The notes under the pieces: model-generated
What the model was told of the DNA's origin: nothing
The model's database searches: none
The model's input: the letters and a program-made list of their open reading frames with translations, nothing else
Source: Basidiobolus meristosporus CBS 931.73
Lineage: Eukaryota; Fungi; Basidiobolomycota
Direction: 5' to 3'
Assembly: GCA_002104905.1 (NCBI GenBank)
Contig: MCFE01000396.1
Span: 17,850-81,849 of the forward strand
Length of the DNA: 64,000 nucleotides
Program-made: the position numbers and the translations under genes
Part shown: piece after piece, positions 1 through 64,000 of the stretch
Layout of the letters: each line of letters starts with the position of its first letter
How positions within the stretch are numbered: the first letter of the stretch is position 1

Positions 1-1841
1 CCATGAATATGCCAACGAGTGCGAGACTCAGTTCAGATATGCCTTCGACCTGGTCAGTTACATTCGCCAGGAACATGGGGATTACTTCTGCATCGGCGTC
101 GCTGGTAAATAGGGAATTTTTTGGGTTTCATGTGGATGGTTATTGAGCGAGTTGGTAGGTTATCCCGAGGGGCAGCCCGAGTCCGAGAGCAAGGAAAAAG
201 ACCTCGAGTATCTAAAGCTGAAGGTGGACGCCGGAAGCGATTTTGTGATGTCCCAAATCTTTTTCGACCCGCAGCTGTTCTTGAGATTTGTCGAGGACTG
301 TCGTGCGATCGGTAAGTGGATCGACCATGCATTGCTCCGCGCCAGATCTTCTAATCTTCTCGCCAACAACCAGGCATCACGGTCCCGATCCTCCCCGGCA
401 TCATGCCTATCCAGACCTACACCAGCTTCCGTCGACTGACCAACCTATGTCAAATCGAGGTGCCGACGCAAATCTTGGAGACCCTGGAGTCCATCAAGGT
501 TTCACGCTTGCCAACTCGCCTGCATTTCTGGACAGATACTGACTAGTTGCCACTACAGCATGACGACCAAGCAGTCAAGGAGTACGGGGTGAAGCTTTGC
601 ATAGAAATGATACAGGAGCTGCGTAAAGGCGGGGTGAACGGATTCCACTTCTGCACTCTGAATCTGGAGAGGTCGGTCAGGTTGATTCTGGAGGGCTGCG
701 GGTTCGTCAGCAAGCAGCTCACCAAGATAGATGGCCTACCAAAGGTATTCCGATACTCCCACCGAATCCTATGATCCCACCCGCTTACCGTAATTTTAGC
801 AGGCGAACGGCCACACAGCGCCGATTCAGCCCACCGTGCTTGAGGGGATCATTATGCAAAACGAGAGTTGGGATGAGTTCCCCAACGGTAGATGGGGAGA
901 CTCGCGTTCACCTGGTACGTTGCCTATTTCATTCGAATGCCACGCCACACAACTAATGGTATCGCGCTACGCTACTGCAGCCTATGGTGAAATGGATGGT
1001 TACGGTGCATCTCTGAAAGTCACAGTATGTTGGCTCCATTGCGTTGTGAGCGATCCCCTGCCCAACTAATCACCTTCCTAGATGCAAGAAGCTATCGCAC
1101 TCTGGGGATACCCTGTTGACAACGACGACATCTCCGCACTGTTCTCCAAATACATCCAAGGCCAGCTAAAGGCCCTTCCCTGGTCTGACGAGCCACTATT
1201 TGCAGAAACGAACGCCATTGGCGAGAAGCTGGCTGATCTGAACTCCAAGGGATATTGGACAGTTGGCAGTCAGCCAGCAGTCAATGGTGTGCGCAGCAAT
1301 GACCCGGTGTTCGGCTGGGGTCCCAAGAACGGATACATCTATCAAAAGGTCAGTCTTCCTGCTGCTATGTTGCGCTTCAAGCACATCTGCTCACACAGCC
1401 CCTCAGGCATTCCTCGAGTTCTTCACCTCACCTGAGAAACTGGCCGAGCTTCTTGCAAAAGCGGCAAGCAACCCATTCATCACGTTCTATGCACAAAACA
1501 CAAAGGTAACGAAGCTGCGGCTGCTGTGAATGCTGGTACGCAAGGCTAACGCACCACCGTAGGGCGATTTCAAGACGAACGTCGAGCTGGAAGAGCCGAA
1601 TGCCGTCACCTGGGGAGTCTTCCCTAGCAGAGAGATTGCCCAGCCAACGGTGATAGAAAGGGGCAGTTTTGAGGCATGGGCCGAGGAGGCGTTCCAGATT
1701 TGGAATGAGTGGAAAATGATCTATCCACCACAAAGCCCGTCGGCCAAGCTGATCCAAGAAATCGGCGACACCTACTACCTGGTGAATATCGTCCATAATG
1801 ATTTCCAGAACGCCGATGCCATCTTCGCCCTCTTTCAGTAA
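1..1841 (+). CDS. MET13: Methylenetetrahydrofolate reductase (5'-partial, multi-exon), including the C-terminal SAM-binding regulatory domain
   Basis: Spliced exons give YIRQEHGDYFCIGVAGYPEG, LKLKVDAGSDFVMSQIFFD, GFHFCTLNLERSV, SWDEFPNGRWGDSRSP, TVGSQPAVNG, FGWGPKNGYIYQK, NAVTWGVFP and YYLVNIVHNDF. Seven GT-AG introns; stop TAA at 1839-1841; start lies left of the window. Confidence 0.95.
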
Positions 1842-1871
1842 CGGCCTCACACAACACGCACTACATCAAAT

Positions 1872-1898
1872 CACCACCACCACCACCACCACCACCAC
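1872..1898 (+). repeat. (CAC)9 microsatellite in the MTHFR 3' region
   Basis: Nine perfect CAC units read directly. Confidence 0.9.
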
Positions 1899-2060
1899 AG
1901 ACTCTAATGCTTCTAAATAAATCATGCATTCACTCAGCGATCACGCACAGAAGGGACAGGTTTTATTTACGCCGACCATAGATTAGAGTGGACGCGTTGT
2001 AGTATAGGTCGGCTTGGTGGGAAAACAAAGGGCAGTTGGGGTAATATACATCGGGGTCGC

Positions 2061-4294
2061 TCAGCAGCTTGTCAATGCCTGTGACCAGAGGGATTGAGCT
2101 TTGGCAAAATCAAAGTGTTCCACACTTGGCCCCTCCAGATAGACAAGCATCTGCATGGCGATTGCTTTGACATCTGGTTTGTTTCCGCTCGCCTCGGGCC
2201 TCTGCTTTGTCTTTTTGGTACGGTTGTGATAGGCGAAGCCGACCTCACACTCCATCATCGAGGTGGGCAGTGACAGCAGCCTCTCCATCAACTTGACCGT
2301 CTCGGGGTATCTCAAGCGAAAGCTGTTCTCGGTGAGAACGTTCTTGCACATCGCGTCGAACGAAGTGTTTGCATAGGAGCATGCGATGTGTGTGCGGAAG
2401 ATGAGGAACTCCCTCTTGAATTCGAACGGATCCACCACGTTCCTGTGGCTCTGCCCGGCTGCATCCAGTCGATCCTTACCGAAATATTGCACCAATATGG
2501 CGCATTCGGTGTTTCCGAAATTCTCCAAGCTGTTGATGTTTGCCGGATACGCTCGCGGATCAAGGATGGAGAAAGCCGACCAGATCTCCGTCTCTGGAAA
2601 TCGAACCTCTAGGCTCTTCACCAGCGCCGATGCGTACAGCTTCGCCATGCTCTCCATCAATACCAGCTCCTCCGCATCCCCGCCCTCTATCGAGCCTAGG
2701 AATTCGGGGAGGAACACGCCGCCAACCGAATTTCCCAGGTAGATGGAGCGAATCATGTAGATGGTGGACTGCACTTGCTGCCGGATCTCCGTCGACGAAA
2801 CCGATTGGCTCATGAACACCTTGTTCAGCACCTTGACACACGACAATATATCCACCAGGAAGAACAGCGTGTACTGGAACTGAAGGCTGGACACGATGTC
2901 CAGAAGATGGCTGGCTTGGCGGTCCTCCTTGGCGCTCTCTTCCAGGCAGCTCACCACCATACTCAGTGATCGGGCCACGTTTTCTATCGCGTTCGAGGAC
3001 AACAGCCAGTAGGGGCTAGATATCTCCAACACATCCGCCTCGTTCTCCGCCCCCTGCGGCTGAGATAGCTTCAGCTCGCTCATGCGCGTAGGGAACCTAG
3101 CCAGGTAGCTGAAGAGTGCTTTCATGTCCGACTCGAACTGCTTGACTTGTGGGGCGGCTTCGGCGGCGTCCTGTGCGATCAGTGAGAGCCCATGGATGAT
3201 GGAGTGCACCGAGAGCATGAAAGGAGACTGCCGCCTGAGTATCTCGGCAACTCCGGACTCCTTCATCACCACGTGGGAGCCGTTGCTTGCTAGACCAACC
3301 AGCTTCTCGATCTCGATGTTCTTCTCTCTCAGGTAGGTCAGGATGGCCTCGGAGATTGAGTTCTCGTCCACACTGGCCACCTCGATGATGTCCAGGAACC
3401 GCGTTTCGGCCGAGCCATTGACCACGTATTTGACGTAGAGGAAGAAGTAGTTTTCAAAATCACTTGGCTGGTCCAGCAGAATGGAGAAGGTGCGGCTACT
3501 CCGTAATTTCGAGAGGATCTCCTCCTCGATCACCTGTGACAGCACCCGGAGGTATCTCTTGGAATCGTTCATTTGCTCCTCGGGGATCTCAACTCGATTG
3601 CTGTTGAACAGGCTGAAGTGAAAATTTATAAACTCTCCGATATTGTTGAATTCCTGCAACGGATGGTTGTTCTTGACCAGGTGATACACTGAGCGGAGCG
3701 CGTACTCCACCCAATTGATGGACTTTTTCGGAGTCTCCTGGTGCAGCTCCGGGGAACCTAAACTGGGCGAGAGTTGTATGCTGTGCACGTTAGGTGCAAT
3801 GTGTCGGGCGTTGGCGATGTTGGCGACAAATGCCTGGTCGAACGAACTGGAAACCGACGAGAGTTAGTAAGCGTGCAACACTCCTCATCCGAACCAACTT
3901 ACCGCTTGGATATAGGGCTTTGAAGGTACCGGTCATCCGGCAACGATACCGCTAGGTTGGTTTGGATCTCGCTAGAGAAATGCGTCGTTGGAGAGATGGC
4001 GGGGGCAAAATTTTGGCTGTTTGAGAGGATGGTGGGGCCGGTGGCAGCACTGTGAAACTGATCGAGCGCCGCCTTGTGGTCGTTACTTATCGCGTGCTCC
4101 TGTATGGCGCTTCTCTTCAAACGAGTGCATCCTTTGGTGAACTTGTTTCGCTTGTTACCTTGTATACAAAGGGTGCACAGCAAAGCGCCGCCCTGGGGAC
4201 TGTCGCTACGGCCTAGCCAGTTGAAGTCCTTGGACCACTTTTTGTACAGTCTATCGAACTTGTTGGCTGCATCATCGGCATCAGACTCGCTCAT
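2061..4294 (-). CDS. hAT-transposase-derived protein (ZNF862-like; N-terminal TTF-type Zn finger plus hAT core), about 725 aa, two exons
   Basis: Exon 1 (4294-3903) has KKWSKDFNWL..CTLC..AIQEHAISNDH. A 56-nt intron at 3902-3847 (GTAAGT..TACTAAC..CAG) joins it in frame to the 575-aa ORF containing FSILLDQPSD, LVGLASNGS, SVHSIIH and LPTSMMECEVGF. Confidence 0.8.
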
Positions 4295-4692
4295 CTCGAC
4301 CTTTGTTTTTCGTCACTTGTGAGCCCTGCCTGGAGAGACGGAATTTTTTGTGAGTTGGTGTCTGAACCGGTGGTGAAAAACCTATTCGGCATTGGTCGGC
4401 CGAATAAGATGCGCCTTAGGTCACGTTGAACTTGAACCCATGTTAAATATATGGAGCCGATTTCCATAATTGGACCCTCGGTGACCATACGCCTGATGAC
4501 TGAATCAGTTCACCGATATGTCCGCCGATTTAGTGTAGGTTTCCCGAAGACCGGACTCCATAAGAATGACATGACGAGATAATATTTGGAAGCATAAAGC
4601 ATGTAGTCAAAGAGAAGCTCAGAAATTTATTGAATTCAAAGTCGCGAGTCTCCAAGTTCATGAAGCAGAGGGATGTCTCGACAGCTAAGCGC

Positions 4693-5022
4693 TTAATCGA
4701 AAAGACCGAAGCCCATATCGTCATCAGACTCTTCCTTGGCTTCCTCCTTGGCCTCCTCAGCAGCAGGAGCGTCGGCGGCACCACCAGCGGCGGCACCAGC
4801 GGCAGGGGCAGCAGCACCACCAGATGGAACTGAAGCGAGCTTCTCCTTACCTTCGGCAATGAGCTCTTGGACGTTCTTGCCCTCCAATTCGGAGATCAAC
4901 TTGTTGAGGCGCTCAGAGTCGGCCTCGATACCGACAGAGGAGAGGAGCTTCTCGATGTCAGAAGCAGCGGGGGATTCGTTTCCACCGAGGGTGAGGAGAA
5001 GGTAGGCAGCAATATAACGCAT
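4693..5022 (-). CDS. RPP2: 60S acidic ribosomal protein P2
   Basis: [10 protein letters not shown] start, Ala-rich hinge and C-terminal [14 protein letters not shown] probable 5'-UTR intron ends at the TAG at 5030. Confidence 0.97.
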
Positions 5023-5538
5023 CTTTAAAGCTACAGAAAGGATACTGAATTAGTTACTGAACGTCAAGCACAGAGCAAATCGTTGGAAGATCGCGGTGAC
5101 TCCATCCCAAAACGCCCATTCATCCATTGAATCCAGTCACACAAGTCTCCCAACGAATGGATGCGATGCAACGGGTCTTACCAGTTGGTGTTTCGTGAGG
5201 TCAAGAAACTTGGGGCTCGAATACGAAAGAGAAAGAAACCCCTTGGTTACTCTAGATTCTTTTGTAATCGAGAGGCACCCCCCATCCACTATCGGGCAAT
5301 AGGCACCGAAAAAAATGCTTCGTTCTCCCGGGTAAATGCCCCAGACGCAGCGAACCAGATGCGCTGAGATTCACTGACCGGAAGTCGTGATCCAGATGCG
5401 ATGAGAATTCTGAGAAAATCTTTGTTTTATTGGGATTGTCATTGGGATTGGTTTGGATTAGAGAGAATGGCAGACCAAATGCAATGCTTGAGAAGCTGTG
5501 AATCATATGCATGGGATGGGAAGTGGTGCTTGAATGCT

Positions 5539-6276
5539 CTAGAGTTCAACTTCATTCTTCACCTTCTTATGGACTTGCTCTACTTTGGGGTTGCGGTTTG
5601 AAGAGGTGGCGTTGGTCAGTTTCTCGACGATGCTCTTGCTGTGGATGTTCTTCAGCTTCCAGGTGACGGATTTGGCGTTGGCTTCATATACGGAGCATTT
5701 GTCAGCAACCAGTCACTGAAAATAAACCTACGTGTATCTTACCAAACTCCACAATAAGGGTGGGTCGAACCTTCTTTTCCGCGGGGGCGTTGGGGGCCTT
5801 GGCGGGCTTTGAAGCGGCGCTCTCCGCCACCTTCTTGGCAACCTGCTCGCTGACCTCAGCCTTGGGCTGCTCGACCGCTACAGCAGTGGTTTGCTCGACC
5901 GCCTCTGTCACGGGTTTCTCGGCTTCTGCAGCAGCGTTCTGCTCCTCTCTGGGCTTTCTCTCTCTAATGGGCTTGAACTTCACAGGGTTGTGTTTAATGA
6001 TTTCAAAGGTGACACCAGGGTTGTGAAACTGCAAGCGGGGCAGGGCCTTTTGAAGGAATCTAGAAACATAACACGAGCGGTGTGGTTAACACGCGGGGAA
6101 CTTGGTAATGGCTCGACCATCGGAAGAAAGGCTTGAGGGAATTACCTAACTGTGGGGGCGGGGTCTCTGGAACGATATTCAAAAGTCAGCTTTCTAATGT
6201 CGCTGTTGATTTTGGTGGCACCCACACCAAATTTGAGTCTGTTCACAAGCTTTTGGGCGTTAGGGAGTATCCTCAT
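5539..6276 (-). CDS. Mitochondrial ribosomal protein, L51/S25/CI-B8 family (Mrp49/mL61-like), multi-exon
   Basis: Exon 1 reads MRILPNAQKLVNRLKFGVGATKI..; the internal KALPRLQFHNPGVTF matches the family motif LPxLxF/YxNP; an Ala/Glu/Pro-rich insert follows; last exon ..WKLKNIHS..EVEL with stop at 5539-5541. Confidence 0.7.
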
Positions 6277-6681
6277 GGTCGATGTTCAGGAGAGCTTGTT
6301 TGACAATAGGACGGTGACCGAAATTACTTGAAGTAATCCTCGAAAATCGAGTGACAGAGGGAAAAATTTTACCTACCGCCTCATCAATCTTGGTTCCCCA
6401 CTATAAATCCATCCTCATTTGGATACCCTTCCACCGGCCTGACGTCTCACCCAAGCCCATTTGGAGAGACGGACTGACATTCCTATGTCTACCATCGCAC
6501 AATACTCTATTCTGGAACGTGCCAGCACTCTCACAGGACACGTTTCGTGCGTAATATTATGAAGTAACGGGAACAAGATGTATTTGAAAAGCTTCACTGA
6601 AATAAGCAATTTTATATCACGTACACAGACACTGACCACTTCAGAAGAATAGTGAAAAAAGGTGTTGCCATAGTGAATAGT

Positions 6682-7202
6682 TTACTTGAGGGGAACAAAA
6701 CGGGAAGAGTTGGTGGCACCGATACCGGGACGACCGTGCTTGACGGGCTTGTAGGTGATGGAGAATTCGCCAAGGTAGTGACCAATCATTTCGGGCTTGA
6801 TTTCGACCTGGTTGAAGGTCTTTCCGTTGTAAACACCAACGACGGAGCCGATCATCTCGGGAACGATGATCATGTTACGAAGGTGGGTCTTGACGGTTTC
6901 GGGCTTCTCGTTGGGGGCAGCCTCCTTCTTGGCCTTTCTCAACTTCTTGATGAGACCCATGGGCTTGCGCTTGAGACCGCGGTTGAACTTTCTGCGGGCA
7001 CGGCAGTGGACGAGCTCCATGAATTGCTCGCTGGACAAGTCCAAGAGTTGGTCGAGGTCGACACCGCGGTAAGAGTACTTGCGGAAAGTTCTCTTCTTCT
7101 TGATCTCAACAGAGTTTTGGGCGTCGTGGTCAGCCTACATCAACGGAGGTTGAGGATGAGTATGGATGGATGGCCATTCGAAGCCAAAGGATAGCTTACC
7201 AT
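6682..7202 (-). CDS. RPS15: 40S ribosomal protein S15 (uS19)
   Basis: ATG-only first exon (7202-7200), intron GTAAGC..TAG, then [69 protein letters not shown]. Confidence 0.97.
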
Positions 7203-7608
7203 TGTTACGTAAATTCGGAAACAAAGTCCAAGAGGATTCAATCGATTCTCAAGAATCCCTATTTTATTCACCACCACCACCACTGGATCACCGTCCCGAC
7301 ATCACAGCAAAAAATTTCCCCGTCCGTCCAATCAGGTAGGATGATTCGAGGGGGATTTTTTCTTCGGCCGTTTGTGGATTTCGATCAGTTTATTTCAAAA
7401 TTGCCGGGTCCACGGGTATGCTTCGTGTGGAAGTGGTTGACAACGTGTAGGGATGGAATCATGTGGCGGGAGGGGGTGGTGCTTAGAGCGGGTTTGGGTG
7501 GAAATGCTTCTACGGAATGGTTCAGGATGAATGTGATTCCGTCATAGATTATATAATCAATGTGAATGCTAGCTCTAAATATTATTCCAAAAATAATCAG
7601 TTTGTATT

Positions 7609-10600
7609 TCACATCCCGGTCTCGTCCATGGTGGTCCACGCGGCGGTCATCGAGGATGGTCTGTCCACCACATAGCTGGCAGGAAACACCCCCTGGGAAA
7701 GCTGGGCCCCATCGCCATGGTCGATAATCCCCATCCACCATATGTCGTCCGTGTTATCGATGACATAGATTTTATCGCCGGCCTGGAATTCCAGCTCTCC
7801 ATGCTCTCGGGCGTTGAAGGGGAACTTGGCATAGTAGACCTGGTACCTATCTGGAGTGATGACGGTGCCTGCGTCCGCACCCGCGGCCATCTTATCCTCC
7901 GACATGATTGATGCGTCCAGTGTTGGCGAGGTGGAGTTATGCTTTTCGGATATACCAGGAGAGCGGTCTGCTAACCAAGGCGGCCGAGGTTCCTGGCCCC
8001 AACGCATGATGCTCGTTCTGGCTCTTTTCCAGGCCAGAGGTACTGGCACCTACCGCCTGTGACCTATACTGATCTGAATAATCTGACATGGCCCGGCTGC
8101 CAGTCGAGGCCATGCTGGTGATCACTCCATTGTCGTGCATGAGAGGTTTCTTGGCGTACAAAGCATTGGGATATGGGTATTTGGCGGCCCTCCTTTTCTT
8201 TCTCAAATAGATGGAGCCCAAGCCGATGAACAGGATGAAGAAGACGAGACCAAGAGAGCAGGCGACGGATACCAGCAAAACCAACGGCAGCGGAAGGTTG
8301 TTTTTGGCGGAGAAGGTGAGGGTGCTCTTCGTGAATGCTGACTTTATCATACCGGGTGATCCATCCCGTTTGGAGGAGACGAGGAACGGGATCCATTCCT
8401 CTCCGTTGAAGAGGGCAGCACTTACATTTCCAAATTTCTCAAAGACAAGCGATCCAACGACCAACAGTGCCGAACCTGTACTGGGTTCGGATTCGCTGGC
8501 GATCTTGACAACAACGTCGTTATCTGCGTTAGAGACGGACTTTGTAGGGACGATGCTCATCCTAGCGATCTTACTGCTGGGTAGTGGACCGGTAGGTAGC
8601 GGGGAAAATTTGGCACCATCCCACTTTCGCATGTAACACTCCTCCTTGTCGTTTTGTCCTGAAATGTAGAACGCATTGTTACTTGTGTCCTGGATAATAG
8701 AGAGTGCTGCGCCCGGGAGAGTGTCCTCCCCCTTGGGCTCGATACGCTTCCACGTGGACTTCTCGAAATCGTAGTGTGCCAAATATCCCTGGCCTGACGA
8801 TAGTACGAAGTTTCCTACTGCGATGATGTCGCTACCGCTGACGATCATATCGGTTATTTCTCCTTCAACCCCCGAAGAGAGAGAGGTCCATTGCTTGTCC
8901 TTCATATCCCAGAGACATATGTTATTGCATTCCAAGGAGCCTGCTCGTTTGAACCACCCCGAGACAATAATGCTCGTGGTTCCGTGGCGCTGCCTAATGG
9001 CGTTGACCTTAATTGGCCCGTCGTCCTTAGGGTCGCGAGAGGAAGAGGATCCGAGGGAGGGAACGTCGGTCAAGCTGTTCGCTTTGAAATCCCAGATCGA
9101 GAATCCTTTGAACGGTGGCGTCGATGTGTTGTTCGACAGCCCTCCAATAAACAATTGGTGTTCTGCAACATGCAGGCTGTAAACCTCTCCACCAACACCA
9201 GCCCCTATCCCCTTCCAAACCCCTTGGTCAAAGATGGCGAGATTTTGAACGCCCGATGAATGAAATCTTCCACCAATAATGGAGTAGCTTGAGTTCTGGC
9301 TCCGATCGTCGGCTGTGTAATAGGCCCCGCAGTTGACGATAGTATTCTCGGCGCCAGACTCAGGGCCGATGCCAAGTTGCTGAAAAGCTCCCTTGGAGTC
9401 CAGAGTAATGAAGCCGGGGGCTTGGATCGCCGCAGCGGAGGAGAACGCACCCGCCAAATAAAAGCCATCTACATGCGGGGTTGGGCTTTGGGATACAAGC
9501 GCCAGGGACGAACGAGAACGACCTGCAACATATGCAGGATTGACCCAGGAGTTGGCAGTAAAGTTCCAGGACGTGAAGCCGCTGGAGAATCTGTCAGGGT
9601 TTGAAGGGGTGTTGTTTCCGTAGATTACATTGAAATCACCAATGATTTGAAGCGCTTCTGAACCAGCAGGAACCAGTTTCACAACCTGGTCATTCACCCC
9701 GTTTCCAACCGGCAACCACTGTTCCCGGAGGATGTTGTAGCGGCCAATGTTGCGGATCGGCAGCGACGAGTTTCCGACCAGGCCGTCAAAATCCCCGCCA
9801 ACTATCAATTCTCCGTTGATGAGGGTCATGGAGTTGACCGGACCTCTAGGGTAGCCGCCTGTAAACGGAACCAAGGCTTTGCGGTTGTATTTGACGATAT
9901 TCGCGAACCTCGGTTCGCTAGCCCCTTGGAAATCCCCACCAATGAAAACTGTGGTGTTTGTGGGAACTATGGACTTGACCACTGAGTTTGCTGGTAGTGA
10001 TTGCTGAAGCGGTCTGATGGGAATCCCTTCGATGACCGGCGCGGAGTCGGGAAAATATTCCACCACGCCATTGAGATTGTAGAGAGAGTTCATTTTCACA
10101 AATTGAATTGCATCGGCAACCAGCACGTTGCCTGCGTTGATCTTGCTATTCTTGGAAACGGTCATCACCACCTTGGGCTGAAATCCACCGACGAAGCAGT
10201 GACATAGCCCATGTAAAGTGGGACGATGGTGTCGAAGGTGCTGTTCTGGGCTATCGTGTTCGTCACGGGCTGCTTGGCAGACTTCGTCAGGGTCAAGGTG
10301 AAGTCGACCGGCACTCGGTTGTCACACTCGTTCTCGAAGCAACCAGGAATGGAGGCCCATATCTCGTAGTACCCGGACTCCGGGATGAATGGAGTGTACG
10401 TGACCGATGATTTGTTATCTCTACTATTTCGAATGGTGTACGAGAGAACCTCTTTAGACGAGTCTACCTGGGCCTGGCTTTCCCAAATCCCAGTCAGGGA
10501 AACGCCGGAATTAGTGGACAGCGAGGCAGGAGAGCATGATGGGTAGTTGAGCTCTTTGATGGCGTGAGTGACAATCTCTGTGAGGGAAGGTATAGGTTAA

Positions 10601-11969
10601 GTTAGCTGATTCTTCCCAAGGGCATATATCCCGACACTTACCGCTTTGATACAGTTGGATTTTCCCTAGGCCACCTCCGGCCCCGTACCAGCTTAGTATC
10701 TCGAGATTGATCCCGCTGACCGTGAAAGGCCTACTGCCCTGAACAATACGAAACTCCTGAAAGGGGAGGTTAGGATCATGGTTTAGTGGGCATTCGCTGG
10801 AGCAGGCTACTGTTTGTTGAGTAATAGGGTCATAGTACGTGAGTGGAATGATAAGATTGTCGGGGAAGCTCAGCAACCTGAAGAGAGATCAATCAGTGGA
10901 AAAGCTCGCGAGTGTGTCGATACGAGATGCCTACCGAAATGTCTTTGTTCCCCTTCCCTCGTAATTAGTGTTCTTGATACGAAGTAGGCTTGGGGTGATG
11001 GTGACGGGAAACTGGGCCCACCAATATCCAGGCATGTTGTCGCGCATCAGCCAGATATTGTTAATTGCATCTGTGTTGCCGCCGCAGATGACATTACGTG
11101 GGTTGGAGAACCCAGATGTGCTTGCTGAATTTCCACCTGATATCTAAGCGAGAGAGAACTCGGATTAATCTTGTGAAGCGGGTGTCAATACTGTTGGTTG
11201 ATCCACTCACCGAAGCATTGTTAAAGTTCACCTCTTGCGTGTTTGGAGCCATATTCTGGATTCCATCTGCGGTAGAGTTGAAGCTGCCTCCAAAGAATAG
11301 GCTACTGGATGCACTGGATGCACCAATTGTATACACCGGCCCATTAAATCCTTTGAAATTAAATGCGGTCCAGTTTCCGTTGGTCCACTTCGCGATGGAT
11401 CCCCCAAAAGTCGTTAGCAAGCTGTACTTGTCCAGAGGGTTGACTGGAACGGGAGCGACAAATGCTCCCCCGACATACACAATATTTCGACTGGGGTCAC
11501 AATACATATCATACACCGGGCCGTCCAAACCTTTGATCAGCGGGGAAAAGGACTTCGTTGACGGATCGTATAAGGCGATGTTGTTGACCTCCACCCCGCC
11601 AATATGAGTGAAATTTCCCCCAACATATATATACGCTTGGGGATCGGCGCCCCCTCCTCCCTTTGTGGAAGGCATGGAGCATAGGGAGTGGATCTTCCCA
11701 CCAACCGAGGTGTATCCTATTAATTCTAGGGTATTCTTGGTCTTTCGAATCAGAGAATCTACATTTGGGTCCAGCGTCGAGACATTGCCGTTGGGGGAAT
11801 AAGTTGAGATGCCATTGAACTGGCCGGTGATCTCTAGTTGGGAGAGAGACGAAAAATCGAGTACGACTTGGTTGCTTTGGGCCAGGCAGGGAAGGGTATA
11901 TATGGAGAATAATATCAATAAACTAGACGTTCTGGTGGACAAATAGGGCTTTTTTCGAGTGGGGGACAT
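7609..11969 (-). CDS. RAX2: Rax2-like cortical polarity protein (signal peptide, beta-propeller-type ectodomain, single TM) with a C-terminal SH3 domain reachable by splicing
   Basis: N-terminal signal peptide; repeated YVGGxF / GPVxxM motifs; spliced exon ..WLMRDNMPGYW..LRIKNTNYEGKGTKTF; TM segment LPLPLVLLVSVACSLGLVFFILFIGLG followed by RKKRR. SH3 motif AKFPFNAREHGELEFQAGDKI..IWWMG..GVFPASYV in ORF 7609-8049. Confidence 0.85.
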
Positions 11970-12826
11970 TCTATATAGTTTGGGAGACGTGTGAAAGCAG
12001 AGACGCTTACAGTCTGGTTCCGAGCAAAACGAACCTCTATTAGCAGGAAAACTTGTGAAGACGGTATAGACTAGTGGAATGAAGAGGATATTGTGTGGCC
12101 TCTCATCTGCCTATGGGGGCGACAAAAATAGGCAAAATCAAAAGAGAAGTGATACAGAAGCTCAGCAATATAAGGAAGACGAGGGAAAGTCAACAAAGTA
12201 GTGGAGAAAGAGCAGTCGGAAAAGATAGAACAATCGGTTGCTGAATGAATATGCAGGTAAACAGTGGTAACCCAGATTCACAAAGCGGCAATCAATTGAA
12301 GAGTTTTCCGAGTGCATATTCCATGCGGGATGTAGTCTCATTGTATTGAGTGAATCTGCAGTATTCGACTTAATTCCCTAATCACTACGACGCCTTAAAC
12401 GGTATTCTACACTGTATAAATTCCGACAATCACCTAGCCAAACAAACATTTCCTGATAAACAAAGTGGTACTAATTAGCTTGCTTCCTAAAAAGTAACAA
12501 GGCCTGGAACAACTTTAAAGTAGCTTTGTCCCAATCACCCGAGTCGTCATCGCCCAAGAAAGCCCCGAATAAAGACAACAAGGAAATTAAGGGCCAACGT
12601 GATTTCTTCTGGAGCAAACAATATCTGATACCATCGGCAGGACAGGTTTCATGATCAGCACTTGACGATAGTGATATGTGGTCTTGAAGCAACTGGTACA
12701 TTAAATGGGTGATTGCTAGGTCAGGAGTACCATCCCGTTTAGGCTAGTTCGTGATGAATTTATTGTTCCGCAGCATCCATGCTAACAACAAGTCTATGCG
12801 ACCACTAAACAACATAATTAGCAAGT

Positions 12827-15800
12827 TTACGATTCTACAATGGGATGGAGCAGCCGTTTTTCCAGTGCCTCTATCCCGATGATATCTTGGTCGAAAATGA
12901 TTTGGTTGACCCATTCTATTTGTGCTTGATCGGCTTTGAGACGAAGATTTTCTTTGAGAATGGCTAGGCGATTCAGTGCCTCTTCGGTGCATCCCCGAAC
13001 CAAATGGATGATATGAAGTGTGAGATGGAAGGCTGTCTGTCCCTGTTAACTAAATGCGTTAATACACGTCGTCGAAGAAGCTGATGAAAGCCCAGTACCA
13101 AGTGGTCGTGTCTCAAGCTATCGAAATTCTCCTTCTCCAGCTGAAGCAGATCGATTGATGTGTTGAGACTATCCAAGTCAACTCCGTAGCTTCTCCACAG
13201 GCTCTCTACAATCCTCACAAATCGTAGCTCGTGGCTGGTTGGGTTGTCATCTGTGCCTTCACGTTCTATTGCCTCGTTTGTTTGGGGATTGTTTTCCAAC
13301 ATCCATTTTTCAACACCCAAGATCATTAAATACATCGAGCTTTTTTCAAATGCGCACCTCTGGTAGATCTTTACCGCCTCAGAGAATTCCCCTCTTCGGT
13401 GCGACTCTAAGGCATATCGGAAGAGACGCTCTGAAGTGGAAGGATCCTCAAGTATTTCTGCCAGGTCGGCAGCTGATCGAAGTGCTGATAGGTCGTTCCG
13501 CCGGGCTATTGCGTTGATGGCATCACTGCTTAGTTTGGCGGCGAGATAGCTTCGATCAAAACATTAGTTAACAGTTTACCATCGATTAAAAGCAATTCCA
13601 CATTGATGTTACCATTGACAGGCCTGCTCGTACAGCCCTTTTTGCTCCAACTGTGCAGCCCATTTGCACAGAACCTCAGTGATCAGTGGGTCTTCACTTG
13701 ACAACCGCAGCTTCGCAAGAATATAAGCCTCCCTGGCGGAATAGAATGCTTGGTGAAACTCCGCTCAAAAGCCGATAACCGTGGTTGCGCTTACTTGAAC
13801 AACTCTGCTTCGAGGTATACTTTCACGGCCTCATATATACAAGAACATCCGATGTAGAATATTACAGCAGTGTGGTAGTCACCAGATTTAGCAAGCTTGG
13901 AAGCGTAAGCCTGAAGAAAGCTCTTCCACATATCTTGTCCAGCTAGTAGAAAACAGTGAGTACATTAGGGGGTGAGTATCAAAGTAACCTCTATTACCCA
14001 TAGGACTTAGTGCTACTAAGGGCATATGACTAAGTGAGGGGTTATCAGAGTTGAGAACATCTGTCAAAGCGCCTTCTATATTTCCTTGCCACACAAGCAA
14101 CGGGAGCTGAAGGTCGGTGGTGTTTGGGTTTGTTTGCAATGCCTGGGCTAGAGATAGAAGGCAGATTTTAGAAAGGGATTATCAGGCAAAATGAGGGCCT
14201 AGAAGTTGCTATACACCTTCAATATCCAGAAGATTGAGCAACTCTCTTCTTTCGCCAAACAGCATCTCCACCATGTTTGTACTCTTTTTGTTGACAACGG
14301 GATCATCAAGATCTACACTTTGGTGCGCCCGTTTTTTGGCAAGATCTAAGCAATTTTGCTGCATGGTTTTTCGCGTCTCCGACATGAAGGCATTGCTGCT
14401 GCGTGGAAACATATTTGTTTTTCCCTTCTTTTCGTTGCTCCGCTTTTTTCTAGTCGAAGAAGCTGAGGCCAATGCGGGTGGTGGTTGCTTATTAATAGGG
14501 TCCTCAGGGATGTTTATTGGCGATGGTGGTGGTATATCAGCGGCTGTCTCCATGCTTGGTCTTTCTGGTTCAGTCATGGTGGCCCTGATCTTCTTAGAAG
14601 AGTCGTCTGGATTTTCTTTGAAATAGTCAGAACCAAGTCAAGTATTGATGGAGCTGGGAGGGTAATGAAATTGCTTACTCTTGGTAAATGGATGCTCCGA
14701 AGCTTTCCAAAGGCATACCATCTGCTCGTCCATCCCTACAAAGATTTGGTCTGGGTCTAGTATGGACCATGTAGTGCACATGGCTCTCCCACACTCCGCC
14801 TGGAATTGGGCCAATTTCTCCCCGGTCATCACATTCCAAACCTGTACATTGAAGTGTTTAGAACCTATTGTTGGGGCAGAGTTGAATCAAGTAGAGCAAT
14901 ACCACACAAGACCCATCAAAGGAGGTCGAGGCAAGTTTGTAAGGATCGGACCAAGACCAGCTCAAATCAGTGATGCCTTTTCGATGGCCACGTAGTAACT
15001 GGAACGACGAGGTTTGAGGAATAGGTACTTCAAACGTGTTAGTCTGTTAGCTATATGAGCAGAAGAAAGTAAATGCACCAACTATCGGTAGGCTCGGTCG
15101 CAGTGATGTCATGGATACAAACGGAGTTGTCATCGGATCCAGATGCAAGCCAGTATTTGATGGAATCTAGTGTTGAATGCAATGTATCAAGTCGGGTGTT
15201 CCGAAATCTCTGGCATATAGGCCTACCTGGCGAGCCGAGGGTTTCTGCTGGTACAGTGTGGACTCTCCATTTTAGCCTATTGATTGCCTGGCGTTGGCCA
15301 TTGAACCGATATGTCAGCCTGAATGAGGGCAGGTGGTACACCTCAAGCGAGCCATCGGCATTACCTAATGCGAGAAAGCGACCCAAGGGGTCCAGGGCCA
15401 CTTCGGAACGCTTCGGCAATGTCTGCTTTTTGTCCTTGGCACATAGATTAATTCACCGCACGATACAGCAGGCCTAAGATGAACTCACCTGAACGGTGTG
15501 CATCCACTCTGGGTTGTTCTTCTCGACGAACTCGTTGACATTCTTCGATGGTTTATCAGGTCGCTTGGTCTCGCTTACCAAAACCTTCCCATCGCCACCA
15601 CAAGTCAGCAATACCCACTCGTCGGATGGCTCGGCCTCGTCCAGGCTTGCTCTCTTACACCAATCGATAGAATAGACAGTAGATTTATGGTACGACTTGA
15701 AGGATTTGATCGTTTCGGTGTACACGTCAATCAGCCCGAAGTTTCCGGCATCAGTGCCGTATGACAAGACCCCTTCTTCCGAGGGGTGCCATTTGAGCTA

Positions 15801-17363
15801 ATGGATCAATATTAATCCAATGAAGACAAACAAGCACCGTCAAGTGGCAAATACCCTGGTAATCTTTCCTTTCAAGCCCTTCCATATGAGCTTGGAGTCA
15901 TAAGGCTTTTCTGGATCCATGTAGTTCCATACTCGGATGGTATTGTCCCCCAAGCCCATTGCTACTTTGGTTGGGTCTAGCTCGGACATGTCCAGAGAGT
16001 AGACAAACCCGCCTAAGCCTTGGATAAGCGTGGTTGGTCTCCTGCTTTCGGTGTTCCATAGAATAATCTGTATCTCGGGCGTTAGGTTGGAACGACCCCG
16101 CCATAAAACCATTGAAATACCTGTCGATCCATGGACGTCGTTATCATGCTCTGTCCGTTTCGCACAGGGACCATGCTGAACACACATCGTGAGTGGCCAT
16201 CCTTAAACCGATCTTTAATCCACCTTTCATCCTTTGTATCGCATATGATAATTTCCCCCCTAAACTAGACTAGTCAGCAACAGCTTGGTGAAAACAACCT
16301 AATGATAACCTACATGTATGAGCTGCAGATCAGCTTGTGTTGTGATTTGGGGTCCCACATCACCGATGTCCAAATACGCGATTTCTGCTGCTCAGTCAGA
16401 TGGCCCTTTGCTTTAGGAAGCTTGAGGCAGAAGACTTGCCGCTCATTTGGCACATCCCATACTTTGATACTTTTGTCACGGGAACCTGATGCCAAAGGCT
16501 TATACTCTGGGAGCAAGGTTACTTCAAGTATTGGTATGCCTGTACGCGCTGTAAGTACTCTACCAGCATTCGCTATATCCCAAGTGCTTGTCTGCCACGA
16601 CAAAGAATGGATCTCGTCATCATGCCCCTTCAACCTATAAAGCACGCTCATTTCCTCCTCGGTTGATATTTTAAGGATCAGCATAGATCCATTCTGGTAA
16701 CTATTAAACGGGTTAGAAAACCACCCTTCTATACTAGAATCGTAACTCATCTTACCCAACCGCGAAAACATTACTGTGTGTGGGTGACGCCTCAATACAA
16801 AATATCGCCGAGTTTTGAAAATTCCCCTTTTGATACTTTTCAGTAGTTGGGTTCCAGGCGATAATACCCCCTGTTTTGTCTCCTGAAAAAGAACAGAAAA
16901 TTTAGAAGCCTGCCCTTTCAACTAAGCTTGACGGAGTCTTAAACACCTGACACATAGAAATCTTCGTTGGTAGACCATGCCAGTGATTGAACTTCACTCT
17001 GTAAGAAAACATATCACTTCAGTTACCAACACCCAAAACCAAATCACTTTCTTGCTGTCTGCTAACCTTGTGCAACTCGTGAACACTAGATGTTGTTCGC
17101 TCTACCAAATCCCAACACTTTACTTTCTTATCACCACCAGCAGAAATACAAAATCTATCTAGCTTAGATGCCGCTATGGCATTGACTCGTACACTATGTG
17201 CGTACAAAAGCCCACGAAACTCTAGGGAAATTGCATCAAGTAGGATGATGGAGCTTCTGGCACCGTACAAAAATAGATCGGTGCTAGAGGAATAGCTGGA
17301 GACCTGCGAAGTATACCAGTTGGACGAAGGGGGGTATGCCTGGTACTTGCTTACAGCGGTCAT
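12827..17363 (-). CDS. GEMIN5: Gemin5 orthologue (two WD40 propellers plus TPR-like dimerisation module), multi-exon
   Basis: Starts YPPSSNWY (human LPPSPNWY). Also CIEASPTHSNVFAVGYQNG, LKGHDDEIHSLSW, LASGSRDKSIKVW, HSRCVF..TSMDRQ, LGGFVYSL..MGLGDNTIRVW..WKGLKGKIT..WHPSEEGVLSYGTDAG..YHKSTVYSIDW, WLASGSDD, and ILAKLRLSSEDPLITEVLCKWAAQLEQKGLYEQA (human [30 protein letters not shown]). The 3' end was spliced by hand to the TAA at 12827-12829 and is less certain. Confidence 0.85.
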
Positions 17364-17852
17364 GGAAAGAAAAGCAAATTTCACTTGGTGAATCTCGACC
17401 GATGGCTAAATTCGAGATTCAGGCCAACATTGTGACTAAAAATAGGCAACAATTCCCTCACGTATGATCCAATGACTGAGCACCCGGTCATTGTTTTGAG
17501 TAAACAATCTATCTAAAGCCAAGTCCTTTTCTTGCCAATGAAGCAGTAGTTGCCAAATTCGCGTGAAACGAGATCAATCATATTACTGGCTTAGTGACTG
17601 CCAATGACAGAATGTAGTAATTCGGCAAACAACCGTTCCCCTCTGTTTTACCACATTCAAGTCATACGTGATCTTGATCACACATCACACTCTAAACGAA
17701 AGCCTATGTGTAAACAATGACTCCTTAAATAGTTCAATTATTATGAATCCATTGATTACTCGAGGTACTGCTCCTATTAGTTACAGTTTTTTTTCTTAAA
17801 TATATCGCGCTTGCTGGTGCCAACCTATCCCTCTCTCTCTCCTGTTGCTGTC

Positions 17853-19713
17853 ATGAGTCAAAAAAATTTGGTTAGACGCGAGCTATTAGCCGGCACTGTT
17901 GTACGAGGTGATACTAGTCAGACCATCGATGCAGCTAAGCAAATAGCCGAGCTTGCTTCCAAAGATCCTTCTTCCCTAGCGCCGCATGCAAACGATCTTA
18001 TTATTGCTGTCACTCTTAAATTGTCCCTTCTGTTTGATTACGGGAAAATGGGCAACGTTTGGGCCCAACAGACCACGCATTTGCTGTCTGCCCTGACTAA
18101 ACTTTCTTCGGCCAATGAAGTGGCTAGTGTTCTAAAGTACGACGCACTCTACCAGCTGTTCACGCGACTGGTGAAGTATCTCCTTGACGATTTTGTCGAG
18201 AAACTCCCTGCTTCCGCAAAGGATTCATTGAACTCGGTATTTTGCAAGGTTGTGAAACGCGCCCATCCAAATGCTATATGCAGGTCAGTATCCAGTAAGA
18301 TCCGATGATTACTGCTGCCCGGTGATACTGACGGTTGATTGCAGAGTCCTGTTCAACACCTTTCTTCTTCACATCAACGGTCTCATCAAGAACGACGAAA
18401 ACACGGAAGAGCACTACAAGTGCTACGATATTGTCCAAAAGCTAATCTGGCGGGTGGCCAAAGGGCTGCGCGAGCAAATTAACCTCAAGAAGGTCAACCA
18501 GGAGAGGCTCCTGGCAGACATCAACCAGTTTCTGGAAAACTTTGATGCCCAGCAGTGGAGTTTGGTTACGCAGCGCTTAAGATTCACCAACAGCCCGTGG
18601 CAAACTGTGAAGGCCATATTGAGTCTCCTGATACACATTCACAAGGAAAAAATCTTCTCACGCCTTACCCTGATCCCTAACTCAACCCAAAGCCCAATCT
18701 ATATCAAGATTCTACACTCGCTGCAGAATTCCCCAGCGATCGGTAAGCAAAGGCACTTGGTATGTTCATCGGCCGATACTCACACCTTCTCCATGTAGAC
18801 CGCCGCTTACTGGAAGACAAATTCAATAGCTCCCAAGAGAACCTCGCCTCCTCCCCGAAGACCCGTAGCCGCTCCATCAGCCCAGTCCAAACCATGGATG
18901 ATCAGCTGGATCGAATTTTCCAGCGAATCCGACATGGATCCACGATGCATGATGTTGGTTATCTTCGATTCTCCCCATTTTTAGTTCATGCACTGATGTT
19001 GTTTCGCAGGGGGTGCAGGAGCTCAAGGAATTCCGTCTCAAGAACCCACAGGCGGAGGAAGCGGTAAAAAGCCGATTGGCCAAGCTCAGTCATGGTTTCC
19101 AGATGTACATCCGTCGATTTGCCTTGAGGCTTGATGGCGACTATCTTTCACGGCCGATGTCCGCCAGCTCCGATAGTCTAACCTCGTATCGATCACTTCA
19201 AACCGGATCCTCTACTCCAACCTCTACTCACACACTCAAAACTGCATCCACCACATCCCCCTCTGCCAAGTCCATCACAACCCCAACTTCTACACGGGCT
19301 CTCAAAACCGGATTAGCCTCCGCACAGTCTCTCAAAACCGGATTAGCCTCTGCACGGTCTCTCAAGACCGGCTCGGTTACCCCAACTATCCAACGTGGGA
19401 GTATGATCAGCAGCCCAAAAAAGTCGGTCTTCAGATCTACCAAATCTAAATCGCTTGCGATGTCGCTATCCATGTTCGAGGACCCTGATCGGAAAGGTAG
19501 CTTGTTGTGCCATCTCAGGCTTGAGTCAGTATTAACCTGCATATCACCTGTATAGCGACTCCACAGAAGGCTGTGGCCCCGGAGCGACTTGACTCCATCA
19601 AGAAGATGTTCGAGTATTCGGTAGGTGCTTGAATTTCTGTGCTCTCTCCTGTACGATTTCTGATCCCTATCCAGGGCCTTTCCAACACAAGAAGCAAAAT
19701 GGCTAGATCTTGA
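17853..19713 (+). CDS. Stand-alone protein homologous to the C-terminal helical region of XMAP215/ch-TOG (no TOG1-5 array), followed by a Ser/Thr/Lys-rich tail
   Basis: GDTSQTIDAAKQI, HANDLIIAVTLKL, LVKYLLDD, SLNSVFCKVVKRA, QKLIWRVAK, ERLLADINQF, WQTVKAILSLLIH and QELKEFRLKNP..FQMYIRR parallel the ch-TOG C-terminus (GDINTSIQALTQI, HIDQFLIATFMQL, LITLMLD, SVNLLVVKVLEK, MKCLWRMVR, DRILLDIHIF, IRTLKTLLHTL, ELYEYKKKY..FQSYVER). Five GT-AG introns; stop at 19711-19713. Confidence 0.75.
19301..19371 (+). repeat. 30-bp coding tandem repeat (about 2.4 copies; LKTGLASAQS / LKTGLASARS / LKTG)
   Basis: ctcaaaaccggattagcctc occurs at 19301 and 19331; ctcaagaccgg at 19361. Confidence 0.9.
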
Positions 19714-19925
19714 ATTGTCTGTATAAGAGCAAAAAATCCCACGCGAAACCCTTTTGTCTGGCATAGGAGGTTTTCTTCATTTTTCATGTAATTCATTGGT
19801 TTGTACGTTTATTATTGTTGACTGTCTCTAGAGATCTGTGGATTATGACAGTATTATAAAATGACTGGTATATTAAGTTGTGCTCATAAAAAAATGGGGC
19901 TCCTCGATAATATGTAGATGGCTGA

Positions 19926-20384
19926 TTACATACAGGTTCGATTCTTCAGAGAGCGGAAGTGGCTACGTCCCAGTACGTCGTCTCTTGTCGTCTCGGCAGC
20001 AGCCATGATTTTCTCCAACAAATTCGGTGGGACCTCAAGATCTACACAAGCCTGACGTAGGTTGACCAGCACCGCATCGAAGTTCGCATCATTAAGCTCT
20101 AATAACCGTTTGTGAACTGCTCGCATTTTACGAGTGTTTATCTCTCGTCCACCTAGCAGGTGCACCAGAAACACCGTTTGCATTCGCTCCAGTCGCTCGA
20201 TATTGATCCCTCTGAAGAATATCCTAGTGTCCTCAACGGTCACGTTGTAACGATAAAACTGTTTGACTATCTTTTCAACCTTTTCGACGCCCAATTCGGC
20301 CAGTACTGTTCCTTCCTTGGGCTCAATCAGATAGAGCTCGCCGCTGGCTTTAAACGGACAGCCGGTGGCATTGTCTTGGCTCAT
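19926..20384 (-). CDS. Group I (trHbN-type) truncated 2/2 haemoglobin, intronless, 152 aa
   Basis: QFY (B9 Phe, B10 Tyr), IFF (CD1 Phe), RLERMQTVFL (E7 Leu, E11 Gln), LGG, MRAVH (proximal F8 His), FDAV, terminal RDDVLG. Confidence 0.9.
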   Translation of the reverse strand: MSQDNATGCPFKASGELYLIEPKEGTVLAELGVEKVEKIVKQFYRYNVTVEDTRIFFRGINIERLERMQTVFLVHLLGGREINTRKMRAVHKRLLELNDANFDAVLVNLRQACVDLEVPPNLLEKIMAAAETTRDDVLGRSHFRSLKNRTCM

Positions 20385-20874
20385 TTCTCTGGATAACTAG
20401 TAAATAAATGGAAATATGTACAATTACAGGTGTGCGGGAAAGGAGTGGGTTTTGGTTTTCGGGAAAGCGAAGGAGGCCGACCCTTTTTAAACCTGCTGTG
20501 AAGGTTTTCTATTTGCCGGGAGTGGGGAGTGTGGTTGAAATTCAATGTTTGCTCATGTGTCATACATCAAGGTACCATTGCTGGAAATAGATTTACGTGA
20601 TCACAGTTGATCAAAGGCTGATATTTCTATTCAGGCCACCGCTGTCACCTTATCCACTTTGGGAATTAAAGGCCATATCCATCGACCCTATAATTCAATA
20701 GATTCCAATCTCAATTAGTTGCTTTTAGCTATATTGGCCTCGACTTTTCAGGCAGGCAGGTTCAGAAGTGTCCTAGATGGCTCTGCCAAGTATAACCTCT
20801 TTCATCAACTACGCCAATCATCTTCCATTTAAGGAGACAGACCGCTTCTCATAAATTACTGTTGAAGTTCGCTG

Positions 20875-20954
20875 ACTAGGCTTATGGACGGACTCGCTAT
20901 ACTGAGATTCTACGACTAAGCATATGGCGAACTCGCTATACTTTGGATTCTACG
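20875..20954 (+). repeat. Diverged 40-bp tandem duplication (2 copies), intergenic
   Basis: actaggcttatggacggactcgctatactgagattctacg is followed by actaagcatatggcgaactcgctatactttggattctacg. Confidence 0.7.
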
Positions 20955-21084
20955 CTAACCCTAAGTCTCGAGGTGTGGTGCTGGAAATACCCTGATCGTG
21001 ACTCACTTGGATTTCTAATAAAGCATCGGCCCAATAAACATTTATTATTCCTATTAATTGCTACTGATTATTGTCATGGGCCAT

Positions 21085-21468
21085 CTACTGTCGTCCACGA
21101 ACATACTGTGCAACAATGCTGGTAAAGTATTCTCCTTGATGGGCAGCTACCTCGAGCTCTTTCGAGGATGGCATTCTCGATCCATCCCCATTGGTGATGG
21201 TTCCAGCACCATAGGCACTTCCCCCGATCACGCCCGTGTTGTCACTCAGGTGGGGTGAGGTGAAGCCCAAGGGGACATAGATGATCCCATGGTGGGCAAG
21301 GGTGGTAAGCGAGGTCAGCGCTGTGGTCTCCTGCCCGCCGTGCTGAGAAGCGGTGGAGGTGAAGAAGGTCGCCATCTTCTTGGTGTATGCGCCACGGGCC
21401 CACAGGCCACCCGTGGTGTCCCAGAAGGCGCGCCATTGCCCTGGCATGGAGCCGTATCTGGTGGGCAT
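21085..21468 (-). pseudogene. 5'-truncated inverted duplicate of the WrbA/Pst2 gene (intact 127-aa ORF; pseudogene or neo-gene)
   Basis: Reverse complement of 23526-23909 with 7 differences in 384 nt by manual count. Similarity begins near 21477 and ends 2 nt after the stop codon. Confidence 0.8.
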
Positions 21469-21700
21469 CCCGAAGAGGAGTTCGGATGTGATGGAGATAG
21501 GAGAGGTAGCTATATAGTTTTCTAATGTTCCAAATGGAGGTTTTCCTCCACTGCAGTGTGGGATGAGCTCGTAATATTTGGTAATTGAAATGATCCCTTC
21601 GCAGCCATATGAGGCTTAATTTACCGGCAATGGGAAAGATTTATTTGTCAGTTCAAGGGCTCCACTACTCAAAACGTATTTACATCAATCTACCAGGTAA

Positions 21701-23004
<1,304 letters not shown>

Positions 23005-23285
23005 GTTGGGTGACTATCATACAAGTGCTTCAAGGCTATTACAATAAGTGATTTGTTGATATTATCTAAGCACTATATTGGTATGACAAAATCAACGTAA
23101 TTGCTCAGGTACTATGGTACTTACCTCAATGAAACTTGATCATCTCGTGTCCCCTAGATGTATATTAAAGTTCATTTAAGGCGACAATTTATCCGTCGGA
23201 AAATTATTCCAGTTTACGGTGTGCAATAAGCTATATAAATGGCTTTTCGATTGTTCGAGCAAAGGCCTAACCTGTATATTTCATC

Positions 23286-23909
23286 ATGACAGCACCAAAG
23301 ACCAAGATTTTCATCGTCATCTACACCGTCTACCAACACATCTACAAGATGGCCTTGGCCATCAAGGAGGGGGTTGAGAAGGTGGACAACGTCGAGGTCA
23401 CCATCTTCCAGGTGCCGGAGACTCTGTCCCAGGATCTACTGGACAAGATGCACGCCCCACCAAAGCCAGACATTCCGGTCATCACACCCGAGCTCATGGA
23501 AGAGGCGGACGGCCTCATCTTCGGGGTGCCCACCAGATACGGCTCCATGCCAGGGCAATGGCGCGCCTTCTGGGACACCACGGGTGGCCTGTGGGCCCGT
23601 GGCGCATACACCAAGAAGATGGCGACCTTCTTCACCTCCACCGCTTCTCAGCACGGCGGGCAGGAGACCACAGCGCTGACCTCGCTTACCACCCTTGCCC
23701 ACCATGGGATCATCTATGTCCCCTTGGGCTTCACCTCACCCCACCTGAGTGACAACACGGACGTGATTGGAGGAAGTGCCTATGGTGCTGGAACCATCAC
23801 CAATGGGGATGGATCGAGAATGCCATCCTCGAAAGAGCTCGAGGTAGCTACCCATCAAGGAGAATACTTTACCAGCATTGTTGCACAGTATGTTCGTGGA
23901 AGGCAGTAG
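23286..23909 (+). CDS. PST2: Flavodoxin-like NAD(P)H:quinone oxidoreductase (WrbA/Pst2/Ycp4 family), intronless
   Basis: IVIYTVYQH, IFQVPETL, ADGLIFGVPTRYG, FWDTTGGLW, FTSTASQHGGQETT, HHGIIYVPLG, GGSAYGAGT. TATATAAA at 23232-23239. Confidence 0.93.
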   Translation: MTAPKTKIFIVIYTVYQHIYKMALAIKEGVEKVDNVEVTIFQVPETLSQDLLDKMHAPPKPDIPVITPELMEEADGLIFGVPTRYGSMPGQWRAFWDTTGGLWARGAYTKKMATFFTSTASQHGGQETTALTSLTTLAHHGIIYVPLGFTSPHLSDNTDVIGGSAYGAGTITNGDGSRMPSSKELEVATHQGEYFTSIVAQYVRGRQ

Positions 23910-24209
23910 ATCACTTGATACAATAAATAAACCTAATTTTAATCAAATTATGAGTTATACCATAGCAACTATGACTAATCCTGGGAGAGTATTTACGCGT
24001 GGATTGGGTTCCCTGAAATCCATGGAGTGAAATTAAGCCTCAGTTGCACCCCAAATCCCCGCTTTCTCAACAATGCATCATAAATCAGTGATGGGGAAGC
24101 CCTACTTATATGTGAAATGCTACTAACCCCAATTGAAACCAAGTCGGGCACGAACCTGCTCAAAGGCAAACAATAGACCACACCTCTTCACAACCCTTCT
24201 TACGCTGAA

Positions 24210-24705
24210 ATGTTTGGCATCCGTTCTCTAGCTACCTCTGTTGCTCGTACCTCACCTCTTGTTCTTCGTGCAGCTCAACATGCCCGCACTACACAAGGTA
24301 TCTTCTAGCTTCCTCACAAATGGCTTTTTATACTGTATTTACGCACTTACTCACGCCTGATTTCATCTTGTAGTTGGTGCTCGTTTCTACTCTGCTCATG
24401 AGGAAGAATCTTTCGAAACTTTAACCGACCGTTATGTCAAGTTTTTCGAAGGCGTTGATGATGTCTTTGAGCTTCAGCGTGGTCTTAACAACTGCTTTGC
24501 ATATGACATGGTTCCCTCCCCCTTGGTTATTGAATCTGCCCTCAAAGCTGCCAGACGTGTAGATGATCTTGCTACCGCAGTTCGTGTTTTCGAAGGCTTA
24601 AAGCAAAAAGTCGAGAATGAAGGACAATACAAGCAATATCTGGAAGAACTAAAAGGTATTAGAGAGGAGCTTGGTGTCCCCACTAGAGAAGAGTTGGGTA
24701 TCTAA
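24210..24705 (+). CDS. COX6: Cytochrome c oxidase subunit Va/VI (Cox6), two exons
   Basis: Arg/Ala/Ser presequence, intron 24298-24374, then ESFETLTDRY..DVFELQRGLNNCFAYDMVPSPLVIESALKAARRVDDLATAVRVFEGLKQKVEN..PTREELG. Confidence 0.95.
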
Positions 24706-25045
24706 AGACGATCCAACCCCCACTCTTGTTTGGAGCTTCACTTGAAAGTTTTCAATTAGTTTGGACCTGAGTTCTCGCGTAAATAAACTATTGTCGTACA
24801 TAACCACATGGAACATTGTTTGCTGGCTGTTATTCTCATACCAGTCTATTTTCCGCAACTGACGGGTAGCTCTTCGTACAACCAGAATCTTGGTTTGGTG
24901 CATATGAATTGTGTCCAGTGCTGTATTGCTTCGTTACCCCGAAATCGCTAAGCCCTAATTTTGTAAATATTCGTCACGTGGAATACGTTGGTGAAAAACT
25001 CTGCTATTTCGGCTGCCAGTTGTTTCCTCGGTGAACACCTTCGAT

Positions 25046-29759
<4,714 letters not shown>

Positions 29760-29942
29760 AGAACACCCTTTTCAGAGATTCCATATATTAAACGATTGCA
29801 TCCCACAATATGACACGACGTTGATGATTTGGTATGGTCGAACGATGCTCGTATAGACTTGCCAAGTCTTTAATTTCATTAATATACGTTATGTACGATA
29901 AAAAAGTAATATGTAAAGCGGGAAGGCAGCGATGAGGGGCGC

Positions 29943-31546
29943 TCAATAGTCCTCGTCGTTACCGTGATCAAAGAGATAGTTGGCTGCTAGTTCCTCGTTC
30001 TTGTCGCAAGCAAAATAGGCCTCAATCACGCGCGCACGGTCAAATCCAAGTCCACATAACTTAAGAAGATGTTAGCATTGAGGGTCAAGCAACGCGGGTA
30101 AACTGGTGGGCTTACTCTTTCGATCGCCTCCTTCTCTTCCTGGGTAACTTGAATGGTATGGGCACCAGGGGGGATTCCATCACCTCCTTCGCCTCCCTCA
30201 CCACCCGCCTCGCTAAGCAGTTGCAGGAACGTATCTTGGTTGGCATTGATAAGCTACGTGGACATAAATAAGTTTCGTGAATGGTGTCGATGAACATTAA
30301 GTGTACGTACCTGGAGCAACTGTGGGTTTGCTTGGCCTAGTTGCTGTAGGAGTGGTTGTAAGAGTGCAGGGTTTTGTTGAACTAGCTGGCGCAGCTGTTG
30401 GAATTGAGGTTGAGATCTCAAGAAGGAAAGATCCCCACCACCCCCGGTTGCCTGGGGCTGAGCTCCTCTTTCCTGAGCAGCTTGCTGAGCAGCAGCAGTA
30501 AACAGATTCTGGGGTTGTCCTAGAGTGATGTTGATTAGCACGTGGATTCGAGGTTTGGCCGTTAGCTCAGTTACCTGAGGCAGGTGACGCTGGGACTTGG
30601 CTAGGGGTGTGCGCTTCTTGCTGGGCAGGTTGCTGGGTGTTTCCGAGCAAATGTTCAGGAATACCCTATGGGCAAAGGGAACCATGTGAGTAGGGTGCAC
30701 TCTTCTTGAAATCCATTTTCTTTACAGCATACGTTCATCAGGTATTCCACTGCTCTCTCAGGGTTATTGAAACTAGCTCTCAAAGCCTTGGTGACTTGCT
30801 CACGTTCAAAGCCCATCTCGATCATATTGTTAATGGCTGCCTCATACTCAGGTCCCGTCACTGTATCAAGAATTATGTCAGCATGGCTTTGGCGGTAAGG
30901 TTGGGAAGGCAAAGTGGTTACCAAGGCCATTGCCAGACTCCCATCCCGAGGAAGACGATTGTGTGGTGGTATTATCGGAGGTGGCAGTACTAGTAGTAGT
31001 GGTAATGGGAGCTGATGTTGCACTGGCTTCTGAAGCTGGTTTCTCCTCAACAACAGGGGCTGGAGCAGCAGCAGTGGTAGTTGGCGCAGTAACAGCGGGA
31101 GTAGCTGGTGCAGGAGATTTCGCCGCAGCAGGGGAAGCTTTTGGCTTTAAGAGGAATCAGGAATCGCTCACCACACAAGTTGATCTCAACACCCAAACAT
31201 ACCTTCGAAACCATAACCACCATGAAATCTTTTTCCGTGACGTTGCAGCTAGCTACGGTTTGGTCGTCGTTCAAAATCTTGCCTATTTAACAACGTGAGT
31301 TGACGAAACATTACCCAGACCGTTGACAAATAACCCCTCTAGTACCGGAAAAAATCAGCTTTTGGTGGGACACTTGGTGACCTTGAGATTGCTCGATCTT
31401 CTCTTTGAGGGTGGAAATCTAAAGCAAGCTCCTTGTTGAGAAGGAAGACCACGTTACAGTAGGGGGAATTGACAAGATACCTTGTCCTCGGGCTCGACAT
31501 CTATTTGGAAGGCTTTTTGTTGCAATGTCTTGATCGTGACCTTCAT
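29943..31546 (-). CDS. RAD23: UV excision repair / proteasome shuttle Rad23 (UBL-UBA-XPC-binding-UBA)
   Basis: [14 protein letters not shown]; [28 protein letters not shown]; [29 protein letters not shown]; second UBA ending ..[21 protein letters not shown]. Confidence 0.95.
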
Positions 31547-31910
31547 TATGAATGTATCAAGTGTTGTTGCGTTTAGAGAGTGGACAAGTAACTTCGAACC
31601 AAAAAATACCAAGAGCTTGATTACGTCAACAACAATATATCTCAGATCTCTTGGTAAGTCAACGTAATGAAATTATTTCACCCAGTTGATACCTCATTGT
31701 TGATCCCATTCCGTGAGTGATTCACTTCAAGTTAACTCGACTTCATCACATAACCCACTCCCGCAATCATGATGTCACCGCGCTTAATTGACTATCCTCA
31801 AAAGGCATCAGAAATGACAATGGTGACGGTGTGACCGGCATTTTAGTCAATCCCAAACATTTGGAATTTATAAGGGATTGGTTTTGCTGAGTACCTCATT
31901 TCTTCCACCT

Positions 31911-32441
31911 ATGTTCAACCGAACCAAGGACACACTTCCACAACACCAGGGGGACGTTCGCAACGGCGAGCGCCGCAAGAAGAAGAAAAAGATGAAGGTA
32001 AACGCGAAACAAGGCAAGAAACTCCTCGAGCACATACGCAAGATCACCCTATGGCTAGACCAGCACCCAACCTTACCTTTCGGTATTGGCTACGAGGCCG
32101 TGATCGGGCTCATCCCAGTGTTGGGGGATTTCTTTGGCCTCTTTGCCTCCCTGTACCTTTTCTTCCTTTCCTGCAGCTTTGGCTTGCCTTACTCATTGAA
32201 GGTACGCATGCTCCTGAATATTTTCTTTGACTGGCTCATTGGGATTACCCCTATCTTGGGGGATGCTCTGGATGCTATGTTTAAATCCAACTTGAAGAAC
32301 CTGAAAATGCTGGAGCGCCACATCGAACGTCATCAATTGTTAATAGAGGAGGAGGAGTGTGGTGGCCAACGACCGGTTGCTACACCGAACAGTCCCTTGC
32401 TTTCCCATCCAGGAAGCTCTCAGCAGACCAATCCGGTATAA
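31911..32441 (+). CDS. DUF4112 domain membrane protein, intronless
   Basis: LD..FGIGYEAVIGLIPVLGDF..RMLLNIFFDWLIGITPILGDALDAMFKSNLKNLKMLE is the typical family signature; TTTATAAG lies upstream. Confidence 0.8.
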   Translation: MFNRTKDTLPQHQGDVRNGERRKKKKKMKVNAKQGKKLLEHIRKITLWLDQHPTLPFGIGYEAVIGLIPVLGDFFGLFASLYLFFLSCSFGLPYSLKVRMLLNIFFDWLIGITPILGDALDAMFKSNLKNLKMLERHIERHQLLIEEEECGGQRPVATPNSPLLSHPGSSQQTNPV

Positions 32442-32734
32442 CGAACAACCAGCTAGGTTTTCAACGATTTTAATGAGTTACAGTTTAAAATGGCGAATCT
32501 CTTTTTCACGCTGAGAATTCTGCAGCTGGTATCTTACGTGCTCTTTGCCGATATCAAGGGTCATGTGTATAGTGTAGATAAATGTTGGCATTAGTTAATC
32601 CTTTTCTTGGACGGTGCGAGTGTGAATTCATTAACAAATAAAATTATACTCTAAATCTATGTTTATCCTAGAGAAACTACTGGATTGATTCTAATAAAAT
32701 TAAACTCCCTTGGCATTCGAATTTGGCTATCAGA

Positions 32735-35700
32735 TCACATCCGTCTAGCACCCAGCGAGCTTGGTTTCTTCTTGTCCCGTTGTTCGTTCAACCGCTAACA
32801 GGCATCGATGACATGAGTTCTATAAATACCACGCAAATTCATGTACCTGAGCGATGACCACTTACCGTGCGTCTCTCTTCACGCTTTTGGTTCGCCTCTT
32901 TCGGCTGGCTGGATTGTGTAACGTTTGTAGGTGTTAAGGGTTTGAATTTGTTTGGTGGCATGGCTGAGGAGCCCCAGTTATTGTTGTCATTATCCCAGTC
33001 TCCACCGAAATCTTCATCCCAGCCAGATGTATCCATGTCCCATGGATCTTGCTTGAAAAAAGTCGACGTGTTTTTTGGTTTGGGAGGTCCTTGCAACTTC
33101 ATACTAGCAAGCGCCATCGTTGCAGAGACGGGGGCATTTTTCTCTTTATACGGTTCAGGGGTGAGCGGGTTTGCTTTGACAAAAAATCAATGAGATTGAG
33201 CACAAGCCACTAAACCAACAATGTGGCACTTACCTAAGCCCTGTTTAGTATTGTAGCTACTGTAGGTGGAGGAGAAACCACCGAAACCACCTTCCTGCGG
33301 AGTGGCCATATTTGAGGTGTTTGCACAAGGGACGGGCTCTGAGTGTGGTGCTGGCGTAGAAGGAGAAGCGGCTTGAGAGTTGCTTGAAGATTCGGTATTG
33401 GGATTGGAATCGATAGTATCTGTAATCTAAGAAAAATCGAGGAATAAGTAGGACTTCATCGACAACGTATGCTTGTTGACCTATCCACCTTCTTCGTGAT
33501 AGACGACACGGCCCAGCCTGCCCAGCCCTCCTCTTGAGAGTTACCACCCTGGGCCTGCTTAGGAGCGCTCGCTGTTATGACGGTCGTATCGGGCTAAATA
33601 CACAAAGACAGTAGTGATTAAATATTTGATGAAAAGGTGAGGAAGATGCAATTGTTGGCCGAACCATTGAGTTGGCAACAGCCTCGAGCTTCTTTATGAA
33701 TATCCCTATGGCCTTGAATGCTTGGTCCCGAACGATCCTATTCGCGCAATTCCTGGTTAGTGTCTAGAAATGACAAACGAGTAAAGGAACACATCTACAT
33801 ACTTTTCCGAGTCGAGCAGGCACGAAGAAATGCAAGGAATGATTTTTGTGGCCTTCTCGGCAGGTTCATAATAATCCACAGTGGCTACACAAAATACGGT
33901 TCATTCATCGGATTAGAGTGAAGCATCAAGCATCCAAAATTACCACTGAGCGCCATCAAACTGGCCATTCTAGCATGAGGGAAAGGATCTCTCAGACTTT
34001 TTACAAATGCGCTACCCAAAGCATTTTTCTTATTCTGCGGTGAGCAGTGTCAGGAAAGGCCACCCATGAATCCAATAAATAAAGCTGACTTACAGAATCG
34101 TTCAGGCTACTAGCGATTTTCCCTAAGCAGATGATGGTATTCGTTCTGATGCCAGGTTGTTCGTCGATTTGCAATTTGGCCAAATAGCGCATGAGATCAT
34201 TATTAATGACTCTATCGCTTAGCTAAAGTACATTTTCATCAGAGGGATCCGATTAATTGAGACTGAGTATCCATCACACTACCTTAGGAATCAGCATCAA
34301 AACCGCTCTAAGAGTCTGCTCTCTTAACACCGGAACCGAATCAGTGAATCCAGAGGCCTGGTTATGAACACCAAGGAATAAGCACATGTTGAGTTTCGTG
34401 ACGCTTGCGGGGCACTTACGAAGTGAGGGAAAATCTTGTCATTAACAATCCTTTTGTCCAGGTGTTTGATGAAACTCCCAAGATTTTCTAAAAGACTCAA
34501 TCGAATGGTTCTATCGGTGACGCTGAACATCTTGACAACGGTGGGAAGCAACTGTGCTTCAAACTCTTTATCATCGAAATATTCACCGATCTTCATCATC
34601 AAACCAAGGGCTCTGGGTCCTCCAGAACCAAACTCCAAGGCCTTGGATAGCTCAGGGAGGATCTTGTATTTACAAAAGTCCTGTGGCAATTTATCCAAGG
34701 CGCTCTGCAAACCCCTAAGTCATAATTAGTATAAAGACGTATCTTTGCTTCCATGGAGATCCCTTACTTGAAGAAAGCTTCTTTCTCACTGGCTTCTTTC
34801 ACTGCAAAGTTCTCAAGAAACAGGTTGATTTGGATCAACTCATTCTGGAAATAGCCGTTGCTCATCAGGCCTCCATCAATAAAACTGGCCAAAGATAGGC
34901 GGCCTCGAGGCTCTGGAGCGAGTAGTGATTTGTATTGGTTGAAAAGATTCTGTATAATGTGCGGATTAGTCGAAGTAAGGCTTTTTTAACCGTTACATGC
35001 AATGTACCATAGGTATAGAGCCTCTCTGGTAAATTTGCTCGGGATAGTTGATATCACCGTTAAATGCCTCGTATATCATGCACCCATATTGCCAAGAATC
35101 AGTTACACCCGGCCCATAGCTAAGTTGAAAAAGTAAATTGATACGTCACGATACAATATCTTTAGCAATGCTAGTTACTCTTTGATTACTCTTGGAGAAT
35201 GCTTCTTGATTTCAGGGGTGGCATACTTGGCGAAATCCGGCATCAATTCGCCATAATTCTAATCAGTAGTGGATTGAGTGGTTAAGTGGATAGTCAAGCT
35301 TCTTAGATAAAAAGGCATTACCACAATAAACGGAGATTCTTCCTGGATGGATGAAAGTAGCTCGAAACCACCCAGCTTCCATTCTCCCGCCTTGTTGGTG
35401 AAAATAGAATTCACCCGAATATTTCCGTGCACTAGGTTACAGTCGGTGTTTAAGAATTTCACAGCGTTCTGAGTATTCTTTGGAATGAGTGCGAATCAAA
35501 GTAGCATCACTTCGAAGAAATAACCAACCGCAATTTTGTAAAATCCCCAGAAGAGGAGTTGACTGTCGTTGGTTGCCTTCAACTGTTGAGATAGTGGGAA
35601 GATGGGATCGGTGACTATATAGATGTATTCCTCAGTCTACCAAAAGTGATACAAGTTAGGCTATGCGAAAGGCGAAAGCAAGTGCCAGCGCTAAAAAACA

Positions 35701-36046
35701 GACCTCAATACCATCAAGGTAGCGAATCAAGTCTGGGTGTCGAAGCGTCTTCACTCTTTTAAAATGATTTCTAGCTAATGGAAGCAAATGTCGCTTGCTA
35801 ACACAGTCGAACGCAAAAATCGATACGGGTGAATTGTCGGCCTATGCTCGGTCGTTAAGTAACTACGAGTAACTGAATAAATGGTACATAAATTGAGGAT
35901 ACCTTTTTGACCCCTTCGTGCAACGACCAGATGGAAGCACCCTCATAGTCGTAATCTTTTTCCTTCAGCACGTAAGGAAAGGATTGATCTTGGCCGCTGA
36001 CAACTCGGGAGAGTGTTGATTTGACTAACCCCGAAAAATAGGACAT
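32735..36046 (-). CDS. CEX1: SCY1-like pseudokinase with HEAT repeats (SCYL1/Cex1), multi-exon
   Basis: WSLHEGVKK/ADNSPVSIF, KTLRHPD, LVHGNIRVNSIFTNKAGEWKLGGFELL, FCKYKILPEL, DRTIRLSLLENL, DEQPGIRTNTIICLGKIA; C-terminal low-complexity region and GARRM stop. Confidence 0.9.
35842..35902 (-). other. Candidate U12-type (minor spliceosome) intron, first intron of SCYL1/CEX1
   Basis: 5' splice site GTATCCTC, branch TTACTTAAC 14 nt from the 3' AG, no polypyrimidine tract; removal joins KK/ADNSPVS in frame. Confidence 0.45.
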
Positions 36047-36432
36047 TTCAACGGAGTTGGTGTAAGTCTTGGATACACTGGAACTAAGCTAGTGTAAATA
36101 TCACAAGTTATTTACTATTGGGCACGGAAAGCTCACTGCCTGTATGCTGTAAAGGCGAAAAAGCCAATGAGATTACTTGATTAATGTCGAGATAATGGTA
36201 AATCCATTCAAATCAGGTCTTCAATGCAACTTAGCTGGCTTCCAAATGAATGATATCTAAGAAACCCTAACCCTACACTTAGCAATTCTGTATTGAATCT
36301 AAAGTTGATCCGAAAATTTCTCGAGATTGGTGATTGGGCTAGGCACGTGACGCGACCACCTCGACTATATTCCAGATGCTGAGAAAAGTTTTCTCTACCA
36401 CCTGAAACTGCATTCTTTGTAGAGTTAACACC

Positions 36433-36606
36433 ATGGCCAAGAAAATTCAAGCTAAAGACTCTGGTAATGCCATCACCAAGTTCTTCAAGAACGAAATTTT
36501 TGCTGCTGACAAGCGCGCTGGAAACCTCAACGTAACATTCGGTGTGGCTGTTTTCGGTGCTAGCATCGCTCTCCTTCGTAACTTCGGTGATCTTCTTGCC
36601 GTTTGA
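36433..36606 (+). CDS. TOM6: Tom6-like small subunit of the mitochondrial TOM complex (57 aa, below the ORF-track cutoff)
   Basis: MAKKIQAKDSGNAITKFFKNEIFAADKRAGNLNVTFGVAVFGASIALLRNFGDLLAV: basic N-terminus, single C-terminal TM and FG..A..F/L..GD.L ending like fungal Tom6; accATGG start context. Confidence 0.65.
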   Translation: MAKKIQAKDSGNAITKFFKNEIFAADKRAGNLNVTFGVAVFGASIALLRNFGDLLAV

Positions 36607-37200
36607 ATTATCATCAAACATTTAGATTCGAGAAAAGCTCTTGGGTGGTAGTTCATATCTTCTTTGATTTGTGACACTCTCGAACGGACACGTTATTTGC
36701 ATTTGTATGTTGTATCATTCTTCATTAAACAACCAAGCGAATTCCCATAGGATTCGTGCATTTCGAAAATATTTATTCATTCGAACAATTTATACATATG
36801 AGCAGAGAAGGCCACCTTTTTATCAGCTGAACCTCAAGGTTAACAAGTTTCTCAGGTGGTATGCAAGGGGTCGTTCCAAATATACATGCTCAAGTAGATT
36901 ATATATTGACCATGAGAAACTAGCTAACATATATACCACCACCGTCCTGAATGAACAAGCAACTCAAATATTAGATTCGATTAGCATTGACATAATATGC
37001 TTCTATGCTCGGGTACGAAACAGCTAAAATTAAATCAAATCAATCATAATTGTGCAGATAAACAAACGTTATCTGCTTACAGAGATCTGGCAAAAAAAAA
37101 CAAATTTTCTCGATTGGGAATAGCTCAACATGGTATTATATTAGAAGAAACGTAAAGAAAAAATAAGAAGTCCATACCGTTGGTTTTTTGACAGCATAAT

Positions 37201-40200
37201 ATGGCTCAAGAAACGACGTCGGAAGAGTATGATTTTGATACTCTTCCAGATTTCTCCACCAAGTATAAGCTTTACGAGAACACCTATGAGCTCACTCGCG
37301 ACCTAACTACGGATCACATCGATGTAGTTGTCCAGGCGCTCCAACGTTTCCGTTATCAGTTGTCTCTAGACAATGAGGAATCCCTACGCGTATTTTTCAA
37401 CTACTTGAGTGAATCACCGGAATGCGAGGAATTGTTTAAAATCTGGGATTTGCAGCAAAAGAATTCTCTCCCACAACTGGAGGTTATTATTGTAGACGTC
37501 TTGGCCAGAGTGATTCGACTTACAAATACGCCTATCACTCGAGCCAACGGTGTGAATATTGCCCGTAGGGTATTCAGAAATTACCTGAAGACAGTATATC
37601 GGAACTTGTCGTCTGGTAGAGTTGGTTTGATATGTGCCACTATTGAGTTGCTTACCGCTATGACGAAGCACACTCTACAAACCACCAGGGAGATGATCGA
37701 TACGTTTAATTTCGAACTGAAGGCTCACTTCAAGCTGTTGAATATGAGGCAAAATCCCGATGTGGAATCGAAGAAACGCCAAAAGGACGTCCGTACGCTC
37801 TACATCAGATTTATTCTAGCATTTTTGGAGTGTGGAGATGCAAAGATGAAGGGTGAAGTGCTAGAGATCAAGGATTTCGTCAGCAGCCTTTTTAAGGGTC
37901 TATTCAAGGATTCCTACGAAGTGGTAGAGTATGTTCTTGGTGTATTTGAGAAACACATCGTTACAGACGGCGATGTTAAACGCTCCACTCTTACGAACTT
38001 CATGAACCAATACATTCTCGAACAACTTGTAAAGCTTTACGGAAGCAAAGAATCTTTAGAAGGGGATGACACCAAAACTGTCCCTGATCTGGTCCATCAG
38101 TTCTTGAGACTTCTTTGTTGCACTCCCGGCGTAGGACTGTGCTTTCACGATGCTGGGTGGTACCCATCGCACGTACTGTCCTCCTCCGACTCTGAAGGCG
38201 GCAAAGGTGTCCGTGTTCAGAACAGAGTGCTGCACAAATTTGTTAACACCTTAAGGCCCACTGATGATCTTAAGCAACAGGAGCTTGTCATTGGAATACT
38301 CCGGGCATGTCCTGAGCTAGTTCAACATTATTGGAACGCTTCACTCTTGAGTTTTGATCCGCGTCTGTCCTCCAAGTGGATCGCCAACATGAGTTTTCTA
38401 CACAAAGTGATTGCACTTCCTGTCCCTAAGCTTGAGCTTCATTCTACTGGATCCTTCTTGGCCAATCCTCCCCCGACTGGGAACATCGTGGAGAATATTC
38501 TGCCGGCTATCTTCAATCGGACTTTAGCAGGAAAATGTCTACAGCATACGAGTCCTTTGGTCAAGTACATGTCAACGTTGGTGCTCAATGTGGTATTCCG
38601 GAAGCTTCACGAAGTAACCAAGGCCATGAATGAGGTAGTCGAGGCTTTTGAAGAACCGTTCGGTAGTGCTACCGGTAAGGATTCCCAAAAAAAGCCACAG
38701 CAAATTAACGATCCAGCTAGAAAGTGGCGTTCCTCCATTCAAAGTGTTCGGGACGAAATCAAAAAACGAATTCCGGATTTCCAAATCATCATTTCTCTTC
38801 AACACTCCTGCTCAACAATGGACAAAAACTCACGAGCTAGCGGCGATGAAGAGGCAGCCGCTCGTGGAGAGATCCTTCACGAGTGTGTGCTCAGGCTGAT
38901 CAAGTACTATCAGCACTTCCTTCCCGATATTGTTCTTGAATCGAAGTTTGATTTTGGCAAACTGATCCCAGAGAATTTGAGTGTTCTCGCCGTGGAACTA
39001 CAAATCCATGTTCTCGAGATGCTAAAAGACATTCCGGATTTCAAGTGGTCTGGCAAAGCACCAGGCGCTAGCCATTCTCACCTGACCTCCTTACTTGTGC
39101 TATATTTGTCCTCACCTTATGTTCAAATTCAAGACATCACCCAGGAGATTCTAGTCAAATTACTATCAGAATCGGTTCTATTTGAGCATAACAAATATGA
39201 GGTGACCAAGTGGTTAACTGCATTGCCCAAACAGTTGGGCAACAAGGGAGCTAGCTTGGAGGAAAACCAGTTGAGTGTATTGTCCTTCTTGGATGATGTT
39301 GTATTGCAGTGCTTGCGGACTCCATACAAATATGTCGACGATGTGAATGCCATGCAAAAGCTCGCTACCGCCAAGTTGAGCACCACTACTGCCGACGAAA
39401 ACCAGATGGTTGTTGACGGCGAAGGTGCTGGTTCCGACACTCTGGCCTATCCTTACAGTCCATTACTTTGCACTGCCTTTGAGAAATTGAGATACATGTG
39501 GAAATCCGAAAAAACGGATAAAAAAGCCCTGGTGTCTGTGGCTTACTTTGTAAATCGGTTGGTCGTTTCACTTGCCCACATTCAAATTCTACCGTACGCA
39601 CTCTACGAAAGATTCAAGGTTCTCTGTGAAGATATCGAAATATCTTTGAAGGATTTCCACCAATCTGCCCAACTCCACGACGTCTCACAATGGAATGAAA
39701 AGGATTACATTGCCAACACCCTTTATTACCTATCTAGCCTGCTGTCTCCTGTGTACGACGAGAACACGCGATTTGTTTCCCAACACAAGCTTCCCAATCA
39801 GTTATCGCACTCATCGGACAAGAGCTGGGATAAGCGAGTTGACACTTTATTGAAATCTGAAAGTCTGGACGTAGAGCGTGCTCGGGAAGAATTCATTGGA
39901 TTGCTTTCGGGAATGCCAGTTTCGGTCTTTGATAGATATCTGAGAGCACTCGCGAGTTACTGCCGAGATCGTTTGGATTGGCCAAACTTTGACCCTCTCA
40001 CAGGGTATTGGGAGGCTCGACCAGTCGTAGATCTATCGATATTTGACCTGGATTCCGTCATCAAAGCATCAAAGAAGCAAGGTCAAGATGATAGAATCAT
40101 TCTTGATTTCCTTGGGCATCTTCCATTCTCCACACTGCTCAACCGTGTAAGCCCGACTATCATCAGTTCGTCACAGACTCTAGATATTTTATCTTCAGTC

Positions 40201-43200
40201 ATCTCAAAAGCACCTGCCTGGTCCCTGCTTAATGATTTGAAGCAAATTTTGACATCTATTTACTCTATGCTGATGCTCTCCAAGTCAACAAGCGAACAGC
40301 ATAGTAGCACAAGATATTATATCTGCGCTAGTTACTATCTGGTTAAATGCATTTTGGATAAGGCTAATGCTGAAGAATCCCATCAAGTCTTTGAACAATT
40401 CCTAGAAGCGGTGTTTGGACATTCTCTGGAAATCGACTTATACTTGGAGAACCAAAAAACAGTTCATGGAGTGGAGCTTCAGAAGGAAGATCTTGGACAG
40501 TTCACCTACTCGATCAGTGAGCTTCTTTATCAGTTCACTTTAAGCAACGCTCCTGCATCTGCATCACGTTTCTGGGTTCCCTACAAGATCAAAGTGGTAC
40601 AGGTTCTACTCGACGAGTTGCGATACATCGAGCTTAATCAAGAACCATCAATTAATCCTGAGGCTGTGGTCCTGTTCTCCATGTTTTCTCCTGTTTGCGA
40701 AGAAAGCGTCTTGAGTAACATCATGAACAGTTTGATCGCGATCAACTACGAGTCCATCATCGCCTCCAAAGATGCCGAATCATTTATCCCAATCTTTGTT
40801 AGTCTATTGTCGATAACGCTAAGTAGCACCTCCTTCACCAAGCAATCGACTTCCCTTATCGAGCGTTTTGTTGAGATTTCGATTAAGCTCTTGAGTAAGT
40901 TCTCGTCCAACCAGCTCGATGGTATCCTAAAGAATTGTGTAGAGGCGTTTGTACCACCGCTTGGTTATAAGGAAGAAACAAACCCAACTCGTAATGATTT
41001 TGTGAGAGCCGAGAATCAATTGTTCTCACAAATCCCTGCTTCTGTTGGGGAGCAACTGATGGATTTGAGTTTAAGAAGCCTCAACGACACACGAAGCAAA
41101 ATCCTCAACATGTTCATTCTTTCATCCGCAAAGTATAGATTGCGATTTGTTGAGTGGATGCTAGAAGTACTTGCCAAGAGTAATGCATTGGATCTTTCCA
41201 TTTACATGGAATCAATTGCCACATTCTTGTTTGTGCTTGGAGGTTCAGACAGAATTGAAGAGATAAGACTGAACGCGTTTGTAACCAACAAGGACCGCCA
41301 GTTGCTAACTGTTCTTGGAGAAAAGCTCGGCGATGACTTGGTTCAGAAAGTCAGTGAAGCGCAAACAACCCCTTCTCAAAGCTCGCAATTTTCTCATCTT
41401 TCATACGAAGCCGTATTACTTGCGTATATTTTACAAACATCCGATTCTGCTATCGCTAACCGCTTGAGCACCAGTGTCCTGGAGTCAAAATACGACAGCC
41501 TTACTCTGGATTCGCTGGTATTGGCGAGAATCGCTCTACGCAAGCAAGGAGCAGCCAATGCTGCATCAAGATACGTCGATTTCTGTCTTGAGACCGCTAC
41601 TCCAGACTACGATTTTGTCGATGATGACTTCCAGGCTAAGGATGACTTCGATAACTCTATCTTTGATCAACTGAATAGCCTTCTCAAGTTCTACTTCTCT
41701 CTTGATGGGTCTGATGTTAATAAGAAGGCCCTCACCAGATACGTAATCGAATCTGTCAAGAGAAGGCTAACGTGTAGTGCACGTGTTCAATCTATAATTA
41801 CTGCACTTGGAAAGCTTTCTGAAGTCGACAAATCGGCTTTAGTGGATGTAATCGAAGCCATATTTGCACATCATCGTTTCGAAGAACTTTACCGCGAGGC
41901 AGCCCATGATCCCGAGAACTGGAAGGCTTTCAAACTTAGCGTGGTGCGTCTAATTCATGCAACAGTCGTGTTGAACCCAGTTGGTTGCTCCAATGTGGAG
42001 TATCTGCCCAAGCTGTTGGGAATGTACGGTGCCTCAACCTCCAGCATTGACCGGTTGATTCTTCATGTTCTTTTTATGTATGAAGTGCACACCAAATCAT
42101 CCATGGGCAGTGCTGCTTTGCTCTGGGGTGCGGAGTCGACGTATTTACGCTTAGCTCGTCAGCAGCTGACTGACTCGGCCATAATCTTGGAGTCCTTATC
42201 CCAACTAGATCCCATGAAAATGCTGAACTCCGCCAGACGTTTCCCAGTTGATCAAAGCCTAGAGTTTTCCAAAGTCGCCACCTTCGAACAGCTGTGTCAT
42301 GAGCCATCGGGCCCATCGGATCCTGTCTATGATCCTTCGTTTGTACTTCCATTATTTGCTACACTTCATTCGTACGGTAATCAAATGGATTGCCGCAAGT
42401 TTATTGAAATTAACGGACTTGGGTACACTATTTCCTCGCTATCGTCTACAAAGCCAGAGATTCGTCGCATCGGATATTACATTCTCGACGAATTTTATGT
42501 CCTACTTGACACTGCCCAGTTCCGTGAAAAGCGACAAGTTACCCTACTGCTGGAAAGCTTCAAGAATGCCATCACCGACCGGGATACTCCTGCACGAGTG
42601 CCAGCCGTAGTTGTTGGCTTCATCACCCAAGCCCTGGCCGCCCTTCTTAAGCCAGACCATTTCATGTACCCATTGATTAACGGATTCCTCCTCCAGAGAC
42701 CCATATTCGACCTAAACGACATCCCTCTATTCTACAACCTATTCAACTCCTCCGCTGACCAGTACAAAAAGGAACGCTTGTGGATGCTACGATTATTGGC
42801 TTCTGGCTTAACCCATGCCGAGGATTTCCGAGTGTACAAACGTCGTCACGCACTTGACTTACTCATGGGGTATATGAACTCGCCTATCTGCGACTCGCTC
42901 CATCGTAAATTGATCTTTGAGACCCTGTTCCATGCGACTGCCATCCCATTCGTAGCTACGGACATGGTGGCCAACCATGGCCTGATAGCTTGGCTAAATT
43001 CGGTGGTTCTCAAGCACTCTACCCCAGGAAACGAAGTGATTGTTGCCACATTCAGACTTGTACTAAGAGCCTGCTTGAATGCTGATGTGAAGCGACTAGA
43101 GTGGCAGGCACCAAGCTGGATTGAACAGGTTCTTAGTCTCTGTACATGCGGCCTACAACTGATCTCTGGTAAGTGTTATGAAGCGATGCCACAACCATCT

Positions 43201-43617
43201 TAGTAATTAACCGATAATATCTCACCTGTAGATCTTCCAGCCGGGACGGAGACACCCTATCGTTACGCTTTGTTGAGTACCATCACTCAGATACTGCACT
43301 TCTTCGCTCTGGTTCAGCCAACGAAGACCACGCTTATGACATACCAGATACAGCTCGCCACTCGAATTCTGGTTTCCCTGGAGGGCCACAACCAAGCCCA
43401 CTCTTCCTCTAGCGATATCCGCTACATTGGCCGTACCGATGACCTCGGTTGGCTTTATCAAAGAGAGGGAATTGAACGGGCCAAGCTGGTCCAACAAATG
43501 TTCGAACTGGCGAACCTTGTCAAGGATCCCCAGTCCATTGTTCTCACTACAGCCAGGGATATATTCTACCATGGAAAGAGCGTAGACTGGATCTTAAAAT
43601 GTAGACATAATCTATGA
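37201..43617 (+). CDS. URB1: Nucleolar pre-ribosomal-associated protein Urb1/Npa1, about 2,120 aa, two exons
   Basis: Npa1 N-terminal region (DVRTLYIRFILAFL..FKGLFKDSYEVV..TPGVGLC..P.DDLKQQEL) and C-terminal NopRA1 motif YDPSFVLPL..MYPLINGFLLQRPIFDLNDIPLFY..KERLWMLRLLASGL. An intron near 43169-43231 joins to the last exon. Confidence 0.9.
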
Positions 43618-43726
43618 ATGAGTAGTTCATTTTGTTTCATATATCGTTGAATAAATAATAGACACATGGATTTATTTATATGGGTTGTTGTATGTACCAG
43701 AAGTTCATTTACAGGTTTTTACAAAA

Positions 43727-44197
43727 TCATCGGTCCCCTGCGATTTTGGGAGTGAGCGAAAATCGGACTGTTGCCTCGTACTCGTGCAATGCCTCATTGA
43801 CGATGAATCCATGCACCAGCATATCGTCGAAGCTTTTGATGGAACGCAGTCTGCATCGGACCTCCTCCAGACCGTCACGTGGGATTGAGGTGTTCTTGAC
43901 CGAGATCGTCCTTTTCTCATGTCGGGTTTCCCTGACTTCAGAAATGGTGTACCACACGATCTCCACCTGTTCGGCAAATTTGGATTTCAGCGATTCACAG
44001 CGACGCTTGTCCTCGTCCAGGTGGATCGGAAATATCTGACCGAAACGCTTCTTGTCGACAGCCTTCGGTGGGGGATGTTTGAGGGTGTAGATGTGTGTGG
44101 GGTAGGAGTCGGCCAAGAAGATTTTGCCGTGACGTCGTGGCTTGGGGACATGCTGGCTGGGTGGACTAGCAGGAGATGTGACTGGAGGTGAAGTCAT
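43727..44197 (-). CDS. Uncharacterised 156-aa protein
   Basis: Intronless ORF with a Pro/Ser-rich N-terminus and a globular-looking remainder; TATATAAG about 50 nt upstream on the same strand; no family recognised. Confidence 0.6.
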   Translation of the reverse strand: MTSPPVTSPASPPSQHVPKPRRHGKIFLADSYPTHIYTLKHPPPKAVDKKRFGQIFPIHLDEDKRRCESLKSKFAEQVEIVWYTISEVRETRHEKRTISVKNTSIPRDGLEEVRCRLRSIKSFDDMLVHGFIVNEALHEYEATVRFSLTPKIAGDR

Positions 44198-45015
44198 GAC
44201 CCATCTGTCTAGTGGGAATCTATCATTTCAGGAAAGCGAGGCTGCCTTATATACCACATCCAAGAGCCAAGCGATCGCGAGGATTGGCTGATCTCTCTCA
44301 CCGCCATTTGAGTCGTTTCTCCCTCCCCAGCATGCAATTTGTCCAGTAGCGACTTTGTTTTCCTTGCTGCCAAGTCAAATGGGATGGATGCTCTCCACAT
44401 CAGTGTCGCGACATCGTCAGATGCGCTCATCAAGAAAAATGCTTATTACTCCTCGACACAGCCAATTGTCCCGTACGTATGACTGTGCCAAGCATGAGGT
44501 TGCCCGCTAGGGCTCTGTACCATCACGCGTCCAATCATCTAAATCATCTGCATGTGAAGCGGGACGGCGCGAAACCCTAACCCCAAGCTTAAATATTCCA
44601 TATGGTCAGGAGTCCCATCATTTAAATCATCCTAATTATGGTAAAAATGCCCTGTTCAAGCAAATATCTCGATATGTGGTCAGTGGCTAATCCGCCCATG
44701 ATGCTCGATTACATCGATAATGATCCCGACAAGGCTAAATGGGATCGATGCTGAATGGGGAATTCTCAGGTTTCAGGTGAATCTGGAAGATTTCCCTGGC
44801 CCGTTGATGCCTTCATATGAGAGAGCCGTTTCAGTGATCACTAAGGAAGATTTAATGACGGCCAGATTTATATATGGAAATGCAATAGATGGTTCCGTCC
44901 ATATTTCGCCAAATCCCATCTCATTTCCACCAAAACGAGACACTTTGTGTGAAGCGAAAGCTATTTAACCTTCGGACCAACCGTTTCCCCCTTAAACAAC
45001 CTCCCTCTATCTATC

Positions 45016-46079
45016 ATGGCCCTGGCAAAGGTACTTAACCTTGGTTTCGAAGTCCTCCTCGAGAGAGACACCATCCTGAATGGCTTCGACGTCGACACGC
45101 GAGTCAACAACTACATCCGTGGGAAAGTTCTCCTGCACCCCAAGATCAGGACCAACCTGACTGAGCTCAACCTGGTTCTGGAAGGCAAATTCTCCGTGCA
45201 ATCGCTTAAAGGTGGGTGATGGCGTGATGCCGTTGGTTCCCGAGTGCTTTCGCTAACTGATTAACTCCAACAGGTTTCAAACGGATTGAAAAGATTATCA
45301 TCGAACAGAAGGTGACTCTATCGGAGCCACAGACGGAAGGGGTCCCTCTCACTCCCACTTGCCATGAGTATCCCTTTGAACTCTGCCTCCCTGGGGATCT
45401 TCCTCCATCGTTCCGGGGGAATTACGGTCAGCTCACCTACACCGTCCGCGCTTTGGGGACCTTGTCCAGTCACTGGTCGCTATCGTACATCAAGGCTGAG
45501 CGGGACCTGCAGATCTTCCGGGATATGCGGCCCCTGTATGATACCTATCGAACCCAGTTGTCGGGCAATTGGATGGATTCCATCGAATACAATGCCTCCT
45601 TCTCCACAAATACCTACAAACCTGGAGACGTCATTCCCATCACCTTCAAATATCACGTGAAGGACCAGAATATCCGCATCAACCATATCATCGCGTTTCT
45701 TCGGGAGTCTAGCGTGTATCGTATGCCCTCGGATGAGCACACTAGCGGACACATCATCCGCGAAGACCGCGAGACCATTGATCTTAACGGGGACTACAGC
45801 GAGGGGTTCTACGACGGGGAGTGCCAGTTGGACCTCCAGATCCCCACGAACCTGCTCAGCTACGATTGCCTCACGGAGTACGGTCAGATCACCCACAAGA
45901 TCAGCTTTCGTATTGACTACGTGCTGAACGGGAGCATCAACCATTTCAGTGTTGCCATCCCCGTCGCCATTCTACCCACCAGCCTGACCGAGCTCTTGGA
46001 CACTCACGTGGACGAGCAGCTTCCCATGTACGACGTCATCGCTCCCCCACCATCGTACTGCCAGATCGAGGTCTCCTAA
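45016..46079 (+). CDS. Alpha-arrestin (arrestin N/C folds, C-terminal PY motifs), two exons
   Basis: YIRGKVLLHP, intron 45212-45273, HEYPFELCLPGDLPPSFRGNYGQLTYTVRA, YKPGDVIPI, ITHKISFRI; terminal LPMY and PPSY motifs. Confidence 0.85.
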
Positions 46080-46168
46080 TGGGCGTGCTGGTGCTCGCCC
46101 ATTTTATGTCTGCGCTCATTTGTAAAAAACAATGCATCATTTGTACATCTTCCCGTATGCTCATATAC

Positions 46169-46186
46169 ATATATATATATATATAT
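46169..46186. repeat. (AT)9 microsatellite between the convergent arrestin and WDR48 3' ends
   Basis: Read directly. Confidence 0.85.
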
Positions 46187-46353
46187 CCAAGTCAATGCTT
46201 TTTAATCAATAAACTTCACTCCCAACAATCGGGTTGTCAAATTAAACTGGTTCGGTGTTGGTGACGGGTGCGGGTCGAGGCTGGGGAGGAGAGGAGAGGA
46301 AAGGAAAGGGAGGCGGAGGATGCTGCATGCTGATGGTCCCTGGTGCTAGTCTA

Positions 46354-49300
46354 CTACTGCAAGGACTTGATTTTATATCGGTAGGTGATCAGCACATCTC
46401 CTCCTAATCTCCAGATAAACGCCCGAATGGTCGCCAACGTGATGGTGGGCGGGAGAACCTAAACGAACGAAAGCGTAAGCCACCCTTTCGGCCCTATACC
46501 TGGCGGTCACATGAGCCTACCTGATCGTGACAACACAGTTCTATCCATTGCTCCGGTTTGATGGTGGAGTCGACGCCGTTAGAGCTGGACCCGTACGCCT
46601 TCCCATAGGGACTCGTGGCGGGCTGGTCAAGCTCCAGCTTTTCAACAATGTACGAGAGCAACTTTCTCACCCGAAGCATACGGTTCGCAATCAGTCGGGA
46701 GTTGCTGTAGAGGGGGGGGGGTGTTGGTAAGTGCATCGTTCACACCGAAGGGGATGCGGATCCTACTTACCCGTTGGGCAGCTCGGAGAGCCCGGAGTTT
46801 TCATGTGGCTTCAGGACGAAGCTGAGCTTGACCGGTTCTTTAACCGGGATTCTTCCCTGGATGCCGTGAGACGTTAGTGTTAGTCACCGTCCAGCCCACA
46901 GTCTTCCTGCTTTTCCACTTACCTTGAACAGGAATTCAAGCAACCATATCGGGGCCACGTCATCTATGTAGTGGTAATCCACACCGAGATTGCCCACGGT
47001 TCCATGGTAGATGTCCACCGACGTGCTGGCCTCGTGGGTTTCCTCGGAGATGATGATGTTGGTATCGGATGGAATGGACAACGGGGGAGTTTCCTGTGCG
47101 ATGGCGGTCTCCTCCTAGATTTGTCGGGGGGGGGGTGGGAAGTTAATGAATTAGCCGTCGACGTCGTGGTCGATGTTCATCCCTGGTTCACGTACCCGTT
47201 CGGAGTGTCTGGCGAACTCCTCTTCGCGGTGCGACGACTCCTCCTTCTTGGGCATTCCGGGTGGATTCAATGTGGGTTGCGCAGGGTGGGTATTCGTTGG
47301 ACTCGAAGGAGGAAGCTGGCTCGACACGGTGGTGCCACCGACCGGCTGGTTGTTGGACACGTGCTCGCTCTGCTCCAGGTCATTCTTGGGTTCGTTTCCG
47401 GGGGTTCGGGAGAGCTTTTTGTAGGAGAACGACTTGAGTCGTCCCATAAAGCTGGACGAGGGCCCGGTGAGCACCGCCGGCTGTGGACGGGTGGGGATCG
47501 GGACCGGTCCGACTGTGCTGGTGGTGCCCGTGCTGGGGGTGGAGAAATAATCGTTAGATGCTAGAGTGGCGGGGGCAGTGTGTAGAGGTGGGTTGACGCT
47601 GGAGTTGGGCGGAGATCCGTAGGAGAAGTAATCCCCGCCATTCGAATTGAGCGATGGAATTAAGGACTGCGGTTGGGGAGATAGCACCCCTGTGGGCGAC
47701 TTGGGTACTACGCTATGTGGAGTGGTAGCTGCCGCGGGGGTGGTGGCAAGGGGCAGCATCGGCTTGGGCGCCATCATTGGCGGTAGTTCCTCATTACTGG
47801 ATTTATGCTGGTCCTCGATGTTGTGGGTGAGGCTGGTCATGCCAAGCCCGTAGTTTCCATTGCTAGGTGTTGGGGTGCGGGTGGGTGGTAATGAGTGACC
47901 CGGCTGAAAGTGATCGGGTGTTGTGGAGGGGAAGGCCGGGGCGTACCCATTCTGGGACAGCGGGAGGCTCTGAAGAGGCCTTGTCTCGGTATAGTTGGCG
48001 AAAAGGTTGCGAAGCACCCATTTCCCGAGGTTCACTAGAGCCAAGAGTATGGTTTAGTTCAGGTTACTCAGCCATCCGGCTGAAGGGAGTATTCGACTGA
48101 CCTCTTTGATCTTCCGAAGGGTTCTCCTCTTCGGGTAGATCCAGCTCATCCAGATACACTTCTCCGTCAAAGCATCTTCTCTCGTCAAGACACACGGTCA
48201 ATGCCTATAGTCGCACCAAGGTGAGTTGTCTAGCAAAAGTCCAAAGGAAGAATGAACCAGAAGCTTACTCCGATTCTAGTGTCTATAGAGCACCAGGTAG
48301 CCACAGACTCTTGGGTATTCATTTCGGAAACTAGCTCATCGAGGTTCGCCTTTCCGAGAGTTTTCAACTTCTTACACTGTGTCACATGGGGTCAACGGGG
48401 TGGGTTTGGGTCCTGGGGAAATCGGTGGTGGAGGCACTCTACCTGAATAATGTCCCATAGATCCACCACACCGTCTGTATCGAGAGTGAGAACGTGGCGG
48501 CGATTATTGAGCATGGCGTGCTTAATCAGGCCATGTTTTCCTTGGAACAAACGACTTTAGTCCCCCGCTACCGGATCCCAGTTTCCACAAGATGGGTTAC
48601 CTTCAATCGTCTCGTCGGGCTCTGTTCTCATCGGAACCACGATTTCTGGCACGAGGGGATCATCTACCACCGAGTAATTCAAGGACAAGAAGGAGGTTGG
48701 TCGGCCTTTCCGTTCGCCCAGGAGAAGTTCGAGATGTTCATCTCTAGAAGGCGACTCTGGGACGGCCATTCTTATCATGGACGAGGCGGGGACGGGTGAC
48801 GAGGGTGGGAGATAGAGGCTGGAGCTCATACTCTTCCCAGAGGGGAGAGTGGTATCTCTCTAAGATGGAGTCAATGAGCCTTCGTTGGAGGTGAAGATTG
48901 GTGATACTCAAAAGTGGTACGTACCCAGCGGTTGATGCTTGAACTAGCGGTTGCGGTCCAGATGTACTTATTGTCGACAGCTACCAACTAGAGCCGTACT
49001 CATATTGTTAATCAGACTGAGCGTCGGGTGCCTTATGAATGGAGTTTACCTTGACAACTCCATGCTTTTCTTTGCATATGGCAACGCACTCTCCGTCGTT
49101 TCCATCGGAATCCGATCCTCTAGAGCCAACGTAAGTCTTGGTCACCAAACCGTCTTTCCTCCGGCGTAGAACGTCTCCAGCTGGGGATGGTCGGAATACA
49201 GGGACCAAACCGAGTCGGAATGGGTCGTATAGGTGTTGATGCACCTTTGGGCAGAAAGGGACCACAGCTTGATGGTGGAATCGGAGGAGGCGGAAAGAAG

Positions 49301-50472
49301 CTGGCGAAAGGAAAAATCAGTTTCCGAACAACGGGAATGAAGTTGCTCGAGTTGAACGCACCAGCTGACCATCATCACTTATCAAAAGGGCTCGGATGTT
49401 GTCGGTATGCCCGGTTAGCTTGGTGATCTTCTTACCACTGCGTGGATCCCACACTCGGACCACCTAAGCATCGACTTGGTTAGTTCATGGATTGGGGGGG
49501 GAGGAGAGAGCGGTGCAAATGCATAGAACAGAGATCGACCTTTTCGGGAGACCCAGAGGCCAGGATACTTCCGTAGCGGTTACAGGCAAGCGCGTATACG
49601 GATGCTATGGGGGATGCCTCAGGAAGCGTCACTTAGGCTGGGTTAGTACGCGGAAGGTGAGCCAGAATATGGAGCTACTTGCGGGCCTACCTATGGGTGC
49701 GTAACTTCCATCTGAGCCGGATCTTCCTTCGTCAATATCCCAGATATGGATTTTTCGATCCAAACCACCACTGGCGATCCAGTTGGTGGAAGGTCCGTGG
49801 GCCAGCACTTTGATGTAATCACTATGATACCCAACGGTAGTCACGTTGGGCACCGATGAATGGGGGGACCAAAGCTTCAGAGTTCTGTCTGCCGAGGCGG
49901 AGATCACTAGAGGGGAGAGGGGAGCTCGTTAGTGGTGGAGCGAACAGACCACCTGTCTCATCATACGTACGACTTTGCCCTTGATGGCACAAGACAATGT
50001 CGTTGACCCAGTCGGTGTGGTGTTGCGAGGATTGTCTAAAGGTGGATTTCGGCACGGCACCCTAGAAACGAAGGGGAGGAAAGCCCTTTAGTCAGCGGCT
50101 CGGTTGGGTGACAAACGCTCGGGCCCGAACGGGAGCCGAACCCATTACCGTGGTCGGATCGATTTCCCAGGCGGCGGACTCTGCTTGGGTCTGGGTGTGA
50201 TCGGCGCCCACCAGGTATTCCCCGTCTAAAACTACGCTGATGGGAGAGGAGTAATTGGTGTCGAGAGATCGAGCTGGTTTGAAAGGCAGATGCAGATCCC
50301 AGGAAGCCACTAAACCATCTCTACCTGCGGAATAGAGGATCCCTCCTGGGGCACCTGAGGAAGTCGGGGTAGTGGTATCAAGAGCAAGTGAATTGATACC
50401 CAGCAAATGGGCAGGGGTACCGTTTCCTTGGTTGAGAATGTAGGAAACCTTACGTCTGACTGCACGTTTCAT
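46354..50472 (-). CDS. WDR48: WDR48/UAF1 (Duf1/Bun107) deubiquitinase cofactor, multi-exon
   Basis: [132 protein letters not shown]-type end. Confidence 0.9.
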
Positions 50473-51105
50473 GTGTGTTTGGTTGTATCAAGGGGAGGCA
50501 AGTGAACGGGGCGACTGACAAATGGATCGTTGTTTCAGACAGAAAGGCACTTGTTGGATAGCATTCGAGTGCGGACGATGGGTTGGGGCCGAAGGCAGTT
50601 GGGCACGCAGGTATGGGGTGGGAGGGAGATGTGAACCGGAGTCAATCTATGGTTTCTGAGGTTGTCTTGGGGAGCTCACGAAAAATTTGAACCAAGTCGA
50701 AGTAAACCGAGCCACTGTGGAAGAGCAGCGGAGAGTGGATATGGTGAACGTGATAAATTCCTGTCCAGCTGACCATCTCGGCCGCACTTACTAGGAAGGC
50801 GACCTCTCCCAAGTCACATGACCACCATCCATCGTCGTGTAGACATCGCACTCCAATGCTGGATCTGCCACAACGTCATGGAAGCACAGCATCGGGTCCT
50901 CCAAATAAGGAATGCGGTGGATTTGTCCACCCAAAATATGGCGAAATATTTAGGCTAATCTCCCAAGCCAAGGGTGTGTGTGCGTGCGTGTGGGTGGTTG
51001 AAATGAAATCTTGGTTTATTTTACAACACAGAAAAGTTGGACTGAGTGGAGAAGCCAGGCTGGGACAGCATCGGCGCACTTATATATATATTCTTACCCG
51101 GTAAA

Positions 51106-53603
51106 TTACATCAAAATTTTCTCTTCCAGCTTCTGGCGAAGGTCCTGGACTACCGGATCATCGACATCCTCGGTGCTGTCGATGAACTGGCTCATAAGGC
51201 TTTCCAGGCCATTCTTCCGTAGTGTCTCCTCGATGTGATCGATCAGTCGATAGCACGAGGCGACGAAGGGGGCGGAGAATGGCGGCTCGATCATCTCCAG
51301 GACCTAGAGGTTGGTTAGGCAGGTTAGCGAACCGTCGGCCGACATTGGTTGGTGGTGGAGGGTATCAGGACTGACCTCACGGACGAAATGGATCAGCAAA
51401 CTCTCGTCCATCTTCTCAGCTGCATCCTCGACATAGCTCATAACAGGGGTCACGAAGTTGAGCTGCATTAGATAGATCAACCGGTCCAAGAGCATCTTGC
51501 GGAAAATCATCTGTTGCGAACCAGGCCAGGTTCAAGTTCGGGTTAGTGGTGCTCTTACACGGTGGTCGAGTGGAAAGTAGCTTACCAGGGTGGGGCCACC
51601 CAGAGAGGTCAGATCCATCTTCATGCTTGAGATGAAGATCTCGAAGATTCGTTGCTGCTGGAGCGGATGGCGATATGCGATCTGGTGCATGTGGTTAGTG
51701 ATCCTGCCCTGGTCGCCCGCGCCCATCATCTGGAACTTACCTCCTCCAACAAAAGATGGGGAAGGGACACCTCGGTCGTCCGGAAGTAGTTCTCATAGTA
51801 GCTTGTTTCGTGAAGGAGATTGTCAATATACAGCGTGAATCCTAGTGCTATGACGGGAATGCTGTTCGGGTGAGGGATCAGTACGGCGGTCTTAAGCGGC
51901 CCCACACAACCACGCTTACTTGAAGTAGGGCAGAATCTTCCCGGTGACGGTGTTCAGCTCGGTCCCGGTGGGCTTCCGTGACAGCAGGCTCTCCAATAGC
52001 TTGAGCGCATCAAAGTTGCTTTGCAGATCGGCCTTGTCAAGCTTCAGTACACTGGGTTAGCACACATGTCTATGCAGCATCCTCGGAATGCAGATACCTG
52101 GCCAGCGCTATCGGTCTTGACTCCTGTAGCGTATGCGATCAACCATAGGTATTTTTCCTTCAACTCGGGTCTCATCGTGTTCACACCTTCGCTGTTGGGG
52201 ACTAGGACAGCTGACAGCAAAATTTCTAGTAGGTTGCGGGGGTCAGTGGGGGACAATGCAGTTGACAGGTAGGTCTCAGAAGCTTCTCACCTAACAACTC
52301 AGAGTCTCTGAGATGCTCGACGGGCGGAGGAGCTGGTCCAGTGTAAGCACGATAAAGCTATAGATAAACGGGGGATTAGTGCCAGGGGAGGGAAGTATGT
52401 GACGTTGCTGTTCATTACCGAGATCACATCTCCGGGGGAAGGAACCTTTCCTAGCAAGATGGCCGCTAGAGGGGCGGCGATCTGGGTGGGTGTTTCTTCC
52501 AAGAAGAAGCGAAGGGTGTTGACGAGCTGGGGTCTGCAAAGACGGGTGAGTATAGGCCCAGGAAAGCCAGCGGGAATGGGTTACCTATTGAACTTCTCAT
52601 TGACCTCTTCCTCGAGTTCTTTCGAAATACGGGTGAACGCAAAGCCACCGGGCTCCTTCATGAGTTGGCGAATAAGGATCTGGGTAAACAGGTAGGTATA
52701 CTCGTTCTGGCACGACAATTTCTGGTGGATCAAGGCCAAGGTTAGTGCTGAACACCAAGAGGTGTGTGGAATGGGGACCTACGAGTAAGTCGGGAATTTG
52801 ATCATTCAGAGTGACATCGTCCAGGTCCTTGAGCTTCTGAAGGGTCCCCACGACAACCCCGGTAAATACGTTCACATACGTGGACGCAGTGGCAACGCTC
52901 GACATCTCCGATTGATACCCGGCGTCGGAGATTCGCTGAACAAACAAACCAAAGTTAGCCTCGCCAGACACGTGGGAACGAAAGGGACTCGACGATAGTA
53001 CCTGGATGGCAAAGTTGAGCAATAGACACTTCTTATGCTTCTCCGACAGTTCGTAGATCATATTTCTCCAGAATGGCTCGTGGATCATACCCTCCAGCCA
53101 GGCGGGTGGGTTCTAGCAAACGGGTGAATCGCAATGAGCAAAGGGAGGATGGTGCAGGTTAAGAAGTGGCCAGAAAATACTTCTGAATTCATGAATTCGG
53201 CGTCGACTGTAGTTGGGTTGAATCTCTCCAGGACTCGATCTCGAACGAGTTTCTTCATCTCCAGTTCGTAATCGATGTCGAACTCCTCACACCATTCCGA
53301 GGCGATATTGCACATCTGGGCGAGGCCAACGTATTTCTCGGACAACATGGTGACTGCCTGGAAGGGAGTGCCGCCGTTGGTCAGAAATTCGGTGAGTTGC
53401 TTGTCCATGTTCGGTTCCATGATGGCATCTTACGAGGAAGGGGTGAGTAAAAAGTAGAGATCCTTCGCCAGCAAACAACTGCGTACCTATCCCAGAAAGG
53501 GCAGCCCGAGCTTTGTCTTGTCTTGCTTGTTTGTCAGCCTGAAAGAAATCCGGATCAACACGATGAATCAAACGGAAAGAAGAAGATCGACACACTCTAC
53601 CAT
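51106..53603 (-). CDS. NELFCD: Negative elongation factor C/D (TH1-like), multi-exon
   Basis: DAIMEPNMDKQLTEFLTNGGTPFQAVTMLSEKYVGLAQMCNIASEW, WLEGMIHEPFWRNMIYELSEKHKKCLLLNFAIQRISDAGYQSEMSSVATA, IAYRHPLQQ, LLDRLIYLM..VTPVMSYV..LLIHFVREVLEMIEPPFS. These align motif by motif with human TH1L (YIMEPSIF..GGSPENVIQLLSENY..AQTVNLLAEW; LMLNFTVKLISDAGYQGEI; LLDRMVHL; FVTEVLDVIAPPY). Confidence 0.9.
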
Positions 53604-53759
53604 ATCAACATAAACACCTGGGGGTAATCAGTGGGATTGTAAGGGAAACTTGACGCGTTGAGACTACTTAATGAACGTGACAAATAACTCCAAACAACGT
53701 ATCTGTTGAGGAGGCAAATTCGCCTGTATTCTTCCACAAATAAAGAAAATCCAAAGTCT

Positions 53760-53814
53760 GATTAAATCCGATGGCCAATGATTAGCAAAGTTTGATTAAA
53801 TCCCGTGGCCAATG
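53760..53814. promoter_or_regulatory. Duplicated 21-bp element with two CCAAT boxes 34 bp apart, in the divergent NELF-C/D - secreted peptide promoter
   Basis: gattaaatccgatggccaatg (53760) and gattaaatcccgtggccaatg (53794). Confidence 0.5.
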
Positions 53815-54021
53815 GGCTTGGCGACGAGCGATCCAGGTAAATTTCAGGAGTCTTTGTAAGACCCCGCAACAGGCCCCTCAATTTCTCCAACAGTAGTAGC
53901 CACCATTTTCGGTTTGATGGCCTGTGTCTTTTGCAAGGTTTCATGATTCTCTTGCGCCTCCTTCACCCATCTGGATAAATACACCATGGTGCCTGCCATC
54001 TTACTCACGCCAACTACAACT

Positions 54022-54216
54022 ATGAATCTCTCCGCTATTCTTCTCGTGATCTGTCTGTTTGCCTGCCAGGCGTTTGCTGTCATCAATGAACACGAAATCG
54101 GCCAGGAAGAGTTGATACTCGATCTGGGGAACCTTCTGAACCTGAGACTAAACTTGGGTAGCTTAGGCAGTCTCACCGTTGGGAAGCAACATAAGAGCAA
54201 AGATACGGATTACTGA
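54022..54216 (+). CDS. Putative small secreted peptide (64 aa)
   Basis: MNLSAILLVICLFACQAFA has the form of a signal peptide with an A-F-A cleavage site; the mature part is Leu/Asn-rich; AATAAA follows the stop. Confidence 0.55.
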   Translation: MNLSAILLVICLFACQAFAVINEHEIGQEELILDLGNLLNLRLNLGSLGSLTVGKQHKSKDTDY

Positions 54217-54229
54217 GATTCCTCCCAAT

Positions 54230-55674
54230 AAAATATTTTTACTAATGTTGCAATATATACACATCCATATATATTCTTGTACTAAGTTTGCTGAGTATTC
54301 TTTAAGATTTGGTCCTAAAGTATGGTGGTGGGCATCCTCAAAATTTCCAACCTGATCACAATTCCACCCGGTCTGTTAGGGAATGATTTTGCTGCAATGT
54401 CCACATCTTAAACAAAACATTGTGATGACTTTCTTTACAACCTTCTAAATATTCTGAAAATTTTTGGATTTACCGGAAGGTTGTCCAAGTACAAAATGCT
54501 CTTTCTACTAACCTCCAAGTACTTTCAAATTCATCTTCCCCTCTTTTTCCTTATCTCCCGGTGCAAAATTTGCTTGCTGTGGCACTGTGGATTTGGAAGT
54601 GATCTGATGCACCAAAATAGAGACACAGGCTTTCCTTATTAGACTTAGTCATCTAAACTAAACTTTCATGCATTTGTGTGACCTTTGTAAACATAATGAC
54701 AGCAGTGCCTTATAGTTGACTCTGAAAAGTCATACAGAAGGCCTGTGGTCTCTTTGGCATGCCTAAAAGCTTGATCATCTCTTGTAAGTCCGCTCACTCA
54801 GAATCAGTGAATGCTGGTACAGTGTATTTGTATGGTGCCTAAACCATAATAAATTCCTGCTTAGTCAAGGAGACAGTAACAGCTGGATCAAAGCTTAGGT
54901 CCATAGGGTATCAGTCAAATATTTGATGTAACTGAAGTCTTCAGAATTGTTGCAAGCTTCAGGCTGATTCAAGTTGGCTCATGTGAAGCACAATTTTCTG
55001 GGTTCCACCTCACCACTTTGTCATCAGTAGTAATTTGGATGCAAACTGCATATTTACAACCACATGTCTTGGTGTGTGTAGAGGATTCACAATATACTGC
55101 TATAAGTCTACTATGTATTACATTTGTTGAAAGAATTTTGGAGGTATAAGAAGGGATGAGGAAACAATAGACTCTATGGTTTTTTGTTCAATAATATATT
55201 TATGCTAAGGTGGAGTTTGTGCTTTTACATAGTTTTGGCAAAACAAACACATAAAGATATTTGGAAAAATTTGATGAGCATGTGCCAAAAGTTTGGGGCT
55301 CCTTGGACAGCATAAAAAATTCTGGCCAAATTTCTTGTTAGGACTTGTTGGAATATTTCACCAAAATATCAGGTACCCAGGAAATGAAGAATCTCAAAGA
55401 TCTGCAGGTCAGGATCCAAGTGACTAAGCTAATGAACTCCTTGGTGTAACTATAAAGCTGACAGTAATATCTGCTTAGTCACTGATATCATGGCCTTTTA
55501 TTATTTCAATACTTGCCCAAAATCCTAACAGAGTTAGAGGAAACAGTTTACTGTGATCTCATGTATACAGGATAAAAATCTTGCAATATTCTGAGGAGTA
55601 TTTGCAAATGTTGTGGAGAACTAGAGGATTTTTATGTTATTTACTTATATACTCTTGATACAGTAAGACAAATA
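54230..55674. other. AT-rich, CpG-poor, ORF-less tract, probably decayed repeat DNA; includes scrambled LTR-like fragments at 55279-55399
   Basis: No ORF of 60 aa or more; composition matches the adjacent retroelements; short matches to the copia LTR in both orientations. Confidence 0.35.
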
Positions 55675-56007
55675 TGTTGTAAAAATTTGTAATTCCACCT
55701 AAATATTCACCTAACTTAATCACTTATATCATTACCTTTAAATCCTAGGTAATACTGATCAAATTCCTTGTCAGGATTTACTTAGAATATTTACCCTGGA
55801 CATAAAAAATTAGACAAGTTGTCCAAACAGCCCCAAACTTTGCACACATGCTCTTGGGACCTTCCTTAACATATTCTACATGTTTGTAATGCCAAGATCA
55901 TGTAAAAGTATAAATACTACTTTTACATACAATAACTCATTAAGTGAAAATCACATCATTTACTTGTTCTCCCAATCACTTCCAATATCTTCAAGACTCT
56001 TACAACA
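55675..56007 (+). repeat. 5' LTR of the outer copia (333 bp)
   Basis: TGTTGTAA..TTACAACA termini; homologous to the inner LTRs, with a substituted central segment. Confidence 0.9.
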
Positions 56008-56537
56008 AGTTATAAGCCCCAAGCTGTCACTCTCTGCAATGTTTACTACTGCTATCACTGGAATTTCTCCCTCTGCTGAAAAGTTGGATGGATCTAACTA
56101 CCAAGTGTGGAAGGTGAAGATGAAGATGCTGCTACAAGAAAGAGGCCTTTGGAATATTGTCATGGGAGAAGAATTCCCTCCTAAGAACATGGGAGAGGAA
56201 GCCTTAAAGCACCAGAAGAAAGAACAAAGTGCCTTTAACTGCATTTGCCTTAATGTCAAGGACAAATTGCTAATTCAATGCTCAAGAGCAAAAACAGCAA
56301 AGAATGCCTAGAAAGCATTAGAAGACACCTACCAGTCATGTTCAGCTGCTAAAAAAGTGTATCTTAGACAAAAATTCCTTACCACAAAGATGCTGCCAGG
56401 AGAAGAAATGAAAAATCTGTTAACAGAATAACCCTGCTGGTGGATGAGATGGAATCTGTAGGCATACCAACTACTGATGCAGATGTGATAGTTACCATCC
56501 TGAATGGCCTGACAGACAAGAGTCAGGGCCTTGTATC

Positions 56538-56885
56538 TGTTGTAAAATTTGTAATTCCACCTAAATATTCACCTAACTTAGTCACTTAGATCATTACCCT
56601 TAAATCCTATAGAATACTGACCAAATTCCTTGTTGGGATTTACTTAGAATATTTTCACCAAAATACCAGGTACCCAGAACATGAAAATTCTCAAAGTTGT
56701 CCAAACAGCCCCAAACTTTGCACACATGTTCTTGGGACCTTCCTTAACCTATTCTATGTGTTTGTAATGCCAGGACCATGTAAAAGTAAAAATACTACTT
56801 GTACATTCAATAAATCATTAAGTGAAAACCACATAATCTACTTGGCCTCCCAATCACTTCCAATATCTCCAAGACTCTTACAACA
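56538..56885 (+). repeat. 5' LTR of the inner copia
   Basis: TGTTGTAA..TTACAACA; 11 substitutions versus the 3' LTR by manual count. Confidence 0.95.
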
Positions 56886-56897
56886 GGCTATGAGCCC
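56886..56897 (+). promoter_or_regulatory. Primer-binding site of the half-tRNA-iMet type
   Basis: GGCTATGAGCCC directly after the LTR; 11/12 match to the complement of the initiator tRNA-Met anticodon arm GGGCUCAUAACC. Confidence 0.75.
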
Positions 56898-56916
56898 CAA
56901 GCTGTCACTCTCTGCA

Positions 56917-59900
56917 ATGTCTACTACTGCTATTACTGGAATTTTTCCCTCTGCTGAAAAGCTGGATGGCTCTAACTACCAAGTGTGGAAGGTGAAGATG
57001 AAGATGCTGCTACAAGAAAGAGGCCTTTGGGATATTGTCATGGGAGAAGAATGCCCTCCTAAAAATGTGGGAGAGGAAGCCTTAAAATACCAGAAGAAAG
57101 AACAAAGTGCCTTTAACTGCATTTGCCTTAATGTCAAGGACAAATTGCTAATTCAATGCTTAAGAGCAAAAACAGCAAAGAATGCCTGGAAAGCATTGGA
57201 AGACACCTACCAGTCATGTTCAGCTGCCAAGAAAATGTATCTGAGACGAAAACTCTTTACTACAAAGATGCTGCCAGGAGAAGAAATGAAAAATCTAATT
57301 AACAGAATTACCCTGCTGGTAGATGAGATGGAATCTGTGGGCGTACCAACTACTGATGAGGATGTGATAGTTACCATCCTGAATAGCCTGACAGACAAGT
57401 TTCAGGGCCTTGTATCAGCCCCAGAGTCCAGAACTGAAGATTTGACCTTAAATTACGTATATGGAAGGCTCCTGGATGAAGAATTAGGAGAATCAAGTGC
57501 CAATAAGAAGGAAGAAGAAAATGCTTTAATAAGCAATGATAACCAACAAAGGAGGTACCCAAGACCCTACAAAGGCAACAGCAACCTATTTTGCAACTAC
57601 TGCAAAAGGAAAGGACACAAATCAGTCCGGTGTCTCAAAAAGAGAGATTGTCAGCAAAAGAAACCTGAATATGGAAATGCTGCAACAAATGAGGATAGAC
57701 TATTCATATCTGCACTAAATATGACCACAAACAAGGATTCTCAGACGTGGTATATTGACTCTGGAGCTTCTCAACACTTTACACACCAAAAAAAACTTTT
57801 TACCCAATATCAAGAAATTCTAATTAAGAAGGTTTTCATGGGTGGCATTAGAACACTTGATGCAGTGGGAGAAGGAACTATCCAAGTAAACCTTAGAAGC
57901 AGTGAAGGAAGCCATACACTGACCTTTAAAGAAGTACTTTATGTACCAGAAATAGCCAAGAACCTACTCTCTGTAAGCAAGGCCACAGCAGAAGGACTCA
58001 GTTTCAGTTTTGACAATTCTGGATGCAGGATCACTGATCAAAATGGTGCCCATATTGCTTTGGGCATCAGAGATCAGATTCTATACAAGTTGACTTATAT
58101 TCCATTATATCTGGAAGCCAATATAATTAACTTACATGAAGAAACACCAATGCTTTGGCACAGGAGATTTGGGCACATCAATTTTGATTATTTGCGTGCA
58201 ATGATCAAATATCAGCTAATTTCTGGAGTGAAAATTGATCCCCCAGCTAATTTGGAGCACTGTGAAGCTTGTATATATGGGATACAAGCCAGACAACTGT
58301 TCAAGAGCTCTGGGTTAATCAAAACTAAGAAAAAATTAGATCTTATTCACTCGGATCGGTGTGGACATATGCAAAATTTATCCTTAGGTGGGATGAAGTA
58401 TTTAATCACTTTTATTGATGATTATACAAGATACACATGGGTCTACTTCATGGAGAGAAAGGAAGAACCTCTGTCTAAGCTCAGGGAGTTTAAAGCCATG
58501 GTGGAGAGAGAAACTGGTGAAAAAATCAAGAAAATACGCTCTGACAATGGTGGAGAATATACCTCAAAACTCTTCATTCACTTTTGCAAAATTCATGGGA
58601 CAAAGCAAGAGACTACTGTACCATACTCCCCACAGCAAAATGGAGTAGCAGAATGAGCTAACAGATCAATAATTGATATGGCAAGATCCATGATCCATGA
58701 TCAAAAATTATCCTATGATTTTTGGGCGGAATCAGTTGCCACTGCTGTATATCTTAAAAATAGAAGTTATAACAGAATGCTTTGTAATTCTCTTCCATTT
58801 GAAGCATGGTATGGATACAGACCAAGTGCAGAACATCTAAGAATATTTGGGTGTACAGCATATTCCAAAAAACTAGCCAAAAATCAGTCAAAATTTGAGC
58901 CAAAAAGTGTAAAATGCATATTTTTGGGCTACAGCAATGAGAGTAAAGCATACAGACTCTACAATACCAAAGCAAAGAAGCTGATCAAGTCCAGGGATGT
59001 GTTGTTTGATGAAAATTCAAAATTTTTGCAAAAAATGACATCAGATGATGACAAAAATCTGATCTCAAGTCCACCAATTGTCAGGATTAAATCAGAGCAA
59101 AACTATAAAATTTTTTCACTCCAGAGGACTCTACAACCGTGGTTCAGCCAGAATTAGTGCCCAAGAATATCCCAGAAGTGATCATTCCAGTATCAAATGC
59201 CCAGAGATCAAATTGGACAAGACATAGCCCAAATTACTATATCAATGAGGGTACAAACTTAGCCTATGCCTATTCAGTCCATATTGATGAGCCCCAGACT
59301 GTAAAAGAGGCCCTAAATAGCCCTCAGACAAAGTTTTGGAGATCTGCAATGACTGAGGAATATCAGGCACTGATGGAAAATCAAACTTGGGACTTAGTCA
59401 AATTACCAATCAACCAAAAATCAATTGGATGCAGATAGGTTTTCAAGACAAAATACAAGGCTGATGATACAATCAAAAGATACAAAGCAAGACTTGTAGC
59501 CAAAGGATACTCTCAAACAAAAGGACTTGACTATACTGAGACCTTTGCAGCGGTAGCCAAGTTTAATTCCATCAGATTAATATTGGCTATTGCAGCCAAA
59601 TATAAGTTTTTTATTCATCAAATGGATGTAAAAACTGCATTTTTGAATGGAGAACTTGATGAGGACATGTATATGGACCTGCCTGATGGGTTTGATGACC
59701 AAGATAACCCCCATTTGGTCTGCAAGCTTAAAAAGTCACTATATGGTCTCAAACAATCACCAAGAGCCTGGAATTGCAAGATAGATTCTTATTTGGAATC
59801 TTTGAGTTTAAAAAGGAGTAATGCTGACTATAGTATATACTATAGGCCAGATAGAGCAAGTCCAGTTCTATTAGCTCTATATGTGGATTATCTTATTATA

Positions 59901-60860
59901 GCTGCCAATAACCAAGAAACATTGGAAGAGACTAAATCCAGCCTATCTAAGGAGTTCAAGATGTCTGATTTAGGAGAACTTAGTTACTACTTAGGGATTA
60001 AGTTCTCCATAGACAGAAGTACCCAGACTATTACCCTAAGCCAATCCAAGTATATTCAAGATATACTAAAGAAGTACAAAATGGAAGACTGTTGACCAGC
60101 AGCTACCCCAATGGAGACAAACCTTAACTTGGTCAAAACTCAACCATATTTAGAGAGCTTGGTGCCATCTGAAAGCCCTGACTTTCCTTATCAATCTATG
60201 ATCGGCAGTCAGATGTATATCATGCTTGGAACACGTCCAGATATCTCATATTCAGTGGGAGTTGTCAGCCAACATAATCAGAACTATGGTTCTGATCATA
60301 TTGCAGCAGTTAAGCGGATTTTTAGATACCTAAAAGGAACTGCTGATATTTGCTTAAGATACACTTATAAGGACTCAGAACAAGATCTTGTGGGATACTC
60401 TGATGCAGATTGGGGATGAAATTTAGAAGACAGAAGATCCCCTACAGGATACACCTTTCTTTACTGTAAAGGAGCAATTTCATGGAATTCAAGAAAGCAA
60501 CCAGCCGTAGCACTTTCCAGCACAGAGACAGAGTATATGGCAGCCTGTGAAGCTACAAAAGAAGCAATGTGGTTAAGAAAACTTCTTACAGATTTAGGCC
60601 TATGTCAAAAAACACCTATTACATTATTTCAAGATAATTAAGGATGTATACAATTAGGTAGAAATCCAACTTTTCATGCTAGAACCAAGCACATAGATAT
60701 TAGACATCATTTCATACGTGAAGCTATAGAGAATAACTTAGTTAGCTTAGTTTACTATCCTACAGATGAAAGGATTACAGACATATTTACCAAACCATTA
60801 GCTAGAGACAAGTTTGAATATCTTAGGTCAAAATTAGGACTAATCAGTATGAACATTTAG
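56917..60860 (+). pseudogene. Disrupted single-frame gag-pol of the inner copia
   Basis: LDGSNYQVW, CNYCKRKGHKSVRC, WYIDSGASQH, WHRRFGH..CEAC, HSD..RSDNGGEY..NGVAE, QMDVKTAFLNG, YVDY (catalytic D lost), YSDADW. Stops at 58654, 59436, 60093, 60417 and 60638; -1 frameshift near 59110. Confidence 0.92.
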
Positions 60861-60862
60861 CT

Positions 60863-60871
60863 GAGTGGGAG
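60863..60871 (+). promoter_or_regulatory. Polypurine tract of the inner copia
   Basis: GAGTGGGAG immediately before the 3' LTR TG. Confidence 0.8.
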
Positions 60872-61219
60872 TGTTGTAAAATTTGCAATTCCACCTAAAT
60901 ATTCACCTAACTTAGTCACTTAGATCATTACCCTTAAATCCTAGAGAATACTGACCAAATTCCTTGTTGGGATTTACTTAGAATATTTTCACCAAAATAC
61001 CAGGTACCCAGAACATGAAAATTCTCAAAGTTGTCCAAACAGCCCCAAACTTTGCACACATGTTCTTGGGACCTTCCTTAGCCTATTCTAAGTGTTTGTA
61101 ATGCCAAGACCAGGTAAAAGTATAAATACTACTTGTACATTCAATAAATCATTAAGTGAAAACCACATAATCCACTTGTCCTCCCAATCACTTCCAGTAT
61201 CTCCAAGACTCTTACAGCA
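60872..61219 (+). repeat. 3' LTR of the inner copia
   Basis: 348 bp; contains TATAAA and AATAAA; ends ..TTACAGCA. Confidence 0.95.
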
Positions 61220-63716
61220 GTATCAGCCCTAGTGTCCAGAACTGAATATTTGACATCAAATTATGTGTATGGAAGGCTCCTGGATGAAGAATTAAGAAAA
61301 TCAAACACCAACAGGAAGGAAGAAGAAAATGCTTTAATAAGCAATGATAACTACCAAAGAAGGTACCCAAGACCTTTCAGAGGCAATAGCAACCTGTTTT
61401 GTAATTACTGTAAAAGGAAAGGACACACATTAAACCAGTGCTTCAAAAAGAGAGATAGTCAGCAGAAAAAGCCTGAACATGGAAATGCTGCAACAGCTGA
61501 AGATAGACTTTTCATATCTGCACTAAATATGACCAGAAATAAGGATTCTCAGATGTGTTATATTGACTCTGGAGCATCTCAACACTTTACACACCAAAAA
61601 GAGCTTTTTACTCAATATCAAGAAATTCCAATTAAGAAGGTTTTCATGGGTGGCATTAGAACACTTGATGCAGTGGGAGAAGGAACTATCCAAGTAAACC
61701 TTAGAAGCAGTGAAGGAAGCCATACACTTACCTCTAAAGAAGTACTCTATGTACCAGAAATAGCCAAGAACCTACTATCTTAAGCAAGGCCACAGCAGAA
61801 GGACTCAGTTTCAGCTTTGACAATTCTGGATGCAAGATCACTGATCAAAATGGTGCCCATATTGCTATTGGTATCAGAGATTCAGAATCTATACAAGTTG
61901 GCTAATATTCCATCATATCTGGAAGCCAATATAAGTAACTCAAATGAAGAAACACCAATGCTTTGGCACAGGATATTTGGGCACATCAATTTTGATTATT
62001 TGCGCAAAATGATCAAAGATCTAGCTAATCTCTGGAGTAAAAATGATCCCGCAGCTAATTTGGAGCACTGTGAAGCTTGCATATATGGGATACAAGCCAG
62101 ATAACTGTTCAAGAGCTCTGGGTTGATCAAAACTAAGAAAAAGTTAGATCTAGTTCACTCAGATCTGTGTGGACCTATGCAAATTTATCCTTAGGTGGGA
62201 TGAAGTATTTAATCACTTTTATTGCTGATTATACAAGATACACATGGGTCTACTTCATGAAGAGAAAGGAAGAAGCTCTGTCTAAGTTCAGGGAGCTTAA
62301 AGCCATGGTGGAGAGAGAAACTAGTGAAAAAATCAAGAAATTATGCTCTGACAATGGTGGAGAATATACCTCAAAACATCTTCATTCACTTCTGCAAAAT
62401 TCATGGGGTAAAGCAAGAGACTACTGTACCATACTCCCCACAGCAAAATGGAGTAGCAGAATGTGCTAACAGATCAATAATTGATATGGTAAGATCTATG
62501 GTCCATGATCAAAAATTATCTTATGACTTTTAGGCGGAATCAGTTGCCACTGCTGTATATCTTAAAAATAGGAGTTATAGCAGAATACTTTGTGATTCTA
62601 TTCCATTTGAAGCATGGTATAGATACAGATCAAGTGCAGATCATCTAAGAATATTTCGGTGTACAGCATATGCCAAGAAACTGCCAGGAAATCAGTCAAA
62701 ACTTGAGCCAAAAAGTGTAAAATGCATACTTTTGGGTTACTGCAATGAGAGTAAAGCATACAGACTCTACAATACCAAAGCAAAGAAGCTAATCAAGTCC
62801 AAGGGATGTGTTATTTGATGAAAATTCAAAATTTTTGCAAAAAATGACATCAGATGATGACAAAAATCTGATCCCAAGTCCATCAATTATCAGAATTGAA
62901 TCAGAGCAAAACAATGAAAACTTTTTCACTCCAGAGGACTCTACAACCATGGTTCAGCCAGAATCAGTGCCCAGGAATATCCCAGAAGTGATCATTCCAG
63001 TATCAAATGCCCGGAGATCCAATCGGACAAGAAATAGCCCAAATTACTATATCAATGAGGGTACAAACTTAGCCTATGCCTATTCAGTCCATAGTGATGA
63101 GCCCCAGACTGCTAAAAGAGGCCCTAAATAGCCCTCAGACAAAGTTTTGGAGATCTGCAATGACTGAGGAATATCAGGCACCAATGGAAAATCAAACTTG
63201 AGACTTGGTCAAATTACCAATCAACTGAAAATCAATTGGATGCAGATGGATTTTCAAGACAAAATGTAAGGCTGATGGTACAATTGAAAGATACAAAGCA
63301 AGACTTGTAGCCAAAGGATACTATCAAACAAAAGGCTTGACTATACTGAGACCTTTGCACCGGTAGCCAAGTTTAATTCCATCAGATTAATATTGGCTAT
63401 TGCAGCCAAATATAAGTTTTTTATTCATCAAATGGATGTAAAAGCTGCATTTTTGAATGGAGAACTTGATGAGGACATGTACATGGACCAGCATTGATGG
63501 GTTTGATGACCAAGATAACCCCCATTTGATCTGCAAGCTTAAAAAGTCACTATATGGTCTCAAACAATCACGTAGAGTCTAGAATTGCAAGATAGATTCT
63601 TATTTGGAATCTTTGAGTTTCAAAAGGAGTAATGCTGACTATAGTATATACTATATGCCAGATAGAGCAAATCCAGTTATATTAGCTCTATATGTGGATG
63701 ATCTTATTATAGCCAC

Positions 63717-64000
63717 TGTAGTGGGGTGACAGTGACACCCACGTGACAGATGTGCTCATTCCCTTATTTTCTACTTCCCTTTATCTCTACTACACTTATT
63801 TTAGTTTTATCCCATTTGTCTTACCTGATCAGTACTATCCCATAAGCCGGTTGACTATCATACCTGCTTACCTTATTGCATAAGTTACCCCTCACTTTAT
63901 GTAAGATTACTAGCTATAAGTGCTTCTATATTAGGCAAGTACCCACGCCAGTACCATGACACATGGTCACCCCGTATCACCATCCCTACCATTTCCATAC
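63717..64000. mobile_element. Terminus of a third, unrelated element (probably an LTR) running off the window
   Basis: Homology to copia RT stops abruptly after ..YVDDLIIA and unrelated sequence TGTAGTGGGGTGAC.. begins. Confidence 0.55.

Follow-up and report, generated by a model that had tools for sequence, protein, structure and literature searches.

A spliced NELF-C/D (TH1) gene of 14 coding exons (1686 nt, 561 aa and a stop codon) lies on the minus strand at positions 51106-53603 of a 64,000-nucleotide stretch of Basidiobolus meristosporus CBS 931.73 DNA, which is referred to here as the window. The gene structure and the family match demonstrate that the gene is real, intact and spliced and, judged by its sequence, the locus is a NELF-C/D orthologue (TH1, PF04858) in an early-diverging fungus. 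The gene is not new: its identification is a confirmation of what is already in GenBank and in the published survey data of Chivu et al. (bioRxiv 10.1101/2023.02.19.529146).

Gene structure and the 5' end

The stop codon, TAA, occupies positions 51108-51106, and the deposited start ATG has its A at position 53603. The limits given in the earlier note are exact: the stop codon ends at 51106 and the deposited coding sequence begins at 53603. The 14 coding exons are listed below in the order of translation, with TH1 matches given as E-value and profile positions.

Exon 1, 53601..53603, minus strand: ATG alone, as in the deposited model; the weakest part of the model
Exon 2, 53487..53538, minus strand: ADKQARQDKARAALSGI, phase 1 end; equals ORX90174.1 residues 2-18
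Exon 3, 53181..53428, minus strand: (D)AI followed by MEPNMDKQ...MNSE, internal Met at 53420; TH1 7.2e-11, profile 51-130; N-terminal conserved block
Exon 4, 53002..53112, minus strand: NPPAWLEGMIHEPFWRNMIYELSEKHKKCLLLNFAIQ; TH1 3.5e-12, profile 135-170
Exon 5, 52783..52935, minus strand: RISDAGYQSEM...; TH1 5.9e-5, profile 172-210
Exon 6, 52585..52721, minus strand: phase 2 end; TH1 5.3e-4, profile 222-264
Exon 7, 52419..52533, minus strand: open frame with GT-AG borders, equals ORX90174.1; no Pfam match when scanned alone
Exon 8, 52291..52357, minus strand: LYRAYTGPAPPPVEHLRDSELL, phase 1 end; TH1 0.16, profile 306-327, colinear
Exon 9, 52098..52225, minus strand: equals ORX90174.1; no family or PDB match when scanned alone
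Exon 10, 51920..52041, minus strand: phase 2 end; from the exon/intron script, equals ORX90174.1; no Pfam match when scanned alone
Exon 11, 51741..51861, minus strand: equals ORX90174.1; no family or PDB match when scanned alone
Exon 12, 51586..51681, minus strand: from the exon/intron script, equals ORX90174.1; no Pfam match when scanned alone
Exon 13, 51376..51510, minus strand: MIFRKMLLDRLIYLMQLNFVTPVMSYVE...FVRE; TH1 9.8e-6, profile 484-528; C-terminal conserved block
Exon 14, 51106..51303, minus strand: VLEMIEPPFS... to the stop codon; TH1 0.035, profile 529-574, colinear

Examined one at a time by a script, none of the 14 exons contained an in-frame stop. A comparison by eye of each exon showed the translations, with the four split codons among them, to be identical to GenBank ORX90174.1, annotated as "TH1 protein" of B. 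meristosporus CBS 931.73. The 13 introns are all of the GT-AG type and measure 51-75 nt, and a CTVAY branch-like motif is present 13-36 nt from the acceptor in all except one of them. The GC content is ~0.52 in the gene, and the plus strand opposite holds short ORFs only.

Minor-spliceosome introns were also considered for this gene and rejected, because all 13 introns are of the GT-AG type with ordinary donors and none has a U12-type donor. The earlier note had appealed to a U12 candidate, together with Gemin5, as support for an animal-like gene-expression toolkit, but that candidate falls below every Rfam gathering score within the 64-kb window and is not supported at that threshold; at gathering scores, no Rfam family, U12 snRNA included, was returned on either strand over the whole window (1-64000). 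The Gemin5 finding lies elsewhere within the same window.

The deposited model carries 21 residues upstream of Met 53420, reached by means of two extra 5' exons. This extension is favoured because the motif D-A-I-M-E-P, which spans the junction of exons 2 and 3, fits the family consensus: the equivalent is D-Y-I-M-E-P in human, D-A/S-I-M-E-P in amoebozoans and "Dyimep" in the Pfam consensus. The 5' end proper, with a first coding piece that consists of the ATG only, is a prediction, and nowhere is the model less secure. Intron 1 (62 nt, following the ATG within 53539-53603 on the minus strand) has the donor GTAGAG and is the sole intron of the 13 without the branch-like motif; if it were left unspliced, the ATG at 53603 would open an 11-codon uORF (MVECVDLLLSV, then a stop).

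The odd 5' end, with its ATG-only piece and an intron 1 that lacks a branch-like motif, would suit a decaying or unexpressed relic whose frame has stayed intact through recent descent without any function, as would a search for RNA runs for this stretch, which returned none. Such a relic would nevertheless have to have kept 561 codons over 14 exons without a stop or frame break, all 13 pairs of splice sites, and a motif across the exon 2/3 junction that is the consensus of amoebozoan and human sequences; many other fungi outside the Dikarya also carry orthologues of full length. Because of the 14 intact exons and the widespread orthologues, a relic is considered very improbable.

Membership of the NELF-C/D family

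The protein encoded by this intact gene was compared with Pfam exon by exon, using the 12 exons from Met 53420 onward and leaving out exons 1 and 2 on account of their small size. TH1 (PF04858) was matched by seven of the 12, in colinear order and covering profile positions 51-574 of 579. Three exons exceed the 24-bit family cut-off by their own score, namely exons 3, 4 and 13 with 41.9, 46.2 and 25.0 bits respectively. The only other Pfam match was a sub-threshold one to DUF7416 on exon 4 (14 bits), and no foreign domain was seen in the exons scanned. The same three exons were matched among solved structures to NELF-C/D chains and to nothing else: exon 3 to human residues 58-136 (E 8e-6, ~26% identity), exon 4 to residues 142-176 (E 4e-8, ~51% identity) and exon 13 to residues 492-535 (E 7e-5, ~43% identity).

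These matches bear out the reading, first made from the letters of the DNA, of a spliced protein colinear with human TH1L/NELF-C/D, and they extend to the two conserved blocks on which that reading was based. The N-terminal block, MEP..GG.P..LS..Y..AQ..N..EW, falls within the exon that starts at 53428 and corresponds to human residues 58-136; the C-terminal block, LDR..PV.SY..FV.EVL..I.PP, runs across the exons at 51510-51376 and 51303-51106, the first of which maps to human residues 492-535. On these alignments both blocks are real and far above chance. In the reciprocal direction, a search that failed to return TH1L was named in advance as grounds for rejection; exons 3, 4 and 13 returned NELF-C/D chains only, and the independent reciprocal pipeline of Chivu et al. 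accepted ORX90174.1.

The likeness to human NELF-C/D extends over the protein as a whole, in that a single Pfam family (TH1) spans nearly all of it, the order of blocks runs from DxIMEP...GG.P...LSE.Y...AQ...EW to LLDR...PV.SY...FV.EVL..I.PP, and the lengths are similar (561 aa in Basidiobolus, 590 aa in human). Unlike its human counterpart, the Basidiobolus protein has diverged so far in its middle third that single exons from it are no longer recognised. The exons concerned (7 and 9-12) matched no Pfam family when each was scanned alone; against solved structures, exon 9 matched designed repeat proteins only (E > 0.2) and exon 11 matched nothing. These blanks are uninformative on homology because the pieces are 32-42 aa of a diverged helical protein. 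For the same region, conservation of the NELF-A-binding horseshoe receives no exon-wise support, since the middle third is without family or PDB match.

The five middle exons that find no match alone are also what could be said for a chance or domain-only likeness, in which the protein would belong to another helical-repeat family. That reading is effectively refuted by the exon-wise Pfam and PDB matches: seven exons match one Pfam family in colinear order across profile positions 51-574 of 579, the PDB matches of exons 3, 4 and 13 are exclusively to NELF-C/D, the length is close to that of the human protein, and a published pipeline independently kept the sequence.

At the level of single residues, human polar patch 5 as defined by Vos et al. 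2016 (PMC4940160) is represented in exon 13 by K494, D498 and S528, all conserved in the alignment, and by E536, which lies one residue beyond the exon 13 alignment and is matched by extension. Several basic or polar surface residues of the human protein, linked to RNA or partner contacts, are changed in Basidiobolus, namely R506 to L, R531 to I and Y532 to H.

Distribution in fungi and the rest of the complex

The textbook view that fungi are without NELF rests on two model yeasts. The gene described here is one of many that place the loss of NELF inside the fungi, so that the action of the ancestral NELF core could be tested in non-Dikarya fungi. This point is already contained in the public annotation of ORX90174.1 and in the data of Chivu et al., who describe NELF-B and NELF-C/D as a core that is widespread in eukaryotes and was secondarily lost in yeasts. 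Vos et al. 2016 (PMC4940160) likewise concluded from homologues in Dictyostelium and Chlorella that NELF is ancient and has been lost in some lineages. Among the papers listed by a literature search on NELF in early-diverging fungi, none contains the word NELF.

Chivu et al. discarded candidates with other Pfam domains, and in their final NELF-C/D set (FinalNELFCDcandidates_renamed.fasta) ORX90174.1 is the entry EP00863 Basidiobolus meristosporus P005113. The set holds 16 fungal entries and none of them is from Dikarya, which were within the species sampling, as they are present in the CDK files of the survey. The entries are from Batrachochytrium, Spizellomyces, Rhizophagus, Rhizopus (two fragments), Phycomyces, Anaeromyces, Homolaphlyctis, Neocallimastix, Dimargaris, Thamnocephalis, Syncephalis, Lobosporangium, Basidiobolus, Zancudomyces and Coemansia. 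The loss in Dikarya proposed in the earlier note fits this set, in which 16 of 16 fungal entries are non-Dikarya, and is not a new idea.

The TH1 proteins of other non-Dikarya fungi (Lobosporangium, Dimargaris, Thamnocephalis, Rhizophagus, Phycomyces, chytrids and Neocallimastigomycota) resemble that of Basidiobolus as full-length orthologues with the common motifs RISDAGYQ.E and YFR..E.P.P.LLLEEIA.RHP, and differ from it only by divergence at the species level. In the chytrid and Neocallimastix entries, the N-terminal block is missing or diverged.

The same survey indicates which partners the protein might have. Going by occurrence counts, Basidiobolus appears a single time in each of two NELF-B files, the final FASTA and the Pfam table, and it is included in the NELF-A-like FASTA as well as in the figure S6 alignment; the final files for NELF-A, for NELF-E and for HEXIM hold no Basidiobolus entry. 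According to Chivu et al., NELF-E is found in metazoans only, HEXIM occurs in animals and in the unicellular lineages closest to them, some unicellular eukaryotes have NELF-A homologues, and the HDAg-like Pol II-binding domain is present in animals and Capsaspora only. It had been suggested that the fungus retains a full or a partial NELF. The survey files point to a partial complex at most, made up of a NELF-B candidate, NELF-C/D and a NELF-A-like protein; a full complex finds no counterpart in them, there being no NELF-E entry.

Such a set would differ from human NELF in being without NELF-E and HEXIM and in having an A subunit that is only NELF-A-like in the Chivu et al. survey. It resembles the 'core NELF' of Dictyostelium (NELF-B and NELF-C/D) in that B and C/D are present and E is absent, and departs from it in the additional NELF-A-like protein. 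Chivu et al. present PRO-seq data for Dictyostelium and for no NELF-bearing fungus.

Possible role and genomic surroundings

In animals, NELF holds early elongation complexes, being bound to RNA polymerase II alongside DSIF. By homology, the Basidiobolus NELF-C/D protein would be the scaffold of a NELF-type complex, in which its conserved N-terminal part (human residues ~58-176) would join NELF-B. This part corresponds to a piece of human NELF-C/D whose structure was solved separately, as a fragment of 147 residues (8JJ6 chain D); in structures of the paused complex, that piece joins NELF-C/D to NELF-B. At the other end of the protein, the C-terminal helical horseshoe would hold a NELF-A-type partner by its N-terminal domain; Vos et al. 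2016 (PMC4940160) described the NELF-A/C interface, in which the C-terminal horseshoe binds NELF-A, as well as the side that faces NELF-B.

The reading that is favoured, and considered fairly probable, is that a single-copy NELF-C/D gene serves a reduced NELF (B, C/D and A-like) that acts on early elongating Pol II near promoters. The reduced complex, without NELF-E or HEXIM in Basidiobolus, would bind early elongating Pol II and bring about a modest slowing or stabilising near promoters, and so may represent the ancestral 'core NELF' state rather than the strong focal pause of animals. From homology with better-known NELF complexes, we infer the formation of the complex, its binding to Pol II and a pausing effect in Basidiobolus. 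Chivu et al. reported that pausing indices are higher with the B-C/D core alone than without any NELF; the literature searched yielded no nascent-transcript data for any NELF-bearing fungus.

A rival that has to be taken seriously, and that is thought rather unlikely, is that the protein is a true NELF-C/D orthologue with a role outside promoter-proximal pausing and without measurable effect on the residence of Pol II near promoters; it might take part in processing at RNA 3' ends or linked to the cap, or the B-C/D pair might act in the cytoplasm or in signalling. Consistent with this, NELF-E, which is animal-only in Chivu et al., and HEXIM are both absent from the Basidiobolus survey entries, the HDAg-like part of NELF-A that binds Pol II is reported from animals and Capsaspora only, and a published report (PMC10591015) describes a pausing-independent cytoplasmic function for mammalian NELF-B. 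A role without pausing is, however, at odds with the pausing indices of Chivu et al., which are higher in species with B and C/D only than in NELF-less species, and with the fact that the best-conserved parts of the protein are those that build the complex in animals.

Beyond the reduced NELF with a modest effect on early elongation that is preferred here, a bolder proposal would be that Basidiobolus and many non-Dikarya fungi possess a three-subunit NELF (A-like, B and C/D) which, with neither NELF-E nor HEXIM, imposes a real promoter-proximal pause that is CDK9-sensitive. This is doubtful and offered as speculation; if true, pause release was once regulated in fungi, and an entire layer of transcription control disappeared in the Dikarya.

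Several neighbouring features of the window can be described briefly. The same-strand downstream neighbour of the NELF-C/D gene, ~630 bp past its stop codon, is an apparent spliced WD40-repeat gene at 47151-50472 on the minus strand, with a likely first exon from an ATG at 50472, a WD40 match at 49632-49907 and a long Ser/Pro/Thr-rich ORF at 47151-48044 that has no family match. Further away, an arrestin-fold ORF at 45312-46079 on the plus strand (Arrestin_C 3e-15, Arrestin_N 5e-8) probably belongs, as one exon, to a fungal alpha-arrestin gene of the ART/LDB19-like kind. On the other side of the NELF-C/D gene, a copia-type LTR retroelement occupies 55880-60100 on the plus strand, within an AT-rich stretch (GC 0.31-0.40). 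Its main ORF, at 56758-58656, encodes 632 aa with gag, beta-barrel and integrase parts, and the element appears to be frame-broken because the pieces beyond 58656, including RVT_2 at 59583-60095, are in other frames. Directly upstream of the 632-aa ORF, a partial duplicate of the gag N-terminus (143 aa) is present at 55880-56311.
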